Below are positions 1 through 64,000 of a stretch of 64,000 bases of DNA, one piece after another (positions within the stretch are counted from its first letter, which is position 1; every line of letters begins with the position of its first letter). The stretch covers positions 995,393 to 1,059,392 of the forward strand of contig JAXGZN010000002.1 in the NCBI GenBank assembly GCA_040776945.1. The letters run 5' to 3'. Made by a program: the position numbers and the translations under genes. The stretch comes from Methanomassiliicoccaceae archaeon (lineage in GTDB: Archaea > Thermoplasmatota > Thermoplasmata > Methanomassiliicoccales > Methanomassiliicoccaceae). The notes under the pieces are model-generated. The model was not told where the DNA came from and searched no databases. It was given only the letters and a program-made list of their open reading frames with translations.

Positions 1-1296
1 GACAACTGCGGACTGTGCAACCTGCACACCAGCCACACCGCGCTCGCCAATCTGGACCTGACCAATCGCTGCAACCTGAAATGCCCGATCTGCTTCGCCA
101 ACGCCAACCAGGCTGGCTATGTCTACGAACCTTCCTTCGAAGAGGTCGTCAAGATGCTGGAGACCTTGAGGGCTGAGAGGCCGGTCCCCTGCACCGCGGT
201 GCAGTTCTCAGGCGGAGAGCCGACCATATATCCACGGTTCTTCGACGTTATCAGAAAGGCAAAGGAGCTTGGGTTCGCCCAGATCCAGGTCGCCACCAAC
301 GGCATTAAGCTGGCAGACGATCCCGATTTCGCCCAGAAATGCGCTGATGCTGGGCTCAACACCATATACCTGCAGTTCGACGGGCTCAATGATGAGATAT
401 ACATGAGGACCAGAGCGAAGCCGATGCTGGACGTTAAGATCAGAGCGATCGAGAACGTTCGTAAGCTCAAGGACCGACGACCGTCCATAGTCCTCGTGCC
501 CACCTTAGTAAGAGGGTTCAACGACGATCAGATCGGAGAGATAATTCGATTCGCTATCAAGAACCGCGATGTAGTGCGCGGAGTTAACTTCCAGCCTGTG
601 GCCTTCACGGGCCGCATAGATCAAAAGGAGCGGGAACAGGGACGCTACACCATCCCCGATCTCATTGAGGACATCAAGAAGCAGACCGGCTTCGCGACGG
701 AGGATGATTGGTACCCAGTACCTGCTGTCGCGCCGATATCCGCCTATGCCTCAGCCCTTCTGGGGGAAGACAAGGTCACCTTCACCTCGCATCCTCACTG
801 CGGGATGGCCACCTATTGGTTCATCAAGGACGACGGCACCGTCGTGCCCCTGACCCGTTTCGTGGACGTGGAAGGCCTGTTCAAGGAACTGTACGAACTG
901 TCCAAGAAGACCGAGGGCGCTGTATTTCCCAAGCTCTCCCTTCTGAAGGCACGGAAGATATTGAAATCCCATCTGGACGAGAGCAAGATGCCCGAAGGGC
1001 TCACCACCAATCAGTTCATGACGGTCCTGACCAACGTGTTCAACAACGATACCAAGGAAGGACTCGCGAAGTTCTCTTGGGGCATGATGCTCATCTCTTC
1101 CATGCACTTCCAGGACGATTACAACTATGATATCGAGCGGGTGAAGAGGTGCGTCATCCACTATGTTGTCCCTGACGGGAGGATCATACCCTTCTGCGCC
1201 TACAACGGTGGGCCGACCTACCGCGACGAGGTGGAGAAGAAGTTCTCTGTCCCCCTCGCCGAATGGAGAAGGACAAGAGGGACCGAGTATACCTGA
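1..1296 (+). CDS. tes: Tetraether lipid synthase (radical SAM, MJ0619/GDGT-MAS family), 5'-truncated by window edge
   Basis: Frame 1 is open from base 1: DNCGLCNLH..., CxxxCxxC (RCNLKCPICFA), QFSGGEPT, and C-terminal MHFQDxYNYDIERVKRCVIHY...IIPFCAYN typical of Tes; followed by ferredoxin and GGR. Confidence 0.88.
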   Translation, partial: DNCGLCNLHTSHTALANLDLTNRCNLKCPICFANANQAGYVYEPSFEEVVKMLETLRAERPVPCTAVQFSGGEPTIYPRFFDVIRKAKELGFAQIQVATNGIKLADDPDFAQKCADAGLNTIYLQFDGLNDEIYMRTRAKPMLDVKIRAIENVRKLKDRRPSIVLVPTLVRGFNDDQIGEIIRFAIKNRDVVRGVNFQPVAFTGRIDQKEREQGRYTIPDLIEDIKKQTGFATEDDWYPVPAVAPISAYASALLGEDKVTFTSHPHCGMATYWFIKDDGTVVPLTRFVDVEGLFKELYELSKKTEGAVFPKLSLLKARKILKSHLDESKMPEGLTTNQFMTVLTNVFNNDTKEGLAKFSWGMMLISSMHFQDDYNYDIERVKRCVIHYVVPDGRIIPFCAYNGGPTYRDEVEKKFSVPLAEWRRTRGTEYT

Positions 1297-1310
1297 GAGG
1301 AGGGACCTAA

Positions 1311-1484
1311 ATGATAGTATCCATAGAGAAGTGTCATCATTGCGGGGCCTGCGTAGGCTCCTGCCCGAAGAACGCGATCTTCCTTAACGACCTGGTGCTG
1401 GTTTTCAGCGATGAGTGCAATCGCTGCGGCCGGTGTGTAAAGCTCTGCCCGGTGGGCGCGATCACCATGGAGGCGAAGAAATGA
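1311..1484 (+). CDS. 2x[4Fe-4S] ferredoxin, 57 aa (not in ORF track)
   Basis: Hand translation MIVSIEKCHHCGACVGSCPKNAIFLNDLVLVFSDECNRCGRCVKLCPVGAITMEAKK; two CxxCxxCxxxCP motifs; GAGGAGG upstream; ATGA overlap with next gene. Confidence 0.95.
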   Translation: MIVSIEKCHHCGACVGSCPKNAIFLNDLVLVFSDECNRCGRCVKLCPVGAITMEAKK

Positions 1485-2671
1485 GGAAGATCGAAAAGGA
1501 CATCGTCGTGGTCGGCGCCGGGCCGGCAGGCAGCATGACCGCCAAGTGGGCCGCCCAGGGCGGAGCGGACGTGCTGATGATCGAAAAGCGCCAGGAGATC
1601 GGCTCCCCCGTCCGTTGCGCCGAGGGCATATCCAAGCATTGGGTCGAGGAGGTCGGCATCACCGTAAACAATAAGTGGGTCGCCCGGGAGGTTCGAGGCG
1701 CCAAGATCAAATCTCCTTCGGGCCACACCTTCCTGGTAGACGAGAAGAACGCGGGAAACGAGGTCGGATGGGTCGTGGACCGAGTATTGTTCGATAAGGC
1801 GCTCGCCGCCGATGCTGCCCGCGCTGGGACGGAGATCATGGTCAAGACCTCGGCGACCTCCCTGATCTGGGAGAACGGAAAGATCGCCGGGGTTCGGGCA
1901 CAGACCTACGGCGAGCCCATCGAGATCAGGGCCAAGTGCGTGGTCGGCGCCGACGGCTACGAGTCGCAGGTCGGCCGCTGGGCGGGCATCGATACCAGCC
2001 TGAAGGCCGATGATATCGACACCTGCTATCAGTACAGGCTGACCGGCATCGATTATGATCCGGACTACTGCGAGTTCACCCTTGGATCGGCAGCTCCCGG
2101 AGGCTATGTGTGGATATTCCCCAAGGACGAGGACACCGCCAACGTGGGGATCGGCGTCCAACTGTCCAAGGTCAAGCATCCCGCCGACCCCAAGATGTAC
2201 CTGGACAAGTTCATAGCCAAGAGGCCTGGGCTGAAGAAAGGGCAGCCTCTCGAGGCGGTCGCCGGCGCGGTTTCAATATGCGCTCCCCTGGACTCGGTCT
2301 CCATGGACAATCTGGTGCTGGTCGGAGATGCTGCCAGGATGATCGATCCCATAACCGGCGGAGGCATATCCATAGGATGCATCGCGGGGATGTGCGCCGG
2401 TAAGGTGCTCGCCAAGGGCGTAAAGGCCAATGATCTGTCGATGAACACCCTTCAAGAGTACGAGACCATGTGGAGGGACCGGCTGGAGAACAAGCAGTGG
2501 CGCAACTGGATGGCCAAGGAGAAACTTACCACCTTGTCCGACGAGACGCTTGACAAGATCGTGCACACCTTCTCCCAGTATGGCGTCGAAAAGCTGTCGG
2601 TCCAGGACCTTCTGGCGGTCATCAAGCGGCACCACCCCGAACTTGTCAAAGAGTTCGAGGAGCTCATCTGA
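1481..2671 (+). CDS. Digeranylgeranylglycerophospholipid reductase (geranylgeranyl reductase)
   Basis: VVGAGPAGS FAD motif, PVRCAEG, GYVWIFPK, LVGDAA...DPITGGG; start placed at the ATG overlapping the ferredoxin stop. Confidence 0.93.
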   Translation: MRKIEKDIVVVGAGPAGSMTAKWAAQGGADVLMIEKRQEIGSPVRCAEGISKHWVEEVGITVNNKWVAREVRGAKIKSPSGHTFLVDEKNAGNEVGWVVDRVLFDKALAADAARAGTEIMVKTSATSLIWENGKIAGVRAQTYGEPIEIRAKCVVGADGYESQVGRWAGIDTSLKADDIDTCYQYRLTGIDYDPDYCEFTLGSAAPGGYVWIFPKDEDTANVGIGVQLSKVKHPADPKMYLDKFIAKRPGLKKGQPLEAVAGAVSICAPLDSVSMDNLVLVGDAARMIDPITGGGISIGCIAGMCAGKVLAKGVKANDLSMNTLQEYETMWRDRLENKQWRNWMAKEKLTTLSDETLDKIVHTFSQYGVEKLSVQDLLAVIKRHHPELVKEFEELI

Positions 2672-2680
2672 GCTCCTAAC

Positions 2681-2716
2681 CCCCTTCTTTTTCTGTTCCG
2701 AGGTTTTTTCTTATTT
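2681..2716 (+). terminator. Oligo-T archaeal terminator after the lipid operon
   Basis: ccccttctttttctgttccgaggttttttcttattt just after the GGR stop. Confidence 0.55.
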
Positions 2717-2841
2717 AGGCCGTTGCGAAGCGATCTCGAACCAGCCTCATGGTGCACGGCGTTCGCCCGAACCTCAGGAGGGGACGGTCCAATTATATCC
2801 TAATGGATCTCCCTGATGCGGTCAGGCCGATCGTACCTCGC

Positions 2842-3816
2842 TCACTTTTCTCGGATATGGTGTTCGATAGGACCAGATCTCCTGTCCGTTCCTTGCTCCG
2901 CTCGAACCCCCTCCGCTCCGGTGCGCACGATGAATGGCGTGCCTCCCCTGGCCTTTATGGCCTCGGCGACCTTCTCCGGCCGGTCGGTCAGAGCGAGCAT
3001 GCTTCCCCCGCCGCCCGCCCCGGTGAGCTTGGCCCCATAGGAATAGGGCAGTGCAGCGTCCACCAGCTTCTGCAGTGCCGGCGTGGAAACTCCCAGGATG
3101 GCGAGCAGATTGTGGTTCTTGGTCAGCAGCCGCCCGAGGGCCTCGACATCCCCGGCATCCAATCTAGCCCGTCCTTCCTGGGTGAGCGCTCCGATCTCGT
3201 CGATAATATCCCTGGCAAAGCCGCTGCGCTCCGCGTATCGTCTCACCTTGGCCACCAGTGGGCCGGTGGGGGCCTTGTTGCCGGTGAACCCTACTACCAA
3301 TGTCATCTGGGGCGTCCGACATTCATGAACGAACCAGCGCCTTGTATCCCGAGATATCTCCCAGAGCAGTCCGTCCGTCTCCTTCGAGCTGATGAATATC
3401 CCGCCGCCGTGCGACGATATAGAGGTATCGATCGGACTGGCCCTCCCCTGGACCGTGGACTCGATGTCGAACGCTTTCCTAGCGATGTCCTCCTGATCTA
3501 TACCGTCGCGTGACGCGGACAAAGCTCCAAGCGCAGCGACTGTCACCGCGGCCGATGAGCCAAGGCCAGATCCGGCCGGCAGGTCCGAGGTGATCTCAAT
3601 GGCCAATGGGCCCCCGGTGTGATGCTCTCGTAGGACTGTGGAAAGGTAGGGTCCAGCGCGATCGTCCATCGGCTGCCCGTTGAGCGTGGGACTGCTCGAA
3701 GGCCGAACTGAGCACCGCAGCCTGAGGTCGATGGCCAGGGCAATGGCCGGACGCCCGAACACAACGGCGTGCTCGCCCATGAGGATCACTTTGCCTGGAG
3801 CGGATGCGGCGGTCAT
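2842..3816 (-). CDS. mvk: Mevalonate kinase
   Basis: SAPGKVILMGEHAVV, PAGSGLGSSAA, GAKLTGAGGGG GHMP motifs; start taken at ATG 3816. Confidence 0.92.
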   Translation of the reverse strand: MTAASAPGKVILMGEHAVVFGRPAIALAIDLRLRCSVRPSSSPTLNGQPMDDRAGPYLSTVLREHHTGGPLAIEITSDLPAGSGLGSSAAVTVAALGALSASRDGIDQEDIARKAFDIESTVQGRASPIDTSISSHGGGIFISSKETDGLLWEISRDTRRWFVHECRTPQMTLVVGFTGNKAPTGPLVAKVRRYAERSGFARDIIDEIGALTQEGRARLDAGDVEALGRLLTKNHNLLAILGVSTPALQKLVDAALPYSYGAKLTGAGGGGSMLALTDRPEKVAEAIKARGGTPFIVRTGAEGVRAEQGTDRRSGPIEHHIREK

Positions 3817-3967
3817 GCCGGTCCCAACCGCATCCATCGATTAAACCGTTTCTCCGGGCCGTTGATATCGAATTTCTTCCTAATATCGGTGCGGAGGATG
3901 GAGAATCAACGGGGAACCTACTTATACACACATCCATAGATGGATTGGGGATCAGGAGAGATAAGAT

Positions 3968-4357
3968 ATGTCAGAAAGATGCGCAATTATGACCACTCTG
4001 AACGGGGAGATGGTGGAGTGGAGGGTGTTCGAGACCAGAGCACAGGCCATGCAGCATTATAACAACGGGCTCAAGAAGCTCCAGCAGATGGTGAACCACA
4101 CCGATGAGGATGGAGTATGGGAGATAATGCTGTGCGACGTCAAGCAGTACGCACTTTCTCGTCAGAAGGCAGAACAACTGAGCATGGAGAAGAGCTCGGA
4201 CTGGTACTCCAAGTATCTGGAGATAATGTCTCGCAGGTCCCATCGCGACAGGGCGTCCAGACATCGTCTAAATCTTAACCTGTGGCGCAAGCTGAAGGAC
4301 AATCTGGCGGACAGTATTTTCAATGACGATGAGGGACCGACGGCAGGCGGTGCCTGA
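3968..4357 (+). CDS. Hypothetical protein, 129 aa
   Basis: AGGAG upstream, TTATA box about 40 bp upstream, protein-like composition. Confidence 0.65.
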   Translation: MSERCAIMTTLNGEMVEWRVFETRAQAMQHYNNGLKKLQQMVNHTDEDGVWEIMLCDVKQYALSRQKAEQLSMEKSSDWYSKYLEIMSRRSHRDRASRHRLNLNLWRKLKDNLADSIFNDDEGPTAGGA

Positions 4358-4714
4358 TCAGCGGCCGCGGTTGAGAACAGCGGCCATCAGGTTGGCGTCC
4401 ATCTTAACGTCCTGGTATTCGACCATGACCTTCTCAATATTTCTTTTACCGACCATGTTGAACAACCACGATGAGACCATGGCGGCTCCCGTGTCCGATA
4501 ATACCTCTACCTCGAAGTATATGATCTGGGGGAAGTGCTTGACCCTACCCACGAAGGTTCGTACATAGGTCAGCCGGGCATCGCGCCCAAGCTCCAGGGC
4601 CTCGCCTTCCTGCACCGCTCCCTTCTCCATGAGAGCGTTGATCAGCTCTGCATCGAAGGTATGGACCTCTAGCCTCATTCTTACCGGACCATATTTGGAG
4701 AGAGCCATTATCAA
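4358..4714 (-). CDS. Hypothetical protein, about 116 aa
   Basis: Coupled to the MFS stop; protein-like composition. Confidence 0.7.
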   Translation of the reverse strand: MIMALSKYGPVRMRLEVHTFDAELINALMEKGAVQEGEALELGRDARLTYVRTFVGRVKHFPQIIYFEVEVLSDTGAAMVSSWLFNMVGKRNIEKVMVEYQDVKMDANLMAAVLNRGR

Positions 4715-5880
4715 GCTTGGCCTGGCCTGCGCCTTTCGGCCGCTGGGTCCCTGGTTCGGACCAGGGGGAGGGAGAGCAGGAGAAGTGCGGCCCCGGCCAC
4801 TATGAACGGGGCCGGACCGACGCTCTCCCCGGTCTGCCCCGCAATAGAAGCGAGGGATACGGGCGCTATCACGAACCCCAGGTCGCCCATGGTCCGGAAC
4901 AGGCCCATGGCCGCGCCAAGGTCCTCCGGCCTGGTGACATCGGCCACCCAGGCCGCTATTGGGCCGGACAGACCGATCGACATGCCCATGGCCATGAGAA
5001 CGATGGTGAACGAGAACGGGTCGTGCGTTAAGGGCAGGATTACGACCAGAGCGGCCAAGAGGATGAGCGCCCCCATCAGGAACGGCTTCCTGCCGTAGAT
5101 ATCGGTCAATCTACCGGCGACGACCATCATGACCAGGTTGCACACTGCGCTCAGTGTGAGGATGAGGCCGAGCATGCCCTCGTCGATGCCTAGATCGTAC
5201 CGGGCGTAAAGGGGCACGATGGTATTGATGATCCCCTGCCGGTTGATGAATATGGCAATGGTCGCCAGATTTATCGCCAGCAGGTCAAAGCGGACCAGAA
5301 GACGACCTAACTGGCGGAGCGATATCTTCTCGGTTCTTCCGCTCTCCGGCCTCACATCATCCACCAGTCCGAACACCAGGAAGAATGATGCCGCGGCGCA
5401 AATGCCGTAGACGATGAACGGCGCGCCGAGGCCAAAGTGAAGGGAGACGAACCCGCCAACCGCGGGGCCAAAGGAAGTGCCTACGAGGAACATCGATAGG
5501 TAGAAGGAAAGGTGCGCTCCCCTCGACGCTGGAGGGGCCAATTGGCTGACCGCGGTGATCGAGGTAGTGGTATAGAGCGCGGAGCCGATCCCCTCGAACA
5601 CACGGGCCGCGAGAAGCATGGGGTAGCTTATGGCCACGCCCGCAAGCAATGACGAGATGGCGATGGTGGCAAGGCCCAAGAGCATGAGTCGTCTCATTCC
5701 GTACCTGGCGCCGAACATCCCCGCCGGGATGTCCAAGAGCACCCTGGCGACCGCGAAAGCGGAGATCAGGAGGCCGACCAGGGCTAGCGACACCCCGAAG
5801 CTGAGCCCATAGGACGGCAGCACGGGGGAGATGATGGATACGCCCATCATCACGAAGAAGGCGACTACCGACAGTACCAA
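4711..5880 (-). CDS. MFS transporter (DHA1-like)
   Basis: About 12 hydrophobic segments; GRLTDIYGRK motif A; TTG start uncertain. Confidence 0.9.
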   Translation of the reverse strand: MVLSVVAFFVMMGVSIISPVLPSYGLSFGVSLALVGLLISAFAVARVLLDIPAGMFGARYGMRRLMLLGLATIAISSLLAGVAISYPMLLAARVFEGIGSALYTTTSITAVSQLAPPASRGAHLSFYLSMFLVGTSFGPAVGGFVSLHFGLGAPFIVYGICAAASFFLVFGLVDDVRPESGRTEKISLRQLGRLLVRFDLLAINLATIAIFINRQGIINTIVPLYARYDLGIDEGMLGLILTLSAVCNLVMMVVAGRLTDIYGRKPFLMGALILLAALVVILPLTHDPFSFTIVLMAMGMSIGLSGPIAAWVADVTRPEDLGAAMGLFRTMGDLGFVIAPVSLASIAGQTGESVGPAPFIVAGAALLLLSLPLVRTRDPAAERRRPGQA

Positions 5881-5925
5881 CGTTGATCTGAACTCGGGGC
5901 GCGTGGGCCCACCTCGTCAGCTCGC

Positions 5926-6555
5926 TCAGAGGCCGTACTTCTCGGCCATCTCCTCGAGCGCGTCGTTGGGCGTTTTACCTTCGAGATCATCGCGGGGTGT
6001 TGCCCACCACTCCTCCTCGAACTTACTGAGGGCGGCGACCAGTTTCTCTTCGGTCGCGAAGTTCTCCCCCTCCTTCTTCTTGAAATCCTCGCGGAAGGTC
6101 TTCAGCAGGTCAACGCCATACTTGTTGTTGACCACGGTCACGGTGATGAAATCATCAAGATTGCGGGCGTAGGTCAGTGCCATCTCCGCCGGCACAACGT
6201 CCATGGTCATGTCCAGAAGAGCGTTGGTCAGGGTAAGGAACAGCATCTCCTCTCTTGATTCTTCGGGCACCGACTTGTCATTGACGACCTCCATCAGGTT
6301 GGAGAACCACACGTCGCGCAGGGCATAGGTGCGGTTCTGGTTTTTGCCGAATATCACGCTCTCAGCAATGGAGTCAAGGTCCTCTACCAGCTCCTCGGGC
6401 GAGGGCAAAACCTCCTCCGCCTTCCTTGTCGGCTTGGGCTTTGCGGGCTTCTCTGCCCCGGCGGGTGCCTTCTTGGTCGGCTTGGGCTTTGCGGGCTTCT
6501 CTGCCCCGGCGGGTGCCTTCTTGGTCGGCTTGGGCTTCTTGGTGTCGGACTTCAA
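5926..6555 (-). CDS. Hypothetical protein with N-terminal Lys/Pro/Ala repeat tail
   Basis: KPKPTKKAPAGAEKPA repeats then an acidic helical domain ending WWATPRDDLEGKTP; AGGAGG upstream of TTG. Confidence 0.8.
   Translation of the reverse strand: MKSDTKKPKPTKKAPAGAEKPAKPKPTKKAPAGAEKPAKPKPTRKAEEVLPSPEELVEDLDSIAESVIFGKNQNRTYALRDVWFSNLMEVVNDKSVPEESREEMLFLTLTNALLDMTMDVVPAEMALTYARNLDDFITVTVVNNKYGVDLLKTFREDFKKKEGENFATEEKLVAALSKFEEEWWATPRDDLEGKTPNDALEEMAEKYGL
6428..6537. repeat. 48-bp perfect tandem repeat, 2.3 copies, in frame
   Basis: gtcggcttgggctttgcgggcttctctgccccggcgggtgccttcttg at 6428-6475 and 6476-6523, partial copy 6524-6537. Confidence 0.95.
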
Positions 6556-6845
6556 AGTGGAACCTCCTTGTGCTGAATGTCATTCCGACCGCGGCGCCCG
6601 AGTATTTATCCCAAGATCGCTGTCCGGCCGGTACCGTGAATAAAGGACAAGCCCATATTTATATTCACAACGCCAGAGAGCTTGCCTGCTTAGCGGAATA
6701 GGTGCTCCGGTCAAGACGAGGGAAAGAACGGTGACTGATCAGAGGCGATATCTCGTGCATAGCGCATTGCCGAAATGGGAACGAACGCCTTGTAATCGCT
6801 TGAGAAGCGCGGGTCGGCCGCCCCCTCCTCATGTTCTTCAGTACC

Positions 6846-7970
6846 TTAGAGTCCCTCAACCACCCTCTTCACGATGGCCAGTCCCTTAGATATGTTCTCC
6901 TCGCTGGCAGCGTAAGAGAATCTCAGATGGTTCTCGCCCATTTCGCCAAACGCTGTCCCTGGAGCGCAGATGACGCCGCTGGCGACAAGCTTGCGAGCCA
7001 TATCTCGGGACGGCATCCCCTGAGAGAAGGATGGGAAGGCATAGAAAGCACCCTCCGGCAGATGGCAGTGGAATCCTTCGATTTCATTGAGGCCATCCAC
7101 CATGGCCTTCCTCCGGCGCATGAACGTGGGGACTAGTTTCTTGACGAACTCCCCCTGCATGTCGAATACCTTGGCCAGGGCGAACTGCGGAGGCGTGGGG
7201 GGGCACGCCACGAGGTGATACTGCATGTTGGATATGTGGTTCACCAGTTCAAGTGGGGCCGTCAGGTAGCCGATCCTCCATCCGGGGACCGCGAACGACT
7301 TTGAGAACGAGTTCAGCACCACCGCCCGCTCGATCACCTCGTTGAACGAATGGTGCTTCCCGCTGTATATGAAGTCCTCGTACACCTCGTCGGATATTAT
7401 CCAAAGATCGTGGTCCTGGGCGATGTCCTTCAACGCCTTGAAGCTCTCAAAGCTCAGCACAGACCCTGTAGGATTGGACGGAGAGTTCACCACCATGCCT
7501 CTGGTGCGCGGAGTGATCCTTTCCTTTATGGCCTCGATGTCCGGCTGGAAGCGATCCTCATAACTTAGGGGATAGGGGACCGGTGCTGCGTCGCACAGTA
7601 CGCTGTCCGGCTCGTAGAGCACGAAGCCTGGTTCGGGGATGAGGACCTCGTCCCCCCTCTCGAACAATGTTTGAAAGGTTGCCATGGTCCCCTGCGTACC
7701 GGAGGCGGTGATGATGATGTTATCATGGGTGATGTCGCCACGGTAGCGTTGGACCTTGGCGGCGACCTTCTTGCGCAGAGGATCGATCCCTTTTGTCGGC
7801 CCATAACGGTTGCGGTCCTGGTCTAAAGCCTCCTTGTACGCCTCCCTCGCTTCCTTGGGAGGCTCGAAGTCAAGCTCACCTAAGCCCAGGTTTATAGCGT
7901 CAACGGTGGCCATCTCAAATATCTCCCTAATGCCCGAGGGCTTTATCGATAATGCTCGCTTCGAGACCAT
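6846..7970 (-). CDS. PLP-dependent class I/II aminotransferase (aspartate aminotransferase-like)
   Basis: NSPSNPTG, ISDEVY, SFSKSFAVPGWRIG; start placed at ATG 7970. Confidence 0.92.
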   Translation of the reverse strand: MVSKRALSIKPSGIREIFEMATVDAINLGLGELDFEPPKEAREAYKEALDQDRNRYGPTKGIDPLRKKVAAKVQRYRGDITHDNIIITASGTQGTMATFQTLFERGDEVLIPEPGFVLYEPDSVLCDAAPVPYPLSYEDRFQPDIEAIKERITPRTRGMVVNSPSNPTGSVLSFESFKALKDIAQDHDLWIISDEVYEDFIYSGKHHSFNEVIERAVVLNSFSKSFAVPGWRIGYLTAPLELVNHISNMQYHLVACPPTPPQFALAKVFDMQGEFVKKLVPTFMRRRKAMVDGLNEIEGFHCHLPEGAFYAFPSFSQGMPSRDMARKLVASGVICAPGTAFGEMGENHLRFSYAASEENISKGLAIVKRVVEGL

Positions 7971-8062
7971 TGGCCGCATGAGCGGTTGCGAATTTAAATT
8001 TCTTTTTATCATGCATCTCATCATAATCGATAATTAGGCAAAGGCCGTTCGCCCCAGCAAGG

Positions 8063-9523
8063 ATGACCGCCGATGCCGCGAGCACCGATGATAGGATCCG
8101 GACATGCACCGAGTCCTATCTGTGCCTGGACCGCCTGCCGAGGCCGCTGATATCGCTCATCACCATCGTTCTGCCGTTCTTCGCCATGGTTGCCGTGGCG
8201 CTTCTGCCGCTCGACCTGGAGATCGGGACAAAGTACTCCTTGGCAGTGTTCGTGTGCGTGGGGCTGCTTTGGACCTTCGGAGCACTGCCGCTGGCGGTCA
8301 CCGCGCTCTTGGTGCCGGTGCTCCTGGTTTTGTTCGGCATATTCACTCCGACAGAGGCCCTGGCGCCTTTTGCTGACCCAGTGGTCTTCCTGCTGATTGG
8401 CGGGCTGATCATCGCCGAGGCGTTCAGGGCGAACGGCCTGGACCGGCGCATCGCGTACCACCTGGTGACCAAGGCACGGGGCGATATCCGGTTGACGTTC
8501 ATTGCCCTGATGGCCATCTCTGCCATGCTGTCAATGTGGATATCCAACACCGCGACGGTCGCCCTCCTGCTGCCAGTGGTGCTGAACATAGCCGGCCAGG
8601 CCAATGAGGACGGGCGCAAGGTGGCCACGCTTTTCCTTCTGGGCATCTGCATGTCCACCGCCTTCGGCAGCATGAGCACCATCATAGGGTCGCCGGTGAA
8701 CGCCATTGCCTTCGGGCTGCTCAACAAGGTCACCCCCTGGTCCTTTCCCGAATGGATCGTGGTGGGCGGATGCGTGAGCCTGGCCCTGCTCGGCCTTGTC
8801 TACATAGCACTGCCTAGGGTGCTGGCTGCCAGATCGAACGGCATCGACCTCGGGCCCATCAGGAATGAACTGGAGAACATGGGACCTATCAAGAAGAAGG
8901 AGGCTATGACCCTCGCCATATTCATGCCTGCCGTGGGATTGTGGATCGGCGGCGGATGGACCGCTCAATACCTTGGCCTTCCGCCCGGCGCCCTCAGCGC
9001 AGCGATGGTTTCCCTGATCGCCGCCTTCCTGATGTTCGCCACTCGGGTCATCGAGTGGGACGACGCCCGCCGGATCTCATGGGAGGTCTTCCTTATCATC
9101 GGCGCAGGACTGGCCATCGGCCATGCCCTGGAGGCCACAGGCGCGGCGGCATTGTTCGCGTCCCTTCTTACGGAGCTTGTGGGAGGGCAGAGCCTTCTGG
9201 TCATGATGCTGCTCATCGGCTTCATAACCGTGGGGGTCGGGACGATGCTCAGCAACAGCGCAACAGTGTCGATCATGGTGCCGATAGTAATCAGCCTGTC
9301 CTCGGCCATCGGGGCCGACCCGAAATACTTGGTCCTGGTCGCGGCCTTCTGCGCATCGATATCATTCATCACGCCCGTGGGAACGCCGCCGGTGACCTTA
9401 GCATATTCCACAGGTTTCTTCACCAGGCGGGAACTGGCTCGAACAGGCGCGATCGTCACCGTGCCGGCGGTGATACTGGTCGTTCTGATAGTGTACTCGC
9501 TTATCTCCATCGGATGGAACTGA
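8063..9523 (+). CDS. SLC13/DASS sodium:dicarboxylate/sulfate symporter
   Basis: SMWISNTAT, LSNSAT and PVGTPP motifs; many TM helices. Confidence 0.9.
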   Translation: MTADAASTDDRIRTCTESYLCLDRLPRPLISLITIVLPFFAMVAVALLPLDLEIGTKYSLAVFVCVGLLWTFGALPLAVTALLVPVLLVLFGIFTPTEALAPFADPVVFLLIGGLIIAEAFRANGLDRRIAYHLVTKARGDIRLTFIALMAISAMLSMWISNTATVALLLPVVLNIAGQANEDGRKVATLFLLGICMSTAFGSMSTIIGSPVNAIAFGLLNKVTPWSFPEWIVVGGCVSLALLGLVYIALPRVLAARSNGIDLGPIRNELENMGPIKKKEAMTLAIFMPAVGLWIGGGWTAQYLGLPPGALSAAMVSLIAAFLMFATRVIEWDDARRISWEVFLIIGAGLAIGHALEATGAAALFASLLTELVGGQSLLVMMLLIGFITVGVGTMLSNSATVSIMVPIVISLSSAIGADPKYLVLVAAFCASISFITPVGTPPVTLAYSTGFFTRRELARTGAIVTVPAVILVVLIVYSLISIGWN

Positions 9524-9606
9524 ACGACCGCCATATGGCGGGTGGCACATAAGGTGCTTCGTGGGCAAAAAAGAGGGAAAGGGTTAACGAACGGATCAGG
9601 ACCGGT

Positions 9607-9756
9607 TCACTTCTTGAGCTTTCCCTTTACCTTGCTGCCGAGCTCGCCGAGGTCCTTCTTCATCTCGCTTCCGGTCTTCTTCAGCTCGGCGCCTACTTTG
9701 CTCGCCCCTTCCTTCAGATCGTCGTCGAACTTGAACTTGCCTTTTTTCTCGGCCAT
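9607..9756 (-). CDS. Small Lys-rich protein, 49 aa, with 11-mer amphipathic repeats (not in ORF track)
   Basis: MAEKKGKFKFDDDLKEGASKVGAELKKTGSEMKKDLGELGSKVKGKLKK; AGGTAGG upstream, AT-rich box further upstream, T-rich tract downstream. Confidence 0.75.
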   Translation of the reverse strand: MAEKKGKFKFDDDLKEGASKVGAELKKTGSEMKKDLGELGSKVKGKLKK

Positions 9757-9962
9757 GTTCCTACCTGACAGGGTATGCGATTTGCTTACTAATAATGGTT
9801 TTTCAATTTATATTATAGTCAACCCTCTGGTCAGATGCGCCGATGCGGTTCGGTCAATGCCGTGGGCCTTTCTATCGCTGAAGGCCACCATCTTGGTTCG
9901 AAGACCTGCTGATGAGGGCCGTGCACATAGTTATTTGATATACTATCGTTAATACCGTCGTC

Positions 9963-11720
9963 GTGCTTCCATTTAAGTCGAGAGCCGGCCTCGCTCTTAT
10001 CCTGACGGCAATGATCGTCATGACCATGTTCCCGGCCGTTGCGTCAGCAGATGCCGCTGCGGGCTCCAAGGTCTTCTTCGAGGAGGGAGGGGAGGAGGCG
10101 ACGTACGAGGATTGGAACAACCGATGGCCGATGCGTTATGATTCCAATGATGACAGCAGTCATGATTGGTGGTGCCGGCAAATGCATGAGGTACATTCCG
10201 GGCAGCGCTCCATATACTGCGCCAGGAACGGATACAACTCCCATTACCTCGATCGCTCTGGAGGCCAGCCTTGGAACGTTAACCTGACCGCCTTACCGGA
10301 GAGCGTGCCGCAGACGAACTACGTGCTCAGGTATGATACTGATATGGACTCGATAATGCGAAAGGAGATCGTCGGCGCCAGATACTACAACAAGGTCACT
10401 ATGACCTTCTGGTTCTATTCCGATACCGGCGTTTCCGATGCCAAGCAGCCGGGGTCCGGAGTGACCGTGGGCTATGACTTTCTGAACGCTATCTACTATA
10501 CTGGGATGAGTGACAGCATAGTGAAGCACGTGCTGTGGACCGATAGTTTCGAAGAGGCGACCGCGAGGACTTGGAAGCAGGTCGTTCTTGACGTTCCGAA
10601 CACCGCCACCTGGGTCGGTTTCGAGTTCGTCTCCGGGACGATCGCCCCGGAGGGCGGCGATGCTGACAACGCGTTTGCCGCTCAGGGCATTCGAGTCGTC
10701 AATGGAGGAATGAAAAAAGGGGTGTTCATCGATGACATCAAGGTAGTGGGCACGGACCCCGCTCCCGATGCACCGCTCGTCACCTCGGTGGCGTCCCTTC
10801 CTCCCTATAGGACCAACAGGTCCTTCCCGGTGAGCATCGAGGACAACGCCCCCCAGGTCGGCCTGAAATACGTGCATCTTTACTATCGCATGAGGGGAGA
10901 GGTGAACTGGACCAAATATAGCACGGCCGCGAACCCCGGAGGCACGTTCTCCGTCCTGCCGATCACCTTCACGGCCGAGAAGGACGGGACATACGAGTTC
11001 TTCTCCGTTGGCGTGGATCAGAAGGACGTTGTCGAGGAAAGGCGCGATTCCGCCGACACGTCCACGGTCGTCGACACCGAAGTGCCGGCATCGATCGTGT
11101 TGGCCGCCGGCGAGGCGGTTTCCGATGGAGCCTACAACGGAACCGCGCACATCACCATCAACGCCTCGGACGCGCTCTCTGGCGTTGACAAGGTGTTCTA
11201 CCGCGTCGACGGTGGGCCCTGGACCGAATATTCCTCCGGCTTCGGCCTTGTCACCGAGGGCGACCACCTGATCGAGCACTACGCAATCGACCTGGCGGGG
11301 AACGCCGAGGAGGCGAGAAGCTACGCCATCTCGATCGTCAACGGGACGTATAGGATAGCGTTCTCGGGCGGCAGCGCCTTCTCCACCGGGGACGTCACCA
11401 TCAGCTTCTACGTCGTGACCGACTCCGCCGTCACCAGCCTCGGGTACTCCCTGGACGGAGGTCCCTTCGCCTACCTGGACCCGGGATCAAGATCGCTCTC
11501 GCTGAGCGGGCTTAGCGACGGCGCGCATCAGGTCACGATAAGGGCCCTGGACGCCGGCGGCAACGTCATCCAGGGTAGGATGGACCTCACGGTGGGGGGC
11601 GCGGGCACCGGTGGGCTGATCGGCGATCTGGTCAAGCAGCCTCTGCTGGTCATCATCGCCATTGTGGCGGTCGCGGGCGTGGGGGCCACAGCCCTGTTCA
11701 CCCGGAGGAGAAAGGGCTGA
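9963..11720 (+). CDS. Membrane-anchored cell-surface protein with Ig-like repeats
   Basis: N-terminal signal-like hydrophobic stretch; SGVDKVFYRVDG...IEHYAIDLAGNAE Ig-like motif; C-terminal TM followed by RRRKG. Confidence 0.8.
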   Translation: MLPFKSRAGLALILTAMIVMTMFPAVASADAAAGSKVFFEEGGEEATYEDWNNRWPMRYDSNDDSSHDWWCRQMHEVHSGQRSIYCARNGYNSHYLDRSGGQPWNVNLTALPESVPQTNYVLRYDTDMDSIMRKEIVGARYYNKVTMTFWFYSDTGVSDAKQPGSGVTVGYDFLNAIYYTGMSDSIVKHVLWTDSFEEATARTWKQVVLDVPNTATWVGFEFVSGTIAPEGGDADNAFAAQGIRVVNGGMKKGVFIDDIKVVGTDPAPDAPLVTSVASLPPYRTNRSFPVSIEDNAPQVGLKYVHLYYRMRGEVNWTKYSTAANPGGTFSVLPITFTAEKDGTYEFFSVGVDQKDVVEERRDSADTSTVVDTEVPASIVLAAGEAVSDGAYNGTAHITINASDALSGVDKVFYRVDGGPWTEYSSGFGLVTEGDHLIEHYAIDLAGNAEEARSYAISIVNGTYRIAFSGGSAFSTGDVTISFYVVTDSAVTSLGYSLDGGPFAYLDPGSRSLSLSGLSDGAHQVTIRALDAGGNVIQGRMDLTVGGAGTGGLIGDLVKQPLLVIIAIVAVAGVGATALFTRRRKG

Positions 11721-11829
11721 GATGGGGCACGCGCTTCCTTCTTGACGGCAACGGTCTCCACTGGGCGGACAGAAGCCCAGCGCTGCCCGGGATCGGCCTG
11801 GAACGGCCCGTCGCGCCCATTCCTCCGCA

Positions 11830-11881
11830 TGACCGGCGCGTTCGTCAAGACCATCGGGTGAGCCCGTGACCGGCGCGTTCG
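11830..11881. repeat. 15-bp direct repeat, two copies, upstream of ATPase gene
   Basis: tgaccggcgcgttcg at 11830-11844 and 11867-11881. Confidence 0.8.
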
Positions 11882-11987
11882 GACCCGTTGGCCGACTTTT
11901 CAAATACGCCTCGGGCCGGCACGATTCCCGGCGGGAGAACAGTCTTAACCGCTCATGTGTTTACATATACTCCGAAGGAGAGCGACA

Positions 11988-14372
11988 ATGCAGGATTTTG
12001 AGAAGCTTGGTGTGTTCTATCTCGGCCGGAACTACGACCTAGCGAGCAGGTCGTTGAAGGACGAGCTCCTCCTCTATGAGTCAAAGGACCTGTTGACCCA
12101 CGCAGTGTGCGTGGGCATGACAGGCAGCGGGAAGACCGGCCTGTGCATATCCCTATTGGAGGAGGCCGCGATCGACGGGATCCCGGCGATCATAATCGAT
12201 CCAAAGGGCGACATGACCAACCTAATGCTCACCTTCCCTGATCTGCGGAAGGAGGATTTCCTGCCCTGGGTAAATGCAGAGGATGCTCAAAAGAAGGGCC
12301 TGTCAATAGAGGACTACGCAGCCAAGCAGGCTGAGAACTGGAGGAACGGTCTCGCCACCTGGGGGGAGGACGGAGCGAGGATCGCACGGCTCCGCCGGGC
12401 CTGTGATATCATGATCTACACCCCGGGAAGCAATGCCGGCATGCCGGTGTCCGTGCTCCGCTCCTTCGATCCGCCCCCGGCGGAGGCCGCCGCTGACGAA
12501 GAGCTGCTGCACGAGAGGGTGAACACCACCGTCACCAGCCTCCTGGGGCTCATCGGCGTCGATGGCGACCCGGTGCGCTCAAGAGAGCATATATTGATAT
12601 CGACGATACTTGCGGACTCGTGGAGGAAGAACGAACCGCTTGACCTGGCATCGCTCATCCGGGGGATCCAGAGCCCTCCGGTGAAGCAGGTCGGGGTGCT
12701 GGAGATGGAGACGTTCTACCCCTCCAAGGAGAGGTTCGAGCTGGCCATGCGCCTGAACAACCTCCTGGCGGCGCCAGGGTTCCGTTTGTGGATGGAGGGC
12801 GAGCCCATGGACGTCCGGAGCTTCCTGTACACTCCGGCCGGAAAGCCGAAGCTGTCCATCTTCTCCATCGCCCACCTGGACGACGCGCAGCGCATGTTCT
12901 TCGTGTCCATGCTTCTGAACCACGTGGTGGGATGGATGCGCACGCAGTCCGGGACCATCAGTTTGAGGGCCATCATGTACATCGACGAGGTGTTCGGATA
13001 CCTGCCGCCGGTGGCCAACCCGCCGTCCAAGCTGCCTTTGCTGACCTTGATGAAGCAGGCGAGGGCCTTCGGCCTCGGCGTGACCCTGGTCACCCAGAAC
13101 CCTGTGGACCTAGACTACAAGGGACTGTCGAACACCGGCACCTGGTTCATCGGGCGCCTGCAGACCGATCGCGACAAGATGCGCATCCTGGACGCGCTCG
13201 AGGGGGCCTCGGCCGGCTCCGGCAAAAGGTTCGACAGGGCCCAGATGGACCAGCTAATAGCCGGGCTGGGAAGCCGGGTGTTCCTGATGCACAACGTGAA
13301 CGATGACGCACCTACCGTGTTCCACTCCCGGTGGGCGATGTCCTATCTAAGAGGGCCGCTTACGCGGGAGCAGATCAAGGTGCTGATGGACCCGTTGAAG
13401 AAGGCGGCAAGCGCGGACGCCATACAAGGAGTTCCGGTGCGGACGGCCCCCGCTCCGTCCTCGACCCCATCGTCCCCCCAAAGGCCGGTGCTTCCATCCG
13501 AGATACCTCAATACTTCTTGCCACCCGCGGACCGATCGCGGCCTCCGGCGACCTATCGCCCTATGGTCCTGGGCGTCTCCCAGGTCCGCTTCGTCGATGC
13601 CAAGAAAAAGATCGACGAGATCAGGGAGCTAAGCTTCCTGGCACCCTTGGTCGACGGCCCGATAGCCTTGGACTGGAACCAAGCAAAGTGGGCCAATCTG
13701 CCCATCTCCGATCTATCCAGCGAACCTATCGACGGGGTCGGCTTCTCTGGTCTGCCGGCCGCTGCGACCAAGCCGAAGAGCTATGCTGCATGGGAGAAGG
13801 AGTTTGAGACCTGGCTTGCTAGCACGCAGTCGCTCGATCTGATGTTCAGCCCTAGCTTGGCCCAGTTCTCAAGACCCGGCGAGAAGGAACCTGAATTCAG
13901 GATACGTATGCAGCTGGCCTCCCGCGAGCTCACGGACGAGAGCATGGAGAAGCTGAAGAAGAAGTACGCTCCCAAGTACGCGACATTGGACGAACGCATA
14001 CGAAAGGCGGAGATCACCAGGGAGAGGGAGAAAGACCAGGCCAAGCGTCAGAAGTACCAGTCCGCGGCATCGATCGGCTCGTCCATCCTTGGAGCAATGG
14101 CCGGCAGGAAGTCCGGCTCGATGGTCAGCAAGACCGCCAGGGAGCTTAGCCGATCTGAAAAAGAGAAACAGGACGTGAGGTTCGCCGAGGAGAACCTGGA
14201 AGCGCTGATCGACAGGAGGAAGAAACTGGACGAGGAGTTCCAGGCCGAGATGAGGGGCGCCGCGGCGAAGGCCGACCCCCTGACCGAGAAGCTGGAGACG
14301 GTGTCCGTAAAGCCGACCAAGACCAACATCGCCACCAAGCTGGTGGCCTTGGTGTGGGCCGCGGAACCGTGA
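11988..14372 (+). CDS. HerA/FtsK-superfamily (DUF87/DUF853-like) ATPase with C-terminal coiled coil
   Basis: Walker A GMTGSGKT, IDPKGD, Walker B MYIDEVFG, TQNPVDLDYK; AAGGAG before ATG 11988. Confidence 0.82.
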   Translation: MQDFEKLGVFYLGRNYDLASRSLKDELLLYESKDLLTHAVCVGMTGSGKTGLCISLLEEAAIDGIPAIIIDPKGDMTNLMLTFPDLRKEDFLPWVNAEDAQKKGLSIEDYAAKQAENWRNGLATWGEDGARIARLRRACDIMIYTPGSNAGMPVSVLRSFDPPPAEAAADEELLHERVNTTVTSLLGLIGVDGDPVRSREHILISTILADSWRKNEPLDLASLIRGIQSPPVKQVGVLEMETFYPSKERFELAMRLNNLLAAPGFRLWMEGEPMDVRSFLYTPAGKPKLSIFSIAHLDDAQRMFFVSMLLNHVVGWMRTQSGTISLRAIMYIDEVFGYLPPVANPPSKLPLLTLMKQARAFGLGVTLVTQNPVDLDYKGLSNTGTWFIGRLQTDRDKMRILDALEGASAGSGKRFDRAQMDQLIAGLGSRVFLMHNVNDDAPTVFHSRWAMSYLRGPLTREQIKVLMDPLKKAASADAIQGVPVRTAPAPSSTPSSPQRPVLPSEIPQYFLPPADRSRPPATYRPMVLGVSQVRFVDAKKKIDEIRELSFLAPLVDGPIALDWNQAKWANLPISDLSSEPIDGVGFSGLPAAATKPKSYAAWEKEFETWLASTQSLDLMFSPSLAQFSRPGEKEPEFRIRMQLASRELTDESMEKLKKKYAPKYATLDERIRKAEITREREKDQAKRQKYQSAASIGSSILGAMAGRKSGSMVSKTARELSRSEKEKQDVRFAEENLEALIDRRKKLDEEFQAEMRGAAAKADPLTEKLETVSVKPTKTNIATKLVALVWAAEP

Positions 14373-14498
14373 ACGGAGGGACATTAGAGCCTGGAGGACC
14401 GAGCAGCCGTCATTGTGCGGATAAGGGCCCATCCATGAGCGACCAGGCACGGATATGGCGGCGCTTCGCGGGACGATGCACCCTTTCGTAAGGAGACC

Positions 14499-14774
14499 CT
14501 ATCGGCCGATGCTCGCGAATGCTGCCAAGAAAATGGCACCCATGACGACCAACAGAACGATGGCGACTATGAGCAGGACCAGGGGGACCGACAGGCCCTC
14601 CTCCCTTTCCTGCCAAGGAGTAGGAGGAAAGTATGCGGTATTGCCGCTTGGCGGCGGAAGGAACTCTCCGCAATTGAGGCAGTAGCTTACGACCGGTGAG
14701 TTCAACGCTCCGCATCTCGGGCACCCTCGGAGCGGTGTTGGACCGGACGGCCCTCGGCCTATCGCTGCAGACAT
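14499..14774 (-). CDS. Zinc-ribbon membrane protein
   Basis: CPRCG...CLNCG, Pro-rich linker, C-terminal TM helix. Confidence 0.75.
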   Translation of the reverse strand: MSAAIGRGPSGPTPLRGCPRCGALNSPVVSYCLNCGEFLPPPSGNTAYFPPTPWQEREEGLSVPLVLLIVAIVLLVVMGAIFLAAFASIGR

Positions 14775-15019
14775 GTAACCCTCGATACGAGCTCTATCTG
14801 TTCAATGCATCTCAAGACCCATTTATATTTCACTGTCCTGCCATCTATGGCCGCATCCACTATAATTCGTGGCGATCCTTCTGAGATGGGGTTGTTCGGG
14901 ATCGACAACGAGCACCGGTCCTGGGGCCGGTGCCGACCGCCGCCGATAATGCTTCCTTCCCTCAATTGACGCATGAGGCCACCGTTCAGGAACGGCCTTG
15001 TTCGATGGGCCGGTCGATC

Positions 15020-15703
15020 TCACCATCCGAACAGGAAGACCAGGTTGAACAGGCTGAAGCACAGGGTGGCGAGGAACAGCGATGCGACCCACCGGCGGCG
15101 GTTCAGCTGACCGGCATAAGCGGCGCCAAGAATGGCGAAGAAGGTCGTGGCGATCAAGCGGGAAACGTATAGAGCCAGATGCTGGTCCTGGAAGATGAGG
15201 AACGGTGCGACGAGCGGGAGCACCAGCAGAACATCGATGCCCAGTATGCCCATGGCGTAGCGCCGGTCAATGCGATTTGGAACATAGCGCTTGGAGCATG
15301 GGTCACCCTCGATCGGCCGTGCGGAAGCGATCATGTCAAGGACCTTCTCCCGGTCCGAGCTATCAAGCACGGACGTGATGCCTCCCAACAGCACCCTGTC
15401 CCCCTCTCTCCTGGCCTCAGCATCACCTTTTTTCTGCAGGGAGTAGATGATCTTTTCGCTCCGCGCTCTCTCGATGATCCCGGAATACATAGCACTAAGC
15501 CCGTCTATGAGCCCCCATGTCATGTTGACGAGGAACGCTATGAGAACGACGTGTACAAGTTCTCCGCCTTCAAAGCCAGTCCCTCCCAGTATGCCCAGAG
15601 ATACGACGACCATCCACACCGCGTAAAACATTTCGCCTAAGACGTCGCCGAGCGGCAAGTAGGCGGCGTAGAACCCTCTCAATCGTGTGATGGCCGGAAA
15701 CAT
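15020..15703 (-). CDS. Membrane protein, possibly VIT1/CCC1-like
   Basis: 2+3 TM arrangement with a soluble loop; NMTWGLIDG motif. Confidence 0.55.
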   Translation of the reverse strand: MFPAITRLRGFYAAYLPLGDVLGEMFYAVWMVVVSLGILGGTGFEGGELVHVVLIAFLVNMTWGLIDGLSAMYSGIIERARSEKIIYSLQKKGDAEARREGDRVLLGGITSVLDSSDREKVLDMIASARPIEGDPCSKRYVPNRIDRRYAMGILGIDVLLVLPLVAPFLIFQDQHLALYVSRLIATTFFAILGAAYAGQLNRRRWVASLFLATLCFSLFNLVFLFGW

Positions 15704-15991
15704 GGACAGCGCACCACTACCGCCGGAAGAGCATTATTAGCTTATTCATTGCTGACTTGGGCCCAACGTCAAAGCCCTTCGCCTTGATGCGGTCGCGACT
15801 GGAAGCGTTCCTTTACTCGAGATCTCATGATTATCAGATCCGGTCGTTCACACCGACATTACAGATCTCCCCTTCGGTCGAGCGGTCCTACCCAATCATA
15901 TCGGCGTGGATTATAGTCATCGATAATAACAGGATATCAGAACAGATTCTATCATATTGATTTTTAAATAGGTTTCGTAGATAATTTGAGC

Positions 15992-16390
15992 ATGATCATG
16001 AACATTGTCGTTGGGAACGATGGCCGGACCCATTCTGAGAAGGCGGCCGAGTATGCCTTCGCCTATGCCAAAGCATTCCAGGCCAATCTGTTCATGCTCT
16101 ATATAGTCAATCCCAAGACGCAAGAGGACAAAGAGAAGAGCATCAAGAACGGCATGAGGGTGCTAGGGCGCGCCAAGATCATCGCGTCCGACCTGGGCGT
16201 GCCGCTGGCGACCCTCCTGGAGGCGGGAGAGGCCCACGAGACCTTGCTCCTGGCGGCCGACAAGTTGAAGGCCAGCGCGCTGATAATTGGATCCTCTGGA
16301 GAGAAGGCGGGTATGTCCAAGCTGCTTGCAACCAGCACAACGGACAACATAATGAAGAACTCACCATGCACCGTGGTCGTGGTCAAATGA
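15992..16390 (+). CDS. Universal stress protein
   Basis: IVVGNDG...SEKAAEYA, LIIGSSG, C-terminal SPCTVVVVK; exact start uncertain. Confidence 0.88.
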   Translation: MIMNIVVGNDGRTHSEKAAEYAFAYAKAFQANLFMLYIVNPKTQEDKEKSIKNGMRVLGRAKIIASDLGVPLATLLEAGEAHETLLLAADKLKASALIIGSSGEKAGMSKLLATSTTDNIMKNSPCTVVVVK

Positions 16391-16740
16391 GGAATACCCA
16401 CACCAACACCCCACAGGATATGATTATAATATTTTGAGGCTCACATAAAACATGATCGATGAGCTGAGGTGCTTGCTCCACAAAATGGATATTGTTCTCT
16501 TTATTGCGATCATTGGCAACTTGGCTAACCTTGTGGTCACGGTTATTTAGGCTGTCGAATGGGATCGGCCAGATTAAAAGTATGGCATATCTATGGATTT
16601 GGACCATTGAGATCGTAGCTATGGTCGGGGACCGGGGGCCTTTCCGGTCCCAAAATGTCTCATGATCTGCATGAGGCCGCCGATCGGTAGCAAGGAACAT
16701 AGCCTCTTGAGGCATCATTGCTTCTCTACTATTATAACAA

Positions 16741-16823
16741 ATAATGATATTACTATTCTAATATTATTATAATTATATAGTCTATGAATCAAGAATGATT
16801 CTTGCCATTCATTGATTTATATA
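16741..16823 (+). promoter_or_regulatory. AT-rich archaellin promoter region with 12-bp inverted repeat and TATA box
   Basis: ataatgatatta-N6-taatattattat (1 mismatch) at 16741-16770; TTTATATA at 16816-16823. Confidence 0.5.
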
Positions 16824-16944
16824 TCATCTTACTGGTGCAAAGTCGCTTGAGATGCCAGGAACAGCAGATGTGGCTTGCCCTGACGTCAAAGCATGAGTTC
16901 CTGCCGAGGTACTCAAGCAGGAACAATAATGGAGGAACAAAGAA

Positions 16945-17574
16945 ATGATGAGCAAGAAATTTGCGAAGATGTCCAGGGACAGGCGCGCCGAGATGGGCGT
17001 GGGGACGATGATCATATTCATCGCCATGGTCCTTGTGGCCGCCGTCGCCGCGTCCGTCCTGATCAGCACCGCCAATACGGTGCGCGAGCAGGCTACCCAG
17101 ACCGGCAACGATGCGATCACCGGTGTTGCGTCTGGATTTGACATAAAGTATGTGAAGGGAACCGTTTCAGGTAACAAGATCACTTCGATGGATGTCTATG
17201 TCCAGCTGCAGGCTGGCAGCCCTGCCCTGGTCCTGGATGACGTGATCCTGTCCGTCACCGCTGGAGGTAGCAGCGGTGAGCTTGTCTATGCCGGGTTTGG
17301 TGAAGACGCTGATAAGGCTGCGACTAACGAGCCGGACCTTTATTCCGCTGTCCTGGTTCCCCCCCAAGACGGGACCAGCAACTTTGGCCTTTATGGGACC
17401 ATCGCCCAGGGCGACCTTGTGAAGATCACCTTCAACGCTGTCGGGAACTCCGAGATGGAGGTCGTCCCCGGTGACTCGGTGTCCATAAAGATCATGCCGG
17501 CCAAGGGCGCGACGACCACCGTTTCGTTCACCGTCCCGTCCGTTCTGTATGATGGCACCGTGAACCTCCGGTAA
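16945..17574 (+). CDS. arlB: Archaellin
   Basis: Class III signal ...RDRRA/EMGVGTMIIFIAMVLVAAVAASVLI; GDLVKI and IMPAKG in the C-terminal part. Confidence 0.95.
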   Translation: MMSKKFAKMSRDRRAEMGVGTMIIFIAMVLVAAVAASVLISTANTVREQATQTGNDAITGVASGFDIKYVKGTVSGNKITSMDVYVQLQAGSPALVLDDVILSVTAGGSSGELVYAGFGEDADKAATNEPDLYSAVLVPPQDGTSNFGLYGTIAQGDLVKITFNAVGNSEMEVVPGDSVSIKIMPAKGATTTVSFTVPSVLYDGTVNLR

Positions 17575-17657
17575 ACCTCTTAATCTAAACACTTGAAGGA
17601 GGGAAACTACGAATGAGAAGAATTCGCGCGTCCCTCCTTGCACCTATTTTTTCTACG

Positions 17658-18548
17658 ATGGCGGTCCTGTCGTTCAAAAAGAAGGGCAAGGAGGAGACTA
17701 TCGGGACAGGGACCTCATCGCTGAGCGGCCTTGAGCTCAGCGGGGACACCGTGTCACTGGGGAGCCTCGGCGGCGGCCTCGGCACGCTGAGCAAGCTCAG
17801 CGAGATCGGCCAGAGCTCTGGCGAACTGAGCGACGGCCTTCTGGCCGACGCGGCGCCGAGGAGCGACAAGAAGCTCCAGGAAGTGGAGGCGAACGTCAAC
17901 GACCTCAAGAGCCACGTGGAGTCGACCGACCTGACCACGAGGGCTATGAAGGGAGAGATGGAATCGATCAAGAGCGATCTTTCGCAGATCAACGATTCCA
18001 TAAGGACGCTGCTGAACGTGTACGAGGCGGTAAGCCGACAGTACAATCCCTTCGTCGATGGTGAGCCTGAGCAGGCAGTGCCAGCGAGACCGCAGGCCAA
18101 GGCCGAGGTCACCATGTGCCTGAAGGACCTCGCCCCGGAGCAGCCTGCGATCAAGACGGAAGTTCCGACGATCAAGGTCGAGAGCGCGGCCAAGGAGCAC
18201 AAGGTGGTCACCCCCTTCGACGACGACGGGCCGCTGGACCGCATAGTCCGGCCGGAAGAGGACGAGGTGCTCGCGATCAACAAGGAGGCATCGGCGATGA
18301 GCGCGTTGGAACCAGCAACTGAATCTCATATGTTCAATGACATGAAGCCGAAGATGGTGAGAGCGGTGCCCGCGGCGAGGACGTCGCCCCTGGTGGACGT
18401 GTACGAGCTTGACCACATCCGCAGGCTGGTCGATCACCTCATGGGCAAGATATGCATGGAGAGGTCGAACGGAAACGAGATAATGGAGTCGGACATAAGG
18501 GCCCTGGACCTGTGGATGAGCGAGTTCATGCGCCTGGGAGGCCTCTGA
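17658..18548 (+). CDS. arlC: Archaellum accessory protein ArlC (FlaC-domain switch protein)
   Basis: Coiled coil ending LLNVYEAVSRQYNPFV (FlaC signature); lies between arlB and arlF. Confidence 0.75.
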   Translation: MAVLSFKKKGKEETIGTGTSSLSGLELSGDTVSLGSLGGGLGTLSKLSEIGQSSGELSDGLLADAAPRSDKKLQEVEANVNDLKSHVESTDLTTRAMKGEMESIKSDLSQINDSIRTLLNVYEAVSRQYNPFVDGEPEQAVPARPQAKAEVTMCLKDLAPEQPAIKTEVPTIKVESAAKEHKVVTPFDDDGPLDRIVRPEEDEVLAINKEASAMSALEPATESHMFNDMKPKMVRAVPAARTSPLVDVYELDHIRRLVDHLMGKICMERSNGNEIMESDIRALDLWMSEFMRLGGL

Positions 18549-18961
18549 TGGGGATGAGCGTGTCCATCGCCACCGCCATAATCTTCATCGCATCCCTAAT
18601 CTCGTTCGCCTCCATCATTGGAGCCCTGGACCATGCCCAGGGATCGGTGCTGGAGGCGCAGAAGGCCAGCTCGCAACGGGAAGCGGACGCGATGCGTACC
18701 AGCGTCGCCCTTTCCTTCGTCGACGGGCCGAACGGTACCTTTGGAGTGGTGAACAGCGGCGAGGTCACGCTGACGACCCAGGTGGACGTGCTGATAAACG
18801 GCGCTCTGAGCAATGAAAAGATATCCTCGATGAGCGTCGAGGGGAAGAACGACACCAAGCTGTGGCTGCCGGGCGAGATGCTTATCATAACAATGTCCGA
18901 GGGCGTGAACGGAGCAGCGATCAAGATAGTGACCGCCAACGGCGTGTCGGTATACGGCTGA
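18548..18961 (+). CDS. arlF: Archaellum stator protein ArlF
   Basis: MGMSVSIATAIIF N-terminal TM, NSGEVTL, LWLPGE, IVTANG. Confidence 0.85.
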   Translation: MGMSVSIATAIIFIASLISFASIIGALDHAQGSVLEAQKASSQREADAMRTSVALSFVDGPNGTFGVVNSGEVTLTTQVDVLINGALSNEKISSMSVEGKNDTKLWLPGEMLIITMSEGVNGAAIKIVTANGVSVYG

Positions 18962-18970
18962 GGGAGCCCA

Positions 18971-19411
18971 ATGGCATCGGACGATTCGATAACCCAGATG
19001 ATATTTTTCATTGCGTCGATAATCGTAGCCGTCACCATAGCCGGCACGATCATCGGGATCACCGGACTGATGGCCGACGAGATGAGGGTCAAGTCCGACA
19101 ACGCGGTCTCGGTGATGGGTTCATCGATCACCATAGTGAACGATCCAAGGCACGTCCCCTACGAGAACGGGACCATAACGATTTACATAAAGAACACGGG
19201 GGAACTGCCCCAGAGCTATCGGGACTTGATCATATTCATTGATGGGCAATATATTGAGTTCGAAGCGGACCTTGTAGGACCGGGCGGGGAGAATTGGGTC
19301 ACCGGAAGGGTGATCGAGGTCACCGCCACACTGATGCTTGGAGCGGGAGATCACACGGCAAAGGCCATCCTGGGCAACGGAGTATCGGACACGCTGGACT
19401 TCAGGCTATAG
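18971..19411 (+). CDS. arlG: Archaellum stator protein ArlG
   Basis: SITQMIFFIASIIVA, IVNDP, IYIKNTG, IFIDG. Confidence 0.88.
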   Translation: MASDDSITQMIFFIASIIVAVTIAGTIIGITGLMADEMRVKSDNAVSVMGSSITIVNDPRHVPYENGTITIYIKNTGELPQSYRDLIIFIDGQYIEFEADLVGPGGENWVTGRVIEVTATLMLGAGDHTAKAILGNGVSDTLDFRL

Positions 19412-19454
19412 CCTGCCTAGCCTAGTCGGGACGAGGTTATGGGGTGACAACGGA

Positions 19455-20177
19455 ATGAACAATGGCCCTGCAGATGGCAACAAGGCGCGACAGAATCTGT
19501 TCGACATCCATCTGAAGCAGGACGAGCTGGCCGTTCGCATGGGAGGCGGCCTTCCTCGAGGATCGACGATGCTCATAGAGGGGGCCGAGGGCTCCGGCCG
19601 CAGTGCGTTGTGCCAGCGCATTCTCTACGGTCTGCTGCAGAACGGCCACTCCGCGACCTTCGTTTCGACGGAACTGACGCTCCGAGACTTCATCGACCAG
19701 ATGTACTCCCTGGACTATCGGATCGACAGGAGCCTCATCAATGGGAAGCTGTGCTATTTCCCGGTGTACCCGCTGCTCGGCCGGTCCCGCTCCCGCACAG
19801 ATTTCCTCGAGAAGCTGATGTCCTCCCCCCAGCTTTACAACAATGAAGTGCTGTTCATCGACTCCCTCACGACGCTGACCAAGGATAGCCTAACCGAGGC
19901 GAACTGCATCCGGCTGATGGGCTTCTTCAAGAAGCAGATGAAGCTTGAGAAGACCATCATAATGACCGCGGACGAGAATTGCGAGGCCGCGGACCCCCTG
20001 CGCTCGGCAGTGGACATCTATCTCAGCATCAAGATGAGGGCATCTGGCCAGGAGATGGTTCGAACGGTGCATACGCTGCGATACCAGCGGGCCAAGCGCC
20101 GCGTCGATGATGTGATGAGGATAAGGATAGAGCCGGGCATAGGCCTGGTCATTGAGATCACCGAGGTGTCCGGCTGA
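19455..20177 (+). CDS. arlH: Archaellum ATP-binding protein ArlH (KaiC/RecA fold)
   Basis: MGGGLPRG, variant Walker A GAEGSGRS, STELT...FIDQMYSL, FIDSL, IEPGIGLVIEI; GGGGTGA upstream. Confidence 0.9.
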   Translation: MNNGPADGNKARQNLFDIHLKQDELAVRMGGGLPRGSTMLIEGAEGSGRSALCQRILYGLLQNGHSATFVSTELTLRDFIDQMYSLDYRIDRSLINGKLCYFPVYPLLGRSRSRTDFLEKLMSSPQLYNNEVLFIDSLTTLTKDSLTEANCIRLMGFFKKQMKLEKTIIMTADENCEAADPLRSAVDIYLSIKMRASGQEMVRTVHTLRYQRAKRRVDDVMRIRIEPGIGLVIEITEVSG

Positions 20178-21820
20178 TGGCGATGATGTCGCCAGAGCTC
20201 AAGAACGAGATAGCCCGGGACGTGAGCATCCGGGAATACATAAGCGAGCTCCAGAAGACCACCAACACCATGCCAAGGTACTTCGAGAACCTGTCGGTGA
20301 AGGACCTCGCTGACATAAGGAAGAACGCGATAGTCGACCCGGGCAGCGCCAATATCATCTACAAGATTGGCGGCGGATATATCCACATCGACGCGTTACA
20401 TTCCAAATACATCTCCATCGAGACCAGGCTGAACCTTGAGCAGAAGGAGAAGTTGCGCAAGATCAAGGAGCTGATCCTGGAGAAGGCTAGCGCCGAGGAG
20501 TCCGTGGAGACCAAGGAGGATCTCGTCCGCATCCTGGAGAAGCTGTTCGATCTATCGGTGGAGATCGGCAACGGCAACATCAAGAGGCGCAAGAAGGGCG
20601 GCAAGGTCGTGCTCACCCAGAGAGAGCACGACCTCCTGAAGTACTACATCAATCGGGACATCATCGGCTACGGAGTGATCGAGCCGCTGATCATGGACCC
20701 CTACATTGAGGATATCCATCTCATCGGGACGTCACGAGTGCGCGTCTCGCATAAAGCGTTCCAGTATGGACTGGAGACGAACATAAGGTTCGAGGACGAG
20801 GTGACCTTGAACGAGTTCTTCGTATCCATGTCCGAGCGCATGGGGCGGCCGGTGAGCGCCTCGAAGCCCATCGTCGACGGCACCCTGCCGGACGGGTCGC
20901 GCATCAACATGATCTACTCCAACGATGTCAGCGCTCGCGGCTCGTCGTTCACCATCCGTAAGTTCGCGGCCGAGCCGATCTCGCCGATCCAGCTAATAAA
21001 ATGGGGTACGTTCTCGCCGGAGTTCGTGGCCTATATCTGGATGTGCCTGGAGAACAAGATGAACATCATCCTGGCCGGCGAGACCGCGTCCGGCAAGACC
21101 ACCGCTTTGAACGCCTTGTTGTGCTTCATCGACCACCGCGGGAAGATCTACTCTGTTGAGGACACACCTGAAGTGAAGCCTCCTCAGAAGGGCTGGCAGA
21201 GATGCGTTACCAGGGAGTCTGGACCGGAGGAGGCCCGGGTCACAATGTTCGACCTGCTCCGCGCGGCGCTGCGTTCCCGTCCCGATTACATCGTCATCGG
21301 CGAGATAAGGGGCGAGGAGGGCCGGGTGGCCTTCCAGTGCATGCAGACCGGAATTCCGGTCCTCGCGACCTTTCACGCTTCCAACGCCACCAAGTTCATA
21401 CAGAGGATGACCGGACAGCCGATCAACATCCCAATGTCGTTCATAGACAATGTCAATGTCATCATCTTCCAATCGGCGGTGAACGTTAACCGACGATTCC
21501 TGAGGCGGGTCACTGGTGTGGAGGAGTTTATCGGCTTCAGCAAGGAGGCGGGAGGAGTGCTCAGCCGGAACGTCTTCAAGTGGGACTCGGCCACCGACAA
21601 CCTGTACTTCCGGGGAAACAACAACTCGTACATCTTGGAGAAGAGGATAGCGCTGGAGCACGGATACTCGGAGCCCAAGGACGTCTACAAGGACCTGCGG
21701 CAGCGGGAGAAGATCATACGCAAGATGTTGGAGCTTGACATCACCGGCTATCACGAGGTAAACAAGGTACTGAGCGACTACTACGAGAACGGGCCCAACT
21801 CGCTGCCCTTCACGGTGTGA
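20177..21820 (+). CDS. arlI: Archaellum motor ATPase ArlI
   Basis: DPYIEDI, GETASGKTT, RSRPDYIVIGEIRG, TFHA. Confidence 0.95.
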   Translation: MAMMSPELKNEIARDVSIREYISELQKTTNTMPRYFENLSVKDLADIRKNAIVDPGSANIIYKIGGGYIHIDALHSKYISIETRLNLEQKEKLRKIKELILEKASAEESVETKEDLVRILEKLFDLSVEIGNGNIKRRKKGGKVVLTQREHDLLKYYINRDIIGYGVIEPLIMDPYIEDIHLIGTSRVRVSHKAFQYGLETNIRFEDEVTLNEFFVSMSERMGRPVSASKPIVDGTLPDGSRINMIYSNDVSARGSSFTIRKFAAEPISPIQLIKWGTFSPEFVAYIWMCLENKMNIILAGETASGKTTALNALLCFIDHRGKIYSVEDTPEVKPPQKGWQRCVTRESGPEEARVTMFDLLRAALRSRPDYIVIGEIRGEEGRVAFQCMQTGIPVLATFHASNATKFIQRMTGQPINIPMSFIDNVNVIIFQSAVNVNRRFLRRVTGVEEFIGFSKEAGGVLSRNVFKWDSATDNLYFRGNNNSYILEKRIALEHGYSEPKDVYKDLRQREKIIRKMLELDITGYHEVNKVLSDYYENGPNSLPFTV

Positions 21821-21826
21821 TGCGCC

Positions 21827-23506
21827 ATGAAGAAGGATGCCTGGCTGCGCGACCTTCGGATGAAGGAGGAGACCTACTACAAGCTGATAATGGTCTCCAT
21901 CGTCTTGCTGGGCATCGTCGTGCCGGCGCTGCTCACGATATCACTGGCGCCGTACCTCCATGGGCCGTTATTGATCCTGGCGTACGTCGTACCGATGTTC
22001 GGCATCTTCGTAGTGTTCATGCTGCCGGCAGTGTACACCTCCAAGCGGAAGGTGGAGGTGGAGCAGAACATGCCCATGTTCGTCACCACCATGGCCGCGT
22101 TGTCGACCTCGGACATGCCGTTCGAGAGCGTGTTCTACATCCTGTCGAACAAGAAGGAGTACGGCCAGCTAGCCAGGGACGCCAAGCAGATCTGCCGGCT
22201 GGTGAAGCACTACAGTGTGGGCGCCGCCGAGGCCTGCCGCTTCATCGCCCTGAGGACGCAATGCCAGATGGAGGCCAACTTCTTCAACCGCCTGTCGCAC
22301 TCGCTGGACGTCGGCGAGAAGCTCGACAAGTTCATGGAGAACGAGCACGACGTCATCATGGACGAGTATCTCCTGCGCGCCGAGGGGACGCTCAAGGACC
22401 TCGACTTCGTGAAGGAGATCTACACCGGACTGACGACCTCGCTGATCTTCACCGCGGTGTTCGTGTGCATAATGCCCATGTTCGGCTCAGGCGCGGTCGA
22501 GGTGCTTATGATCGGCGTGGTGTTCAGCTTTGCCGCCCTGGAATCGTTCTTCATCTACCTGCTGAAGACCAAGGTGCCCAAGGACCGCATCTGGTTAGGT
22601 TACAGCACTAAGTTGAAAAGAGGGCAGATCACCGAGAAGGACCGGCTCATCTTCACCTCGGTGCTCGTGGCCGTCCTCGGCATCGTGCTGCTGTCCGTCA
22701 TCATGATCCCGTCCGGTCTCCCGCCGATGTTCATCGCCTCGACCATATTCCTGCCGGCCCTGTTCCCCGGCATCCTCGTGCTCAGGGAGGAAAAGGCGAT
22801 AGAGACCCGGGACAATCTGTTCGGCGCGTTCATACGGTCCCTCGGGCGCTCCTCGGAGGCCAGTGGGACCACCATGTCCGATGGCGTGAAGCGTCTGGCG
22901 ATGCATTCCTTCGGACCGCTGACCAAGATGGTCAAGAACCTCTCGAAGAGGCTGCAGCTGCACATCAGCGCGGCCGATTCGTGGAGGCATTTTTCCGCGG
23001 AGACGTCCAGCGACCTCATCGACAAGTTCGGCGAGATGTACGTGACCTGCATCCACAACGGCTCCAAGGCCGAGCCGACCAGCCTGTTCATCAGCGACAA
23101 CATGTTCCGGGTGCTGAGCATACGCAAGAAGCGTTCGCAGACCGCGTCCTCGTTCGTCGGCATCCTCTATGGGGTGATGATATCGCTCGCCATCACCCTG
23201 TACATCACCGTAGGTATCGTGGGCTACATGGGCGACGTGATGTCCTCGGTGGTCATCGAGAGCCCAGGGAGCTCCTCCAGCTTTCTAAGCGGCCTTCTCT
23301 CGGCCAACTTCGACATCGCCGGGATCGAGATGATGGTGTTCGCGGTCATCCTGGTCCACGCAACGCTCTCATCGCTCATGCTGCCGATGATCAAGGGAGG
23401 CCACGTTGTCGGGTCGGTGGTGCACTTCATCGCCCTAATCTGGATCGGATCCACGTCCTCGCTGCTGTCTAAGTACCTTATCGGCGGGCTGCTCGGCGGC
23501 GGCTGA
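21827..23506 (+). CDS. arlJ: Archaellum membrane platform ArlJ
   Basis: Two T2SS-F-like repeats with multiple TMs; follows arlI. Confidence 0.92.
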   Translation: MKKDAWLRDLRMKEETYYKLIMVSIVLLGIVVPALLTISLAPYLHGPLLILAYVVPMFGIFVVFMLPAVYTSKRKVEVEQNMPMFVTTMAALSTSDMPFESVFYILSNKKEYGQLARDAKQICRLVKHYSVGAAEACRFIALRTQCQMEANFFNRLSHSLDVGEKLDKFMENEHDVIMDEYLLRAEGTLKDLDFVKEIYTGLTTSLIFTAVFVCIMPMFGSGAVEVLMIGVVFSFAALESFFIYLLKTKVPKDRIWLGYSTKLKRGQITEKDRLIFTSVLVAVLGIVLLSVIMIPSGLPPMFIASTIFLPALFPGILVLREEKAIETRDNLFGAFIRSLGRSSEASGTTMSDGVKRLAMHSFGPLTKMVKNLSKRLQLHISAADSWRHFSAETSSDLIDKFGEMYVTCIHNGSKAEPTSLFISDNMFRVLSIRKKRSQTASSFVGILYGVMISLAITLYITVGIVGYMGDVMSSVVIESPGSSSSFLSGLLSANFDIAGIEMMVFAVILVHATLSSLMLPMIKGGHVVGSVVHFIALIWIGSTSSLLSKYLIGGLLGGG

Positions 23507-23551
23507 GCTGGACCTGTGAAGGGCGCGTCCTTCAAAAACTATGGACACTCG

Positions 23552-23629
23552 TAACGATGGTCTGCATTACCGCAGTTATGAACTGGGGCGACGAGTTATG
23601 ACTCGCGGTCGTGAGCTTGACCATCGTTA
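23552..23629. other. Predicted multi-hairpin structured element between convergent arl and che operons
   Basis: Perfect 11-bp inverted repeat taacgatggtc/gaccatcgtta enclosing two hairpins. Confidence 0.5.
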
Positions 23630-23714
23630 TCTGAAAGTCTCCCACGTCGATCGACTAGCCTAAGTCCAGGGCGTGGAAGGGATGACTTCTTAAGGGTAGG
23701 GAGGCGGTCTCTTC

Positions 23715-24278
23715 TCAGATGGAGGATATTTCATTGCCCTTCTGGATGCGGTAGACCCCATTGGCCGGGTTGAAGGTAACAGTGCGCCCTCGGATGCCGC
23801 CCACATCCTCTGCCAAAAGAGGGATGTTCTCACCTCTGAGAGTGGCCCTGGCAGCATCTGAGTTCCTCTTGCCGATGTTGAGTGTGTCGGAAGAGATGAA
23901 CGAGAACATCTGCGCCCCGCCTGCCATCTTCGCCCTGAGGCGGCCTCGCGACGCTCCCATCTCCAGCAGTTCGTCCACCATGATCATAATGGAAGAGTCG
24001 GCGTACTTGGAAGCGTTGATCTTGTCCCTCCCTTCCTCATAACGGGGGAGCATGGCATGGGCCACCCCTGCCACTCCAGCCTGCAGGTCATAGATGGCGA
24101 TGCCCACACACGAGCCCAGCCCAATGCACGTCAGCTTTGCAGGGCTGCGGGCGACCTTGTACTCCCCGACGCCCACCACGTTGTCGTCATCCAGGATGTG
24201 GGCGCGTCCGAGCACATTGCTCCCACGGGTAACGCCCGGCCGAGAGGTCGGCGATAGGTCTTCGGACCGTACGTCCAT
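23715..24278 (-). CDS. cheD: Chemoreceptor glutamine deamidase CheD
   Basis: VGVGEY, GLGSCVG, HAMLP, KMAGGAQMF, EDVGG..GRT. Confidence 0.94.
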   Translation of the reverse strand: MDVRSEDLSPTSRPGVTRGSNVLGRAHILDDDNVVGVGEYKVARSPAKLTCIGLGSCVGIAIYDLQAGVAGVAHAMLPRYEEGRDKINASKYADSSIMIMVDELLEMGASRGRLRAKMAGGAQMFSFISSDTLNIGKRNSDAARATLRGENIPLLAEDVGGIRGRTVTFNPANGVYRIQKGNEISSI

Positions 24279-24281
24279 AGC

Positions 24282-24905
24282 TCACACCGTTCTGAACTTC
24301 TCTGCCAGGAGGCGCACTGTCTTACGGTCCGGGAGATACAGCATGAAGCCTGAGCACACCGAGCCGCCGAACACGAACTGGGTCTTTATCACCATAAGCT
24401 CGTCGGCCTCGGCGTCGGCCATCGCCGCAGGGTACTGCAATACGGCATGAAGCATGTCCACTGCGACGCCAGGGGGCGATGGGACCATGGTTATGCCGCA
24501 GAACTTGGCCACTGCATTGAGATACGCCGAGGCGCAGATGTTGCCTACCTCGCATATGGCGTCCTGGTCAATTTCGTCCAGCTCACGCACGGTGTGGTGT
24601 CTTGACAACATAAGGTCCACCAGCCCGGTGGCCATGTCCTTAGATAACATCAGCATGATCCCGCCTTTCCCGGCCCCATGGGCCTCGAGGAAGACTCCAA
24701 CCACTTGCTGTTCTGGATCATCGAGGGCTCCGGGAAGCTGCTGGGTCGTGCACACGAAGTGCTCCGAGACCTCAACCACGATGTCACGATTGATAAGCGC
24801 AGAAAGGGCCGTCGAAGCGTGGGCCGCCCCGATGTTGCCTATCTCCCTCAATCCGTCCAGGAGGACGGGGTCCTGCTCTGCGGCCAGCGCGCGCGTGCTC
24901 ATCAT
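24282..24905 (-). CDS. cheC: CheY-P phosphatase CheC (both sites intact)
   Basis: DGLREIGNIG and DAICEVGNIC (D-x3-E-x2-N twice). Confidence 0.9.
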   Translation of the reverse strand: MMSTRALAAEQDPVLLDGLREIGNIGAAHASTALSALINRDIVVEVSEHFVCTTQQLPGALDDPEQQVVGVFLEAHGAGKGGIMLMLSKDMATGLVDLMLSRHHTVRELDEIDQDAICEVGNICASAYLNAVAKFCGITMVPSPPGVAVDMLHAVLQYPAAMADAEADELMVIKTQFVFGGSVCSGFMLYLPDRKTVRLLAEKFRTV

Positions 24906-24906
24906 A

Positions 24907-25563
24907 TCACAGCCCGAACTTGGACATCATGGCGGCCTGTGATTCCGCGTCCACTCCAAACCGCTTGAACGTCCGCATCTGGATGTTCCTGCTCGGAGCG
25001 AAGATGATCGCCCCCTGGAACCGCTTTTTTTTGTCCACGAAGTTCGTCTCCACCCTGACCAGGTCGTTGTCGCGCAGGGGGCGGATCATCTCCGGGAACC
25101 TCATTCGGTCGGTTATGCGATCTATGGATACCTCCGGGGAGTTGGGAATTATCTCCATGGAGAGGAACTTGGCTATAGGCACGAGGTACTGGCGGATGCA
25201 TATGTCCCCCATCTCCACCATCACGTCGCGGTCCTGCTCGGTCATCTGCCGTCCGGCCTTGTGCGGGCGGCTCAGCAATAGGTCCGAGAGGTACGTCGCC
25301 ACGTCCCCAGGGAACACCATGAATATGCGGCTTCCTTCGGGATCGATGTCGATCCTGAGGGTGGCGAAGATGCTCCCCAGTTCTCCGAAGCGATTCGGAA
25401 GGGCAGGCATAGGCATCACTCTGCACTCGGTCACATCGATCAGGATGTCGGTCCTTACAAGCTTGGTGAGGGCGGTGGATGCGTGGGAGGCCCCCACGTT
25501 GCCTAACTCCCTAAGAGCGTCCATCTGCAGTTCGTCAAGTTCGTTCACTTCCATAGAGCTCAT
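24907..25563 (-). CDS. cheC: CheC paralogue (second site degenerate)
   Basis: DALRELGNVGASHA intact; second site reads DVMVEMGDIC. Confidence 0.85.
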   Translation of the reverse strand: MSSMEVNELDELQMDALRELGNVGASHASTALTKLVRTDILIDVTECRVMPMPALPNRFGELGSIFATLRIDIDPEGSRIFMVFPGDVATYLSDLLLSRPHKAGRQMTEQDRDVMVEMGDICIRQYLVPIAKFLSMEIIPNSPEVSIDRITDRMRFPEMIRPLRDNDLVRVETNFVDKKKRFQGAIIFAPSRNIQMRTFKRFGVDAESQAAMMSKFGL

Positions 25564-27566
25564 GTGAAGGCCCCCACGTCCAATATCATCGCTACCTTTC
25601 CATCTCCAAGTATGGTCGCTCCCGAGAAGTACCCGGTATGCCGGAGGTCTTTCCCCAAGTTCTTGACCACGATCTCCTGCTGCCCGATGAGACGGGACAC
25701 GAGCAGGCAGGCGCGACTGTCGTTCTTCTCCACTATGACTGCCGGCATCTCGTCCGCCCCCATACTGCGGCTTCCGAACTCGGCGCGGACGTTGAGCACC
25801 GGCAACACCTCGTCTCGAAGTTGGAAAACACCCCGATCGATGACCGAGTGAATGGACCTCATGGGCACCCGCACGGTCTCCCGCACGTTCTCCAGGGGGA
25901 TGGCGTACTTCTCACCGTTCACCTCGACCAGCATGGCTCGGATGATGCTCATGCTGGGCGGGAGCTTGAGGGTGATCTTGCATCCCTTCCCGAAGGTCGA
26001 GTCCAGCCGGATGAAACCTCCAAGGCCTTCGATCTTGGTCTTGACCACATCCATCCCTACTCCCCGGCCAGAGATGTCAGATACCTTGTCGGCGGTGCTG
26101 AAGTTGGGAAGGAAGACGAACTGCAGTTTGGAGCGCTCGTCCATGCGCTCCGCCTCTTCCGCGGTCACCAGACCTTTGCTGATGGCCTTGGAGACGATGC
26201 GCTGGACGTCCATCCCACGGCCGTCGTCCTCCACGGTGATTACGATGCTGCTTTGCTCCTGGAAGGCCGAGAGGACGATCGTTCCGCGAGGGTCCTTTCC
26301 CTTGGCCACCCTCTCCTCCTTCGGCTCGATGCCATGGTCCGCCGCGTTCCTGAGCAGGTGGACAAGGGCGTCCCCGACCTCGTCCAGCAGGCCGCGGTCG
26401 ATCTCGATGTCGGTGCCCCTCATGACGAACTCGACGTCCTTGCCGTTGGCAAGGGCGAGGTCCCTCACGATGCGGGGGAACCGCTTGAAGATGAAGTCCA
26501 CCTGGACCATCCTGGTGCGGAGCACGATGTCCTGCATCTCACCCATCAGCCGGGAGTTGTTCTGCAAGGTCTGCTTCAGCTCACGGTTCTTCAGGTCGAC
26601 TGCGATCTGATTGATGCGGATGTTGTTGATCATGATCTCCCCGACCAGGTCTAGAAGCTTGTCCAGCAGCTTGCTCTTGACCCTGATTGATGACGAGCTG
26701 GAGATCCCGGAGCGCTTCTCCTCCTGGTGGTCGCATTCCTCTTTGCTCTCCAGCAGAACGTCGTGATCCTCCTGCGGCGCATTGGCCGGCAAGTGGGGCA
26801 TGCCCTTGTCGGCCAGGGTAGCGTTCCCCCTGTCTAGACAAACAGGATAAAGGACGGCCCTGGCCACGCCAGTGACCTCCTGGACCGGCGCCAGCAGAGC
26901 TGCGTCATCGACGGTCGTCCCCAGCACCAAGATGAGCCCTTCGTCGGAATCGGAGACCTCGGCCATGTCCGGCGATGATGCCAAGAGCGAGCTTACCGGC
27001 GCCAGCGCCTTCGATATCTGATAGGCCCGTCCCTCCTTGAACCTCAACTTGTCGGCCCAGGTGACGCTCATGATCACCGGCCGCGCGCCAGGGGGAAGCA
27101 CCTCCCGTATGCGCTCCAGCTCTTCGGAGCCTATCTCCAGAACATCGTCCAGTCGGTCCACCGGGACAGGCTTCGGGGCGGGAACCTCGAGGGCCGCCGC
27201 TATGCGCTCCCTTAGGTCCACCCCTAGGGTCATGATGCTTCCTGTAGTTTCGAGCTCTTCGAGCATTCGCTCAATGGTGTCAATGCCGGTGAACAGCAGC
27301 TCGATTATTGGCCGGGGAGGCATCTCCTTCCTCTTCCGTAATATGTCGAACAGGTCTTCCAGTACGTGCGCCAGTTCCTGTATGGCGGGAACGCCGACGA
27401 CCCCCGCGGTGCCCTTCAGGGTGTGCATGGCCCGGAAGGCCTCGTTCATGCTCATCTCGTCGAAGCCTTTCTCCTCCAGCGACAGCATGGTGCTGTTCAG
27501 GGACTGTATGTTCTCCTTGGACTCCTCTATGAAGACGTCAAGATACTGTGAGTTGTCCATGATCAC
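25560..27566 (-). CDS. cheA: Chemotaxis histidine kinase CheA
   Basis: HPt FRAMHTLKG, HLLRNAADHGIE, EDDGRG, SGRGVGMDVV, C-terminal CheW-like domain. Confidence 0.96.
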   Translation of the reverse strand: MIMDNSQYLDVFIEESKENIQSLNSTMLSLEEKGFDEMSMNEAFRAMHTLKGTAGVVGVPAIQELAHVLEDLFDILRKRKEMPPRPIIELLFTGIDTIERMLEELETTGSIMTLGVDLRERIAAALEVPAPKPVPVDRLDDVLEIGSEELERIREVLPPGARPVIMSVTWADKLRFKEGRAYQISKALAPVSSLLASSPDMAEVSDSDEGLILVLGTTVDDAALLAPVQEVTGVARAVLYPVCLDRGNATLADKGMPHLPANAPQEDHDVLLESKEECDHQEEKRSGISSSSSIRVKSKLLDKLLDLVGEIMINNIRINQIAVDLKNRELKQTLQNNSRLMGEMQDIVLRTRMVQVDFIFKRFPRIVRDLALANGKDVEFVMRGTDIEIDRGLLDEVGDALVHLLRNAADHGIEPKEERVAKGKDPRGTIVLSAFQEQSSIVITVEDDGRGMDVQRIVSKAISKGLVTAEEAERMDERSKLQFVFLPNFSTADKVSDISGRGVGMDVVKTKIEGLGGFIRLDSTFGKGCKITLKLPPSMSIIRAMLVEVNGEKYAIPLENVRETVRVPMRSIHSVIDRGVFQLRDEVLPVLNVRAEFGSRSMGADEMPAVIVEKNDSRACLLVSRLIGQQEIVVKNLGKDLRHTGYFSGATILGDGKVAMILDVGAFT

Positions 27567-28588
27567 ATCCCCATGCTGATCATGATGGTTATCGCCTGCG
27601 CGATGTCAGTCAGGGGGACCACGCGGTCCGCGGCGCCGATGTCCACGACCGCCTTGGGCATGCCGTAGACGACGCATGTTTCCTCGCTCTGCGCGATTGT
27701 CTTGCCGCCGTTCCTCTTTATGTTCCGCATCCCTTCCGCGCCGTCCGAGCCCATTCCGGTCAGGACCACGCCGATGGCCCTGGGACCGTACCTGGGGGCA
27801 ACGCTGTTCATGAGCACGTCCACCGCAGGGCGCACGAAATTGACCTTGGGGCCGTCGTCCAGTCGCAGACGGTCGCCCTCGAGCAAGAGGTGCTTGTTCC
27901 CTGGGGCAAGGTACACCTTCCCTTTGCGGACCTCGTCGCCCTCCTCGGCCTCCTTGACCTCCAGAGCGGATGTCCAGTTCAGCCTCTCAGCGAAGGACCG
28001 GGTGAACCCTTCGGGCATGTGCTGCACCACCAGAACCGCCGCCGGCAGGTTGGCCGGAAGGCGCGACAGCACCTCGGGCAGCGCCTTGGGGCCGCCGGTG
28101 GAGGAGCCGATGAGAACGATCCAGTCACCTCTTAGGGCGAGCATCTGGGCCGGCTGCACCGCGCTCAGCGAGCGGCGGGGCGAGATCCTGGCCTTCGCCG
28201 CCGCCTTCACCTTGGCGATTATGCCGTCGCTCTCCTTCTCCAGGTCTATGGACAGTGACCCGGCGGTCTTGGCGATGAAGTCGACCGCTCCCAGGTCCAG
28301 GCTTTTCAGCGCAATGTCCGCCTGCCGCTTGTCCATGGAGCTGAGCATGACCACCGCCCGGGGGGACTCGGCCATGATGTGCTGGAGCGCGGTAAGGCCG
28401 TCCATTATCGGCATCTCGATGTCCATGGTGACCACGTCCGGATTGAGCTCGCTCACCTTCTCCAGCGCTTCTGCGCCGTTTCGGGCGGAGCCTACGACCT
28501 CGATCTCGGGGTCCTTGGACAGCAGGTCCGCAATTATTCGGCGCATCACTATGGAGTCGTCCACCACCAGCACTTTTATGCGGAACAC
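27563..28588 (-). CDS. cheB: Chemotaxis methylesterase CheB
   Basis: Receiver domain plus GSSTGGP, QHMP, TGMGSDG. Confidence 0.96.
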   Translation of the reverse strand: MFRIKVLVVDDSIVMRRIIADLLSKDPEIEVVGSARNGAEALEKVSELNPDVVTMDIEMPIMDGLTALQHIMAESPRAVVMLSSMDKRQADIALKSLDLGAVDFIAKTAGSLSIDLEKESDGIIAKVKAAAKARISPRRSLSAVQPAQMLALRGDWIVLIGSSTGGPKALPEVLSRLPANLPAAVLVVQHMPEGFTRSFAERLNWTSALEVKEAEEGDEVRKGKVYLAPGNKHLLLEGDRLRLDDGPKVNFVRPAVDVLMNSVAPRYGPRAIGVVLTGMGSDGAEGMRNIKRNGGKTIAQSEETCVVYGMPKAVVDIGAADRVVPLTDIAQAITIMISMGM

Positions 28589-28592
28589 CAGC

Positions 28593-28961
28593 TCATCTCG
28601 CCGTCTTATGGGCCGCTTCCAGCAGCTCCGCGTTCTCGAACGGCTTGACCAGGAAGTCCTTGGCGCCGTTGTCCAGCGCCTGCATGACCAGACTCTTCTG
28701 GTTAAGCCCGCTCACAATTATTATTCGGGCGTCCCGGTCAACTTCCACGATCTTCTTCACCACGTCGGTCCCGTGCTCGCCGGGCATGATGATGTCCATG
28801 GTCACGAGGTCCGGTGAGAGTTGCACGTACTGCTCCACCGCCTCCTTGCCGTTCTTCGCTTGGCCCACTACCTTGAACCCGCCCTTGGTCAGTATGTCGC
28901 TGATCATCGCCCTCATCACCATGGAGTCGTCGACGACCAGGACCTTCTTCTGGTTGTTCAT
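28593..28961 (-). CDS. cheY: Chemotaxis response regulator CheY
   Basis: VDDS, TMDIIMP, KPF; single receiver domain inside the che operon. Confidence 0.93.
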   Translation of the reverse strand: MNNQKKVLVVDDSMVMRAMISDILTKGGFKVVGQAKNGKEAVEQYVQLSPDLVTMDIIMPGEHGTDVVKKIVEVDRDARIIIVSGLNQKSLVMQALDNGAKDFLVKPFENAELLEAAHKTAR

Positions 28962-29497
28962 CTCGATACCTCTGCCGTAATCATCTGTTCCCCCGGGGCG
29001 AGGTGCATGACACTGTCGCCCGAGCGCAGGACCTGCACGCCGTTCATGACCTTCTCCAGGTCCAGCATCATTATCAGCTTGTCCGGGAGCTTGCTTATGC
29101 CGTTTATCGCCGAGGATTCGCTGCCGGAGAGGGTCTTCGGCGGGGGGGAGATGCTGCCCTTAGGCACGCGCATGACGTCCTCCACGGCATCTACGATGAT
29201 GCCTAGCTGGTTCTCTCCGACCTCGGCCACGATGATGCGCGACTGCGCAGAGCGGGGCGACCCGTCGGAATTGATGTTGAGGCGCTTCTTCAGGTCGATC
29301 ACCGTGGTGATCTGGCCGCGGAGGTTCATCACTCCCTCGATGTGCGGCGGGAGCTTGGGCACCCTAGTGATGTCCTCAACCTTGCGGATCTCCCTGACCT
29401 GGGAGACCACGATGGCGAATGTCTCCCTGCCCAGCCGGAAGGACACTATCTGCTCTACATCCCCGCTGAGCTCGACCTTACCTCGTTTGCGGGCCAT
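28958..29497 (-). CDS. cheW: Chemotaxis coupling protein CheW
   Basis: ITRVP..PPHIEGVMNLRGQI, GIIVDAVEDV. Confidence 0.95.
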   Translation of the reverse strand: MARKRGKVELSGDVEQIVSFRLGRETFAIVVSQVREIRKVEDITRVPKLPPHIEGVMNLRGQITTVIDLKKRLNINSDGSPRSAQSRIIVAEVGENQLGIIVDAVEDVMRVPKGSISPPPKTLSGSESSAINGISKLPDKLIMMLDLEKVMNGVQVLRSGDSVMHLAPGEQMITAEVSR

Positions 29498-29506
29498 GGG
29501 AATACC

Positions 29507-32500
29507 TCAATGCGCCTCTATGCCCCGCTTGGCCAGCGCCTCCTTGACCCTTATCGGCACGTTGGGCCTTCCTTTGGCCACGGGGGCCGAGGAGGAATGG
29601 GCTACCACCTTAGGGGCCGGCCGGGGGCGTTCCTCGGCCCGCTCCTGGTCGCTGCTAATTTTGAACCTCTCGGCAACCTTCTGGAGGTTCGCGGCCATCT
29701 CGCTGAGTGTCTGGGCCCGGGCGGTGAGGTCCTCCATGGAGGCGGTCAGCTCCTCCGTGGAAGACGCGGACTCCTCGGCCGATGATGCTGTCTCCTCGGC
29801 TATGGAAGCGATCCCGTCCACCGATTTGGCGGCCCGCTGGGCCCCGTCCTTCTGCTTCGCCATGAACTGCGCGATATCGCTGGCCTCATCGGCGGTGCGG
29901 GCGATGGCGATGGCTATATCTGAGAACGCCTTTCCGGTGTTGTCCACCATTTCCATGCCCTCGGCCGCCTCTTTGGTGCCGCGGTGCATTGCCTCCACCG
30001 CCTTACCGGTCTCCTGCTGGACCTCCTTGATCATCTTGGCGATGCGTTCTGCCGCCTCCCTTGAATCCTCGGCCAGGTTCTTGACCTCCTCCGCGACGAC
30101 CGCGAACCCACGACCCTGCTCCCCGGCCCTGGCGGCCTCGATGGCCGCGTTCAGGGCAAGGAGGTTGGTCTGGTCCGAGATGTTGGTGATCACATCCACT
30201 ATCTCGCCGATCTCCTCCGAGCGCTTGCCCAACACGGCGATGACCTTGGCCGATTCCTCGACCACCTTGGCGATCTCCTTCATCTTCCTTATCGTAGCGT
30301 CCACGGTGTCCTTGCCCTTGAGCGCACCGTCACTGGCAGAGACCGCGGCCGCCTTGGCCGTTTCGGATTTTGAGGAAACGGTCTCCACGGAGGAGGCCAT
30401 CTCAGCCATGACCTTGGCGGTCTCATCCACCTGGGCGGCCTGGTTCTGGGCACCGCGGGAGATCTGCTGTATGGCAGCGGAGACCTGTTCGGTGGAGGCG
30501 TTCATCTCCTCCGCCGATGACGCGAGCTCCTGGGAGGTCGAGGAGACCATGTCGACCGAGCTGTTGACCTCGGTGAGCAGGTCCACAACCGCTTCCCTGA
30601 ACCTTTGTATGGCCGATCGCAGTTCCTCGAAGAGGACGAAGGCTTCCCGAGTGTCGTCATCGCATTGGGGGATCTCGATCGATGCGGTAAGGTCCCCTTC
30701 GGCCAGTTCCTGCAGGACATCTTTGATCGCGTTGGCCGATTCGACCTGGTAGGCAGAGACCTTCTGAGACCTTCTCATCATCTGCTTGATAGCTGTTTGA
30801 TCGGTAACGAACTCGAAGGCTCCGACAACATTGCCATTGTCGTCGAGCAACGGCGCGCCGGCGCAGAATATGTCCATGTGCTTTCCGCCGATCGTGCAGT
30901 CGTTCTCGCATGTGTGCACGTCCTTCGCCCGCATGGCCTCGCTGCAGGGACAACCCGCAGTGCGGCATTTGGAGGTGTTCCATAGATCTGCGCATTTGAG
31001 GCCGACCAGCTCCTTCTTGCCCCTGCCCAGGAGCTTCGCTCCTGCCTCGTTGATGTAAGTGACCCGCAGCTCCTTGTCCATGAACTGAACGGGAGTGGGT
31101 ATCGACTCGAAGTCGCCTACCACCGAGTCCAGGATCTTGTTGACGCCATCCACGATCACCTTGTAGTTGCCGCCGTGGCGCGATGAACTGGCCCGTTCGT
31201 CCAAGTGGCCCTCGAGGGCCGCATGCTCCAATGATTGGGTGTCCCTTATGAGAGCCTGGATGGCATCACGGGCCTTGACCATGTTGTCCATGATCTGGAC
31301 GAACGATTCTCTGCTCTCTTGAGTGTACTCGTCCGCCTCAGAGACCGAAGTATCGAAAGAAAGGTCCCCGGCCGCGAGCATCTCGAGCGCCCTGGCGACC
31401 TTCTCCACCTCGCCCTTGTCGTACTTGACCTTGCGCATGGTCTTGGTCACGTCCTGAAGCACCTCGACATGGCCTATGATCTCGCCCCTGGCGTTCTTCA
31501 GGTAGGACACGTCGATCTGGTTGGTCTTCCCGTTGCGCTCGGCCATGGTCCTGCTGTTCCCGTGCTTGAGCCGAACGATGCCGCAGTCCTTGGTCCCGCA
31601 TACCTGACCGTTCCAGGCCTGGCAGTTAAGGCCCAGCAGCTCGCTCTTCGGCCTCCTGAGTATGTCCAGGGAGGCCTTGTTCAGATAGGTCATCTTCATG
31701 TCGGGGTCGGTGACCGACAACGGGAAGGGTATGGAGTCCAGTATCTGTTCGTACCAGAAGGTCTTCTCAACTACGATGTCTAGCGTTCGATTGAGCCCAG
31801 AGACCACATTCGCGTACTCGCCCTTATGTTTGGTAACATCCGCCCTCTTGGTGAAGTCGCCCTTGCCGGCCGTCTCCGCCAGCGTTTTTGTGTCCTCGAC
31901 CAACGATCTGATGGAGCCGCGGCAGGTGTCCAGCCGTTCCTTGGTCACCGCCAGGTCGCCCCTCATCTCCATCTCCATGTTCCACGACAGATCACCCTCG
32001 GCGATGTGGCCAAGCTGGTCGGTGACCGCCGTCACAAGCTTCTGGAATGTTTCGAATGCGGTGTTCATGCCCTGCACGATGCTCTTATAGTTACCTTCGA
32101 ACCGGGACGCATCTATCCTGGCCCCGAAATTGCCGGCGTGAACCTCTTCGGCCAGATGCCGCACCGCTTTGGTTATCTCCGTTTCCTTGGAGATATCGGT
32201 TATCAGTTCGATTGCCCCTACGACCTTGCCGGACAAGTCCTTCACCGGGGCGATGGAGCATCGGATAGGCCTGTCCCCTGAAATGAGATGGGCGACCGTA
32301 TCGCCTGTGAACGACCGATCTTCGTTCATGGCCTTCCTGACCACGCAGTTGCCGCCCTTGCAATGGTCGGTGTTCATCAACAGGTGGCAGGGCGCGCCAA
32401 TGACCTGGTCCGGGGCCTTGCCGACCATGTCCAGAGCCGCCTTGTTCATGAATGTTACCTTCAGGTCCCGGTCAACAGCCATGAGGGGCGAGGAGATCCC

Positions 32501-32893
32501 GTGGAGGTAGGCATAGGCACTGTCCCCGGAGGAGGCCTGCGGCATAACGAAGCCCACGCTCCCGACGACATCACCGGAGGGATCCACGGTCGGCCGGACG
32601 GACACTGTCACGGCATGCTTTACGTCATCATTGTCCGTGAACACTATGTCCTTGACCTCGATCGCCCGGCCTGCGGATATGGCTTCCATGACCTTGCAGC
32701 CCTTTTTTCCAATAGCTCCGTTGAACACATCCCGGACCCTCATCCCCAAGGCATCTTTGGCGCTCAGCCCGGTCAGTTCGGCCGCGGCATCATTTAAGTG
32801 AACGATCTTCCAGCCTGCGTCGGCAATATAAGCAGCAACCGGCAGACTGGCGATCACGTCCTCGCCAATCAACTTCTCGGAAACCTTTTCCAT
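29507..32893 (-). CDS. Soluble methyl-accepting chemotaxis protein with four PAS and several HAMP-like domains
   Basis: No TM; [30 protein letters not shown] hairpin; repeated PAS units; ATG 32893 or TTG 32917. Confidence 0.93.
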
Positions 32894-33294
32894 CTTATCC
32901 CTCGAACTTGATTCCAATCGTAATATGGAATAATTATTTCGATGCTAAAAATATGAATATATTTATACAACTCATCAGCCACTATCGTTATTGGTTATAA
33001 GATTCTAGACGTATGGCATGTGTAATGGGACCGTTTGAGACCCCGTTCCGAAAGAAGGTTCTTTGCGCCCTCCTAATGCACCTTTTTTCCATCCATCGAC
33101 TGAGCTTTGAAAATGATCAGGGGGACGGCCCCGGTCGCCGTTGAGTCGGAGGGCGGGATGTCTTTCTGCCGTCATGGTCCCCTTTGCTCGGTGCTTCGGC
33201 GAACCTGCTGAATCCGGTGCGCTCCCATGGTTCGCAGCTTTCGAACCGGGCCGCTAACATATTTATTTCGAACGTTTCATGGCCCGGAGCGCCC

Positions 33295-34134
33295 ATGGAT
33301 AGGTTCTGCACCGACCCCGGATTCCTCTCTCTCAAGCGCCTCATCAGGGAACGTCTGTCCTTGGACTGCGACCAATATAAGGATGGATACCTGCAGAGAA
33401 GGTTCGCGGTCCGCATGAGGGAGCGAGGAGTGAGCGGATACGAGGCTTACGCGAGCGTGCTGAAGAGGGACCCGGGCGAGTACGACGACCTCATGCGGGA
33501 CCTGACCATCAACGTGACCCAGTTCTTTCGTGACCCGCCGGTCTTCAAAGCCTTGGAGGAAGCGATCCTGCCCCTCCTCATATATGATAAGGTGTCCAGG
33601 GGCGAGGCCTCTATAAGGGTTTGGAGCGCGGGGTGCTCCAGCGGTGAAGAGCCATACTCCATCTGCATACTTCTCAGAGAGCTGCTGGGCGAGGAGTTCG
33701 AGAACTTTTCACTAACCATAGTAGGCTCGGACATTGACGAGGAGATACTGGAAAGCGCCCGAGAGGCTATCTACCTCCCCCGGCAGGTTGTCAACGTGCC
33801 CCGGCCTTACCTGGAAAGACATTTCACCTTGCAGGACGGCAGATATCATCTCGGCGAGGAGATAAGGAGCATGGTCAAGTTCCGCAACATCGATCTGTTC
33901 ACTAGGACCGCCGGCTCGCATTTCGATCTGGTCCTCTGCCGCAACGTCGTGATATACTTCACCAGAGAGATGCAGGAGCGACTGTACATGCGGTTCCACT
34001 CGTCGCTCCGAGAGGGAGGCTACTTCGTCATGGGGAACACGGAGACGCTGGTGGGAGAAGCGTCCTCGCTGTTCCGTCCAGCGTTCGTGCGGGAACGCAT
34101 ATATAGGAAAGGAGCGGATGGGAACGCGCCGTGA
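33295..34134 (+). CDS. cheR: Chemotaxis methyltransferase CheR
   Basis: TINVTQFFRD, WSAGCSSGEEPYS, FDLVLCRNVVIYF; divergent from the MCP; start ATG 33295. Confidence 0.95.
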   Translation: MDRFCTDPGFLSLKRLIRERLSLDCDQYKDGYLQRRFAVRMRERGVSGYEAYASVLKRDPGEYDDLMRDLTINVTQFFRDPPVFKALEEAILPLLIYDKVSRGEASIRVWSAGCSSGEEPYSICILLRELLGEEFENFSLTIVGSDIDEEILESAREAIYLPRQVVNVPRPYLERHFTLQDGRYHLGEEIRSMVKFRNIDLFTRTAGSHFDLVLCRNVVIYFTREMQERLYMRFHSSLREGGYFVMGNTETLVGEASSLFRPAFVRERIYRKGADGNAP

Positions 34135-34240
34135 TGCTCGTCCGAGGCGATCAGTGCGCCGATGGTGACTGGCATGTTCCATCGGATCGAGCGGATGACC
34201 AGGTGCCAAGGATTTTAGTTCGGCACGAGAATACGCTGTC

Positions 34241-34495
34241 ATGAAGAGAATGGCCGTGCCCCTGCTGGTCCTGGGCCTGTTCGGCCGCAAGAAGAAGACC
34301 GAGCCGAAAACATGGCCCGACCGGGAGGGTTTCATCCTTTGTCCTGGTTGCGGCAAGGAGGTCCACAGCACCCTGCCCCGATGCCCGTACTGCTCTGGTT
34401 TCCTGGAGATCGTCTGTCCGAACTGCGATCGCACCTCCAGCCGCAGCCTGGGCAAGTGTCCTTATTGCGGGCAGTTGTTCAAAGGGAACGGATGA
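34241..34495 (+). CDS. Double zinc-ribbon protein
   Basis: CPGC, CPYC, CPNC, CPYC. Confidence 0.8.
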   Translation: MKRMAVPLLVLGLFGRKKKTEPKTWPDREGFILCPGCGKEVHSTLPRCPYCSGFLEIVCPNCDRTSSRSLGKCPYCGQLFKGNG

Positions 34496-34521
34496 CAGAC
34501 GGGGCTTCCGCTATGGTCGCC

Positions 34522-35391
34522 TCATTTCTGACCGCGATGATTGGTCTTCAAGCCGTTCCTGCCGCCCTTCGTGCTCTGGTCCAAGCGGCACCCGGGCCTC
34601 CTGGCCGCCACGGCCTCTTCAGAGCTGTTCACGATCCTGTCCAACGTCTCTCGGATGAACAGGCTGCCTATCGTGCCCGCGATTATGATCGCCCGCCCGA
34701 TGCCTTTCTCTTTTGACAGGATGAACGATGTGTCCTCATCGACCAACATGATAAGCTCGATGCAGTATCGGCCGTCCTTGGTGACGAACCCTCTTTCCAT
34801 TATTTCCCCGTCCATCTCCACCATGTTGGGGGCCAAGCTGTTCATGCGCAGGATGCGCGTGGCGCCGAGGAAGCCGGCGAAGCTTTCCGGCTCGTTGACA
34901 AGGACCGCTGTGACGTCCACGGCGGTCGACCTTTCGGTGAGTAGCTTTGCATAACGGAGGATGATGCCGTTGTTGAAGCACACGAGCAGGATGCTCCGCC
35001 CCGCTGCCGAGATCAGTTCGGTCAACTTATGGTCGATCGCCCAATCCCCCATAAGCGTCCAGATGGGGTTCTGGGCCTTCTCCGCCCGCTTCCCAATCTC
35101 ACTTAGCTCATGTATGACCTTCTCGTTCGACCGCCGGATCTCGTCCATGAGGTGCCCTGAGGCCACCAGCGGATCGTTCGCACGATAGCATATGGGGTTC
35201 GAGTTGCCAAGCTGGACGAAACCTCTCTCCGCAAGGCTCTCCAGGACGTCGTAGGCCCTGGAGCGGGGAACGCCGCTCTCGACGCTTATCTCCTTAACTG
35301 TGCCTTCCCCCAAAGCGACGGCGGCAATGTATGCTCTGGCCTCGTACTCGCTCAGGCCAAGCCTCATTAGGTGGTCTACCAGCTCGGTCAT
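34522..35391 (-). CDS. TrmB family transcriptional regulator
   Basis: LGLSEYEARAY...SGVPRSRAYDVLESLAERGFV wHTH plus effector domain. Confidence 0.92.
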   Translation of the reverse strand: MTELVDHLMRLGLSEYEARAYIAAVALGEGTVKEISVESGVPRSRAYDVLESLAERGFVQLGNSNPICYRANDPLVASGHLMDEIRRSNEKVIHELSEIGKRAEKAQNPIWTLMGDWAIDHKLTELISAAGRSILLVCFNNGIILRYAKLLTERSTAVDVTAVLVNEPESFAGFLGATRILRMNSLAPNMVEMDGEIMERGFVTKDGRYCIELIMLVDEDTSFILSKEKGIGRAIIIAGTIGSLFIRETLDRIVNSSEEAVAARRPGCRLDQSTKGGRNGLKTNHRGQK

Positions 35392-35466
35392 GTCACTTCA
35401 ACAATGACAACAAACTTATTAACCTTGGCCCGTTAGCTCCCAGCAATTCAATAAGATGGGACATAT

Positions 35467-38397
35467 ATGATATTCGAACGGATAGCGAACGGGGTCACGA
35501 AGCACTACAAGCTCATCGTGATAGTCTGGATCATCGCCCTCCTTTTGGCCGTGCCGGCAATGCTGCAGGTCGAAAGCGCGGTGCAGTATGAGACCGACTT
35601 CGGAACGAGCGACGGGTATGAGTCGCTGAGAGCCGCCAAGATCATCTCGGAACAGTTCCAGGGCTCGGAAGCGAACGCCACCCTCCTCGTCCTTATTCAA
35701 TCCAATGATATGACGGACGGGGCATCGAGGGACTTCGTGCTGGACCTCGAGAAGCGCATAGCCGGCTCTCATGATATTAAGCACCTTCAAGGGACCTCGT
35801 CGATCTATTCCTATTATTCCAGTCACGTGCTGGAGCTAGGCATTCCTCAGCTGGGCGCTGCCATGCGGCCGACGGAGGAGAACGTAAGCTTCGCTGCCTT
35901 CCTATTATGGGGGGTCCCGGCGATGCACGTGTCCAACTATATCGACACCGGCTCCGATGCCGGTGCCTACGCCGCGACCAGCGCGGCCCTGGTCTATGCC
36001 TTGCAACAGCAACATGCTGATGCCAACGCCACGGCCCTGGCGCTCGGTTATTATGACGCGTTCGCGGCTGCCTGGAACGGCACGGCCGCGATACCCGATC
36101 CAGCGGCCAGGGCCACCGCCAGCGTCAACGCGGCGGCCCCGCAGGTCATAGGGAGCTTGCCGGAGGACCAGGCCTCGTCGAAGGCCATGCTCACGGCTGT
36201 CCTCCACACCTTCGATCTTGCCAGCTTCAACAACGCTTCCGTGGTGCACTCCTTTTCGCTGAACATGATCGGTGCGGCGGCGGGGGTCAGCAACATGACC
36301 TTCCTGCAGGCGGTCTATGACCTTGGCCCGGCCTATGATCGCGCCGAGGTCGCCTCCTTCTCCCGCTCGGTGATCGAGAACGGGACCTTGTCCACCTATC
36401 CCTTACCTGTGCCTGGGCAGCTTGTATCGAACTTCCTCTCTCCCGACAACAAGAGCATGCTGTTCATGGCGGGGTTCGATGTGTCCTCCACCCATATCGA
36501 GAATGGAGGCGTTAAGCCCATGCGCGATAACGTAAACGCGCTCCGCTCGGAGATCGCGTCCCTCAGGGCCGACAGGGGATCGGACATCCGGACCTATGTG
36601 ACCGGTGATGCCGCCATATCAGCGGACATGGAAGCAAGCTCGGTCAGCGACATGTCGATGATCGAGCCGGTCACTATCGTCATCATCGTCGTCCTCATGG
36701 GTATCCTGTTCCGCTCGGTCCTGGGGCAACTGGTTCCCCTGGGAGCAGTGGGGGTCGCGATAGGCATAAGCCAGGCATTGGTCTTCGTTATAGGGTCCAC
36801 CATTGCGCAGATCAACTACACAGTGACCATCATGCTGTTCGCAGTGCTCATGGGGGTCGGAACGGACTATTCCATCTTCATAGTGACCCGCTACCGGGAG
36901 GAAAGGATCAAGGGAGCGTCCAGGGAACAGGCCGTCCACACCTCCGTCACCTGGGCCGGGGAGTCCATAGTCACTTCCGGCGCCACGGTCATCATCGCGT
37001 TCCTTGCCATGGCCATCGCCCAGTTCACATTCGTCCAGACAATGGGCCTGCTGCTGGGCATGTCCATCGTGGTCGCCCTGCTCATATCCTTGACGCTCGT
37101 CCCCGCGGTACTCATGCTGCTCGGCAACCGCATATTCTGGCCGATGTCGGGGAAGAGGTTCGAGGCCTACTCCAAGAAGCTGTTGGAGAGGAAGAAAGAA
37201 GGGAACCACGGCTACTTCCACAGGGCGGCGACGTTCTCGGTGAACCACGCTTGGGCCGTCATCATCATAGCCGCGTTGGTGACAGTTCCTACCACCTACA
37301 TCTTCGTGACCCAGGAGACCAGCTTTGACTTCATAGGCAGCATGGGCGATGCGGAGAGCATAGACGGCATGAACGCCATGTCCAAGGACTTCGGTGCCGG
37401 GCTGATCATGCCCACCAAGGTTGTGATCACCAGCAACACCACGGTCTATCAGAACGGGGCGTTCGACGTTGAGTATCTAGACAGTATAGACCGGTTGACC
37501 GAAAGGGCGGCCGAGGACCCGAACGTTCAGAAGGTCACCGGCATTACCCGGCCGTTCGGCGAGCCCATAGATTACCGCAATCTGAGCGCGCTGACTGTCG
37601 AGACCAGGACGCAGGTCGAGTCGGCGATGCTTCAGAACCTGGGGAAGGACGGCACAACGGTCCTTATGACCATCGTGCTCAAGGAGGAACCGCAAAAGGC
37701 AAGCGCGGTCAACTATATGGCCGACCTGAGGACGGAGCTGGCGGACGTAAAGGCCTCACAGCCTGTGCTGAGCGGCTCTGCCATCCTGGTCGGGGGCTCC
37801 ACCGCGGCCCTGTACGACATGAGCCTTAGCACCACCGAACAGTTCAACAACATCGAGATCCTGGTGGTCATCGGCATCTTCATCGTGCTTATGGTCGTCC
37901 TCGGCTCCATTCTTCTCCCGGCGTTCGCCGTCCTGTCGATCGCCATGAGCATCTCTTGGGCCTTTGCCGCCACCACCTTGCTGTTCGGCACCTGGCTGGG
38001 AAAGCCGATCCTGTGGATAATACCCCTCATATTGTTCGTCATGCTGATGGGCATCGGGATGGACTACAACGTGTTCATCCTCACCCGGATCCGCGAAGAG
38101 GTGCACAAGGGCAAAGAGATCAAACGGGCGATCGTAGACGCGGTGGATTGGACCGGCGGGATAATCACCGCTCTGGCCCTGATCATGGCGGGCGCCTTCG
38201 GCTCCATCATGCTGTCGAGCAACACCATGCTCCAGGAGTTCGGGTTCGCGCTGTTCCTGGCGGTGCTGCTGGATGCCATGGTCGTGAGGACATATATCGT
38301 GCCGGCGGCCATCATCATAATGGGAAAATGGGCATGGTGGGCCCCTGGACGGCTACAAAGAGAGGGACGTGCGGAGAAGCTGAAGAAGGGACCATAG
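35467..38397 (+). CDS. MMPL/RND family transporter
   Basis: GVGTDYSIF..RYREE and GIGMDYNVF..RIREE; two 6-TM halves. Confidence 0.92.
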   Translation: MIFERIANGVTKHYKLIVIVWIIALLLAVPAMLQVESAVQYETDFGTSDGYESLRAAKIISEQFQGSEANATLLVLIQSNDMTDGASRDFVLDLEKRIAGSHDIKHLQGTSSIYSYYSSHVLELGIPQLGAAMRPTEENVSFAAFLLWGVPAMHVSNYIDTGSDAGAYAATSAALVYALQQQHADANATALALGYYDAFAAAWNGTAAIPDPAARATASVNAAAPQVIGSLPEDQASSKAMLTAVLHTFDLASFNNASVVHSFSLNMIGAAAGVSNMTFLQAVYDLGPAYDRAEVASFSRSVIENGTLSTYPLPVPGQLVSNFLSPDNKSMLFMAGFDVSSTHIENGGVKPMRDNVNALRSEIASLRADRGSDIRTYVTGDAAISADMEASSVSDMSMIEPVTIVIIVVLMGILFRSVLGQLVPLGAVGVAIGISQALVFVIGSTIAQINYTVTIMLFAVLMGVGTDYSIFIVTRYREERIKGASREQAVHTSVTWAGESIVTSGATVIIAFLAMAIAQFTFVQTMGLLLGMSIVVALLISLTLVPAVLMLLGNRIFWPMSGKRFEAYSKKLLERKKEGNHGYFHRAATFSVNHAWAVIIIAALVTVPTTYIFVTQETSFDFIGSMGDAESIDGMNAMSKDFGAGLIMPTKVVITSNTTVYQNGAFDVEYLDSIDRLTERAAEDPNVQKVTGITRPFGEPIDYRNLSALTVETRTQVESAMLQNLGKDGTTVLMTIVLKEEPQKASAVNYMADLRTELADVKASQPVLSGSAILVGGSTAALYDMSLSTTEQFNNIEILVVIGIFIVLMVVLGSILLPAFAVLSIAMSISWAFAATTLLFGTWLGKPILWIIPLILFVMLMGIGMDYNVFILTRIREEVHKGKEIKRAIVDAVDWTGGIITALALIMAGAFGSIMLSSNTMLQEFGFALFLAVLLDAMVVRTYIVPAAIIIMGKWAWWAPGRLQREGRAEKLKKGP

Positions 38398-38430
38398 TCC
38401 GACGAATGGGCAACGGCGGACCTTCCCGCC

Positions 38431-38460
38431 CCCTTTTAATTTTTTTCATCTCTTTTTTGC
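38431..38460 (+). terminator. Oligo-T terminator after MMPL
   Basis: T-rich tract ccttttaatttttttcatctcttttttgc. Confidence 0.55.
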
Positions 38461-38591
38461 GCACATATGGGGTCCGGCAGTGGGCAGACGGACCTTAGAC
38501 CCAGGGCCCCAGAGGACCGATATGCGGAGCATTATCGATATGATATGAAATATTTATTTATAGGAATATTGCTACCCCTCTGCCGATCCAA

Positions 38592-39107
38592 GTGGCTTTC
38601 AGGGCTTTGTACGTAGATGATGAGCCGGATATGCTGGATGTTGTGAAGGACCTATTGGAGCGGTCTGGCGAGATCTTGGTCGACCAAGCGCTCAATGCGG
38701 AGGAGGCCGAAAAGCTCGCCTTGCGGATCGGTTATGATATTATCATCTCCGACCACCAAATGGGCGGGGGGAGCGGCATCGATCTTCTGGATCGACTGCG
38801 CTCGAAGGGATGCGATGTCCCGTTCATCCTCTTCACCGGTCTAGAAAGAGGAAGGATCGACATCGACCTTCTGGTCTCGAGAGGAGGCCTCTACCTGCAT
38901 AAGGGAGGAACTTTCAGCTCCCTGTTCTCGAGCCTCGATCTCTGCGTGAGGGAGGTCTTGCACAGGAACCACTTAAAAATGGGCATAAATGAGAACGAGG
39001 GTCCCGGCCGGCGTGCGATGGACGGCCCTTACGAGGGGATGGCGGGGACATCATCATTATCTCGTAGAGGCGAGAATGGCCTTAAGAACGAAGGCGGCTT
39101 TCTCTGA
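38592..39107 (+). CDS. Stand-alone response-regulator receiver protein
   Basis: YVDDE, ISDHQM, PFILFTG, HKGG; no output domain. Confidence 0.8.
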   Translation: MAFRALYVDDEPDMLDVVKDLLERSGEILVDQALNAEEAEKLALRIGYDIIISDHQMGGGSGIDLLDRLRSKGCDVPFILFTGLERGRIDIDLLVSRGGLYLHKGGTFSSLFSSLDLCVREVLHRNHLKMGINENEGPGRRAMDGPYEGMAGTSSLSRRGENGLKNEGGFL

Positions 39108-39454
39108 GGAGCGCCGGAGGACACTCGGCCGGTAAGCCTTAACGCCTTTCCACGATAGGTCCGGATCACTGAGCAAGGAAGGAAAGCGGGCCTGCCGCTG
39201 AGGGCGTCGGGAGAGCATCGCCTGGAATGGGCGGGACGTTGCGATTAGCGCATCGAGCGGTCCGGCACTGCAGCCTGGAGATAGGCATAATGAAGCAACG
39301 CTGGAGCGTCGCCGGACCGTATGGGGCACACTCTCGGTCCCTATGGTCCACGAAGCCGAGGCCCTTTCATAATGGCCCTTAGGGGGCCTTTGCATCTCAT
39401 AGCGGCGAGCTGGGCCTCGGAGGAGGGGAGAAAGACTGATAGGGCCGGCGGACC

Positions 39455-42418
39455 CTATTCATATCGGAGCACCGCGGCCGGAGACACCTTGCTGGCGCCG
39501 CGGGCGGCGGGATAGACGCTCACGAGAGTTGCGAGGAACGTTCCCGCTCCGACGGCGGTTATGTCCAGCCACGGGACCACGAAGTCATAGCCCAGCTCCT
39601 TGAAGGCTTCTAGGTATACTGCATATCCGACGGAGATGCCCAGCAGGGAACCGATAATTATTCCAAGGAGGGATATGAACGCGGACTCCAGGGCGAAGTT
39701 GGCCACCGTCATTCGCTTCGTGTATCCGATGGCCCGCATCACCCCTATCTCCAGTCGCCGCTCGCGAATGGACCGGATGGTGATTATTCCGAGCCCGGAA
39801 ATGCCGATGACCAGTCCGAGGCCCAAGAAGGCCCGGAACAGCGTGAACACGCCGTTGATCCGGTCCACTATCTCGTTGGCGGCCGTGGCCACCGGTATGG
39901 TGTGCATACCATAGGCCAGGAACTCCCTTTCCAGAAGGGCTGCCTGCCGGTCCGCGTCCAGTCCTTTTTGGACCTTTATTAGGAAGATGCTCGGACGATC
40001 GATGCCCATTTCCGCCTCGGTGAAGTCGCGGCTGACGAAGAGGCCGGTGAGGACCGGCTGCTTCATTATCCCGACCACGGTGAAGCTGTGGGGACCGTTC
40101 ATGGTCGTCAGCGTCAGCACGTCCCCGATCTTCGCACGAGGGGCGCCGGCGAACCGGGCCATCTCGTTGCTGAGCATGCTCCCGTCCACTATGACCAGGC
40201 CGGTATCGTCCAGTACGCCTTGCCAGACCTCTTTCTCTGAAGCGAACGTATTCCGGTCCCATTCCGCCAGCCAGTATTCGCCCTGAGTGAACAAGCGGCC
40301 GTCGAAGCCGACGACGCTGTACGGCATGCTGTTGAACATCGGGTCCCCGGAGCTGTCGGTCGCGGTCGTCCCCATCATGCCGCTTCCTGTGGCCAGCGGC
40401 AGCACGGAGGTGATGTTCCTGCCTTCCATGAACGCCGAGGTGGTGTTGGTCAGTTCCCACAGGTCCCCCTCCAACGGAGTGTTGGGGGCGGTGAAGGCGA
40501 TTATGTCGTATCCTCCAGAGGTCTCCGCTGCGAGCTTTGGTATGCCGTGATCCAGGACCGCGGTCATGACCGATAAGGTGGTGACAGTAAATATGACCAG
40601 ACCAAAGATGAAGATGCTGAGCGCTGTGCGGAGCCTGGACCTCAATGGATATGCTATGGCCGTCCTGATCACCGCCCGGTAGCTCTTGCGGGCCCTCAGC
40701 GCCTTGGTGAACGACCAGACGATGGCGTTGGAATTGAACATCACCAGCATCAGCCCTGCGGACACCATGGAAATGCCTGCTAGGACGAACAGCTCGATGA
40801 ACCCGGAGTAGGGGAAGATGGGGAACGGAAGGGGCAGCCAAATGAACAGCGTGGCCAGCGCGGAGATGTTCCATGCTAAGCGATCTCCCAGCACCGCCCT
40901 CAGCAGGAACCCCAGGGAGAAGGTGACGCAGGACAACCCGCCCATAGAGAGCATCTGAGACTCGAGAAGGATGCCGGCGCTGATTAGGGCTGCCCCGCCG
41001 AGGAGGATGGAGCGTCCGGCCAACCTGCTTCTCCGGTCCCCGCGGGCCAGAGGGGGCTCGGGGATGTTCCTCACCGCCCGCACGATGTTCAAGCCAGTTA
41101 TCCTCCATGTGGTGATATGCACCACAATAAGAGCTATCAGGAACCCGATGAGGCAAGAGGCCGCCAGGGAAAGGGGAGTGAAGAAGAAGTGGTCGGCGAT
41201 AGGGAACGTTCCGAGGTTTATCGCCTCCGACGCATAGGTGATCAGCACGTATGCCAGAGCGAGGCCGACCAGAGTCCCTGCCCCGGCAGCCATGGCCGCA
41301 TAGAGCATCCCCTCATAGGTGAGTGCCCTAACGAGCTGGGACCTCTTCATCCCGATGGCCCTGGAAATGCCCATCTCGCTCTTCCGCTCCTCCCCCAGCA
41401 TAGTGAATATGTTGGCGATCAGGACGATCCCGGCGATGATCGAGAAAGAGCCTAGAAGGAAGAAAAGGCTGGTGTATGCGGACATCTCCTTCAGCCCGAT
41501 ATCGATCTTTTCCTGCCTGTCCCCCGTGACCTTAAGGCCTTTCGAGATGTGGGCCTCCAATATCGGACCGACCTGCTCCCTTGCCCGATCGATGTCGGAC
41601 ATGTCGCGGCGGTCCAGGGAGAGCAGCAGCGTGTTACTCTGATCAGGCTTGCCAAGAAGCTCTTGCGCGTCCGCCTGGCTCACGAAAAGGCGCGGGCCGA
41701 GGCCAAAGCTGCCCAGATGCTCATAGCTTATCATTCTATGGACCATCATGTTCACGCTCCTGTTGCCCAGGAGCAGAGTCAGCCGATCGCCGACCGCAGC
41801 GTCCAGAGCGATGGCGAGTTTCTCATTGATGTACGCCTCCCCCCCGGCCGGCACGTCGACCACGCGGTCCCCTGAGATGTCCATAAGGCGGAAATCGGAC
41901 AGGAGCTCGGGCGTTAGCCCCATTAGGCCGGCGTTTGCCTCGAAGAGCTGGGTCCTATCGTCCAGGACCCCTGAGGTGGACCGCAGGAACGAACGAACCG
42001 CGCGGACGTTGCCGATGCTGCGTAGGTCGCTCTCCAGGGAGGCGGTCAGCGATGCGTTGAGCGGCGGGCTGCCCTCTCTCCCCACGTCCTCGATGACGAA
42101 GTCGGCGCCTCCGCTTCCCTTGATGGCCTCAGACACGATCATGTTGTCAAGGGTATCGCCCACGATGAATGACGCCGTTATAATGGCGGTCCCCACCATG
42201 AGGCCGGAAATGACCAGGGCGGTCGTGCCCTTGCGCCTCTGAATGTTGCGACAGCCCATGGTGAACAGTATGCGGTTGTTCCTTGCGTCCATTAGCACAA
42301 GAAGGGCCGCCATGGCGATGCTCGACAGGACCGCGTAGGTGAGGGGCAGGACATACCAGGCAGCGATGATAAATGCCAATAATAGCGCAATGGCCGCAAT
42401 GGTCCGGGCCCGGCCCAA
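39455..42418 (-). CDS. ABC exporter permease (double FtsX/MacB-like)
   Basis: ERKSEMGISRAIG and ERRLEIGVMRAIG repeats; two large extracellular domains. Confidence 0.9.
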   Translation of the reverse strand: MGRARTIAAIALLLAFIIAAWYVLPLTYAVLSSIAMAALLVLMDARNNRILFTMGCRNIQRRKGTTALVISGLMVGTAIITASFIVGDTLDNMIVSEAIKGSGGADFVIEDVGREGSPPLNASLTASLESDLRSIGNVRAVRSFLRSTSGVLDDRTQLFEANAGLMGLTPELLSDFRLMDISGDRVVDVPAGGEAYINEKLAIALDAAVGDRLTLLLGNRSVNMMVHRMISYEHLGSFGLGPRLFVSQADAQELLGKPDQSNTLLLSLDRRDMSDIDRAREQVGPILEAHISKGLKVTGDRQEKIDIGLKEMSAYTSLFFLLGSFSIIAGIVLIANIFTMLGEERKSEMGISRAIGMKRSQLVRALTYEGMLYAAMAAGAGTLVGLALAYVLITYASEAINLGTFPIADHFFFTPLSLAASCLIGFLIALIVVHITTWRITGLNIVRAVRNIPEPPLARGDRRSRLAGRSILLGGAALISAGILLESQMLSMGGLSCVTFSLGFLLRAVLGDRLAWNISALATLFIWLPLPFPIFPYSGFIELFVLAGISMVSAGLMLVMFNSNAIVWSFTKALRARKSYRAVIRTAIAYPLRSRLRTALSIFIFGLVIFTVTTLSVMTAVLDHGIPKLAAETSGGYDIIAFTAPNTPLEGDLWELTNTTSAFMEGRNITSVLPLATGSGMMGTTATDSSGDPMFNSMPYSVVGFDGRLFTQGEYWLAEWDRNTFASEKEVWQGVLDDTGLVIVDGSMLSNEMARFAGAPRAKIGDVLTLTTMNGPHSFTVVGIMKQPVLTGLFVSRDFTEAEMGIDRPSIFLIKVQKGLDADRQAALLEREFLAYGMHTIPVATAANEIVDRINGVFTLFRAFLGLGLVIGISGLGIITIRSIRERRLEIGVMRAIGYTKRMTVANFALESAFISLLGIIIGSLLGISVGYAVYLEAFKELGYDFVVPWLDITAVGAGTFLATLVSVYPAARGASKVSPAAVLRYE

Positions 42419-42422
42419 GACC

Positions 42423-43142
42423 TCACCCCTGCTCCCGGGCCGCTCCGGCGATCATAGATGTCCCCTCGCCACTGCTCACCACCCGGCCGTCACGCATATG
42501 GACGATGCGATCGCATCTCGCTCCCACCTCCGGGTCGTGGGTCACGATGATGAAGGTTTGGCCCTGCTCCTGGTTGAGTCGACGTAGGAGGTCGATCACA
42601 TCGTCGGCGGTCCTCTTGTCCAGATCTCCAGTCGGCTCGTCGGCGAAGACTATTGCCGGGTCGTTGACCAATGCCCGGGCGATGGCCACCCGCTGCCTCT
42701 CGCCGCCGGACAAAGATGCCGGACGCATCGCCGCCCGGGCCCTCAGTCCGACGATGTCCAGCATCATCTCGGCCTTTCTCTTGGCATCCGCGTCGCGGAC
42801 CCCTTTGATCAACAGGGGGAGCTCCACGTTCTCCGTGGCTGAGAGGACAGGCAGCAGGTTGTAGAACTGGAAAATGAACCCCATACGGTCGGCACGGAAA
42901 CTGGCCTTCCTATCATCGCTCATGGATGCGATATCCGTGCCCTCGATGCGGACCTTGCCCGAGGTGATCTCGTCAAGGCCGGACAAGCAGTTAAGCAAGG
43001 TGGTCTTCCCGCATCCGGACGGACCCATGACCGCCACCATCTCTCCCCTTTCGATGTCCAGGTCTATCCCTCGCAAAGCCTCGACCCTGATATCTCCTGT
43101 AATGTAGACCTTGGTCAGGTCCCTGCAGCAGATGATGGTCAC
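42423..43142 (-). CDS. ABC transporter ATP-binding protein (LolD/MacB-like)
   Basis: [23 protein letters not shown]. Confidence 0.95.
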
Positions 43143-43320
43143 GCGGCACCACGTTCCACGACGCTTTCTATGTGTTCTGCGTCAATATATATGCTGTCCG
43201 AGAGGTTAGAGCCTGCACGTCCCCTTCGCCAGAGGGGCGAGGTGTCCATTACCGGCATCGTCATCTGCGTCGTCATGCCGATGATGGCCGTAGCGGGCGT
43301 GCAAATGCCACCGTGGCCGG

Positions 43321-45021
43321 TTAAGGTTCCCGCGCTCTTGCATCCCGCAGGCCTGCCTGGCCTTCGGTGCCGTACCTCTCGCCCATCAAGCGGCGGAACT
43401 CGCGGTCGTCCGGGACCACGTATATGTGCTTCGGCTTGAGCTGCCCGTAGGAGCGTCCTTCCCTGATCCGGCGGCCGATCTCGGCCTCGACAACGTCGTA
43501 GGCCTTGGACGGAAGGATTATTATGTCCAGTTTCCCCAGGTCGTTGGCGGTCTGGAACGAGTGAGGGATGTCCGACCTCTCATGGGTCAGGCGCCGGACG
43601 ATCTCGTTCTTGTACCGGGCGATGTCCGCGGGGTCCGTTTCCGGTATGACCACCACCGCAAGGCGCGCGGGCATTTCCTTGATGTTGTACATCTCCCACC
43701 ACCTCACGTTGCTGGACCTGTGGAGCGCTTCGTTCACGTAGCGGGAGTAGAACTTCATCCCCAGATAATTTCCAGCCTCGTCCTTGGCCTCGAAATCGAG
43801 GGTCTCCACCGATCTGCCGAGCACCCTGATGAGGGGGAGCGTTATCTCCACATTCTCGCCGCCAATGTTCACGGTCATGCTATGGGCCGGGTCCAGCACC
43901 TCGATCACGTCTCCCGTGGGATGCCGCACCAGGGGCAGGCACTGGCCTTCTCGGGTTACTATGAGCTCCCCCCTCATGCCCTCCTTCCACTCGTACCACG
44001 GGACGCCCCTGACCGTATGCCCGGGGTCTGCGTTGTGCTTAATAACGTCCTCGGTGGTCGCGATCTCAGGTATCAGCGTGTGGATGAAGAAGCTGAGGCC
44101 GTTCACCGAACGGTCGATCTGCACCGCGGTAATGGGGTTCTCGGTGCTTCCGTACGCATCATGGACCTGGATGCGTGGATAGCACCTCTTCAGCTCGCTC
44201 AAGTATGGATTCAGCGGCTCTGCGTAGGAGATGGCTATGGTTACCTCGCCGGTGATGCTCTTCAGAGCGTCCAGGTCGACGCCCCGGAGGTATATTCGCC
44301 GGGCGAGCTTGGCCAAAGGCCGGGGGAGGCGGTAGGACCGCATGGCCTTGTCCTCGATGAGGCCGTGCAGGAAGCCGGGCTCATTGCCCATCCTGCCGAT
44401 GAGATAGAGCATGAGGGCGGCGGTGGCCATGATGTCCACCTTCCTCTCCGAAGAGATGCGCCTCAGGGCGATGATGAGGTCCTTGTCGTCCTTGAGGAGT
44501 GTGGACACCGAATCGGCCATCTCCAGCACGTCCTTGGCTTGGTCGAACATGTATCCCGAGACGTCCGGCAGCGGGCCTCCCAGGTTCCATCCCCTCATCC
44601 CCGGCCTTATCCCCATCATCCTGGAGACCACGGCGTACTCCAGGGCGAACCGGTCGATGTCCTCAGCACCATAGTGGAACGATTTGGGCTTGCCGGTGGA
44701 GCCAGATGTCCGGAAGTTTATCTGTGATGGGGACAGCAGTACATTTTCCAGGCCGTCCTGCTCGATGCGCTCGAAGATGTGATCGTAGGTGGTGAGGGGC
44801 AGCGTGCTGAGATCGTCCAAGGACGTGGTCCGTGTTGTCCGGCCAGCGTAGACCGGGGAACCGAGCGCTCTCTCGGTGATCTCCTTCAGCATGCCCTGAT
44901 GCCTCTCTTTGTGCTCGTCGTACCCTATACGGTACCTCTCGATCACGAGCCTGTCCAGCCTGTCGCTGCCGGCCGATGCCACGGGGTCATGAAGGCGAAG
45001 TCCGTTCAAAAACGTATCCAC
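43321..45021 (-). CDS. GH3/PaaK-like adenylate-forming (ANL) ligase
   Basis: LPLTTY, RTSGSTGKPK, DAYGSTE, GELIVT, TGDVI; start uncertain (GTG 45021 or 44982). Confidence 0.7.
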   Translation of the reverse strand: MDTFLNGLRLHDPVASAGSDRLDRLVIERYRIGYDEHKERHQGMLKEITERALGSPVYAGRTTRTTSLDDLSTLPLTTYDHIFERIEQDGLENVLLSPSQINFRTSGSTGKPKSFHYGAEDIDRFALEYAVVSRMMGIRPGMRGWNLGGPLPDVSGYMFDQAKDVLEMADSVSTLLKDDKDLIIALRRISSERKVDIMATAALMLYLIGRMGNEPGFLHGLIEDKAMRSYRLPRPLAKLARRIYLRGVDLDALKSITGEVTIAISYAEPLNPYLSELKRCYPRIQVHDAYGSTENPITAVQIDRSVNGLSFFIHTLIPEIATTEDVIKHNADPGHTVRGVPWYEWKEGMRGELIVTREGQCLPLVRHPTGDVIEVLDPAHSMTVNIGGENVEITLPLIRVLGRSVETLDFEAKDEAGNYLGMKFYSRYVNEALHRSSNVRWWEMYNIKEMPARLAVVVIPETDPADIARYKNEIVRRLTHERSDIPHSFQTANDLGKLDIIILPSKAYDVVEAEIGRRIREGRSYGQLKPKHIYVVPDDREFRRLMGERYGTEGQAGLRDARAREP

Positions 45022-45477
45022 CTGAATTATCGTTCGCTCATGGTCCGTGCCGGCCTTGACGGGAGAGGGCCCCCTTGGGCTAGGTCCTTCCACTTCAGGG
45101 CTCGGCGTCGGTCTACCGCTCTCATCTCGGCCGCGGCCCTTGGCCCGAGGCCCCGCCCTGTTGGAGCGGAACGGCCTTGATCTCGGCTCCAAGCCATTTT
45201 GGCCTTCCTACCCCCTCCATCCTTCCTCAGTCAATAATGCTCCCTCGGGAGGCCTGAATGCATGGCCTGGGATAAGACGGGGGGACCGCGTCCAACCCCT
45301 AAGGTCCTTCGCGCGTTCGCCATAAAGGTGGCCTCGGCGTCCATGCCGCTGAAGGCATTGCCGGCCACCCTTCGCTCCGGCGTTCTGCCCCTCCAGTTTT
45401 TGCATGAGGAGCGGCCAGGCGATTAATAGCGGTAACTGCCAGCATCCTTTGCTGATAGGATCAGCAGGAGGCATGCT

Positions 45478-45714
45478 ATGGAGATGCGAGAGAGGATGCA
45501 ACGCAGGCCCGAGGAAAGCGAGAGGCTCGATGAGGAGGAGCTCAGGTTGAGGGACCAGACGCTCAGCAGAACCCCTTCCGACACCGACCGCTCGAAGACA
45601 GTATCAGGCATCTACGCCCCTATGGGGGGCGGCGAGGGCATGGCCCCCATCTCTGGCGAGAAAGAGGGAGGGGCAGGAGAGAGGAAGGAAGGGCCTGCCA
45701 AGAGATCGATATAG
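45478..45714 (+). CDS. Small hydrophilic hypothetical protein
   Basis: AGGAGG upstream, TTAATA box; charged low-complexity 78 aa. Confidence 0.55.
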   Translation: MEMRERMQRRPEESERLDEEELRLRDQTLSRTPSDTDRSKTVSGIYAPMGGGEGMAPISGEKEGGAGERKEGPAKRSI

Positions 45715-46486
45715 AGCGGTCCATGCGAGCCCTGAGTGACCGGAAGGACGATGGCCGGGAGATGATGGGGTCGCGCCATCAGGCCCCTGACCCCGGCACC
45801 GGAAAGGCCCGGGATCGAGGCGGCGTGCTCCGCCCGGGCAGGTCCGGAACATGGCGGCCTTCGTCGAGCTGGCCGCAAATTCGGCCGTTTTGTTCATCTT
45901 GAGGATCACGCCGCGTGAAGGCAGCGTCCGCGCCCTTTCAGGACCGCTGAGATCCCTCCGAGCGGGCGAGGGGCCTGAAGCTCCTCGAGCACGGTCGAAA
46001 CGGCCTTCGGCCATAACTATGGACGCTAAGGCAGCGGGGCAGGTCATGCTTTGTCCTCGATGATCGGACATGGACCAGGGTCCGAACCAGCAGGACCGGA
46101 CGCTGTACGTTATCGAGAAGGCCGGGCATTGGCAGCTCGTCCTCCTCTTTTTGAGAGCAGAGGCCTCGAACGAAGGGACGGTCATGTGATTGGCGCGGCT
46201 CATTGCCAAGAACGTCCTGGCCATTGGCACGGTCCGGCTGATTCTGCTATTTCGGCCTGATCGTGCTCGTCAAAGGGCTGGGCCAATAGGACCAGGACGC
46301 GAACGGGTGGGCACTGAAGAAGGCCTAGAGGCCCCTTAGCGGCCGCGCTCATTATACCGGAGAAGGCTGGGCGGCCGCATAAGGTCGAGAGAGAGCCTTG
46401 ACCGCCTCCCTGCGTCCGATCGGTCTTGCGATCCCATCGGACACGCGATGTGGGCCCCTGCCGTCCGAGACGGGCGCCGGCCACGG

Positions 46487-46756
46487 TCAGAACTTGGCCG
46501 GGCCGCCGTCGCAATAGTAGTTGGACGATAGCCCGTTCTCGATGGCCACATCGCACTCCCCGCAGACGCAGCCGAGCCGGACCAGGCGGCAACGGGTCGA
46601 GCCGCGCGCGCAGTACAGCCTCTCCCGTCCTTCGATCATGCACTCATCGAAGGTGGGGCAGCCGGGGCAGAAACATCTCTTGGCGTTCTCCTCGGTGTCC
46701 CTCACCCTGGCCTCCTTGGTCTCCGCCGGGCAGGGTCGTCTCTCATTGGTCATCAT
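46487..46756 (-). CDS. Cys-rich DUF2769-like protein
   Basis: 10 Cys: CxCxxCPT...LYC...CxCxxC...YYC; overlaps the 3' end of the upstream propeller gene. Confidence 0.8.
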   Translation of the reverse strand: MMTNERRPCPAETKEARVRDTEENAKRCFCPGCPTFDECMIEGRERLYCARGSTRCRLVRLGCVCGECDVAIENGLSSNYYCDGGPAKF

Positions 46757-47864
46757 ACCACCTCCACCCGTCGATGGGGACGACCCGGTACACGCTGCCC
46801 CCCGGCCTCTGGCCGAAGATGTCGCCCTCGCCGTGCAGGTCAGTGAAGTACAGACCGTCGGGGCCGAAAGCCAGCCCTACCGGCATGCCCAGGCCGGGAC
46901 CGATGTACGCCAGGAACTCATCGTAGGACCTGACGCCGGTGCCGTCCTCGTTCAGCCGCATCTTGATCACGCTCTTTCCCTTGCGGACAGGTGACCTGTA
47001 CCTCGCCGGACCGGCCAGGGCGACGAACAGTTCGTCGTGGAACTCCTCTGGGAACTGGCCATCCTGCATGAAGTCGAGGGCGGTGGGCGCCTGAGTGAAG
47101 TGCCACCAGAACAGAGAGCCGCTGCGCATGTCCGGAGACCATCCGTAGTTCCCGCCGGGCACGACCTTGGCGATCCGGTCATCCGTGCGGGGCCCGTTGT
47201 CAGTGATGTACAGCGAGCGGTCGCTCTTGCGCCACGCCGCCCCGAACGGGTTCCTGAACCCTTTGGCGTACACCGGACTGCCGTTCGAGGGGTTGTCGAC
47301 AGGCACGCTGCCGTCGAGGTTGAAGCGCAGCACCTTGCCCCGGGGGTCACGGTCGTCCTGCGCGGTCTGCGGCGTGGTGAGGCCGTCCCCGGTGGTGACG
47401 TACAGCTTGTCATCGAAACCGAAGGTGAGGGCCTGTATCTGGTGCGCGGCAAGGACCGAAGGTATCCCGTCCAACACCGTCTCGATGCTCTCAGCGCGGA
47501 GCTTTCCCTTCATGCGGACGACCTTGCCCTTGAAGTCGTTCCCGTCCTTGTAGAGCATGGACGCGAACACGTCCCCGGAAGACGGCTCCACCTGGACCCC
47601 CGTCACTCCGGACTCTCCCGAGCCCGGCAGGACGTAGTCCGGCCGGTAGTTCAGCAGCCCGTCGGCGTAGGTGTGGGCCTGACAGTCCCTGGTGATGACC
47701 TTGATCTCGCCATACAGCATGCTTACGTAGAGCAGCGGATCGTCATCGTTCCTCCCCGGTCTCTGGACCGGCGCCACGTTGGTCGGCTTGTGGAGGCCGG
47801 TGGAGACCAGTTCGATCCTGAAGCCCGGGAACACCCACCAGCCATCGATAGGTTCCATGGACAT
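46743..47864 (-). CDS. PQQ-dependent glucose/sorbosone dehydrogenase-like beta-propeller
   Basis: AHQIQALTFGFDDKLY, GKVLRFNLDGSVPVDNP, GFRNPFG, GGNYGW; no signal peptide. Confidence 0.85.
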   Translation of the reverse strand: MSMEPIDGWWVFPGFRIELVSTGLHKPTNVAPVQRPGRNDDDPLLYVSMLYGEIKVITRDCQAHTYADGLLNYRPDYVLPGSGESGVTGVQVEPSSGDVFASMLYKDGNDFKGKVVRMKGKLRAESIETVLDGIPSVLAAHQIQALTFGFDDKLYVTTGDGLTTPQTAQDDRDPRGKVLRFNLDGSVPVDNPSNGSPVYAKGFRNPFGAAWRKSDRSLYITDNGPRTDDRIAKVVPGGNYGWSPDMRSGSLFWWHFTQAPTALDFMQDGQFPEEFHDELFVALAGPARYRSPVRKGKSVIKMRLNEDGTGVRSYDEFLAYIGPGLGMPVGLAFGPDGLYFTDLHGEGDIFGQRPGGSVYRVVPIDGWRWYDDQ

Positions 47865-47884
47865 CGCCTCTCTAGAAGGCGGCC

Positions 47885-48124
47885 CTAACGCGGCCTCTTA
47901 TGCTCCTGCTCCGATTCGTTGCCTCGAATGCAGTAGTACATGAACTGCAGGTCCAGGTCCTTATGGACCGGGCAACCGGGGCAAAAGCACACCTTCATCT
48001 CCTTGATGCAGGAGCTCCTTTTGCTCATGCAGAAGGCGAGCTCGTCCTTCTCCTTTGCGCACTCCAGATAGGTGGGGCAGGGCGGACAGTTGCACTTCGA
48101 GCGATACTCATCCATCTTGGACAT
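47885..48124 (-). CDS. Cys-rich DUF2769-like protein
   Basis: Same 10-Cys spacing as 46487-46756. Confidence 0.82.
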   Translation of the reverse strand: MSKMDEYRSKCNCPPCPTYLECAKEKDELAFCMSKRSSCIKEMKVCFCPGCPVHKDLDLQFMYYCIRGNESEQEHKRPR

Positions 48125-48244
48125 CTTGACACCTGGCGGTTACAATCTCAGGCCGGCGCTTATCAATGTTTGCCATGGGCGGGCTGGCCTCCGCCTGCAA
48201 TCTATTTATCCCACCCCCATCCACGTCCAATGAGGTGATCACAA

Positions 48245-49537
48245 TTGGAACAGATGACGAGGACAGCGGTAAGGGCCAAGATCGCCGAGCGGCCTAGGAC
48301 CGTCGAGGCCGAGATCGGGCTGGAGCTTGTGGCGGAGGGGCTGGCCAATCCCGTGTTCCTGACCAGCCCTCCAGGGGACAGAACGCTATACATCGTCGAC
48401 CAGATAGGGAAGGTGTTCTCTCTCGACGCGTCCGGCGGAAAGCTGGAGACCTTCCTTGACATAACGGACCAGGTCGTGGACCTTGATCCCGGTTACGATG
48501 AGCGTGGACTTCTGGGGCTGGCTTTCCACCCTGACTTTGAGAGCGACCCCCGCTTCTATGTCTTCTACAGCGCCCCGCCGAGGGACGAGGCCCCCGCTGG
48601 ATGGAACTGCACGAACCATCTTGTCGAGTACAGGGCGGACAAGAGCGCTCCTCCCCGGGCCGACCCAAGTTCGAGGAGGGTGCTGCTCACCGTGGACAAG
48701 CCGCAGATGAACCACAACGGCGGCCACATCGCCTTTGGACCGGACGGCTACCTGTACGTGCCCCTCGGCGACGGGGGAGGATCGAACGACCAGGGCGAGG
48801 GCCATACGCCGGGCATCGGAAACGCGCAGGACACCACGAAGCTGCTCGGCAAGGTCCTGCGCATCGACGTGGACGACAGGAGCGGGGGCAGGGAGTACGG
48901 CATCCCGGCGGACAATCCCTTCGCGGACGGGGGCGGGCGGCCGGAGATCTTCGCCTACGGCCTCAGGAACCCCTATCACATCGCGTTCGATGCCGGCGGC
49001 GAGCGCAAGCTCTTCGCTGCGGACGCCGGGCAGGTCAGGTGGGAGGAGGTGGATATCATCGAGAAGGGCGGCAACTATGGCTGGAACATCAAGGAGGGTG
49101 CCCATCACTTTGACAGCGAAGATAACACCGTCAGCCGCCTGGCCGTTGACGGCCCGTCCGGCCTCACCGACCCCATTGTGGAGTATCCCAACCTCGGCAA
49201 CAGCATGGGAGGCATGGGGGCGGTGGTGATAGGCGGCTACGTGTACCGCGGCCGGGCGATGCCGTTCCTTGAGGGGCGATACATCTTCGGCGACTTCACC
49301 GGAAATAGCGGAAGACCGGACGGCCGGATATTCGTCGCCTCGCCTTCCGCGGACGGCGAGGGCAGATGGGTCATGGACGAGCTGAGGGTCGCGGGCAGGA
49401 GAGGCGGCAGGCTGGGCGAGTACCTGCTGTCTTTCGGACAGGACAGCGACAATGAGCTGTACGTGCTCAGCTCCGACACCGAAGGCCCCGAGGGCAGGTT
49501 CGGGAGGGTCTACAGGATCGTGCCTCCGAACAGGTGA
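48245..49537 (+). CDS. PQQ-dependent glucose/sorbosone dehydrogenase-like beta-propeller
   Basis: ERGLLGLAFHP, NHNGGHIAFGPDGYLY, GLRNPY, GGNYGW; GAGGTGA upstream; no signal peptide. Confidence 0.9.
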   Translation: MEQMTRTAVRAKIAERPRTVEAEIGLELVAEGLANPVFLTSPPGDRTLYIVDQIGKVFSLDASGGKLETFLDITDQVVDLDPGYDERGLLGLAFHPDFESDPRFYVFYSAPPRDEAPAGWNCTNHLVEYRADKSAPPRADPSSRRVLLTVDKPQMNHNGGHIAFGPDGYLYVPLGDGGGSNDQGEGHTPGIGNAQDTTKLLGKVLRIDVDDRSGGREYGIPADNPFADGGGRPEIFAYGLRNPYHIAFDAGGERKLFAADAGQVRWEEVDIIEKGGNYGWNIKEGAHHFDSEDNTVSRLAVDGPSGLTDPIVEYPNLGNSMGGMGAVVIGGYVYRGRAMPFLEGRYIFGDFTGNSGRPDGRIFVASPSADGEGRWVMDELRVAGRRGGRLGEYLLSFGQDSDNELYVLSSDTEGPEGRFGRVYRIVPPNR

Positions 49538-49553
49538 GGGGGAAGAGGCCCTC

Positions 49554-50189
49554 ATGGTCTTCATCGAGCCGGGGACCTATCTTATCAAGGACCTGATCTC
49601 ATCCATAGGCTATCTGGGCCTGGCCGCGCTGATGGCGCTCGACGCCACGATACTTCCGGTGCCGAGCGCGGTGGTGATGGGGTTCGCCGGATATCTGAGC
49701 TACGAGGGAAGGTTCGATATATCCCTGGTCACTCTGGTCGGCTGCCTCGGCAGCACCTTCGGCTCGCTGCTGATGTATGCCATGGGCCGGTACGGCGGAC
49801 GGCCCTTCCTCGACCGGTTCGGAAGGTACATGGGCCTGGGGGAGAAGCGCATACTCTCCGCGGACAGGTGGTTCGCCAAGTACGGCAGCTGGGCTGTCCT
49901 CATCAGCCAGCTGCTGCCGGTTGCCAGGGACCTCATCCCCTTTCCCGCCGGGATCGTCCGCATGGGCGCGCTCAAGTTCACCGCTCTCTCCTTCCTCGGC
50001 TCCGTCCCCTTCTGCTTGGCCCTCGCTGCCCTGGGGTTCCTGGCCGGGCCGTCCTGGGAGTCCGCGGTGGAGGTCGCCGACGCTTACGACATGATCTTAC
50101 TGGCCGCGGTGATGGTCCCTCTGATCGCGTACTGGGCCCTGCGCAAGCTCCTGCTCGCCAGGAGCGGGTACCGCGCGGAGCGGGAATGA
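49554..50189 (+). CDS. DedA family membrane protein
   Basis: LPVPS..VMGFAG, MGRYGGR, WFAKYG, FPAG; start ATG 49554. Confidence 0.88.
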   Translation: MVFIEPGTYLIKDLISSIGYLGLAALMALDATILPVPSAVVMGFAGYLSYEGRFDISLVTLVGCLGSTFGSLLMYAMGRYGGRPFLDRFGRYMGLGEKRILSADRWFAKYGSWAVLISQLLPVARDLIPFPAGIVRMGALKFTALSFLGSVPFCLALAALGFLAGPSWESAVEVADAYDMILLAAVMVPLIAYWALRKLLLARSGYRAERE

Positions 50190-50237
50190 GCACGCGCTCC
50201 AACGAGGGCGGCGGGAACGCAGGTCTCGTTCGATCGG

Positions 50238-51683
50238 TCACGGGACGAACTTGAAGTTGCTGAACTGCCACATGTCATCATCGTAACGGCTCGCGGGATT
50301 CTCCTTGAAGTACACCTTTCGGTCCCTCAGGGGGGTCCAGTCTGACGGCCCCGATACGAAATTTCCGAGATAGGGCCTTGATGTCCGGAGCACTTGGTCG
50401 TGCGGCAGGTCCTCGGGCGAGCACAGCCCCTCCCGGGGGTTCTCGATCATCCACATGACCGCGGCCACGACCCCTATGGCCACCTGCACGGTGGTCGCGT
50501 TCTGGCCCGGCGCCAGCTTCCTGGCCTCCTCGATGGAGAGCGTGCTTCCGCACCACCAGGAGCCGTACCCGTGGCCCATGACCAGCGCGCCCAGGATGTC
50601 CGCTCCCGAGACGATGTCCTCTTCCTTGAGTATCCTCAGCCTCGGCTGCATCTCATAGTTCCTGCACCTGAGCTCGTGCAGCGAGACCAGGGTGTCATTG
50701 CACGGCATGTAGGCGTAGTTCACCGTCGGCCGGTAGACCGGCTCGCCGTTCCTCCGCACGGTGAGCCTCTCCGACAGCCCGAAGGCCTCCCCGTGCCGTA
50801 TGGCCATGCCCACTATCTCGCAGTCCGGGACCCATGAACGGACCCACGTGTTCATGCCCATCTGGGCGAGCATGATCTGGTTCTTCGGCCCGTAGGCGGG
50901 GACGTGGGCCAGCGGAGGAAGTTCCTTCTCGTGGGTCCCCCATCCCAGCTCCGCCGGGGCGGTCCCCTCCTCCCGAAGCCCCTCTATGCTCCAGGTCCCG
51001 ACGAACTCGTCGACCTTCTTGGGGTCGCTGGTAACCTGGGTGTCCCTCTCCGAGCAGTGGATGACCTTGACCTCCAGCTCCATCGCCAGCTCCGCGAAGC
51101 TGCCCCTTTTCGCAAGGTCCTTCAGGCGTTCGGCCCTCTCCCCGACGGCCTTCCCTTCGGCGATCGTCCTCTCCGATATGTCCACCAGGGCCTGCTTCAC
51201 GAAGTGCGAGATCAGCCCGGGGTTCGCTCCGTGCTCGATGACCGCCGTCGCTCCGCCGTCCCACCGTTCGGACATGCTCTTCAGGCGCATCTGCCGGGCG
51301 TAGAGGGACTTCTCGAAGGGGTCCTGGGACCCCACGTCCGATATCGAATCCCATACCTCCAGGGAGGTGTTCAGGTACAGGACGTCGTGGTCATGGCACC
51401 AGCCGATGATGGCGTTCGCGTCGATGTTCCACGCCAGGTCGATGAGCAGCCCTCCGGGGGAAAGATGCTCGGAGAGCACGGCATCGATGTTCTCCGGAGC
51501 GATCCTCTGCCGGCAATACTTGATGCCCCTGCTCGTCCACTCCCTGAGAGCGGAGACCTTGTCCTCGAAGTCGATGATGGTGATGTTCTCGAGCGGGACC
51601 TCGACATGCTTCAGCAGCAGCGGCAGCACGCAGCGGGCCACGGAGCCGTAGCCGACTATCAGGACCTGGTTGTCGAACCTCAT
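50238..51683 (-). CDS. hss: Homospermidine synthase
   Basis: GYGSVA, HGANPGLISHF, TWSIEG, IRHGEA, YRPTVNYAY, QNATTVQV. Confidence 0.88.
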   Translation of the reverse strand: MRFDNQVLIVGYGSVARCVLPLLLKHVEVPLENITIIDFEDKVSALREWTSRGIKYCRQRIAPENIDAVLSEHLSPGGLLIDLAWNIDANAIIGWCHDHDVLYLNTSLEVWDSISDVGSQDPFEKSLYARQMRLKSMSERWDGGATAVIEHGANPGLISHFVKQALVDISERTIAEGKAVGERAERLKDLAKRGSFAELAMELEVKVIHCSERDTQVTSDPKKVDEFVGTWSIEGLREEGTAPAELGWGTHEKELPPLAHVPAYGPKNQIMLAQMGMNTWVRSWVPDCEIVGMAIRHGEAFGLSERLTVRRNGEPVYRPTVNYAYMPCNDTLVSLHELRCRNYEMQPRLRILKEEDIVSGADILGALVMGHGYGSWWCGSTLSIEEARKLAPGQNATTVQVAIGVVAAVMWMIENPREGLCSPEDLPHDQVLRTSRPYLGNFVSGPSDWTPLRDRKVYFKENPASRYDDDMWQFSNFKFVP

Positions 51684-51928
51684 GAGGAAGGATCCTCTGT
51701 TATCTTGCGGCCAGGTAGAGATCTTTCATAAAAATAGTTACCTTCCTGCGGACCGGTGCTCGAGGGTGAGCGCCGAATCGTCATCCATCCTGCTTCCGTG
51801 AGAGAGCGCGAACCGGTGATGGGGGGGCCGCGGGGCGTTCATCTGGCCGGGCCCGTGCCCCATAAAGCTATCCCAAGGAGGTAACGGGAACCTCAGCAGG
51901 GCCGGTCCTTCCGAAGGAGGTCCGCTGT

Positions 51929-52348
51929 CTAAAATTTCGAGCGGTACGGCACCGTCTCGATGTATCTGGTCAATCCCGCGATCTCGTTGGGCACGTCGAT
52001 GTCGGCCTCGGCGATCGTCCTGTTCCTGGCGATCCAGCTCTTGGACCTCCGGTCCCACTCGAGGCCAAGGCTGCGCAGGCGCCCCTTGATAGGCCGGGTG
52101 TTGCCGCTGATGATTGTGTCGTTGCCGCTGCGGGTGATGGTCACCGAACCGAGCAGGGAGGGGTACTTTGACCTCTCCTTTCTCAGAAGTTCGTCCATTC
52201 TCGCCTTTGCACCGGGATCGCTCATGTCGGCGGGGCCGATCCTCGACTCGATCCATCGGTGAAGGCGCTGGTAACTGGGGCTCGGTCTGACCGCTCCTCC
52301 CTGGCCGTTGGAACGATGCTTGCCGAACAGATCTCCGAAGAACCCCAT
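51929..52348 (-). CDS. Hypothetical protein with DUF5710-like motif
   Basis: ISGNTRPIKGRLRSLGLEWDRRSKSW; ATG 52348. Confidence 0.6.
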   Translation of the reverse strand: MGFFGDLFGKHRSNGQGGAVRPSPSYQRLHRWIESRIGPADMSDPGAKARMDELLRKERSKYPSLLGSVTITRSGNDTIISGNTRPIKGRLRSLGLEWDRRSKSWIARNRTIAEADIDVPNEIAGLTRYIETVPYRSKF

Positions 52349-52515
52349 GGTGATCACTGTTGGATGAAAGAGAGGGCGGAGAACCACTCCCGTTCAACCG
52401 CCCAGGGTAGTACGCTGGACGAATGTCCTCATCATCTCCCCGAAGGGATCATGCGGAGTGCGAACAAGTAAACGCTCTAGGAAAATAAAAAGATAACCTT
52501 ACAGAGAGAGGGCGG

Positions 52516-53820
52516 TCAAATGCGGACCATGGCGTCCACGAGCTTGAACTCACCGCTCCCGTGCATGAGAGGATGGTCCAACGGAGCGATCCCATGCTTT
52601 CTGAGGAAAGCAGCATGCCCCCGGCTGGCGAAATTGCGCGCCCGCCGGTCCGGAGGGCACTCGATGCAGGAGACGAACCGCGCGGGCGGCTCAAGTTCCC
52701 GCATGTCCCGGTCCACGAGCGGCCCCATCCTCAGGGAGACGCGGTCGTAGTTCCTGAGCTGTCCGGCGGAGGGGGAGCGCACCGAGTCCAGTATCTTCTG
52801 GTATCTGTTCCTCTGGACCGTCTTCAGGCAGATCGCCTGGTATGACCTCGGCAGCTCGAAGATGTAGATGTCCGTAAGGTCGAGATCGCTCTGGGCCCGC
52901 TCCAGCCTCTCGATCGCGCTTTCCAAGGGGCCCTTCGGCAGCGACAGCAGAACGGCGTGGCGCCCCTTCGTCCCCAGGACCGAGCTGGTGATGAAGGTCG
53001 TGAACCCGTACTCGCTGTCGTCCTTTGGGGCCTCGTTCCCCGCCGCCCTCTTCCCTTTGGCCGGCAGCCTCCAAGTGAACCTGGGGACCCTCCTACGACC
53101 TTCCAGCCCGGGGATGTCGTCGATCCAATCGGCCACCGGAGAGCGCAGACGGTCCTCCGGCACCACCTGGCAGCAGTACCCGGTCTTCGAGTTAACGGTC
53201 CCCGGGAGGCGGATGATCCTCCTCGTGTCCACCGTTACCGAAGCATCGATCCTGATGCCCATGCCCGTGACCGCATCCGCTATCGCCTTCCTGCGCCGGA
53301 TGATGGCCTTCTCCCTTTCCCGCATGTCCGGCTCGATCTCGCTGACGGCGTCCGCGAAGACCAGGTGGAAGCCCTTGCTGCCGCTGAAGGCGGCGTACTT
53401 GAGATCGTGCCCTTGGGCGGACATGGCGTCCAGGAGCGCCACCGCGTCCTTCCTGGCCCGCTCCAGGTTGAGCAGGGAGAGAGGCTTCCGGTCCAGGTCG
53501 AACGATAGGTCGTTGTGAAGAATGATGTTTCCCGGTCCCCAGTGGTCCGTCGCCTTCTTCGGCCTCGGCGCCACCAGGGTCGGGTTCAGGTACGTGGAGG
53601 TCGAATAGTACACGTCCAGCGGACGCAGCTTGATGAGCCGTTCCTGCAGGTCCTCGGGTGAGCGGATTATGTCCTTGACCTTGTGGAAACGTCCGTTGGG
53701 CAGGAGGAGCCTGAAGTGCCTCCGGTTGACATCGGTGATGGGGCCGAGATCGGGCGGGTTACTCCGATAGAAGTCGCTGAGCCGGCCGGCGAGGTCGTCC
53801 TGTTCCATCCTGCGGAGCAT
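52516..53820 (-). CDS. PriS-like archaeo-eukaryotic primase-polymerase (AEP) with extra C-terminal domain
   Basis: DVYYSTSTY, motif I DLSFDLD, motif II FSGSKGFH, motif III IDASVTVDTRRIIRLPGTVNSKTG; about 170-aa extra C-terminal domain. Confidence 0.85.
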   Translation of the reverse strand: MLRRMEQDDLAGRLSDFYRSNPPDLGPITDVNRRHFRLLLPNGRFHKVKDIIRSPEDLQERLIKLRPLDVYYSTSTYLNPTLVAPRPKKATDHWGPGNIILHNDLSFDLDRKPLSLLNLERARKDAVALLDAMSAQGHDLKYAAFSGSKGFHLVFADAVSEIEPDMREREKAIIRRRKAIADAVTGMGIRIDASVTVDTRRIIRLPGTVNSKTGYCCQVVPEDRLRSPVADWIDDIPGLEGRRRVPRFTWRLPAKGKRAAGNEAPKDDSEYGFTTFITSSVLGTKGRHAVLLSLPKGPLESAIERLERAQSDLDLTDIYIFELPRSYQAICLKTVQRNRYQKILDSVRSPSAGQLRNYDRVSLRMGPLVDRDMRELEPPARFVSCIECPPDRRARNFASRGHAAFLRKHGIAPLDHPLMHGSGEFKLVDAMVRI

Positions 53821-53924
53821 AGAGCGGCGGTTATTAATTTGGTTGCGTTGCCGGCCTTCCCTCCCGTCCCCACGGCGATGGGCGGCCGCACCCGGCGGGG
53901 ATAGGATAATGCTTCCGCCGGCCG

Positions 53925-54752
53925 ATGGCCCTGGTCATGAGTGGGAAGGAGGAGCACCGGGAGCGGCTCGAGCAGCTGCTGACCGGCCATATCGAGCGCT
54001 TGGAGACCGAGTGGCTGAAGGAGCACCTTGCCTCCAGGTCCGACCTTCCGGGACCGCGGGGGAACATCGAGCTGGCGGCCGCCTTCGCGGACCTCGCCGC
54101 GGAGCTCTCCGCCGAGCGCGGGGAGGAGATGTGGTCGCTCGCCGTCGCGCTGTCGGGCGTGACCGCGGAGGAGGCCCCGGTGAACGATCCACGGGAGATC
54201 ATCGCCTTCACGGGAGCTGTCGCCGTAGGGAGCATCGGCGCCGCCCGGAGCGATAGGTCCGCGGATGCTTTCCTGCGGCTCAGGGAGATGTCGAGGGATC
54301 CGAGGTGGAGGACCAGGGAGGGCGTGGCCATGGGGCTCCAGCGGCTGCTGGCTGCGGACATGGCCGCCGGCCTGGCCGAGCTGGGGAAATGGATCTCGGG
54401 CGAGGATTGGCTGGCCATGAGGGCGGTGGCGGCAGGCGTGGCCGAGCCTCCCCTGCTTATCGACCAGCGCGCCGCCCTGGGGGCGCTCGATCTACACAAG
54501 AGAATCATCGACCGCGTCCTCGCGTCCGGCGACCGGACCTCGGAAAGCTTCAGAACGCTCAGGAAGGGGCTCGGATACTCGTTCAGCGTGGTCGTCGGAG
54601 CATGTCCGGAAGATGGTTTCGTCTACCTTGAGGAGCTCGCTGCCACCTCTGACAAGGACGTCCGCTGGATCGTGAGAGAGAACCTCAAGAAGAAGCGGCT
54701 CGCAGGACGGTTCCCCCGCGAGGTGGAGCGTGTCCTGGCCCTGATGGCCTGA
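53925..54752 (+). CDS. HEAT-repeat protein (AlkD/DNA alkylation repair-like)
   Basis: SDLPGPRGNIEL, DPRWRTREGVAMGLQ, DKDVRWIVRENLKK helical repeats. Confidence 0.7.
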   Translation: MALVMSGKEEHRERLEQLLTGHIERLETEWLKEHLASRSDLPGPRGNIELAAAFADLAAELSAERGEEMWSLAVALSGVTAEEAPVNDPREIIAFTGAVAVGSIGAARSDRSADAFLRLREMSRDPRWRTREGVAMGLQRLLAADMAAGLAELGKWISGEDWLAMRAVAAGVAEPPLLIDQRAALGALDLHKRIIDRVLASGDRTSESFRTLRKGLGYSFSVVVGACPEDGFVYLEELAATSDKDVRWIVRENLKKKRLAGRFPREVERVLALMA

Positions 54753-54802
54753 CCGTCCTGGCCCTCACGCGGTGGCGATGGCCGCCCGCCGGCGAGGCGG
54801 GA

Positions 54803-56452
54803 TCACTCGCACTGGCAGCTCTCGATCTGAGCCTCCACCAGGCTGCCCCCGCAGTACTTCTCCCGAAGACGTGGCTTCTCGATCTTTCCCGTGGGGTTGC
54901 GCGGCACCTTGTCGAAGATGATCCTCCGGGGGCGCTTGTACCGGGGCAGCGCGCTGCAGAACTGCAGCATCTCCGCTTCAGTATCGGTCCTGCCCGGCTT
55001 CAGCTCTATGATCGCCGCGGCGATCTCGCCAAGGCGGTGGTCCGGGAGACCTATCACGGCTACGTCCTTGATCCCGTCGTGCGTCCGGAGGAAGTCCTCT
55101 ATCTGCACGGGGTACAGGTTCTCGCCTCCGGTGATGATCACGTCCTTCTTGCGGTCCACCAGGAACACGAAGCCGTCCTCGTCCATCTTGGCCATGTCCC
55201 CTGTGAACAGCCAGCCGTCCTTGAGCACCTCATCGGTAGCCCCCGGGTTGTTGTAATAGCACTTCATCACGCCCGGCCCCTTGACACAGAGCTCCCCTAC
55301 CTCGCCCTGCCTCACGGGATCGCCGCTCTCGTCGACTATCCGCAGCTCCCAGCCATGGCCGGCCTTGCCGATGGCCCCGACCTTGTGAATGTTCTCGATG
55401 CCCAGGTGCACGCACCCCGGCCCGATGGACTCCGAGAGCCCGTAGTTGGTGTCGTACTCGTGGTGGGGGAAGACCTTCTTCCAGCGCCGGATGAGGCTGG
55501 GCGGCACCGGCTGGGCCCCGATGTGCATGAGCCTCCACTGATCGAGCTTGAGCCCTTCCAGGTCCACCTCGCCGCTCTCGATGGCATCCAATATGTCCTG
55601 CGCCCATGGCACCAGCAGCCACACGATGGTCACCTGCTCGTCCGATATGGTCCTCATGATCCATTCCGGCCTGACACCGCGCAGGAGGACCGCCTTGCTA
55701 CCGGCCAGGAAGCTCCCGAACCAGTGCATCTTCGCCCCGGTGTGGTAGAGGGGGGGAATGCACAGGAAGTTGTCGCCCCGGGCCTGCTTGTGGTGGACCA
55801 TCTCCACCTCGCATGATGCCATCAGGGCCCGGTGCGAATGGAGGATGGCCTTCGGGAAACCCGTGGTGCCCGAGGAGAAATAGATCGCGGCGTTGTCATC
55901 ATCCGATATAGGGACCTTAGGCGGGGTCGAGGAGCAGCAGGCGGTGAGCGCATAGTAGCTCTCCGCGAACGCCGGGCGGCCGTGCCCCAGGAACAGCCGC
56001 ATCTTGACCTTCGGGATCTTGTCCTTTATGGCGTCCACTCTCCCGGTGAACTCTGGTCCGAAGATCAGGACATCGCAATCGGCAAGGTCCAAACAGTACT
56101 TGATCTCGTCCTCGGTGTATCGATAGTTCAGAGGAACGGCGATGGCGCCGGTCTTCAGGACCCCAAAGTAGATGGGGAGCCATTCCAGGCAGTTCATGAG
56201 GAGGATCCCCACCTTGTGGCCTTTCTCCAGCCCTCTCTCCCGCAACAGGTTCGCCAGGCGGTTGGCCTTGTCGTCGAACTCCCGCCACGTCATCTCCCGT
56301 CGGTACTTCCTCTCGGGGTTGGTCTCCACGAGCTCGTAGTCCTTCCAGCTCCTGCGGACGTCCGGTATGTCGGGGTTGATCTCGACCAGACTGACCTCGT
56401 CGGCGTACAGGGCGGCGTTTCGCTCCAATATCTCAGTGATCGGCATTGTCAC
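54803..56452 (-). CDS. AMP-binding acyl-CoA synthetase family protein
   Basis: YFSSGTTGFPK, NYGLSE, TGD, DRKKDVIITGGEN, GKIEK. Confidence 0.93.
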   Translation of the reverse strand: MTMPITEILERNAALYADEVSLVEINPDIPDVRRSWKDYELVETNPERKYRREMTWREFDDKANRLANLLRERGLEKGHKVGILLMNCLEWLPIYFGVLKTGAIAVPLNYRYTEDEIKYCLDLADCDVLIFGPEFTGRVDAIKDKIPKVKMRLFLGHGRPAFAESYYALTACCSSTPPKVPISDDDNAAIYFSSGTTGFPKAILHSHRALMASCEVEMVHHKQARGDNFLCIPPLYHTGAKMHWFGSFLAGSKAVLLRGVRPEWIMRTISDEQVTIVWLLVPWAQDILDAIESGEVDLEGLKLDQWRLMHIGAQPVPPSLIRRWKKVFPHHEYDTNYGLSESIGPGCVHLGIENIHKVGAIGKAGHGWELRIVDESGDPVRQGEVGELCVKGPGVMKCYYNNPGATDEVLKDGWLFTGDMAKMDEDGFVFLVDRKKDVIITGGENLYPVQIEDFLRTHDGIKDVAVIGLPDHRLGEIAAAIIELKPGRTDTEAEMLQFCSALPRYKRPRRIIFDKVPRNPTGKIEKPRLREKYCGGSLVEAQIESCQCE

Positions 56453-56677
56453 TACACCTGATTTCGGGCGAGCGTGTTAAGCTCTGACACGCCCGTGTAA
56501 TACATCAGGAATCCTTATCCTTTTGGTCTAGCCGCGCGAGCTCGGGCATGAGTTCCGGAGGTCCGGAGGAGCGGGGGCCGGGCTCTCTGCCGTAAGGCCG
56601 CTGTTGGGGGCCTAGCCCATCGCTGTCGGCCACCTCCCCTCGCGAACCGGGTCAAGGACGTGGCTCTCTGCTCGACC

Positions 56678-56931
56678 ATGAGCGATGATCCTGATGTCAT
56701 TAAGAAGCACGCTTGCCCCGCCTGCGGGGCCGAGGAGATGATGCGGTTCCACCATCGGGGGGAAGGATGGAAGCATCGTGCGCGCGATGCGGAGCGGCCG
56801 TACGCTGGTGGGGAGAGGAGAGCGAAAGCGGTAACTGCTTGCGGGGCGCGAACGAAAAGCGCTCGGACTGGTCGCGCCCAGCCCGGCGAGAGGAGCTGTT
56901 GGCAGAGAGCGAGGCGTGGGACCTCGGCTGA
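56678..56931 (+). pseudogene. Zinc-ribbon protein split by a frameshift at a G6 run
   Basis: CPAC in one frame and CARC in the next; one extra G at 56757-56762 joins them. Confidence 0.55.
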
Positions 56932-56979
56932 TGCCTCCTGTTGGCGGACGGGCCGGGAACCGCCGCTCTCCGCTCCGAG

Positions 56980-57222
56980 CTACTTCTTCCTGACGTCCGG
57001 CGGCGCTCTCGTTCCCTTGAGCTCCACGCCCGTCTCATCGCGTATCCGGAGCCTGAGGTCCTTCAGTGCGAGGAGCCGCCCCTGGCGGGCAGCGATCATC
57101 TGGCGTATCGATTCGTTGTAGGAATCCGGCCTCTGGCCGAGCTCCTCCATCTCCTTCCTGACCTTGTCCTCGGCCTCGCTCATCCACTTTGCCAGATTAT
57201 CGTAGGTGAGCTGCTGCTTCAT
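56980..57222 (-). CDS. Hypothetical helical protein, 80 aa
   Basis: GAGGAGG directly before ATG 57222; MKQQLTYDNLAKWM... Confidence 0.7.
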   Translation of the reverse strand: MKQQLTYDNLAKWMSEAEDKVRKEMEELGQRPDSYNESIRQMIAARQGRLLALKDLRLRIRDETGVELKGTRAPPDVRKK

Positions 57223-57389
57223 CCTCCTCGCATCATACTGGATGACGCAGCTATTAATGGGCTGGGGTCGGACGGCCCCGCGGCAATGATGCGCGCTTCC
57301 CGGGAAGGTCCCGTTGCTGCATGCCCGAAAAAGTACCGGGGCGTTGGCGGGACCTCTCGCGGCTCGCACCATCGGCGGGGCACCAGAGC

Positions 57390-57575
57390 CTATCTCTTGA
57401 TGACCCATCTGGCGCTCCCGGACGGCGCCATTTCGAACTTGGCCGATCTCCCGCAGTGACCGCAGACCGCTATCGCCTGGACCTCATTGAAAGCGAACGT
57501 GATCTTCTGGGGATGGCCGCAATGAGGGCAGAAGACCATCCTGGAAGTGTCCTCGTGTGGTCTGAGTATGGGCAT
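57390..57575 (-). CDS. Small zinc-ribbon protein, 61 aa
   Basis: CPHC...CGHC; AGGTGG upstream. Confidence 0.7.
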   Translation of the reverse strand: MPILRPHEDTSRMVFCPHCGHPQKITFAFNEVQAIAVCGHCGRSAKFEMAPSGSARWVIKR

Positions 57576-57717
57576 GGGCCACCTGCAAGAACGATGGTAG
57601 TAAAAAAGGTTATGGGAGGGCGCTGAAAGCCCGGCGTTGCCATGTTCCGTGAGCGATGTGGCGCCATGGTCAAGGCGACAAACATTATCTGAGGCGATGC
57701 GTTCTGACGCTCCGCTC

Positions 57718-58224
57718 ATGAGCGCCGAACAAGTGACCGGGACCGATGGCTTCATCATAAGGCAGGCGGAGGAGCGGGACGTGCCGCTAATACTGAGCTT
57801 CATAAGGCGATTGGCCGAGCACGAGGGCCTCCTGTCTGAAGTGGCCGCTACCGAGGACGTGCTCCATGACTCGCTGTTCGTAAGGCGCCAGGCCGAGGTG
57901 CTCATCGGGGAGCTCCATGGGGCGCCGGTCGCGTTCGCTCTTTTCTTTCACAACTTCTCGACGTTCCTGGGCAAGGCGAACCTATACCTGGAGGACCTGT
58001 TCGTCGATGAGGCCTGGCGGGGCCGCGGTCTGGGCCGGGCCATGATCGCCTGCTTGGCCAGGATCGCCGTGGAGCGGGGCTGCGAACGCCTCGACTGGTG
58101 GTGCCTGGACTGGAACGAGCCGTCCATCGCGTTCTACCTCCGCATGGGCGCCCGGCCGATGAAAGATTGGACGGTGTACCGGATCGACGGCGATGCCCTC
58201 ATGCGCCTGGCCGGGTCGCTCTAG
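57718..58224 (+). CDS. GNAT N-acetyltransferase (diamine/SSAT-like)
   Basis: FFHNFSTFLGK..LYLEDLFV, RGRGLG, LDWNEPSIAFY. Confidence 0.9.
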   Translation: MSAEQVTGTDGFIIRQAEERDVPLILSFIRRLAEHEGLLSEVAATEDVLHDSLFVRRQAEVLIGELHGAPVAFALFFHNFSTFLGKANLYLEDLFVDEAWRGRGLGRAMIACLARIAVERGCERLDWWCLDWNEPSIAFYLRMGARPMKDWTVYRIDGDALMRLAGSL

Positions 58225-58607
58225 CTCTCGAATGGTTAGCTCCGCGGACACGGTATGGAGGAGAGCATCGAAAGAAGCGAGCGGCGCAATGGTCGGCTCT
58301 CGCGTTCCGGCGCGCCCGTGCCGGGGAGGGCGAGGCGGAGCGCCGTTGCTTCGCCAACCTCGATCCTGACCGGTCGGGGCCGCCAGGCCTCTCCATGGCC
58401 TTATTGCGGATCTGCAGAGAGGTTCCGGCGCGATCGTCCCGGGCGCGCGGCCGCCGGGACACGGTGGGCCGCTCGTCAACGTCCATGGTTAATGCCGTCG
58501 TCCCCGGCCAAGGGCGTGAGCTCGCTGCCTTCCTCGAGGTCGATCTCACGGAAAAAAGCAGTCGGACCTTATGTACGGATAAATAAAACGAAGCCGATGC
58601 ACTCACC

Positions 58608-59039
58608 ATGAAGGAGATCAAGGGAAGCGTGATGATCATGGTCCCGGCCGACAAGGTCTGGGCAAAGATGATGGATTTCTCATCTTATCCTAAGTGGAAC
58701 CCCTGGATCACGGGGATGAGGGGCGAGATGGGGGTCGGCAGCCTCTGTGAGATGACCGTCCAGCAGCCTGGAAAGGGCGTGACCGATCTCAAAGCAACGG
58801 TGGCGAGGATCGAAGAGGGAAAGGAGATCCTCTTGAAGAGCAAGCTCATGGGAGGCCTCGTTAAGGAGGAGCATGTCCTCTCGGTGGAGCCGATTGACGC
58901 GGGCAGGTCCATCTTCTTCCAGAGCATGAGGTTCTCCGGACCGATGGCTGGCCTCATCGGTGGGACCATCAAGGCATCGCAGAAGGGGCTGGGCGACATG
59001 AACGCGGCCCTGAAGAAGCTATGCGAGGAAGGAGGATAG
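58608..59039 (+). CDS. SRPBCC/START domain protein
   Basis: PADKVWAKMMDFSSYPKWNP...MNAALKKLCE. Confidence 0.85.
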   Translation: MKEIKGSVMIMVPADKVWAKMMDFSSYPKWNPWITGMRGEMGVGSLCEMTVQQPGKGVTDLKATVARIEEGKEILLKSKLMGGLVKEEHVLSVEPIDAGRSIFFQSMRFSGPMAGLIGGTIKASQKGLGDMNAALKKLCEEGG

Positions 59040-59116
59040 TTCGCATCGTTCCGGAGCTTCGCCCATCCCGTTTTATTGCCGGGTATGGGTTAAGTGGCCC
59101 GTTTGGACTATCGGGG

Positions 59117-59347
59117 CTACCCGCGCAGACCGGCCATCAGCTCGTTCAGCGCGTCAGTGTCGAACCTGCCGTTCACGTTCACGTAGCGGACATAGTACCT
59201 TTCGCCCCTGAGGTCCCGGCCGATGATGTCCTGCGCCTCTCGGACCAGCAGGTCCATGCTAGAGGCCCTGACGGTCCACTGTGAGCCGTTGGCGACCTCC
59301 ACCAGCGCCTCGAGGTCGCATCCGTCGTACTTTCCTCGACCCATCAT
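59117..59347 (-). CDS. Hypothetical protein, 76 aa
   Basis: GGTGAG upstream; MMGRGKYDGCDLEALVEV... Confidence 0.55.
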   Translation of the reverse strand: MMGRGKYDGCDLEALVEVANGSQWTVRASSMDLLVREAQDIIGRDLRGERYYVRYVNVNGRFDTDALNELMAGLRG

Positions 59348-60092
59348 CTCACCGCGCAGGAATGGGCGGCAGGATATTTCATTGTGACCGGGGGGCGAAG
59401 CATGCTGCCGGAGCGGGCGATGGGGGAGGTTCAAGCCTCCTGTTGCACGAGCCGTACCTGATATGGGTGTTCTGCGGGCGGTGTGCGAACGTTCACCTGC
59501 CGCCTTGGCATTCGCCCGGCGCGACCGACCGTGGCGCAATATCTCAAGGCGAGGAAAGTGCACTTGGCCAGCAAGGGCATATCTTCCGTCGCCCTCGTCC
59601 TCCAAGACCGGCACAAGACATAAGGCAGATTTTTCTCCGCAAACGCCTTCTACATAATGAAGTCTAAGGTGGTGCAGACATCGGTGTCAAATTCCGCATC
59701 AGGACTTCCGCTCGACCTACGCGCAGATGAGCATCGATCGCGATCCTGGCCTCCTACCGGACGTGTCCGAGTTCATGGGACACGTTGCGACCAAGACGAA
59801 CGAAGAGCATTTGGCCGCATCAAGGACCAAGCCGCCTTCCTTTGAGTCGAAAGGGCGTGGGTGATACCGCGTTCATTTTGAGCCGAGATAAGTCGATAGT
59901 TTGTGCCGCCCATTCATGGCTCGGGCTATCCCGAACACCATGAAAAACAGTCGAAATCAATATTGGAAGGCGATAAAATTGAACGGTCTAGCACAGCCTT
60001 TATCGGGCCTTTAACACGGTGATCGAAAGGAACCGTGCTACAACGTAGTTAGGGACAATTGCTCGCCATTACTCCTACCCCAGAAAAATTAG

Positions 60093-60202
60093 TGCGAGGG
60101 GCCGGATTTGAACCGACGAACCTCTTCAGGAACAGATCTTGAGTCTGTCGCCTTTGGCCGATGATTTAAAAATCACCATTGACCTGGCTTGGCTACCCTC
60201 GC
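60093..60202 (-). tRNA. tRNA-Leu(CAA) with 25-nt non-canonical intron in the D-loop (60154-60178)
   Basis: Acceptor GCGAGGG/CCCTCGC+A, anticodon arm ACAGA-CTCAAGA-TCTGT, long variable arm, T-arm GTCGG-TTCAAAT-CCGGC; mature length 85 nt. Confidence 0.93.
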
Positions 60203-60227
60203 GTTGCGACTCGTTAAGCCCCAGCCC

Positions 60228-60235
60228 TTATTAAA
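60228..60235 (-). promoter_or_regulatory. TATA box of tRNA-Leu gene
   Basis: TTTAATAA 26-33 nt upstream of the tRNA 5' end. Confidence 0.65.
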
Positions 60236-60459
60236 TCTTCCCAATCCGCGGGGCCATCTGACCACGTTCCGCTTTACCGAAATGACGTTCGGAATTATTA
60301 TGAGGCCATCATTATCTACAGGCAAGTATTTTATATTGATAATAAGATTCTGGAGCGCCTGACGGAACAGGTGAGGGGAGGGATGCGTGACGCCTCACCA
60401 TTTCCTCCGTATTCGAACCACCCTAGATTTGAAAGACCAGAGGCGAGATGCCCTTCCCC

Positions 60460-61359
60460 TCAAACATCCAACCGCGTGGTTATCTCGCCCTTGCCGCCTA
60501 TAATCACGACGGTATGCTCGGCCTGAGAGACCATTCCTCCCTTGATCTCTGACAGCACCGGGTACGCGAACAGTATGCCGTGCCTGACCATGGTCCGCAG
60601 GTGCGCCGGGGCCTTCGGATCGATCGCCGTGCACCATCGCTCGCAGAACGGCAGGCCTTTGAACTCCTCCTTGATCTTCGAGAACAAGCGGTTCGCGTCG
60701 GCGTCCTTGACCTCACGGTCCCTGAGAATGCGATAGATGTTGCCCGGCTTGCCGTTGCGGACCTCGCCCGCCCCGTTGGTGGCGAACGGCTCTATCGCGA
60801 GCATCATGTCGTTGCGCAGCCTCGTGACGTTCCCATCATCGTAATTGGCGACGGTGAGCCCGGCATGCAGGTTGTAGCAATTGAGGCCGTGGCCGGTGAG
60901 GTTGGTCACCGGGACGAACCCCTCGCTGTTGATGGCCCTCTCGATGGCCCCTCCGATGGAGCCGATCTGCACGCCCTCCCCGACCATCTCGGTGGCGAAG
61001 GAAAGCGCCTTGACCGATGCGTTGATCAGGTTCGTCCAGTTCCTGGTACGGACCTCGACGGTCTTGGCGGTGTCCCCGATGTACCCATCTACTTGCGCGC
61101 CGACATCGACCTTGACCAGGTCGCCCCTCTTGAAGGTCAGCTTGTCCGTCGAGCTTGGAGTATAGTGCGCGGCGGCATCGTTGATGCTTAGGTTGGTAGG
61201 GAACGCCGGCCTCGCGCCCTTTCGCACTATAAATGCCTCTACTTCGGCGGCGACATCGAGTAGCTTCACTCCCTCGTCCACCATGTTGGCACCCAGTTCC
61301 CTGGCCTCCGCGGCTATGGCGCCGGCACGCCTAACTTTCTCGAGGGTCTCCTCATTCAT
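60460..61359 (-). CDS. map: Methionine aminopeptidase type II
   Basis: AFPTNLSINDAAAHYTP, KVDVGAQVDGYIGDTA, NLTGH, IEPFAT, QAEHT. Confidence 0.96.
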   Translation of the reverse strand: MNEETLEKVRRAGAIAAEARELGANMVDEGVKLLDVAAEVEAFIVRKGARPAFPTNLSINDAAAHYTPSSTDKLTFKRGDLVKVDVGAQVDGYIGDTAKTVEVRTRNWTNLINASVKALSFATEMVGEGVQIGSIGGAIERAINSEGFVPVTNLTGHGLNCYNLHAGLTVANYDDGNVTRLRNDMMLAIEPFATNGAGEVRNGKPGNIYRILRDREVKDADANRLFSKIKEEFKGLPFCERWCTAIDPKAPAHLRTMVRHGILFAYPVLSEIKGGMVSQAEHTVVIIGGKGEITTRLDV

Positions 61360-61996
61360 TCAATGCCGCCTTTATCGTCTCCGGCGACAGGGCGCCTTGC
61401 CGGATGAGAGTTATTTCCTGATCTGTGAGCTGAACTATCGTTGATGGCTTTCCCACGGCCGTCGGACCGCCATCCAGGTAGATGCTGACCGAGGGCCCCA
61501 GATCGGCAACCGCCTCATCGCAGGTTCTCGGATTACCATGAGAGTGCACGTTGGCAGAGGTGGTGACCAGAGGGCCGAACTCCTCGATGAGCTTCATCGC
61601 CACAGGGTTGTCCGGGATCCTAAGCCCGATCTCATTGGTCGAGGCGGTAAGGATGTCCGGCACGTTCGGCCGCTTGGTGACGATTATGGTCAGAGGTCCA
61701 GGCATGAACCTCTTGACAAGCAGGCGAGAGCGCTCGTCCAGGATGGCGATCTCCTCCATCATCCGGAGGTCCTTGACCATGATGGACATGGCCATATCGA
61801 ACGGCCGACGCTTTGCCATATAGATGCGCTTGATCGCCGTTTCATCGAAAGGGTCACAGCCTAGCCCGTAAACGGTATCGGTAGGATAGACGATGAGCCT
61901 CCCAGCGGACAGCTCGGATACGATCTGCTTCAACTTCGATTCCGGGATGGCAAGCACCCCGTCCCTCAGCTCGCACTTGATTATCTCCATCGTCAT
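61352..61996 (-). CDS. sua5: L-threonylcarbamoyladenylate synthase (Sua5/TsaC, single-domain form)
   Basis: YPTDTVYGLG, KRR, PGPLT, TTSAN, PSTIV; start 61996 or 61990. Confidence 0.93.
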   Translation of the reverse strand: MTMEIIKCELRDGVLAIPESKLKQIVSELSAGRLIVYPTDTVYGLGCDPFDETAIKRIYMAKRRPFDMAMSIMVKDLRMMEEIAILDERSRLLVKRFMPGPLTIIVTKRPNVPDILTASTNEIGLRIPDNPVAMKLIEEFGPLVTTSANVHSHGNPRTCDEAVADLGPSVSIYLDGGPTAVGKPSTIVQLTDQEITLIRQGALSPETIKAALNE

Positions 61997-62631
61997 TCCC
62001 CTAGATATCTCAAAGCGTCTTTGATCTGTGAAAGCGCATCCCCGATAGCGCATGGGCCATGACCTGGATACAGGTCCGCAGGCTCAAGGGCAAGAAGCGA
62101 GCGCACCGATGCGATCAGTTCCTGCAAATTACCGGTGGCGAGGTCCCAGCGACCGACCCCTCCGGCGAAGACCGTGTCCCCGGACAGGAGGATCCTATGC
62201 TCTCGATCGTAGAGGCAGATCCCTCCCGCGGTGTGGCCTGGAGTATGGATTACCTCAAGATCGTGATCTCCGGTGGTGAAGGTTTCCCCCCCTATAAGGT
62301 TCTGCACGCTCGCAGCCTCCATCCTGCGCATGAACATCAAGGCCTCGGTGCCCTTGGAGGACCCCTCGCGGATGACCCCGGCATCATCCTGGTGAGCGAA
62401 CAGAGGCGCGCCCAGGTCCCTGGAGAGGGCGGCCGCTCCTCCCACATGGTCATAGTGCCGGTGGGTAAGGACTATCCCTTGGACCTTCCTGTCGCCGATG
62501 ATCTTCCTTATCTTGTCCACTGTTCGGGCGTGATGCTCCCCAGTGCCCGCGTCCACTATTAGGGGACGGCTCCCCGTTATGACAAAAATATTACAATCAT
62601 AACCGACACCTGGCAACATGTGAACGGCCAT
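61993..62631 (-). CDS. MBL-fold metallo-hydrolase
   Basis: THRHYDH, HTPGHT, SGDTVF, PGHG. Confidence 0.92.
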   Translation of the reverse strand: MAVHMLPGVGYDCNIFVITGSRPLIVDAGTGEHHARTVDKIRKIIGDRKVQGIVLTHRHYDHVGGAAALSRDLGAPLFAHQDDAGVIREGSSKGTEALMFMRRMEAASVQNLIGGETFTTGDHDLEVIHTPGHTAGGICLYDREHRILLSGDTVFAGGVGRWDLATGNLQELIASVRSLLALEPADLYPGHGPCAIGDALSQIKDALRYLGE

Positions 62632-63260
62632 TCGTGTTAGCGAAGTTTCAAGTTCTATTTAGTCTTTCCTAGAAATGATAATTTTCTTGGAATTCTTCTC
62701 CAACCAGGTGATGAGCATCGGTCCGGGATTTCTAAGGAAGAGGGGTCTCCAGGGGCGGCTGGAGCTGTTCTCGGCGGCTTTGAGGCATGGGGCCGGCTGC
62801 GCCACTCTAGGTTTCGAAGTGATCTTGAACGTCTCCCTAGGATGATACGGCCGCTCACATCCTCATGCGCACAAATGGTTTGAGCGGCCATATCCCCTTC
62901 TCGCTCGTCCATCGGCTTAGGGGTCCGGCATAGCTCGATCGTCGTTCTGTCCCGCTAGCTGGAACGTGAGACGGGGTTCACCGAAACCACCTGGTCGGCC
63001 TTGGAGGAGAAGAAAGACGATTGGACCTGGCGGACCGTGGAAGCATAAGGTTCAAGCTTAATTGAGCCCATGCTCCAGCGGACGGCAGCCCTCTCATTAT
63101 ACTATATCTACTATGCGTCGGACGTACTGCGGTGATGTTTTTTGATCCACGTAGGTCTGGACAAAAGATATATTGCCAACTTCCGTCAATAGGACCTTCT
63201 TGCCAATAGGGCGGGACACTAAGATGGACCTTGCTATATATGGCAATAAACAGCTAAGAT

Positions 63261-63461
63261 AAAGTATAAATATGAGAGCGCCTTAGCTGGAAAAGCCCGA
63301 TACGGAGGAAATGTATCGGGCATAGGCTCTGACCTATACAACTGGCACGTGTCTACAATGGCGCGTGACGGGGCAGAACCCCCCTCCAAATGCTTATATA
63401 CAATAAGCGCTTAGGTGGGAAAGCCCGGAACTCAAGCGGTTTCGGAGCGATAGGATCTGCC
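63261..63461 (+). promoter_or_regulatory. Tandem duplicated rRNA promoter modules
   Basis: TATAAATA...gcgccttagctggaaaagccc-hairpin-ataggctctg and TTATATA...gcgcttaggtgggaaagccc-hairpin-ataggatctg, about 130 bp apart. Confidence 0.65.
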
Positions 63462-63666
63462 ACCATGGCAACCTATTAATACCCCTTCGAACATGAAGGG
63501 GAGCTGCGGTCGAGGCAATTATCGACCACAACATTTGACTTTGATGCACCCGGAAAGAGACCCTTTTCGGGGAAGTGGAGGAGAATGGCGGGATTTGGAA
63601 GAGGTCCCGCGTTTGATGATCTCAATCATATGCAATTCGGACGTGTGTTAAGCCGACACAAGTAGC

Positions 63667-64000
63667 GGCATGCTACGTCGTATGGGGAATGGCTCGGCTC
63701 GAGCGCCGATGAAGGTCGTGTCAAGCTGCGATATGCGCCGGGTAGTTGCAAGAAGACTATGATCCGGTGACCGCCGAATGGGACTTCCTATTCTTCGGAA
63801 TGTTGAGTAATCAACGGGAACGCGGGGGATCGAAACATCCTAGTACCCGCAGGAAAAGAAATCAATGAGATGCCGTCAGTAAAGGCGATCGAACGCGGCA
63901 CAGAGCAAACCGAATCCCTCATAGAAATGTGAGGGAGTTGTGGTGTAGTGGACCCAGATACATCTTCGCTGGTCAACCTGAAGTTGCCTGGAAAGGCATA
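63667..64000 (+). rRNA. rrl: 23S rRNA, 5' portion (runs off window; 5' end approximate)
   Basis: ggctcggctc...gccgatgaagg, caagctgcgata, ccgaatggga, gaaacatcctagtacccgcaggaaaagaaatcaa, agtaaaggcgatcgaacgcgg are LSU domain I hallmarks. Confidence 0.95.

Follow-up and report, generated by a model that had tools for sequence, protein, structure and literature searches.

Priming in archaea is explained by PriS together with PriL, joined in Sulfolobus by PriX, and DnaG is of doubtful relevance. Archaeal PriS structures used here as references are those from S. solfataricus (PDB 1zt2, 5of3) and from Pyrococcus (1v33, 1g71). In a second type of arrangement, found in PolpTN2 of the Thermococcus plasmid pTN2 and in the monomeric Nanoarchaeum primase, a PriS-like AEP is fused to a PriL-like module, as outlined in the available parts of PMC3973330 and PMC10250227. 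As far as the available parts of PMC3914693, PMC5862659 and PMC7414124 extend, only canonical or fused PriS is treated there. We found no description of the family presented below in the searchable literature; Iyer et al. 2005 may mention such paralogues.

Here we analysed a window of 64,000 nucleotides from a Methanomassiliicoccaceae genome, which contains an AEP gene that we term PriS2. An earlier note on this DNA had placed three ORFs side by side, namely 51929-52387 (minus strand, 152 aa), 52516-53820 (minus strand, 434 aa) and 53925-54752 (plus strand, 275 aa), and all three were recovered exactly there. The AEP gene (52516-53820) and the HEAT-repeat gene (53925-54752) diverge, as described, across about 100 bp; the measured spacer is 104 bp (53821-53924) and contains TTATTAAT. 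The best explanation of this locus is a two-gene unit of the AEP gene and a small partner gene, not a unit of three genes.

PriS2 and its two domains

Translation of PriS2 probably starts at M5 (ATG at 53808), yielding a protein of 430 aa; the nearest homologue, 94% identical, is also 430 aa long, and the homologues align from M5. The N-terminal catalytic AEP domain (53086-53820, minus strand) was measured at approximately residues 1-245, in agreement with the compact domain of about 225 aa proposed earlier. In a profile alignment DLSFDLD (D108, D110), FSGSKGFH (H152) and VDTRRIIRLPG (D198, R204) pair with FDIDAD, FSGNRGFH and IDVKRLIRIPN of S. solfataricus PriS, and D108, D110, H152, D198, R204 and N210 do not vary among 82 sequences of the PriS2 family, so that the claim of three intact AEP motifs holds. 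C217 is the sole invariant Cys of the family. PriS2 thus shows motifs I (DxD), II (SGxxGxH) and III (hD) as well as the fold by which the AEP superfamily is defined. In the AF2 model (mean pLDDT 91.1) only DNA primases and repair polymerases appear among the closest structural neighbours, and those closest to the N-terminal domain are heterodimeric PriS structures (Z 21.7 and 20.2): VIA-align superimposes this domain on 1zt2_A with a Z of 21.7 and an rmsd of 2.8 over 216 aligned residues (24% identity), and Foldseek matches it to 5of3_A with an E of 4e-12. LigD PolDom structures reach Z 13.5-14.4 and PrimPol-clade structures Z 5-12. A LigD-type NHEJ polymerase, an enzyme that acts with Ku and an ATP-dependent ligase for which the genes are usually close by, was considered and rejected as the identity of PriS2, given these LigD values against 21.7 for PriS and the lack of any match to Ku (PF02735) at E<=1 in the genome (99.84% complete). 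At the level of family models, PriS2 stays just below the PF01896 cut-off (25.9 bits against 26.8, residues 121-219), with 24.7 bits in the genome search and 29.6 bits (six-frame) only when neighbouring in-frame stretches are added; the PriS equivalogs NF001641 (46.2 bits, cut-off 326), NF001639 (37.8, cut-off 577) and TIGR00335 (30.5, cut-off 143.5) likewise remain under their cut-offs. Helicase, PriCT, zinc finger and wHTH domains were not detected in the protein. We conclude that PriS2 is a true PriS paralogue.

The C-terminal domain (52519-53019, minus strand; residues 268-434, about 165 aa) has no match in Pfam. Modelled alone (pLDDT 94.6), it retrieves AEP or primase-polymerase chains in 17 of the 18 best VIA rows, at Z values of 4.4-6.3 that fall below the VIA caution line of Z 8. 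AsfvPrimPol is its best Foldseek match (E 0.011; VIA Z 6.3), and the Atlas structure search adds an independent hint in the form of an AEP-like PF24387 cluster at a TM of 0.55. These model-based matches, weak but consistent, point to an AEP-like fold. Its conserved residues are K342, R364, S399 and H402; the acidic triad is not conserved. A profile of the domain matches 506 representative proteins at E<=1e-3, and among the 150 matches listed most are 370-480 aa long and carry the domain at the C-terminus. When the profiles of the N- and C-terminal domains are compared (P 0.21), the sequences do not point to an internal duplication.

The small partner gene and the divergent HEAT-repeat gene

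The small partner gene (51929-52348, minus strand) encodes 139 aa when counted from M14, within the 152-aa ORF that reaches to a GTG at 52387. M14 is the probable start, as 7 of the 9 other aligned sequences begin there, with a like N-terminal extension in the remaining 2, and the Atlas entry likewise begins at this residue. Besides its N-terminal MGFFGDLF motif, the protein contains a conserved helical core, PSYQRLHRWIESRIG ... AGLTRYIETVPYR. Across the family, the partners (90-140 aa) are built from an MG[LFI][FL] N-terminus, a linker of low complexity and about 65 aa of helical core; they belong to no Pfam family (a Pfam search of 10 members gave nothing relevant) and have no Fe-S motif. 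We searched 80 AEP loci, kept out of at least 215 genome loci, with an iterated profile of the partner core and obtained 34 matches among 12,171 ORFs. Every one of these adjoins an AEP gene on the same strand, downstream of it in 7 cases (Methanomassiliicoccales-type loci, one Micrarchaeota locus and one uncultured archaeon) and upstream in 27 (Methanoregula, Bathyarchaeia, Hodarchaeota and DPANN). Within the genus, both genes occur in the identical 5 of 10 relatives, on one strand and spaced by 133-164 nt. This co-occurrence, together with the consistent adjacency, upholds the earlier proposal of a unit made up of the AEP and the small protein downstream. Judged by such conservation, the small gene is most simply read as a conserved and dedicated partner of the AEP gene, and we infer that the two proteins form a complex. 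Complex prediction returned a score of 0.00 in two runs and weighs neither for nor against binding. Five longer AEP homologues among the 120 listed owe their extra length to N-terminal extensions and longer linkers and carry no partner motif.

Since the partner profile fails on the genes downstream of the AEP gene in Poseidoniales, the universality of the partner is not established for about half of the loci. The two groups of downstream genes concerned, c1 and c23, were tried as partner homologues and set aside, homology not being established at hhalign probabilities of 6-12% (P 0.006 and 0.003). Both share a YxRI motif with the partner, and c23 and one c1 member also share an M[GS]F[FL] start.

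The partners differ in their add-ons from lineage to lineage: some Methanoregula-type partners bear a double Cys-rich ribbon, and the protein studied here bears an insert of the form GxTxPxK...LGxxWD...KxW. This lineage-specific insert (51989-52156, minus strand; residues ~78-133 in the numbering of the 152-aa ORF) carries GNTRPIKGRLRSLGLEWDRRSKSW exactly as first described. It is found in 10 of 10 sequences of the partner alignment used to place the start at M14 and is absent from the partners of other lineages, whose core continues uninterrupted. The earlier note had called the small protein DUF5710-like, which may fit the motif and is not borne out by score for the protein. The DUF5710 model (PF18974) has its only match in the genome at 52019-52075, exactly on the LGxxWDxxxKxW part of the insert, where its positions 15-33 of 44 score 11.7 bits (cut-off 26.5; E 0.6 in the genome search), and hmmscan reported DUF5710 for 0 of 10 members of the partner family. 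An Atlas feature search with the insert scored 0.86 at best and 0.82 for a 35%-DUF5710 cluster, both below the 0.9 line. In a tblastn search of plasmids the insert (57 aa) matched 185 records with a best E of 0.09, the best being listed under J-domain proteins; we treat these matches as chance or as a weak lead. The resemblance to DUF5710 therefore appears to be motif-level, inside a lineage-specific insert, and not an identity of the whole protein.

Upstream of PriS2, a TATA-box-like element, TTATTAAT (53831-53838), lies 23-30 nt before the ATG of M5, a spacing that would fit a leaderless or near-leaderless archaeal transcript. A T-rich tract, TTTTTATTTT on the coding strand (52482-52492, minus strand), follows 24-36 nt past the AEP stop codon and is a possible archaeal oligo-T terminator. 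RNA-library contigs from 4 runs (>=99% identical) span the partner gene and, in places, the AEP gene; one extends to 53815, and those over the partner gene end at 52428-52450. No such contig lies over 52451-52570, in the region of the AEP/partner spacer, or over 53820-54526, i.e. most of the HEAT gene, and gaps in cover of this kind prove nothing. Because of the T-rich tract after the AEP stop codon and the contig ends at 52428-52450, the AEP and partner genes may be transcribed separately in this genome.

The divergent gene at 53925-54752 does encode a HEAT-repeat protein, as had been assigned: HEAT_2 (PF13646) is weak for the single protein (E 0.067) and matches 33 of 34 aligned homologues (best E 3.9e-6). 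The earlier note had joined it to the pair in a three-gene damage-tolerance system, in which an AEP and a DUF5710-like protein would act with a lesion-sensing, AlkD-like HEAT protein. The AEP–partner half of this module stands; the HEAT half does not. Only one of the 5 pair-bearing relatives has a HEAT homologue, and there it lies on another contig; conversely, the HEAT gene is present in one relative with no AEP match (G002) and in another with only a weak partial AEP match (G015). Apart from our own genome and three HEAT loci, no HEAT homologue was found in the 80 AEP loci or the others examined. Because the HEAT and AEP genes occur without each other, the HEAT gene is a neighbour and not a member of the module. 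The sequence likeness to AlkD is also not significant, with an E of 0.18 for the HEAT profile against AlkD2 (6m9m) and a PF08713 match in 1 of 34 members (E 0.048). The divergent arrangement across 104 bp and these faint AlkD2 matches are what speaks for a three-gene system, and we regard it as very improbable. No repair genes travel with the pair, and nothing ties it to DNA damage.

Canonical primase genes, distribution and possible role of the pair

As the earlier note had stated, priL is absent from the window: the only PF04104 match of the genome (126 bits) lies on another contig, contig 1, where canonical PriS (88.8 bits to PF01896) is found as well. The separate priS and priL that the note had suggested looking for are both present, which also agrees with its view of PriS2 as a non-replicative copy; because canonical PriS and the only PriL are encoded on the other contig, PriS2 is not taken to be the replicative primase. 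The same pattern of canonical PriS plus PriS2 was seen in 5 of 5 other genomes tested, which come from loci titled Poseidoniales, Poseidoniaceae, Methanoregulaceae and Bathyarchaeota and from an untitled metagenome chromosome. No priL was found beside a PriS2-family gene in the 80 mapped loci, for which the Pfam annotation of neighbours covered representatives of 14 neighbour clusters.

One PriL next to two PriS-type genes in a genome, and an N-terminal domain nearest to heterodimeric PriS structures, would be expected if PriS2 were an alternative catalytic subunit that uses the sole PriL and swaps with canonical PriS under some conditions, the small neighbour being a regulator or unrelated. 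We consider this unlikely, as PriS2 has its own small gene adjacent wherever the profile sees a partner (34 of 34) and no adjacent priL, possesses an extra domain which canonical PriS is without, and is missing the segment between motifs I and II. With moderate confidence we favour a two-subunit primase-polymerase composed of the PriS paralogue and the small partner, which is additional to PriS/PriL, works without PriL and is most likely non-replicative. The complex would make or extend nucleic-acid chains without PriL, and the pseudo-AEP domain, the partner or both would handle the template or the initiating nucleotide and provide recruitment, i.e. jobs done for other AEPs by PriL, PriX or a zinc finger. 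Its most likely role would be a non-replicative one such as repriming, gap filling or other specialised synthesis, and this is the least supported step of the proposal.

The pair is present in 25 of the 151 genomes sampled from the phylum, of these in 17 of 20 in one family. Such a patchy distribution, seen also within the genus (5 of 10), would fit an accessory or transferred gene as well. Two relatives (G004 and G005) hold the pair in one shared genomic context; in our genome it is intact and inverted relative to the anchor genes common to these two, and in G001 and G010 the contexts differ. Together with weak matches to phage primase families (best E 5.6e-5), this could suggest that the pair is a replication module, carried as cargo or left behind by a mobile element, plasmid or virus, or else part of an anti-virus defence. 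We assign a low probability to such an origin. Integrase, transposase, helicase and capsid genes are lacking among the 30 neighbours scanned in three genomes, no tRNA gene occurs in the window, the GC content is even across its 46-56 kb section, and PADLOC assigns none of the three proteins to a family. Matches in the viral collection are distant and confined to the catalytic core (best E 4e-15 over residues 13-225); in the 73 viral loci kept, most span residues ~40-270 and none goes past PriS2 residue 358. In 26 Poseidoniales-type loci, moreover, the AEP gene follows the housekeeping genes for succinyl-CoA synthetase. As far as seen, the pair is neither mobile nor defence-related. The mobile-element PrimPol families (PrimPol-PV1 supergroup, pRN1-like), which reside in plasmids, viruses or integrated elements and often carry helicase, PriCT or wHTH domains, were likewise rejected as an assignment, with no such domains in PriS2 and no element genes among the 30 neighbours.

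A DEAD-box helicase gene adjoins the AEP gene on the same strand in L060 (Hodarchaeota), L063 and L080. This raises the alternative that PriS2 acts on RNA rather than DNA and might serve its repair or processing, either by polymerising RNA or as a terminal transferase; PMC5862659, in the available part, mentions AEPs involved in RNA repair. The DEAD-box pairing is limited to these 3 of 80 loci and the nearest structures are all DNA primases or repair polymerases, so that we judge an RNA substrate improbable.

Comparison with known primases

The pair of PriS2 and its partner is conserved across many archaeal groups and apparently unstudied. A bolder version of the two-subunit proposal, which we offer tentatively and do not expect to hold in full, is that of an undescribed second archaeal primase-polymerase without PriL, in which a catalytically dead AEP-fold domain, aided by a modular adaptor, would do what PriL-CTD, PriX or a zinc finger does elsewhere in initiation and template handling, for repriming or gap synthesis outside normal replication; nearly all members of one Thermoplasmatota family would have it, and it would occur here and there in methanogens, Bathyarchaeia, Asgard archaea and DPANN. 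To the known archaeal primases the locus adds a second enzyme of PriS type, conserved and with its catalytic residues intact, a putative accessory subunit of its own and a predicted tandem AEP-fold architecture. It suggests that nucleic acids are made by a so far unstudied route in many uncultured archaea and in some cultured ones, and offers a natural test case for chain initiation by an AEP without an iron-sulfur subunit of the PriL type. Small proteins (430 aa and 90-140 aa) and confident models make biochemistry and structural work on the family feasible at once.

PriS2 shares with canonical PriS the catalytic fold, motifs I-III and the Arg that follows motif III, and its N-terminal RHFR...DVYYS resembles REF...LFYS of S. 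solfataricus PriS. In contrast, PriS2 has no counterpart of residues 109-145 (~37 residues) of S. solfataricus PriS between motifs I and II, a stretch which we take to be the zinc-binding site, and its invariant Asn210 takes the place of the His in RIPNSLH of S. solfataricus PriS. The small C-terminal domain of PriS is replaced by the extra, putatively AEP-like domain. Unlike PriS, PriS2 has a small partner of its own, lacks a neighbouring priL and coexists with a canonical PriS. To PriL and PriX (in PriSL and PriSLX) the partner may be compared by analogy only, as a possible non-catalytic subunit that binds the initiation site or template; it differs from both in its small size and in having neither a Pfam family nor an Fe-S motif. 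The fused primases resemble PriS2 in combining an AEP domain and a second module in one chain, but their second module is PriL-like, whereas that of PriS2 probably has an AEP-like fold, and PolpTN2 is plasmid-borne, whereas genes of the PriS2 family are chromosomal and lack element genes in their surroundings. Human PrimPol, CAPP, pRN1 ORF904 and AsfvPrimPol, finally, are AEPs that stand alone: they need no PriL, and an extra domain serves them in initiation. The catalytic domain of PriS2 is far nearer to PriS (Z 21.7) than to this PrimPol clade (Z 5-12).

The primase-like gene, its partner and the HEAT gene

We found that the data support a two-gene unit, in which a PriS paralogue predicted to be catalytically competent and carrying a pseudo-AEP domain (AEP, archaeo-eukaryotic primase) is paired with a modular small partner. 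The literature searched held no earlier description of this AEP/partner family. The earlier note had described three open reading frames at this locus, and all of them are found in place: the small partner at 51929-52387(-) (152 aa), the AEP gene at 52516-53820(-) (434 aa) and a HEAT-repeat gene at 53925-54752(+) (275 aa). The host genome (2.17 Mb, 99.84% complete) carries them on its contig 2, and the closest protein and contig matches are labelled Methanomassiliicoccus. A saccharopine-dehydrogenase-type gene flanks both minus-strand genes, an acyl-CoA synthetase gene lies beyond the HEAT gene, the GC content is even over the AEP-locus region and no tRNA gene was found in the window. Oddities of the two flanking gene types occur in genus relatives (G008:C15:3974-5396; G009:C1:191316-192956): one relative has the saccharopine-dehydrogenase-type gene in three full-length copies plus one broken by in-frame stops, and another has an in-frame TGA within the open frame around the acyl-CoA synthetase match. 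Elsewhere in the window, a Cys-rich ORF of 79 aa (CNCPPCPTYLEC ... CPGCPVH) is located at 47885-48124(-), between ORFs of 373 and 430 aa.

The reading of all three genes as one module is contradicted, as the HEAT gene does not travel with the other two. Among 40 relatives it is present in G001, on a contig other than that of the AEP, and in G002 and G015, both of which have it without a full-length AEP; no HEAT homologue was found in any other AEP locus. In G002 the HEAT gene lies about 5 kb from a saccharopine-dehydrogenase gene and is therefore part of the local backbone. Its family is large (1835 matches at E<=0.001 among the 8000 candidates scored) and 33 of 34 homologues of its product match HEAT_2; the proposed likeness to AlkD is not significant.

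The small partner protein

Full-length AEP genes are present in five of ten genus relatives (G001, G004, G005, G006 and G010), the other AEP matches in the genus being weak and partial, like that of the host's own canonical PriS (E 1.9e-4). Strong matches to the partner, which probably starts at M14 (139 aa), occur in exactly the same five genomes, on the same strand and 133-164 nt downstream of the AEP gene. Unexpectedly, the partner profile also matched ORFs of distant lineages that lie immediately upstream of the AEP gene. Rebuilt on the core, iterated and run on 12,171 ORFs of at least 40 aa from 80 AEP loci, the profile gave 34 matches, each of them immediately next to an AEP gene and co-oriented with it, 27 on its upstream and 7 on its downstream side; in the upstream-partner lineages the gap between the two genes is mostly just a few bases.

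Common to the partners are an N-terminal MG[LFI][FL] motif, a low-complexity linker and a core with the pattern PxYxR[IL]xxW[IV]xxxxG ... KGFxxYIxxxxYxxL. The short start is shared across very different lineages as MGLFD, MGIFD, MGFFG or MGFL (window 52325-52348(-); loci L037-L060 and L061-L087) and looks like an amphipathic peptide; in some Methanoregula-type partners (L039, L047, L049, L054) an N-terminal double CxxC-CxxC ribbon (FCEQCG ... FCEQCGARL) replaces it. The GNTxPIK...LGxxWD...KxW stretch, which had led to the description 'DUF5710-like', is an insert in the core, kept in all ten close homologues and absent elsewhere. Searching the whole genome in six frames with the DUF5710 model returned a single match, at window 52019-52075(-), exactly GRLRSLGLEWDRRSKSWIA, so that the resemblance is real at the level of the motif; family membership does not follow from its 11.7 bits (E 0.6; cut-off 26.5), and hmmscan returned nothing for the partner or its nine homologues. 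Poseidoniales-type loci have other small same-strand genes after the AEP gene, of neighbour clusters c1 (30 loci) and c23 (5 loci). The c1 proteins have a Cys-rich C-terminus with a weak AN1 match (E 0.0035); the YxRI motif is common to c1, c23 and the partner, and the N-terminal motif recurs in c23 and one c1 member (L075), but profile comparison did not establish homology of either cluster to the partner.

Distribution, genomic context and hints of expression

Scanning species-representative genomes yielded 215 AEP relatives, and the best 80 of these, kept as loci, are labelled as Methanomassiliicoccales, Poseidoniales, Methanoregula and other Methanomicrobiales, Bathyarchaeia, Nitrososphaerota, Hodarchaeota, Undinarchaeota, Micrarchaeota, Woesearchaeota and Iainarchaeum. 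Even sampling of the phylum found the AEP family in 25 of 151 genomes, host included, with 17 of 20 in one family and none in many others. In three loci (L057, L067, L088) the archaeal AEP gene of this family sits on a short contig assigned to a bacterial MAG (Thermodesulfobacteriales, Parachlamydia, Verrucomicrobiales), probably by mis-binning; the partner of L067 is identical to that of L055, from a Nitrososphaerota bin.

A mobile or defence origin of the pair, second among the rival explanations, is less well supported. The surroundings of the pair do vary: they are common to G004 and G005 and different again in G001 and G010, and the host pair is inverted relative to three anchor genes shared with G004/G005, about 6-9 kb away. 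Of the 30 neighbour proteins scanned in G004, G001 and the window, some match no Pfam family and the rest belong to metabolism, transport or signalling, with no integrase, transposase or helicase among them. PADLOC gave no match, PHROGs gave weak primase matches alone, to the catalytic core, and most matches on viral contigs cover only this core (about residues 40-270), none extending past residue 358. In Poseidoniales-type loci the AEP gene comes after succinyl-CoA synthetase genes. Thirty of them (L062-L109; for example L070:10069-12885) have a helicase gene (product of about 930 aa with ResIII/DEAD domains) that converges on the small gene following the AEP gene, an arrangement that could reflect plain synteny or a functional link. 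In 3 of the 80 loci (L060:9503-10789, L063:6403-7881, L080:6449-7891), one of them a Hodarchaeota contig, the AEP gene has a DEAD-box helicase gene as its immediate same-strand neighbour.

Four RNA libraries, each from a different study, yielded contigs of at least 99% identity that span the partner gene completely and the AEP gene in parts; as such libraries may also include DNA, this does not prove transcription. The four that overlie the partner gene stop at 52428, 52443, 52445 and 52450, before reaching the T-rich tract (52482-52492) behind the AEP stop codon. This hints weakly at a separate partner transcript in the host genome, in contrast to the close spacing of the two genes in most upstream-partner lineages. 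On the other side of the AEP gene, TTATTAAT lies at 53831-53838, 23-30 nt upstream of the M5 ATG, a 94%-identical homologue has 430 aa and one RNA-library contig extends to 53815; all three observations agree with a near-leaderless transcript whose start is at M5 or slightly ahead of it.

The two AEP domains in comparison with known primases

The AF2 model of the AEP, built from 82 homologues (mean pLDDT 91.1, pTM 0.63), consists of two well-defined domains with a linker of low confidence between them (about residues 246-270). Residues 268-434 have no Pfam match; modelled alone from 29 sequences, the C-terminal domain reached pLDDT 94.6. Compared with about 48,000 PDB representatives, 17 of its top 18 matches are AEP or primase-polymerase chains (AsfvPrimPol, LigD PolDom, HP0184, eukaryotic Pri1, S-2L PrimPol, RepB', CAPP, MPXV E5 and human PrimPol), with Z values of just 4.4-6.3. 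AsfvPrimPol is also the top Foldseek match (E 0.011), and a structure search of the Atlas reaches the PF24387 'AEP-like' cluster (TM 0.55). The single scores are weak but the enrichment is consistent, and we read the modelled domain as an AEP-like fold. Profile comparison found no sequence relation between the two domains (P 0.21). Invariant positions in the broad alignment are limited to L315, K342, S399 and H402, and no acidic triad is conserved; therefore the C-terminal domain is probably not catalytic. At E<=1e-3 its profile matches 506 representative proteins. Of the 150 listed, most measure 370-480 aa and carry the domain C-terminally; a few Met-starting proteins of about 160 aa (P0271, P0296, P0303, P0316, P0376, P0393) consist of it alone, and may come from split genes or represent a free-standing form.

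The AEP is not the only priS of the genome, which was the first finding that would have refuted the earlier note: a canonical PriS is encoded on contig 1 (88.8 bits, PF01896), and in all five other genomes tested a canonical PriS with a higher score is likewise present besides the family member. PF01896 matches AEP residues 121-219 with 25.9 bits, just missing the Pfam cut-off (26.8), and the NCBIfam PriS equivalogs score far under theirs. PriL is single in the whole genome (contig 1, 126 bits, PF04104); that the AEP uses this host PriL ranks first among the rivals, and is less well supported than the two-gene reading. According to the latter, AEP and partner would form a PriL-independent primase-polymerase in which the second AEP domain and the partner may handle the template, the initiating nucleotide or recruitment, candidate roles being repriming, the filling of gaps or some other specialised synthesis. 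An RNA-directed role, third among the rivals, is likewise less well supported.

The N-terminal domain is nearest to PriS, that of S. solfataricus (Z 21.7, rmsd 2.8, 216 residues, 24% identity) and that of Pyrococcus (Z 20.2), and Foldseek concurs (5of3_A, E 4e-12); LigD-type structures (Z 13.5-14.4) and PrimPol-type structures (Z 5-12) are more distant. No Ku match was found in the genome. Profile alignment with S. solfataricus PriS assigns D108 and D110 to motif I, H152 to motif II and D198 to motif III, followed by R204, all invariant in 82 sequences. About 37 residues between motifs I and II of S. solfataricus PriS, where we take its zinc site to be located, have no counterpart in the AEP. 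The family also has an invariant Asn210 in place of the His of RIPNSLH in S. solfataricus PriS. For archaeal PriS, PMC5862659 reports an H-R-H signature at three nucleotide-binding positions; matched by spacing, the AEP family would read H-R-N.
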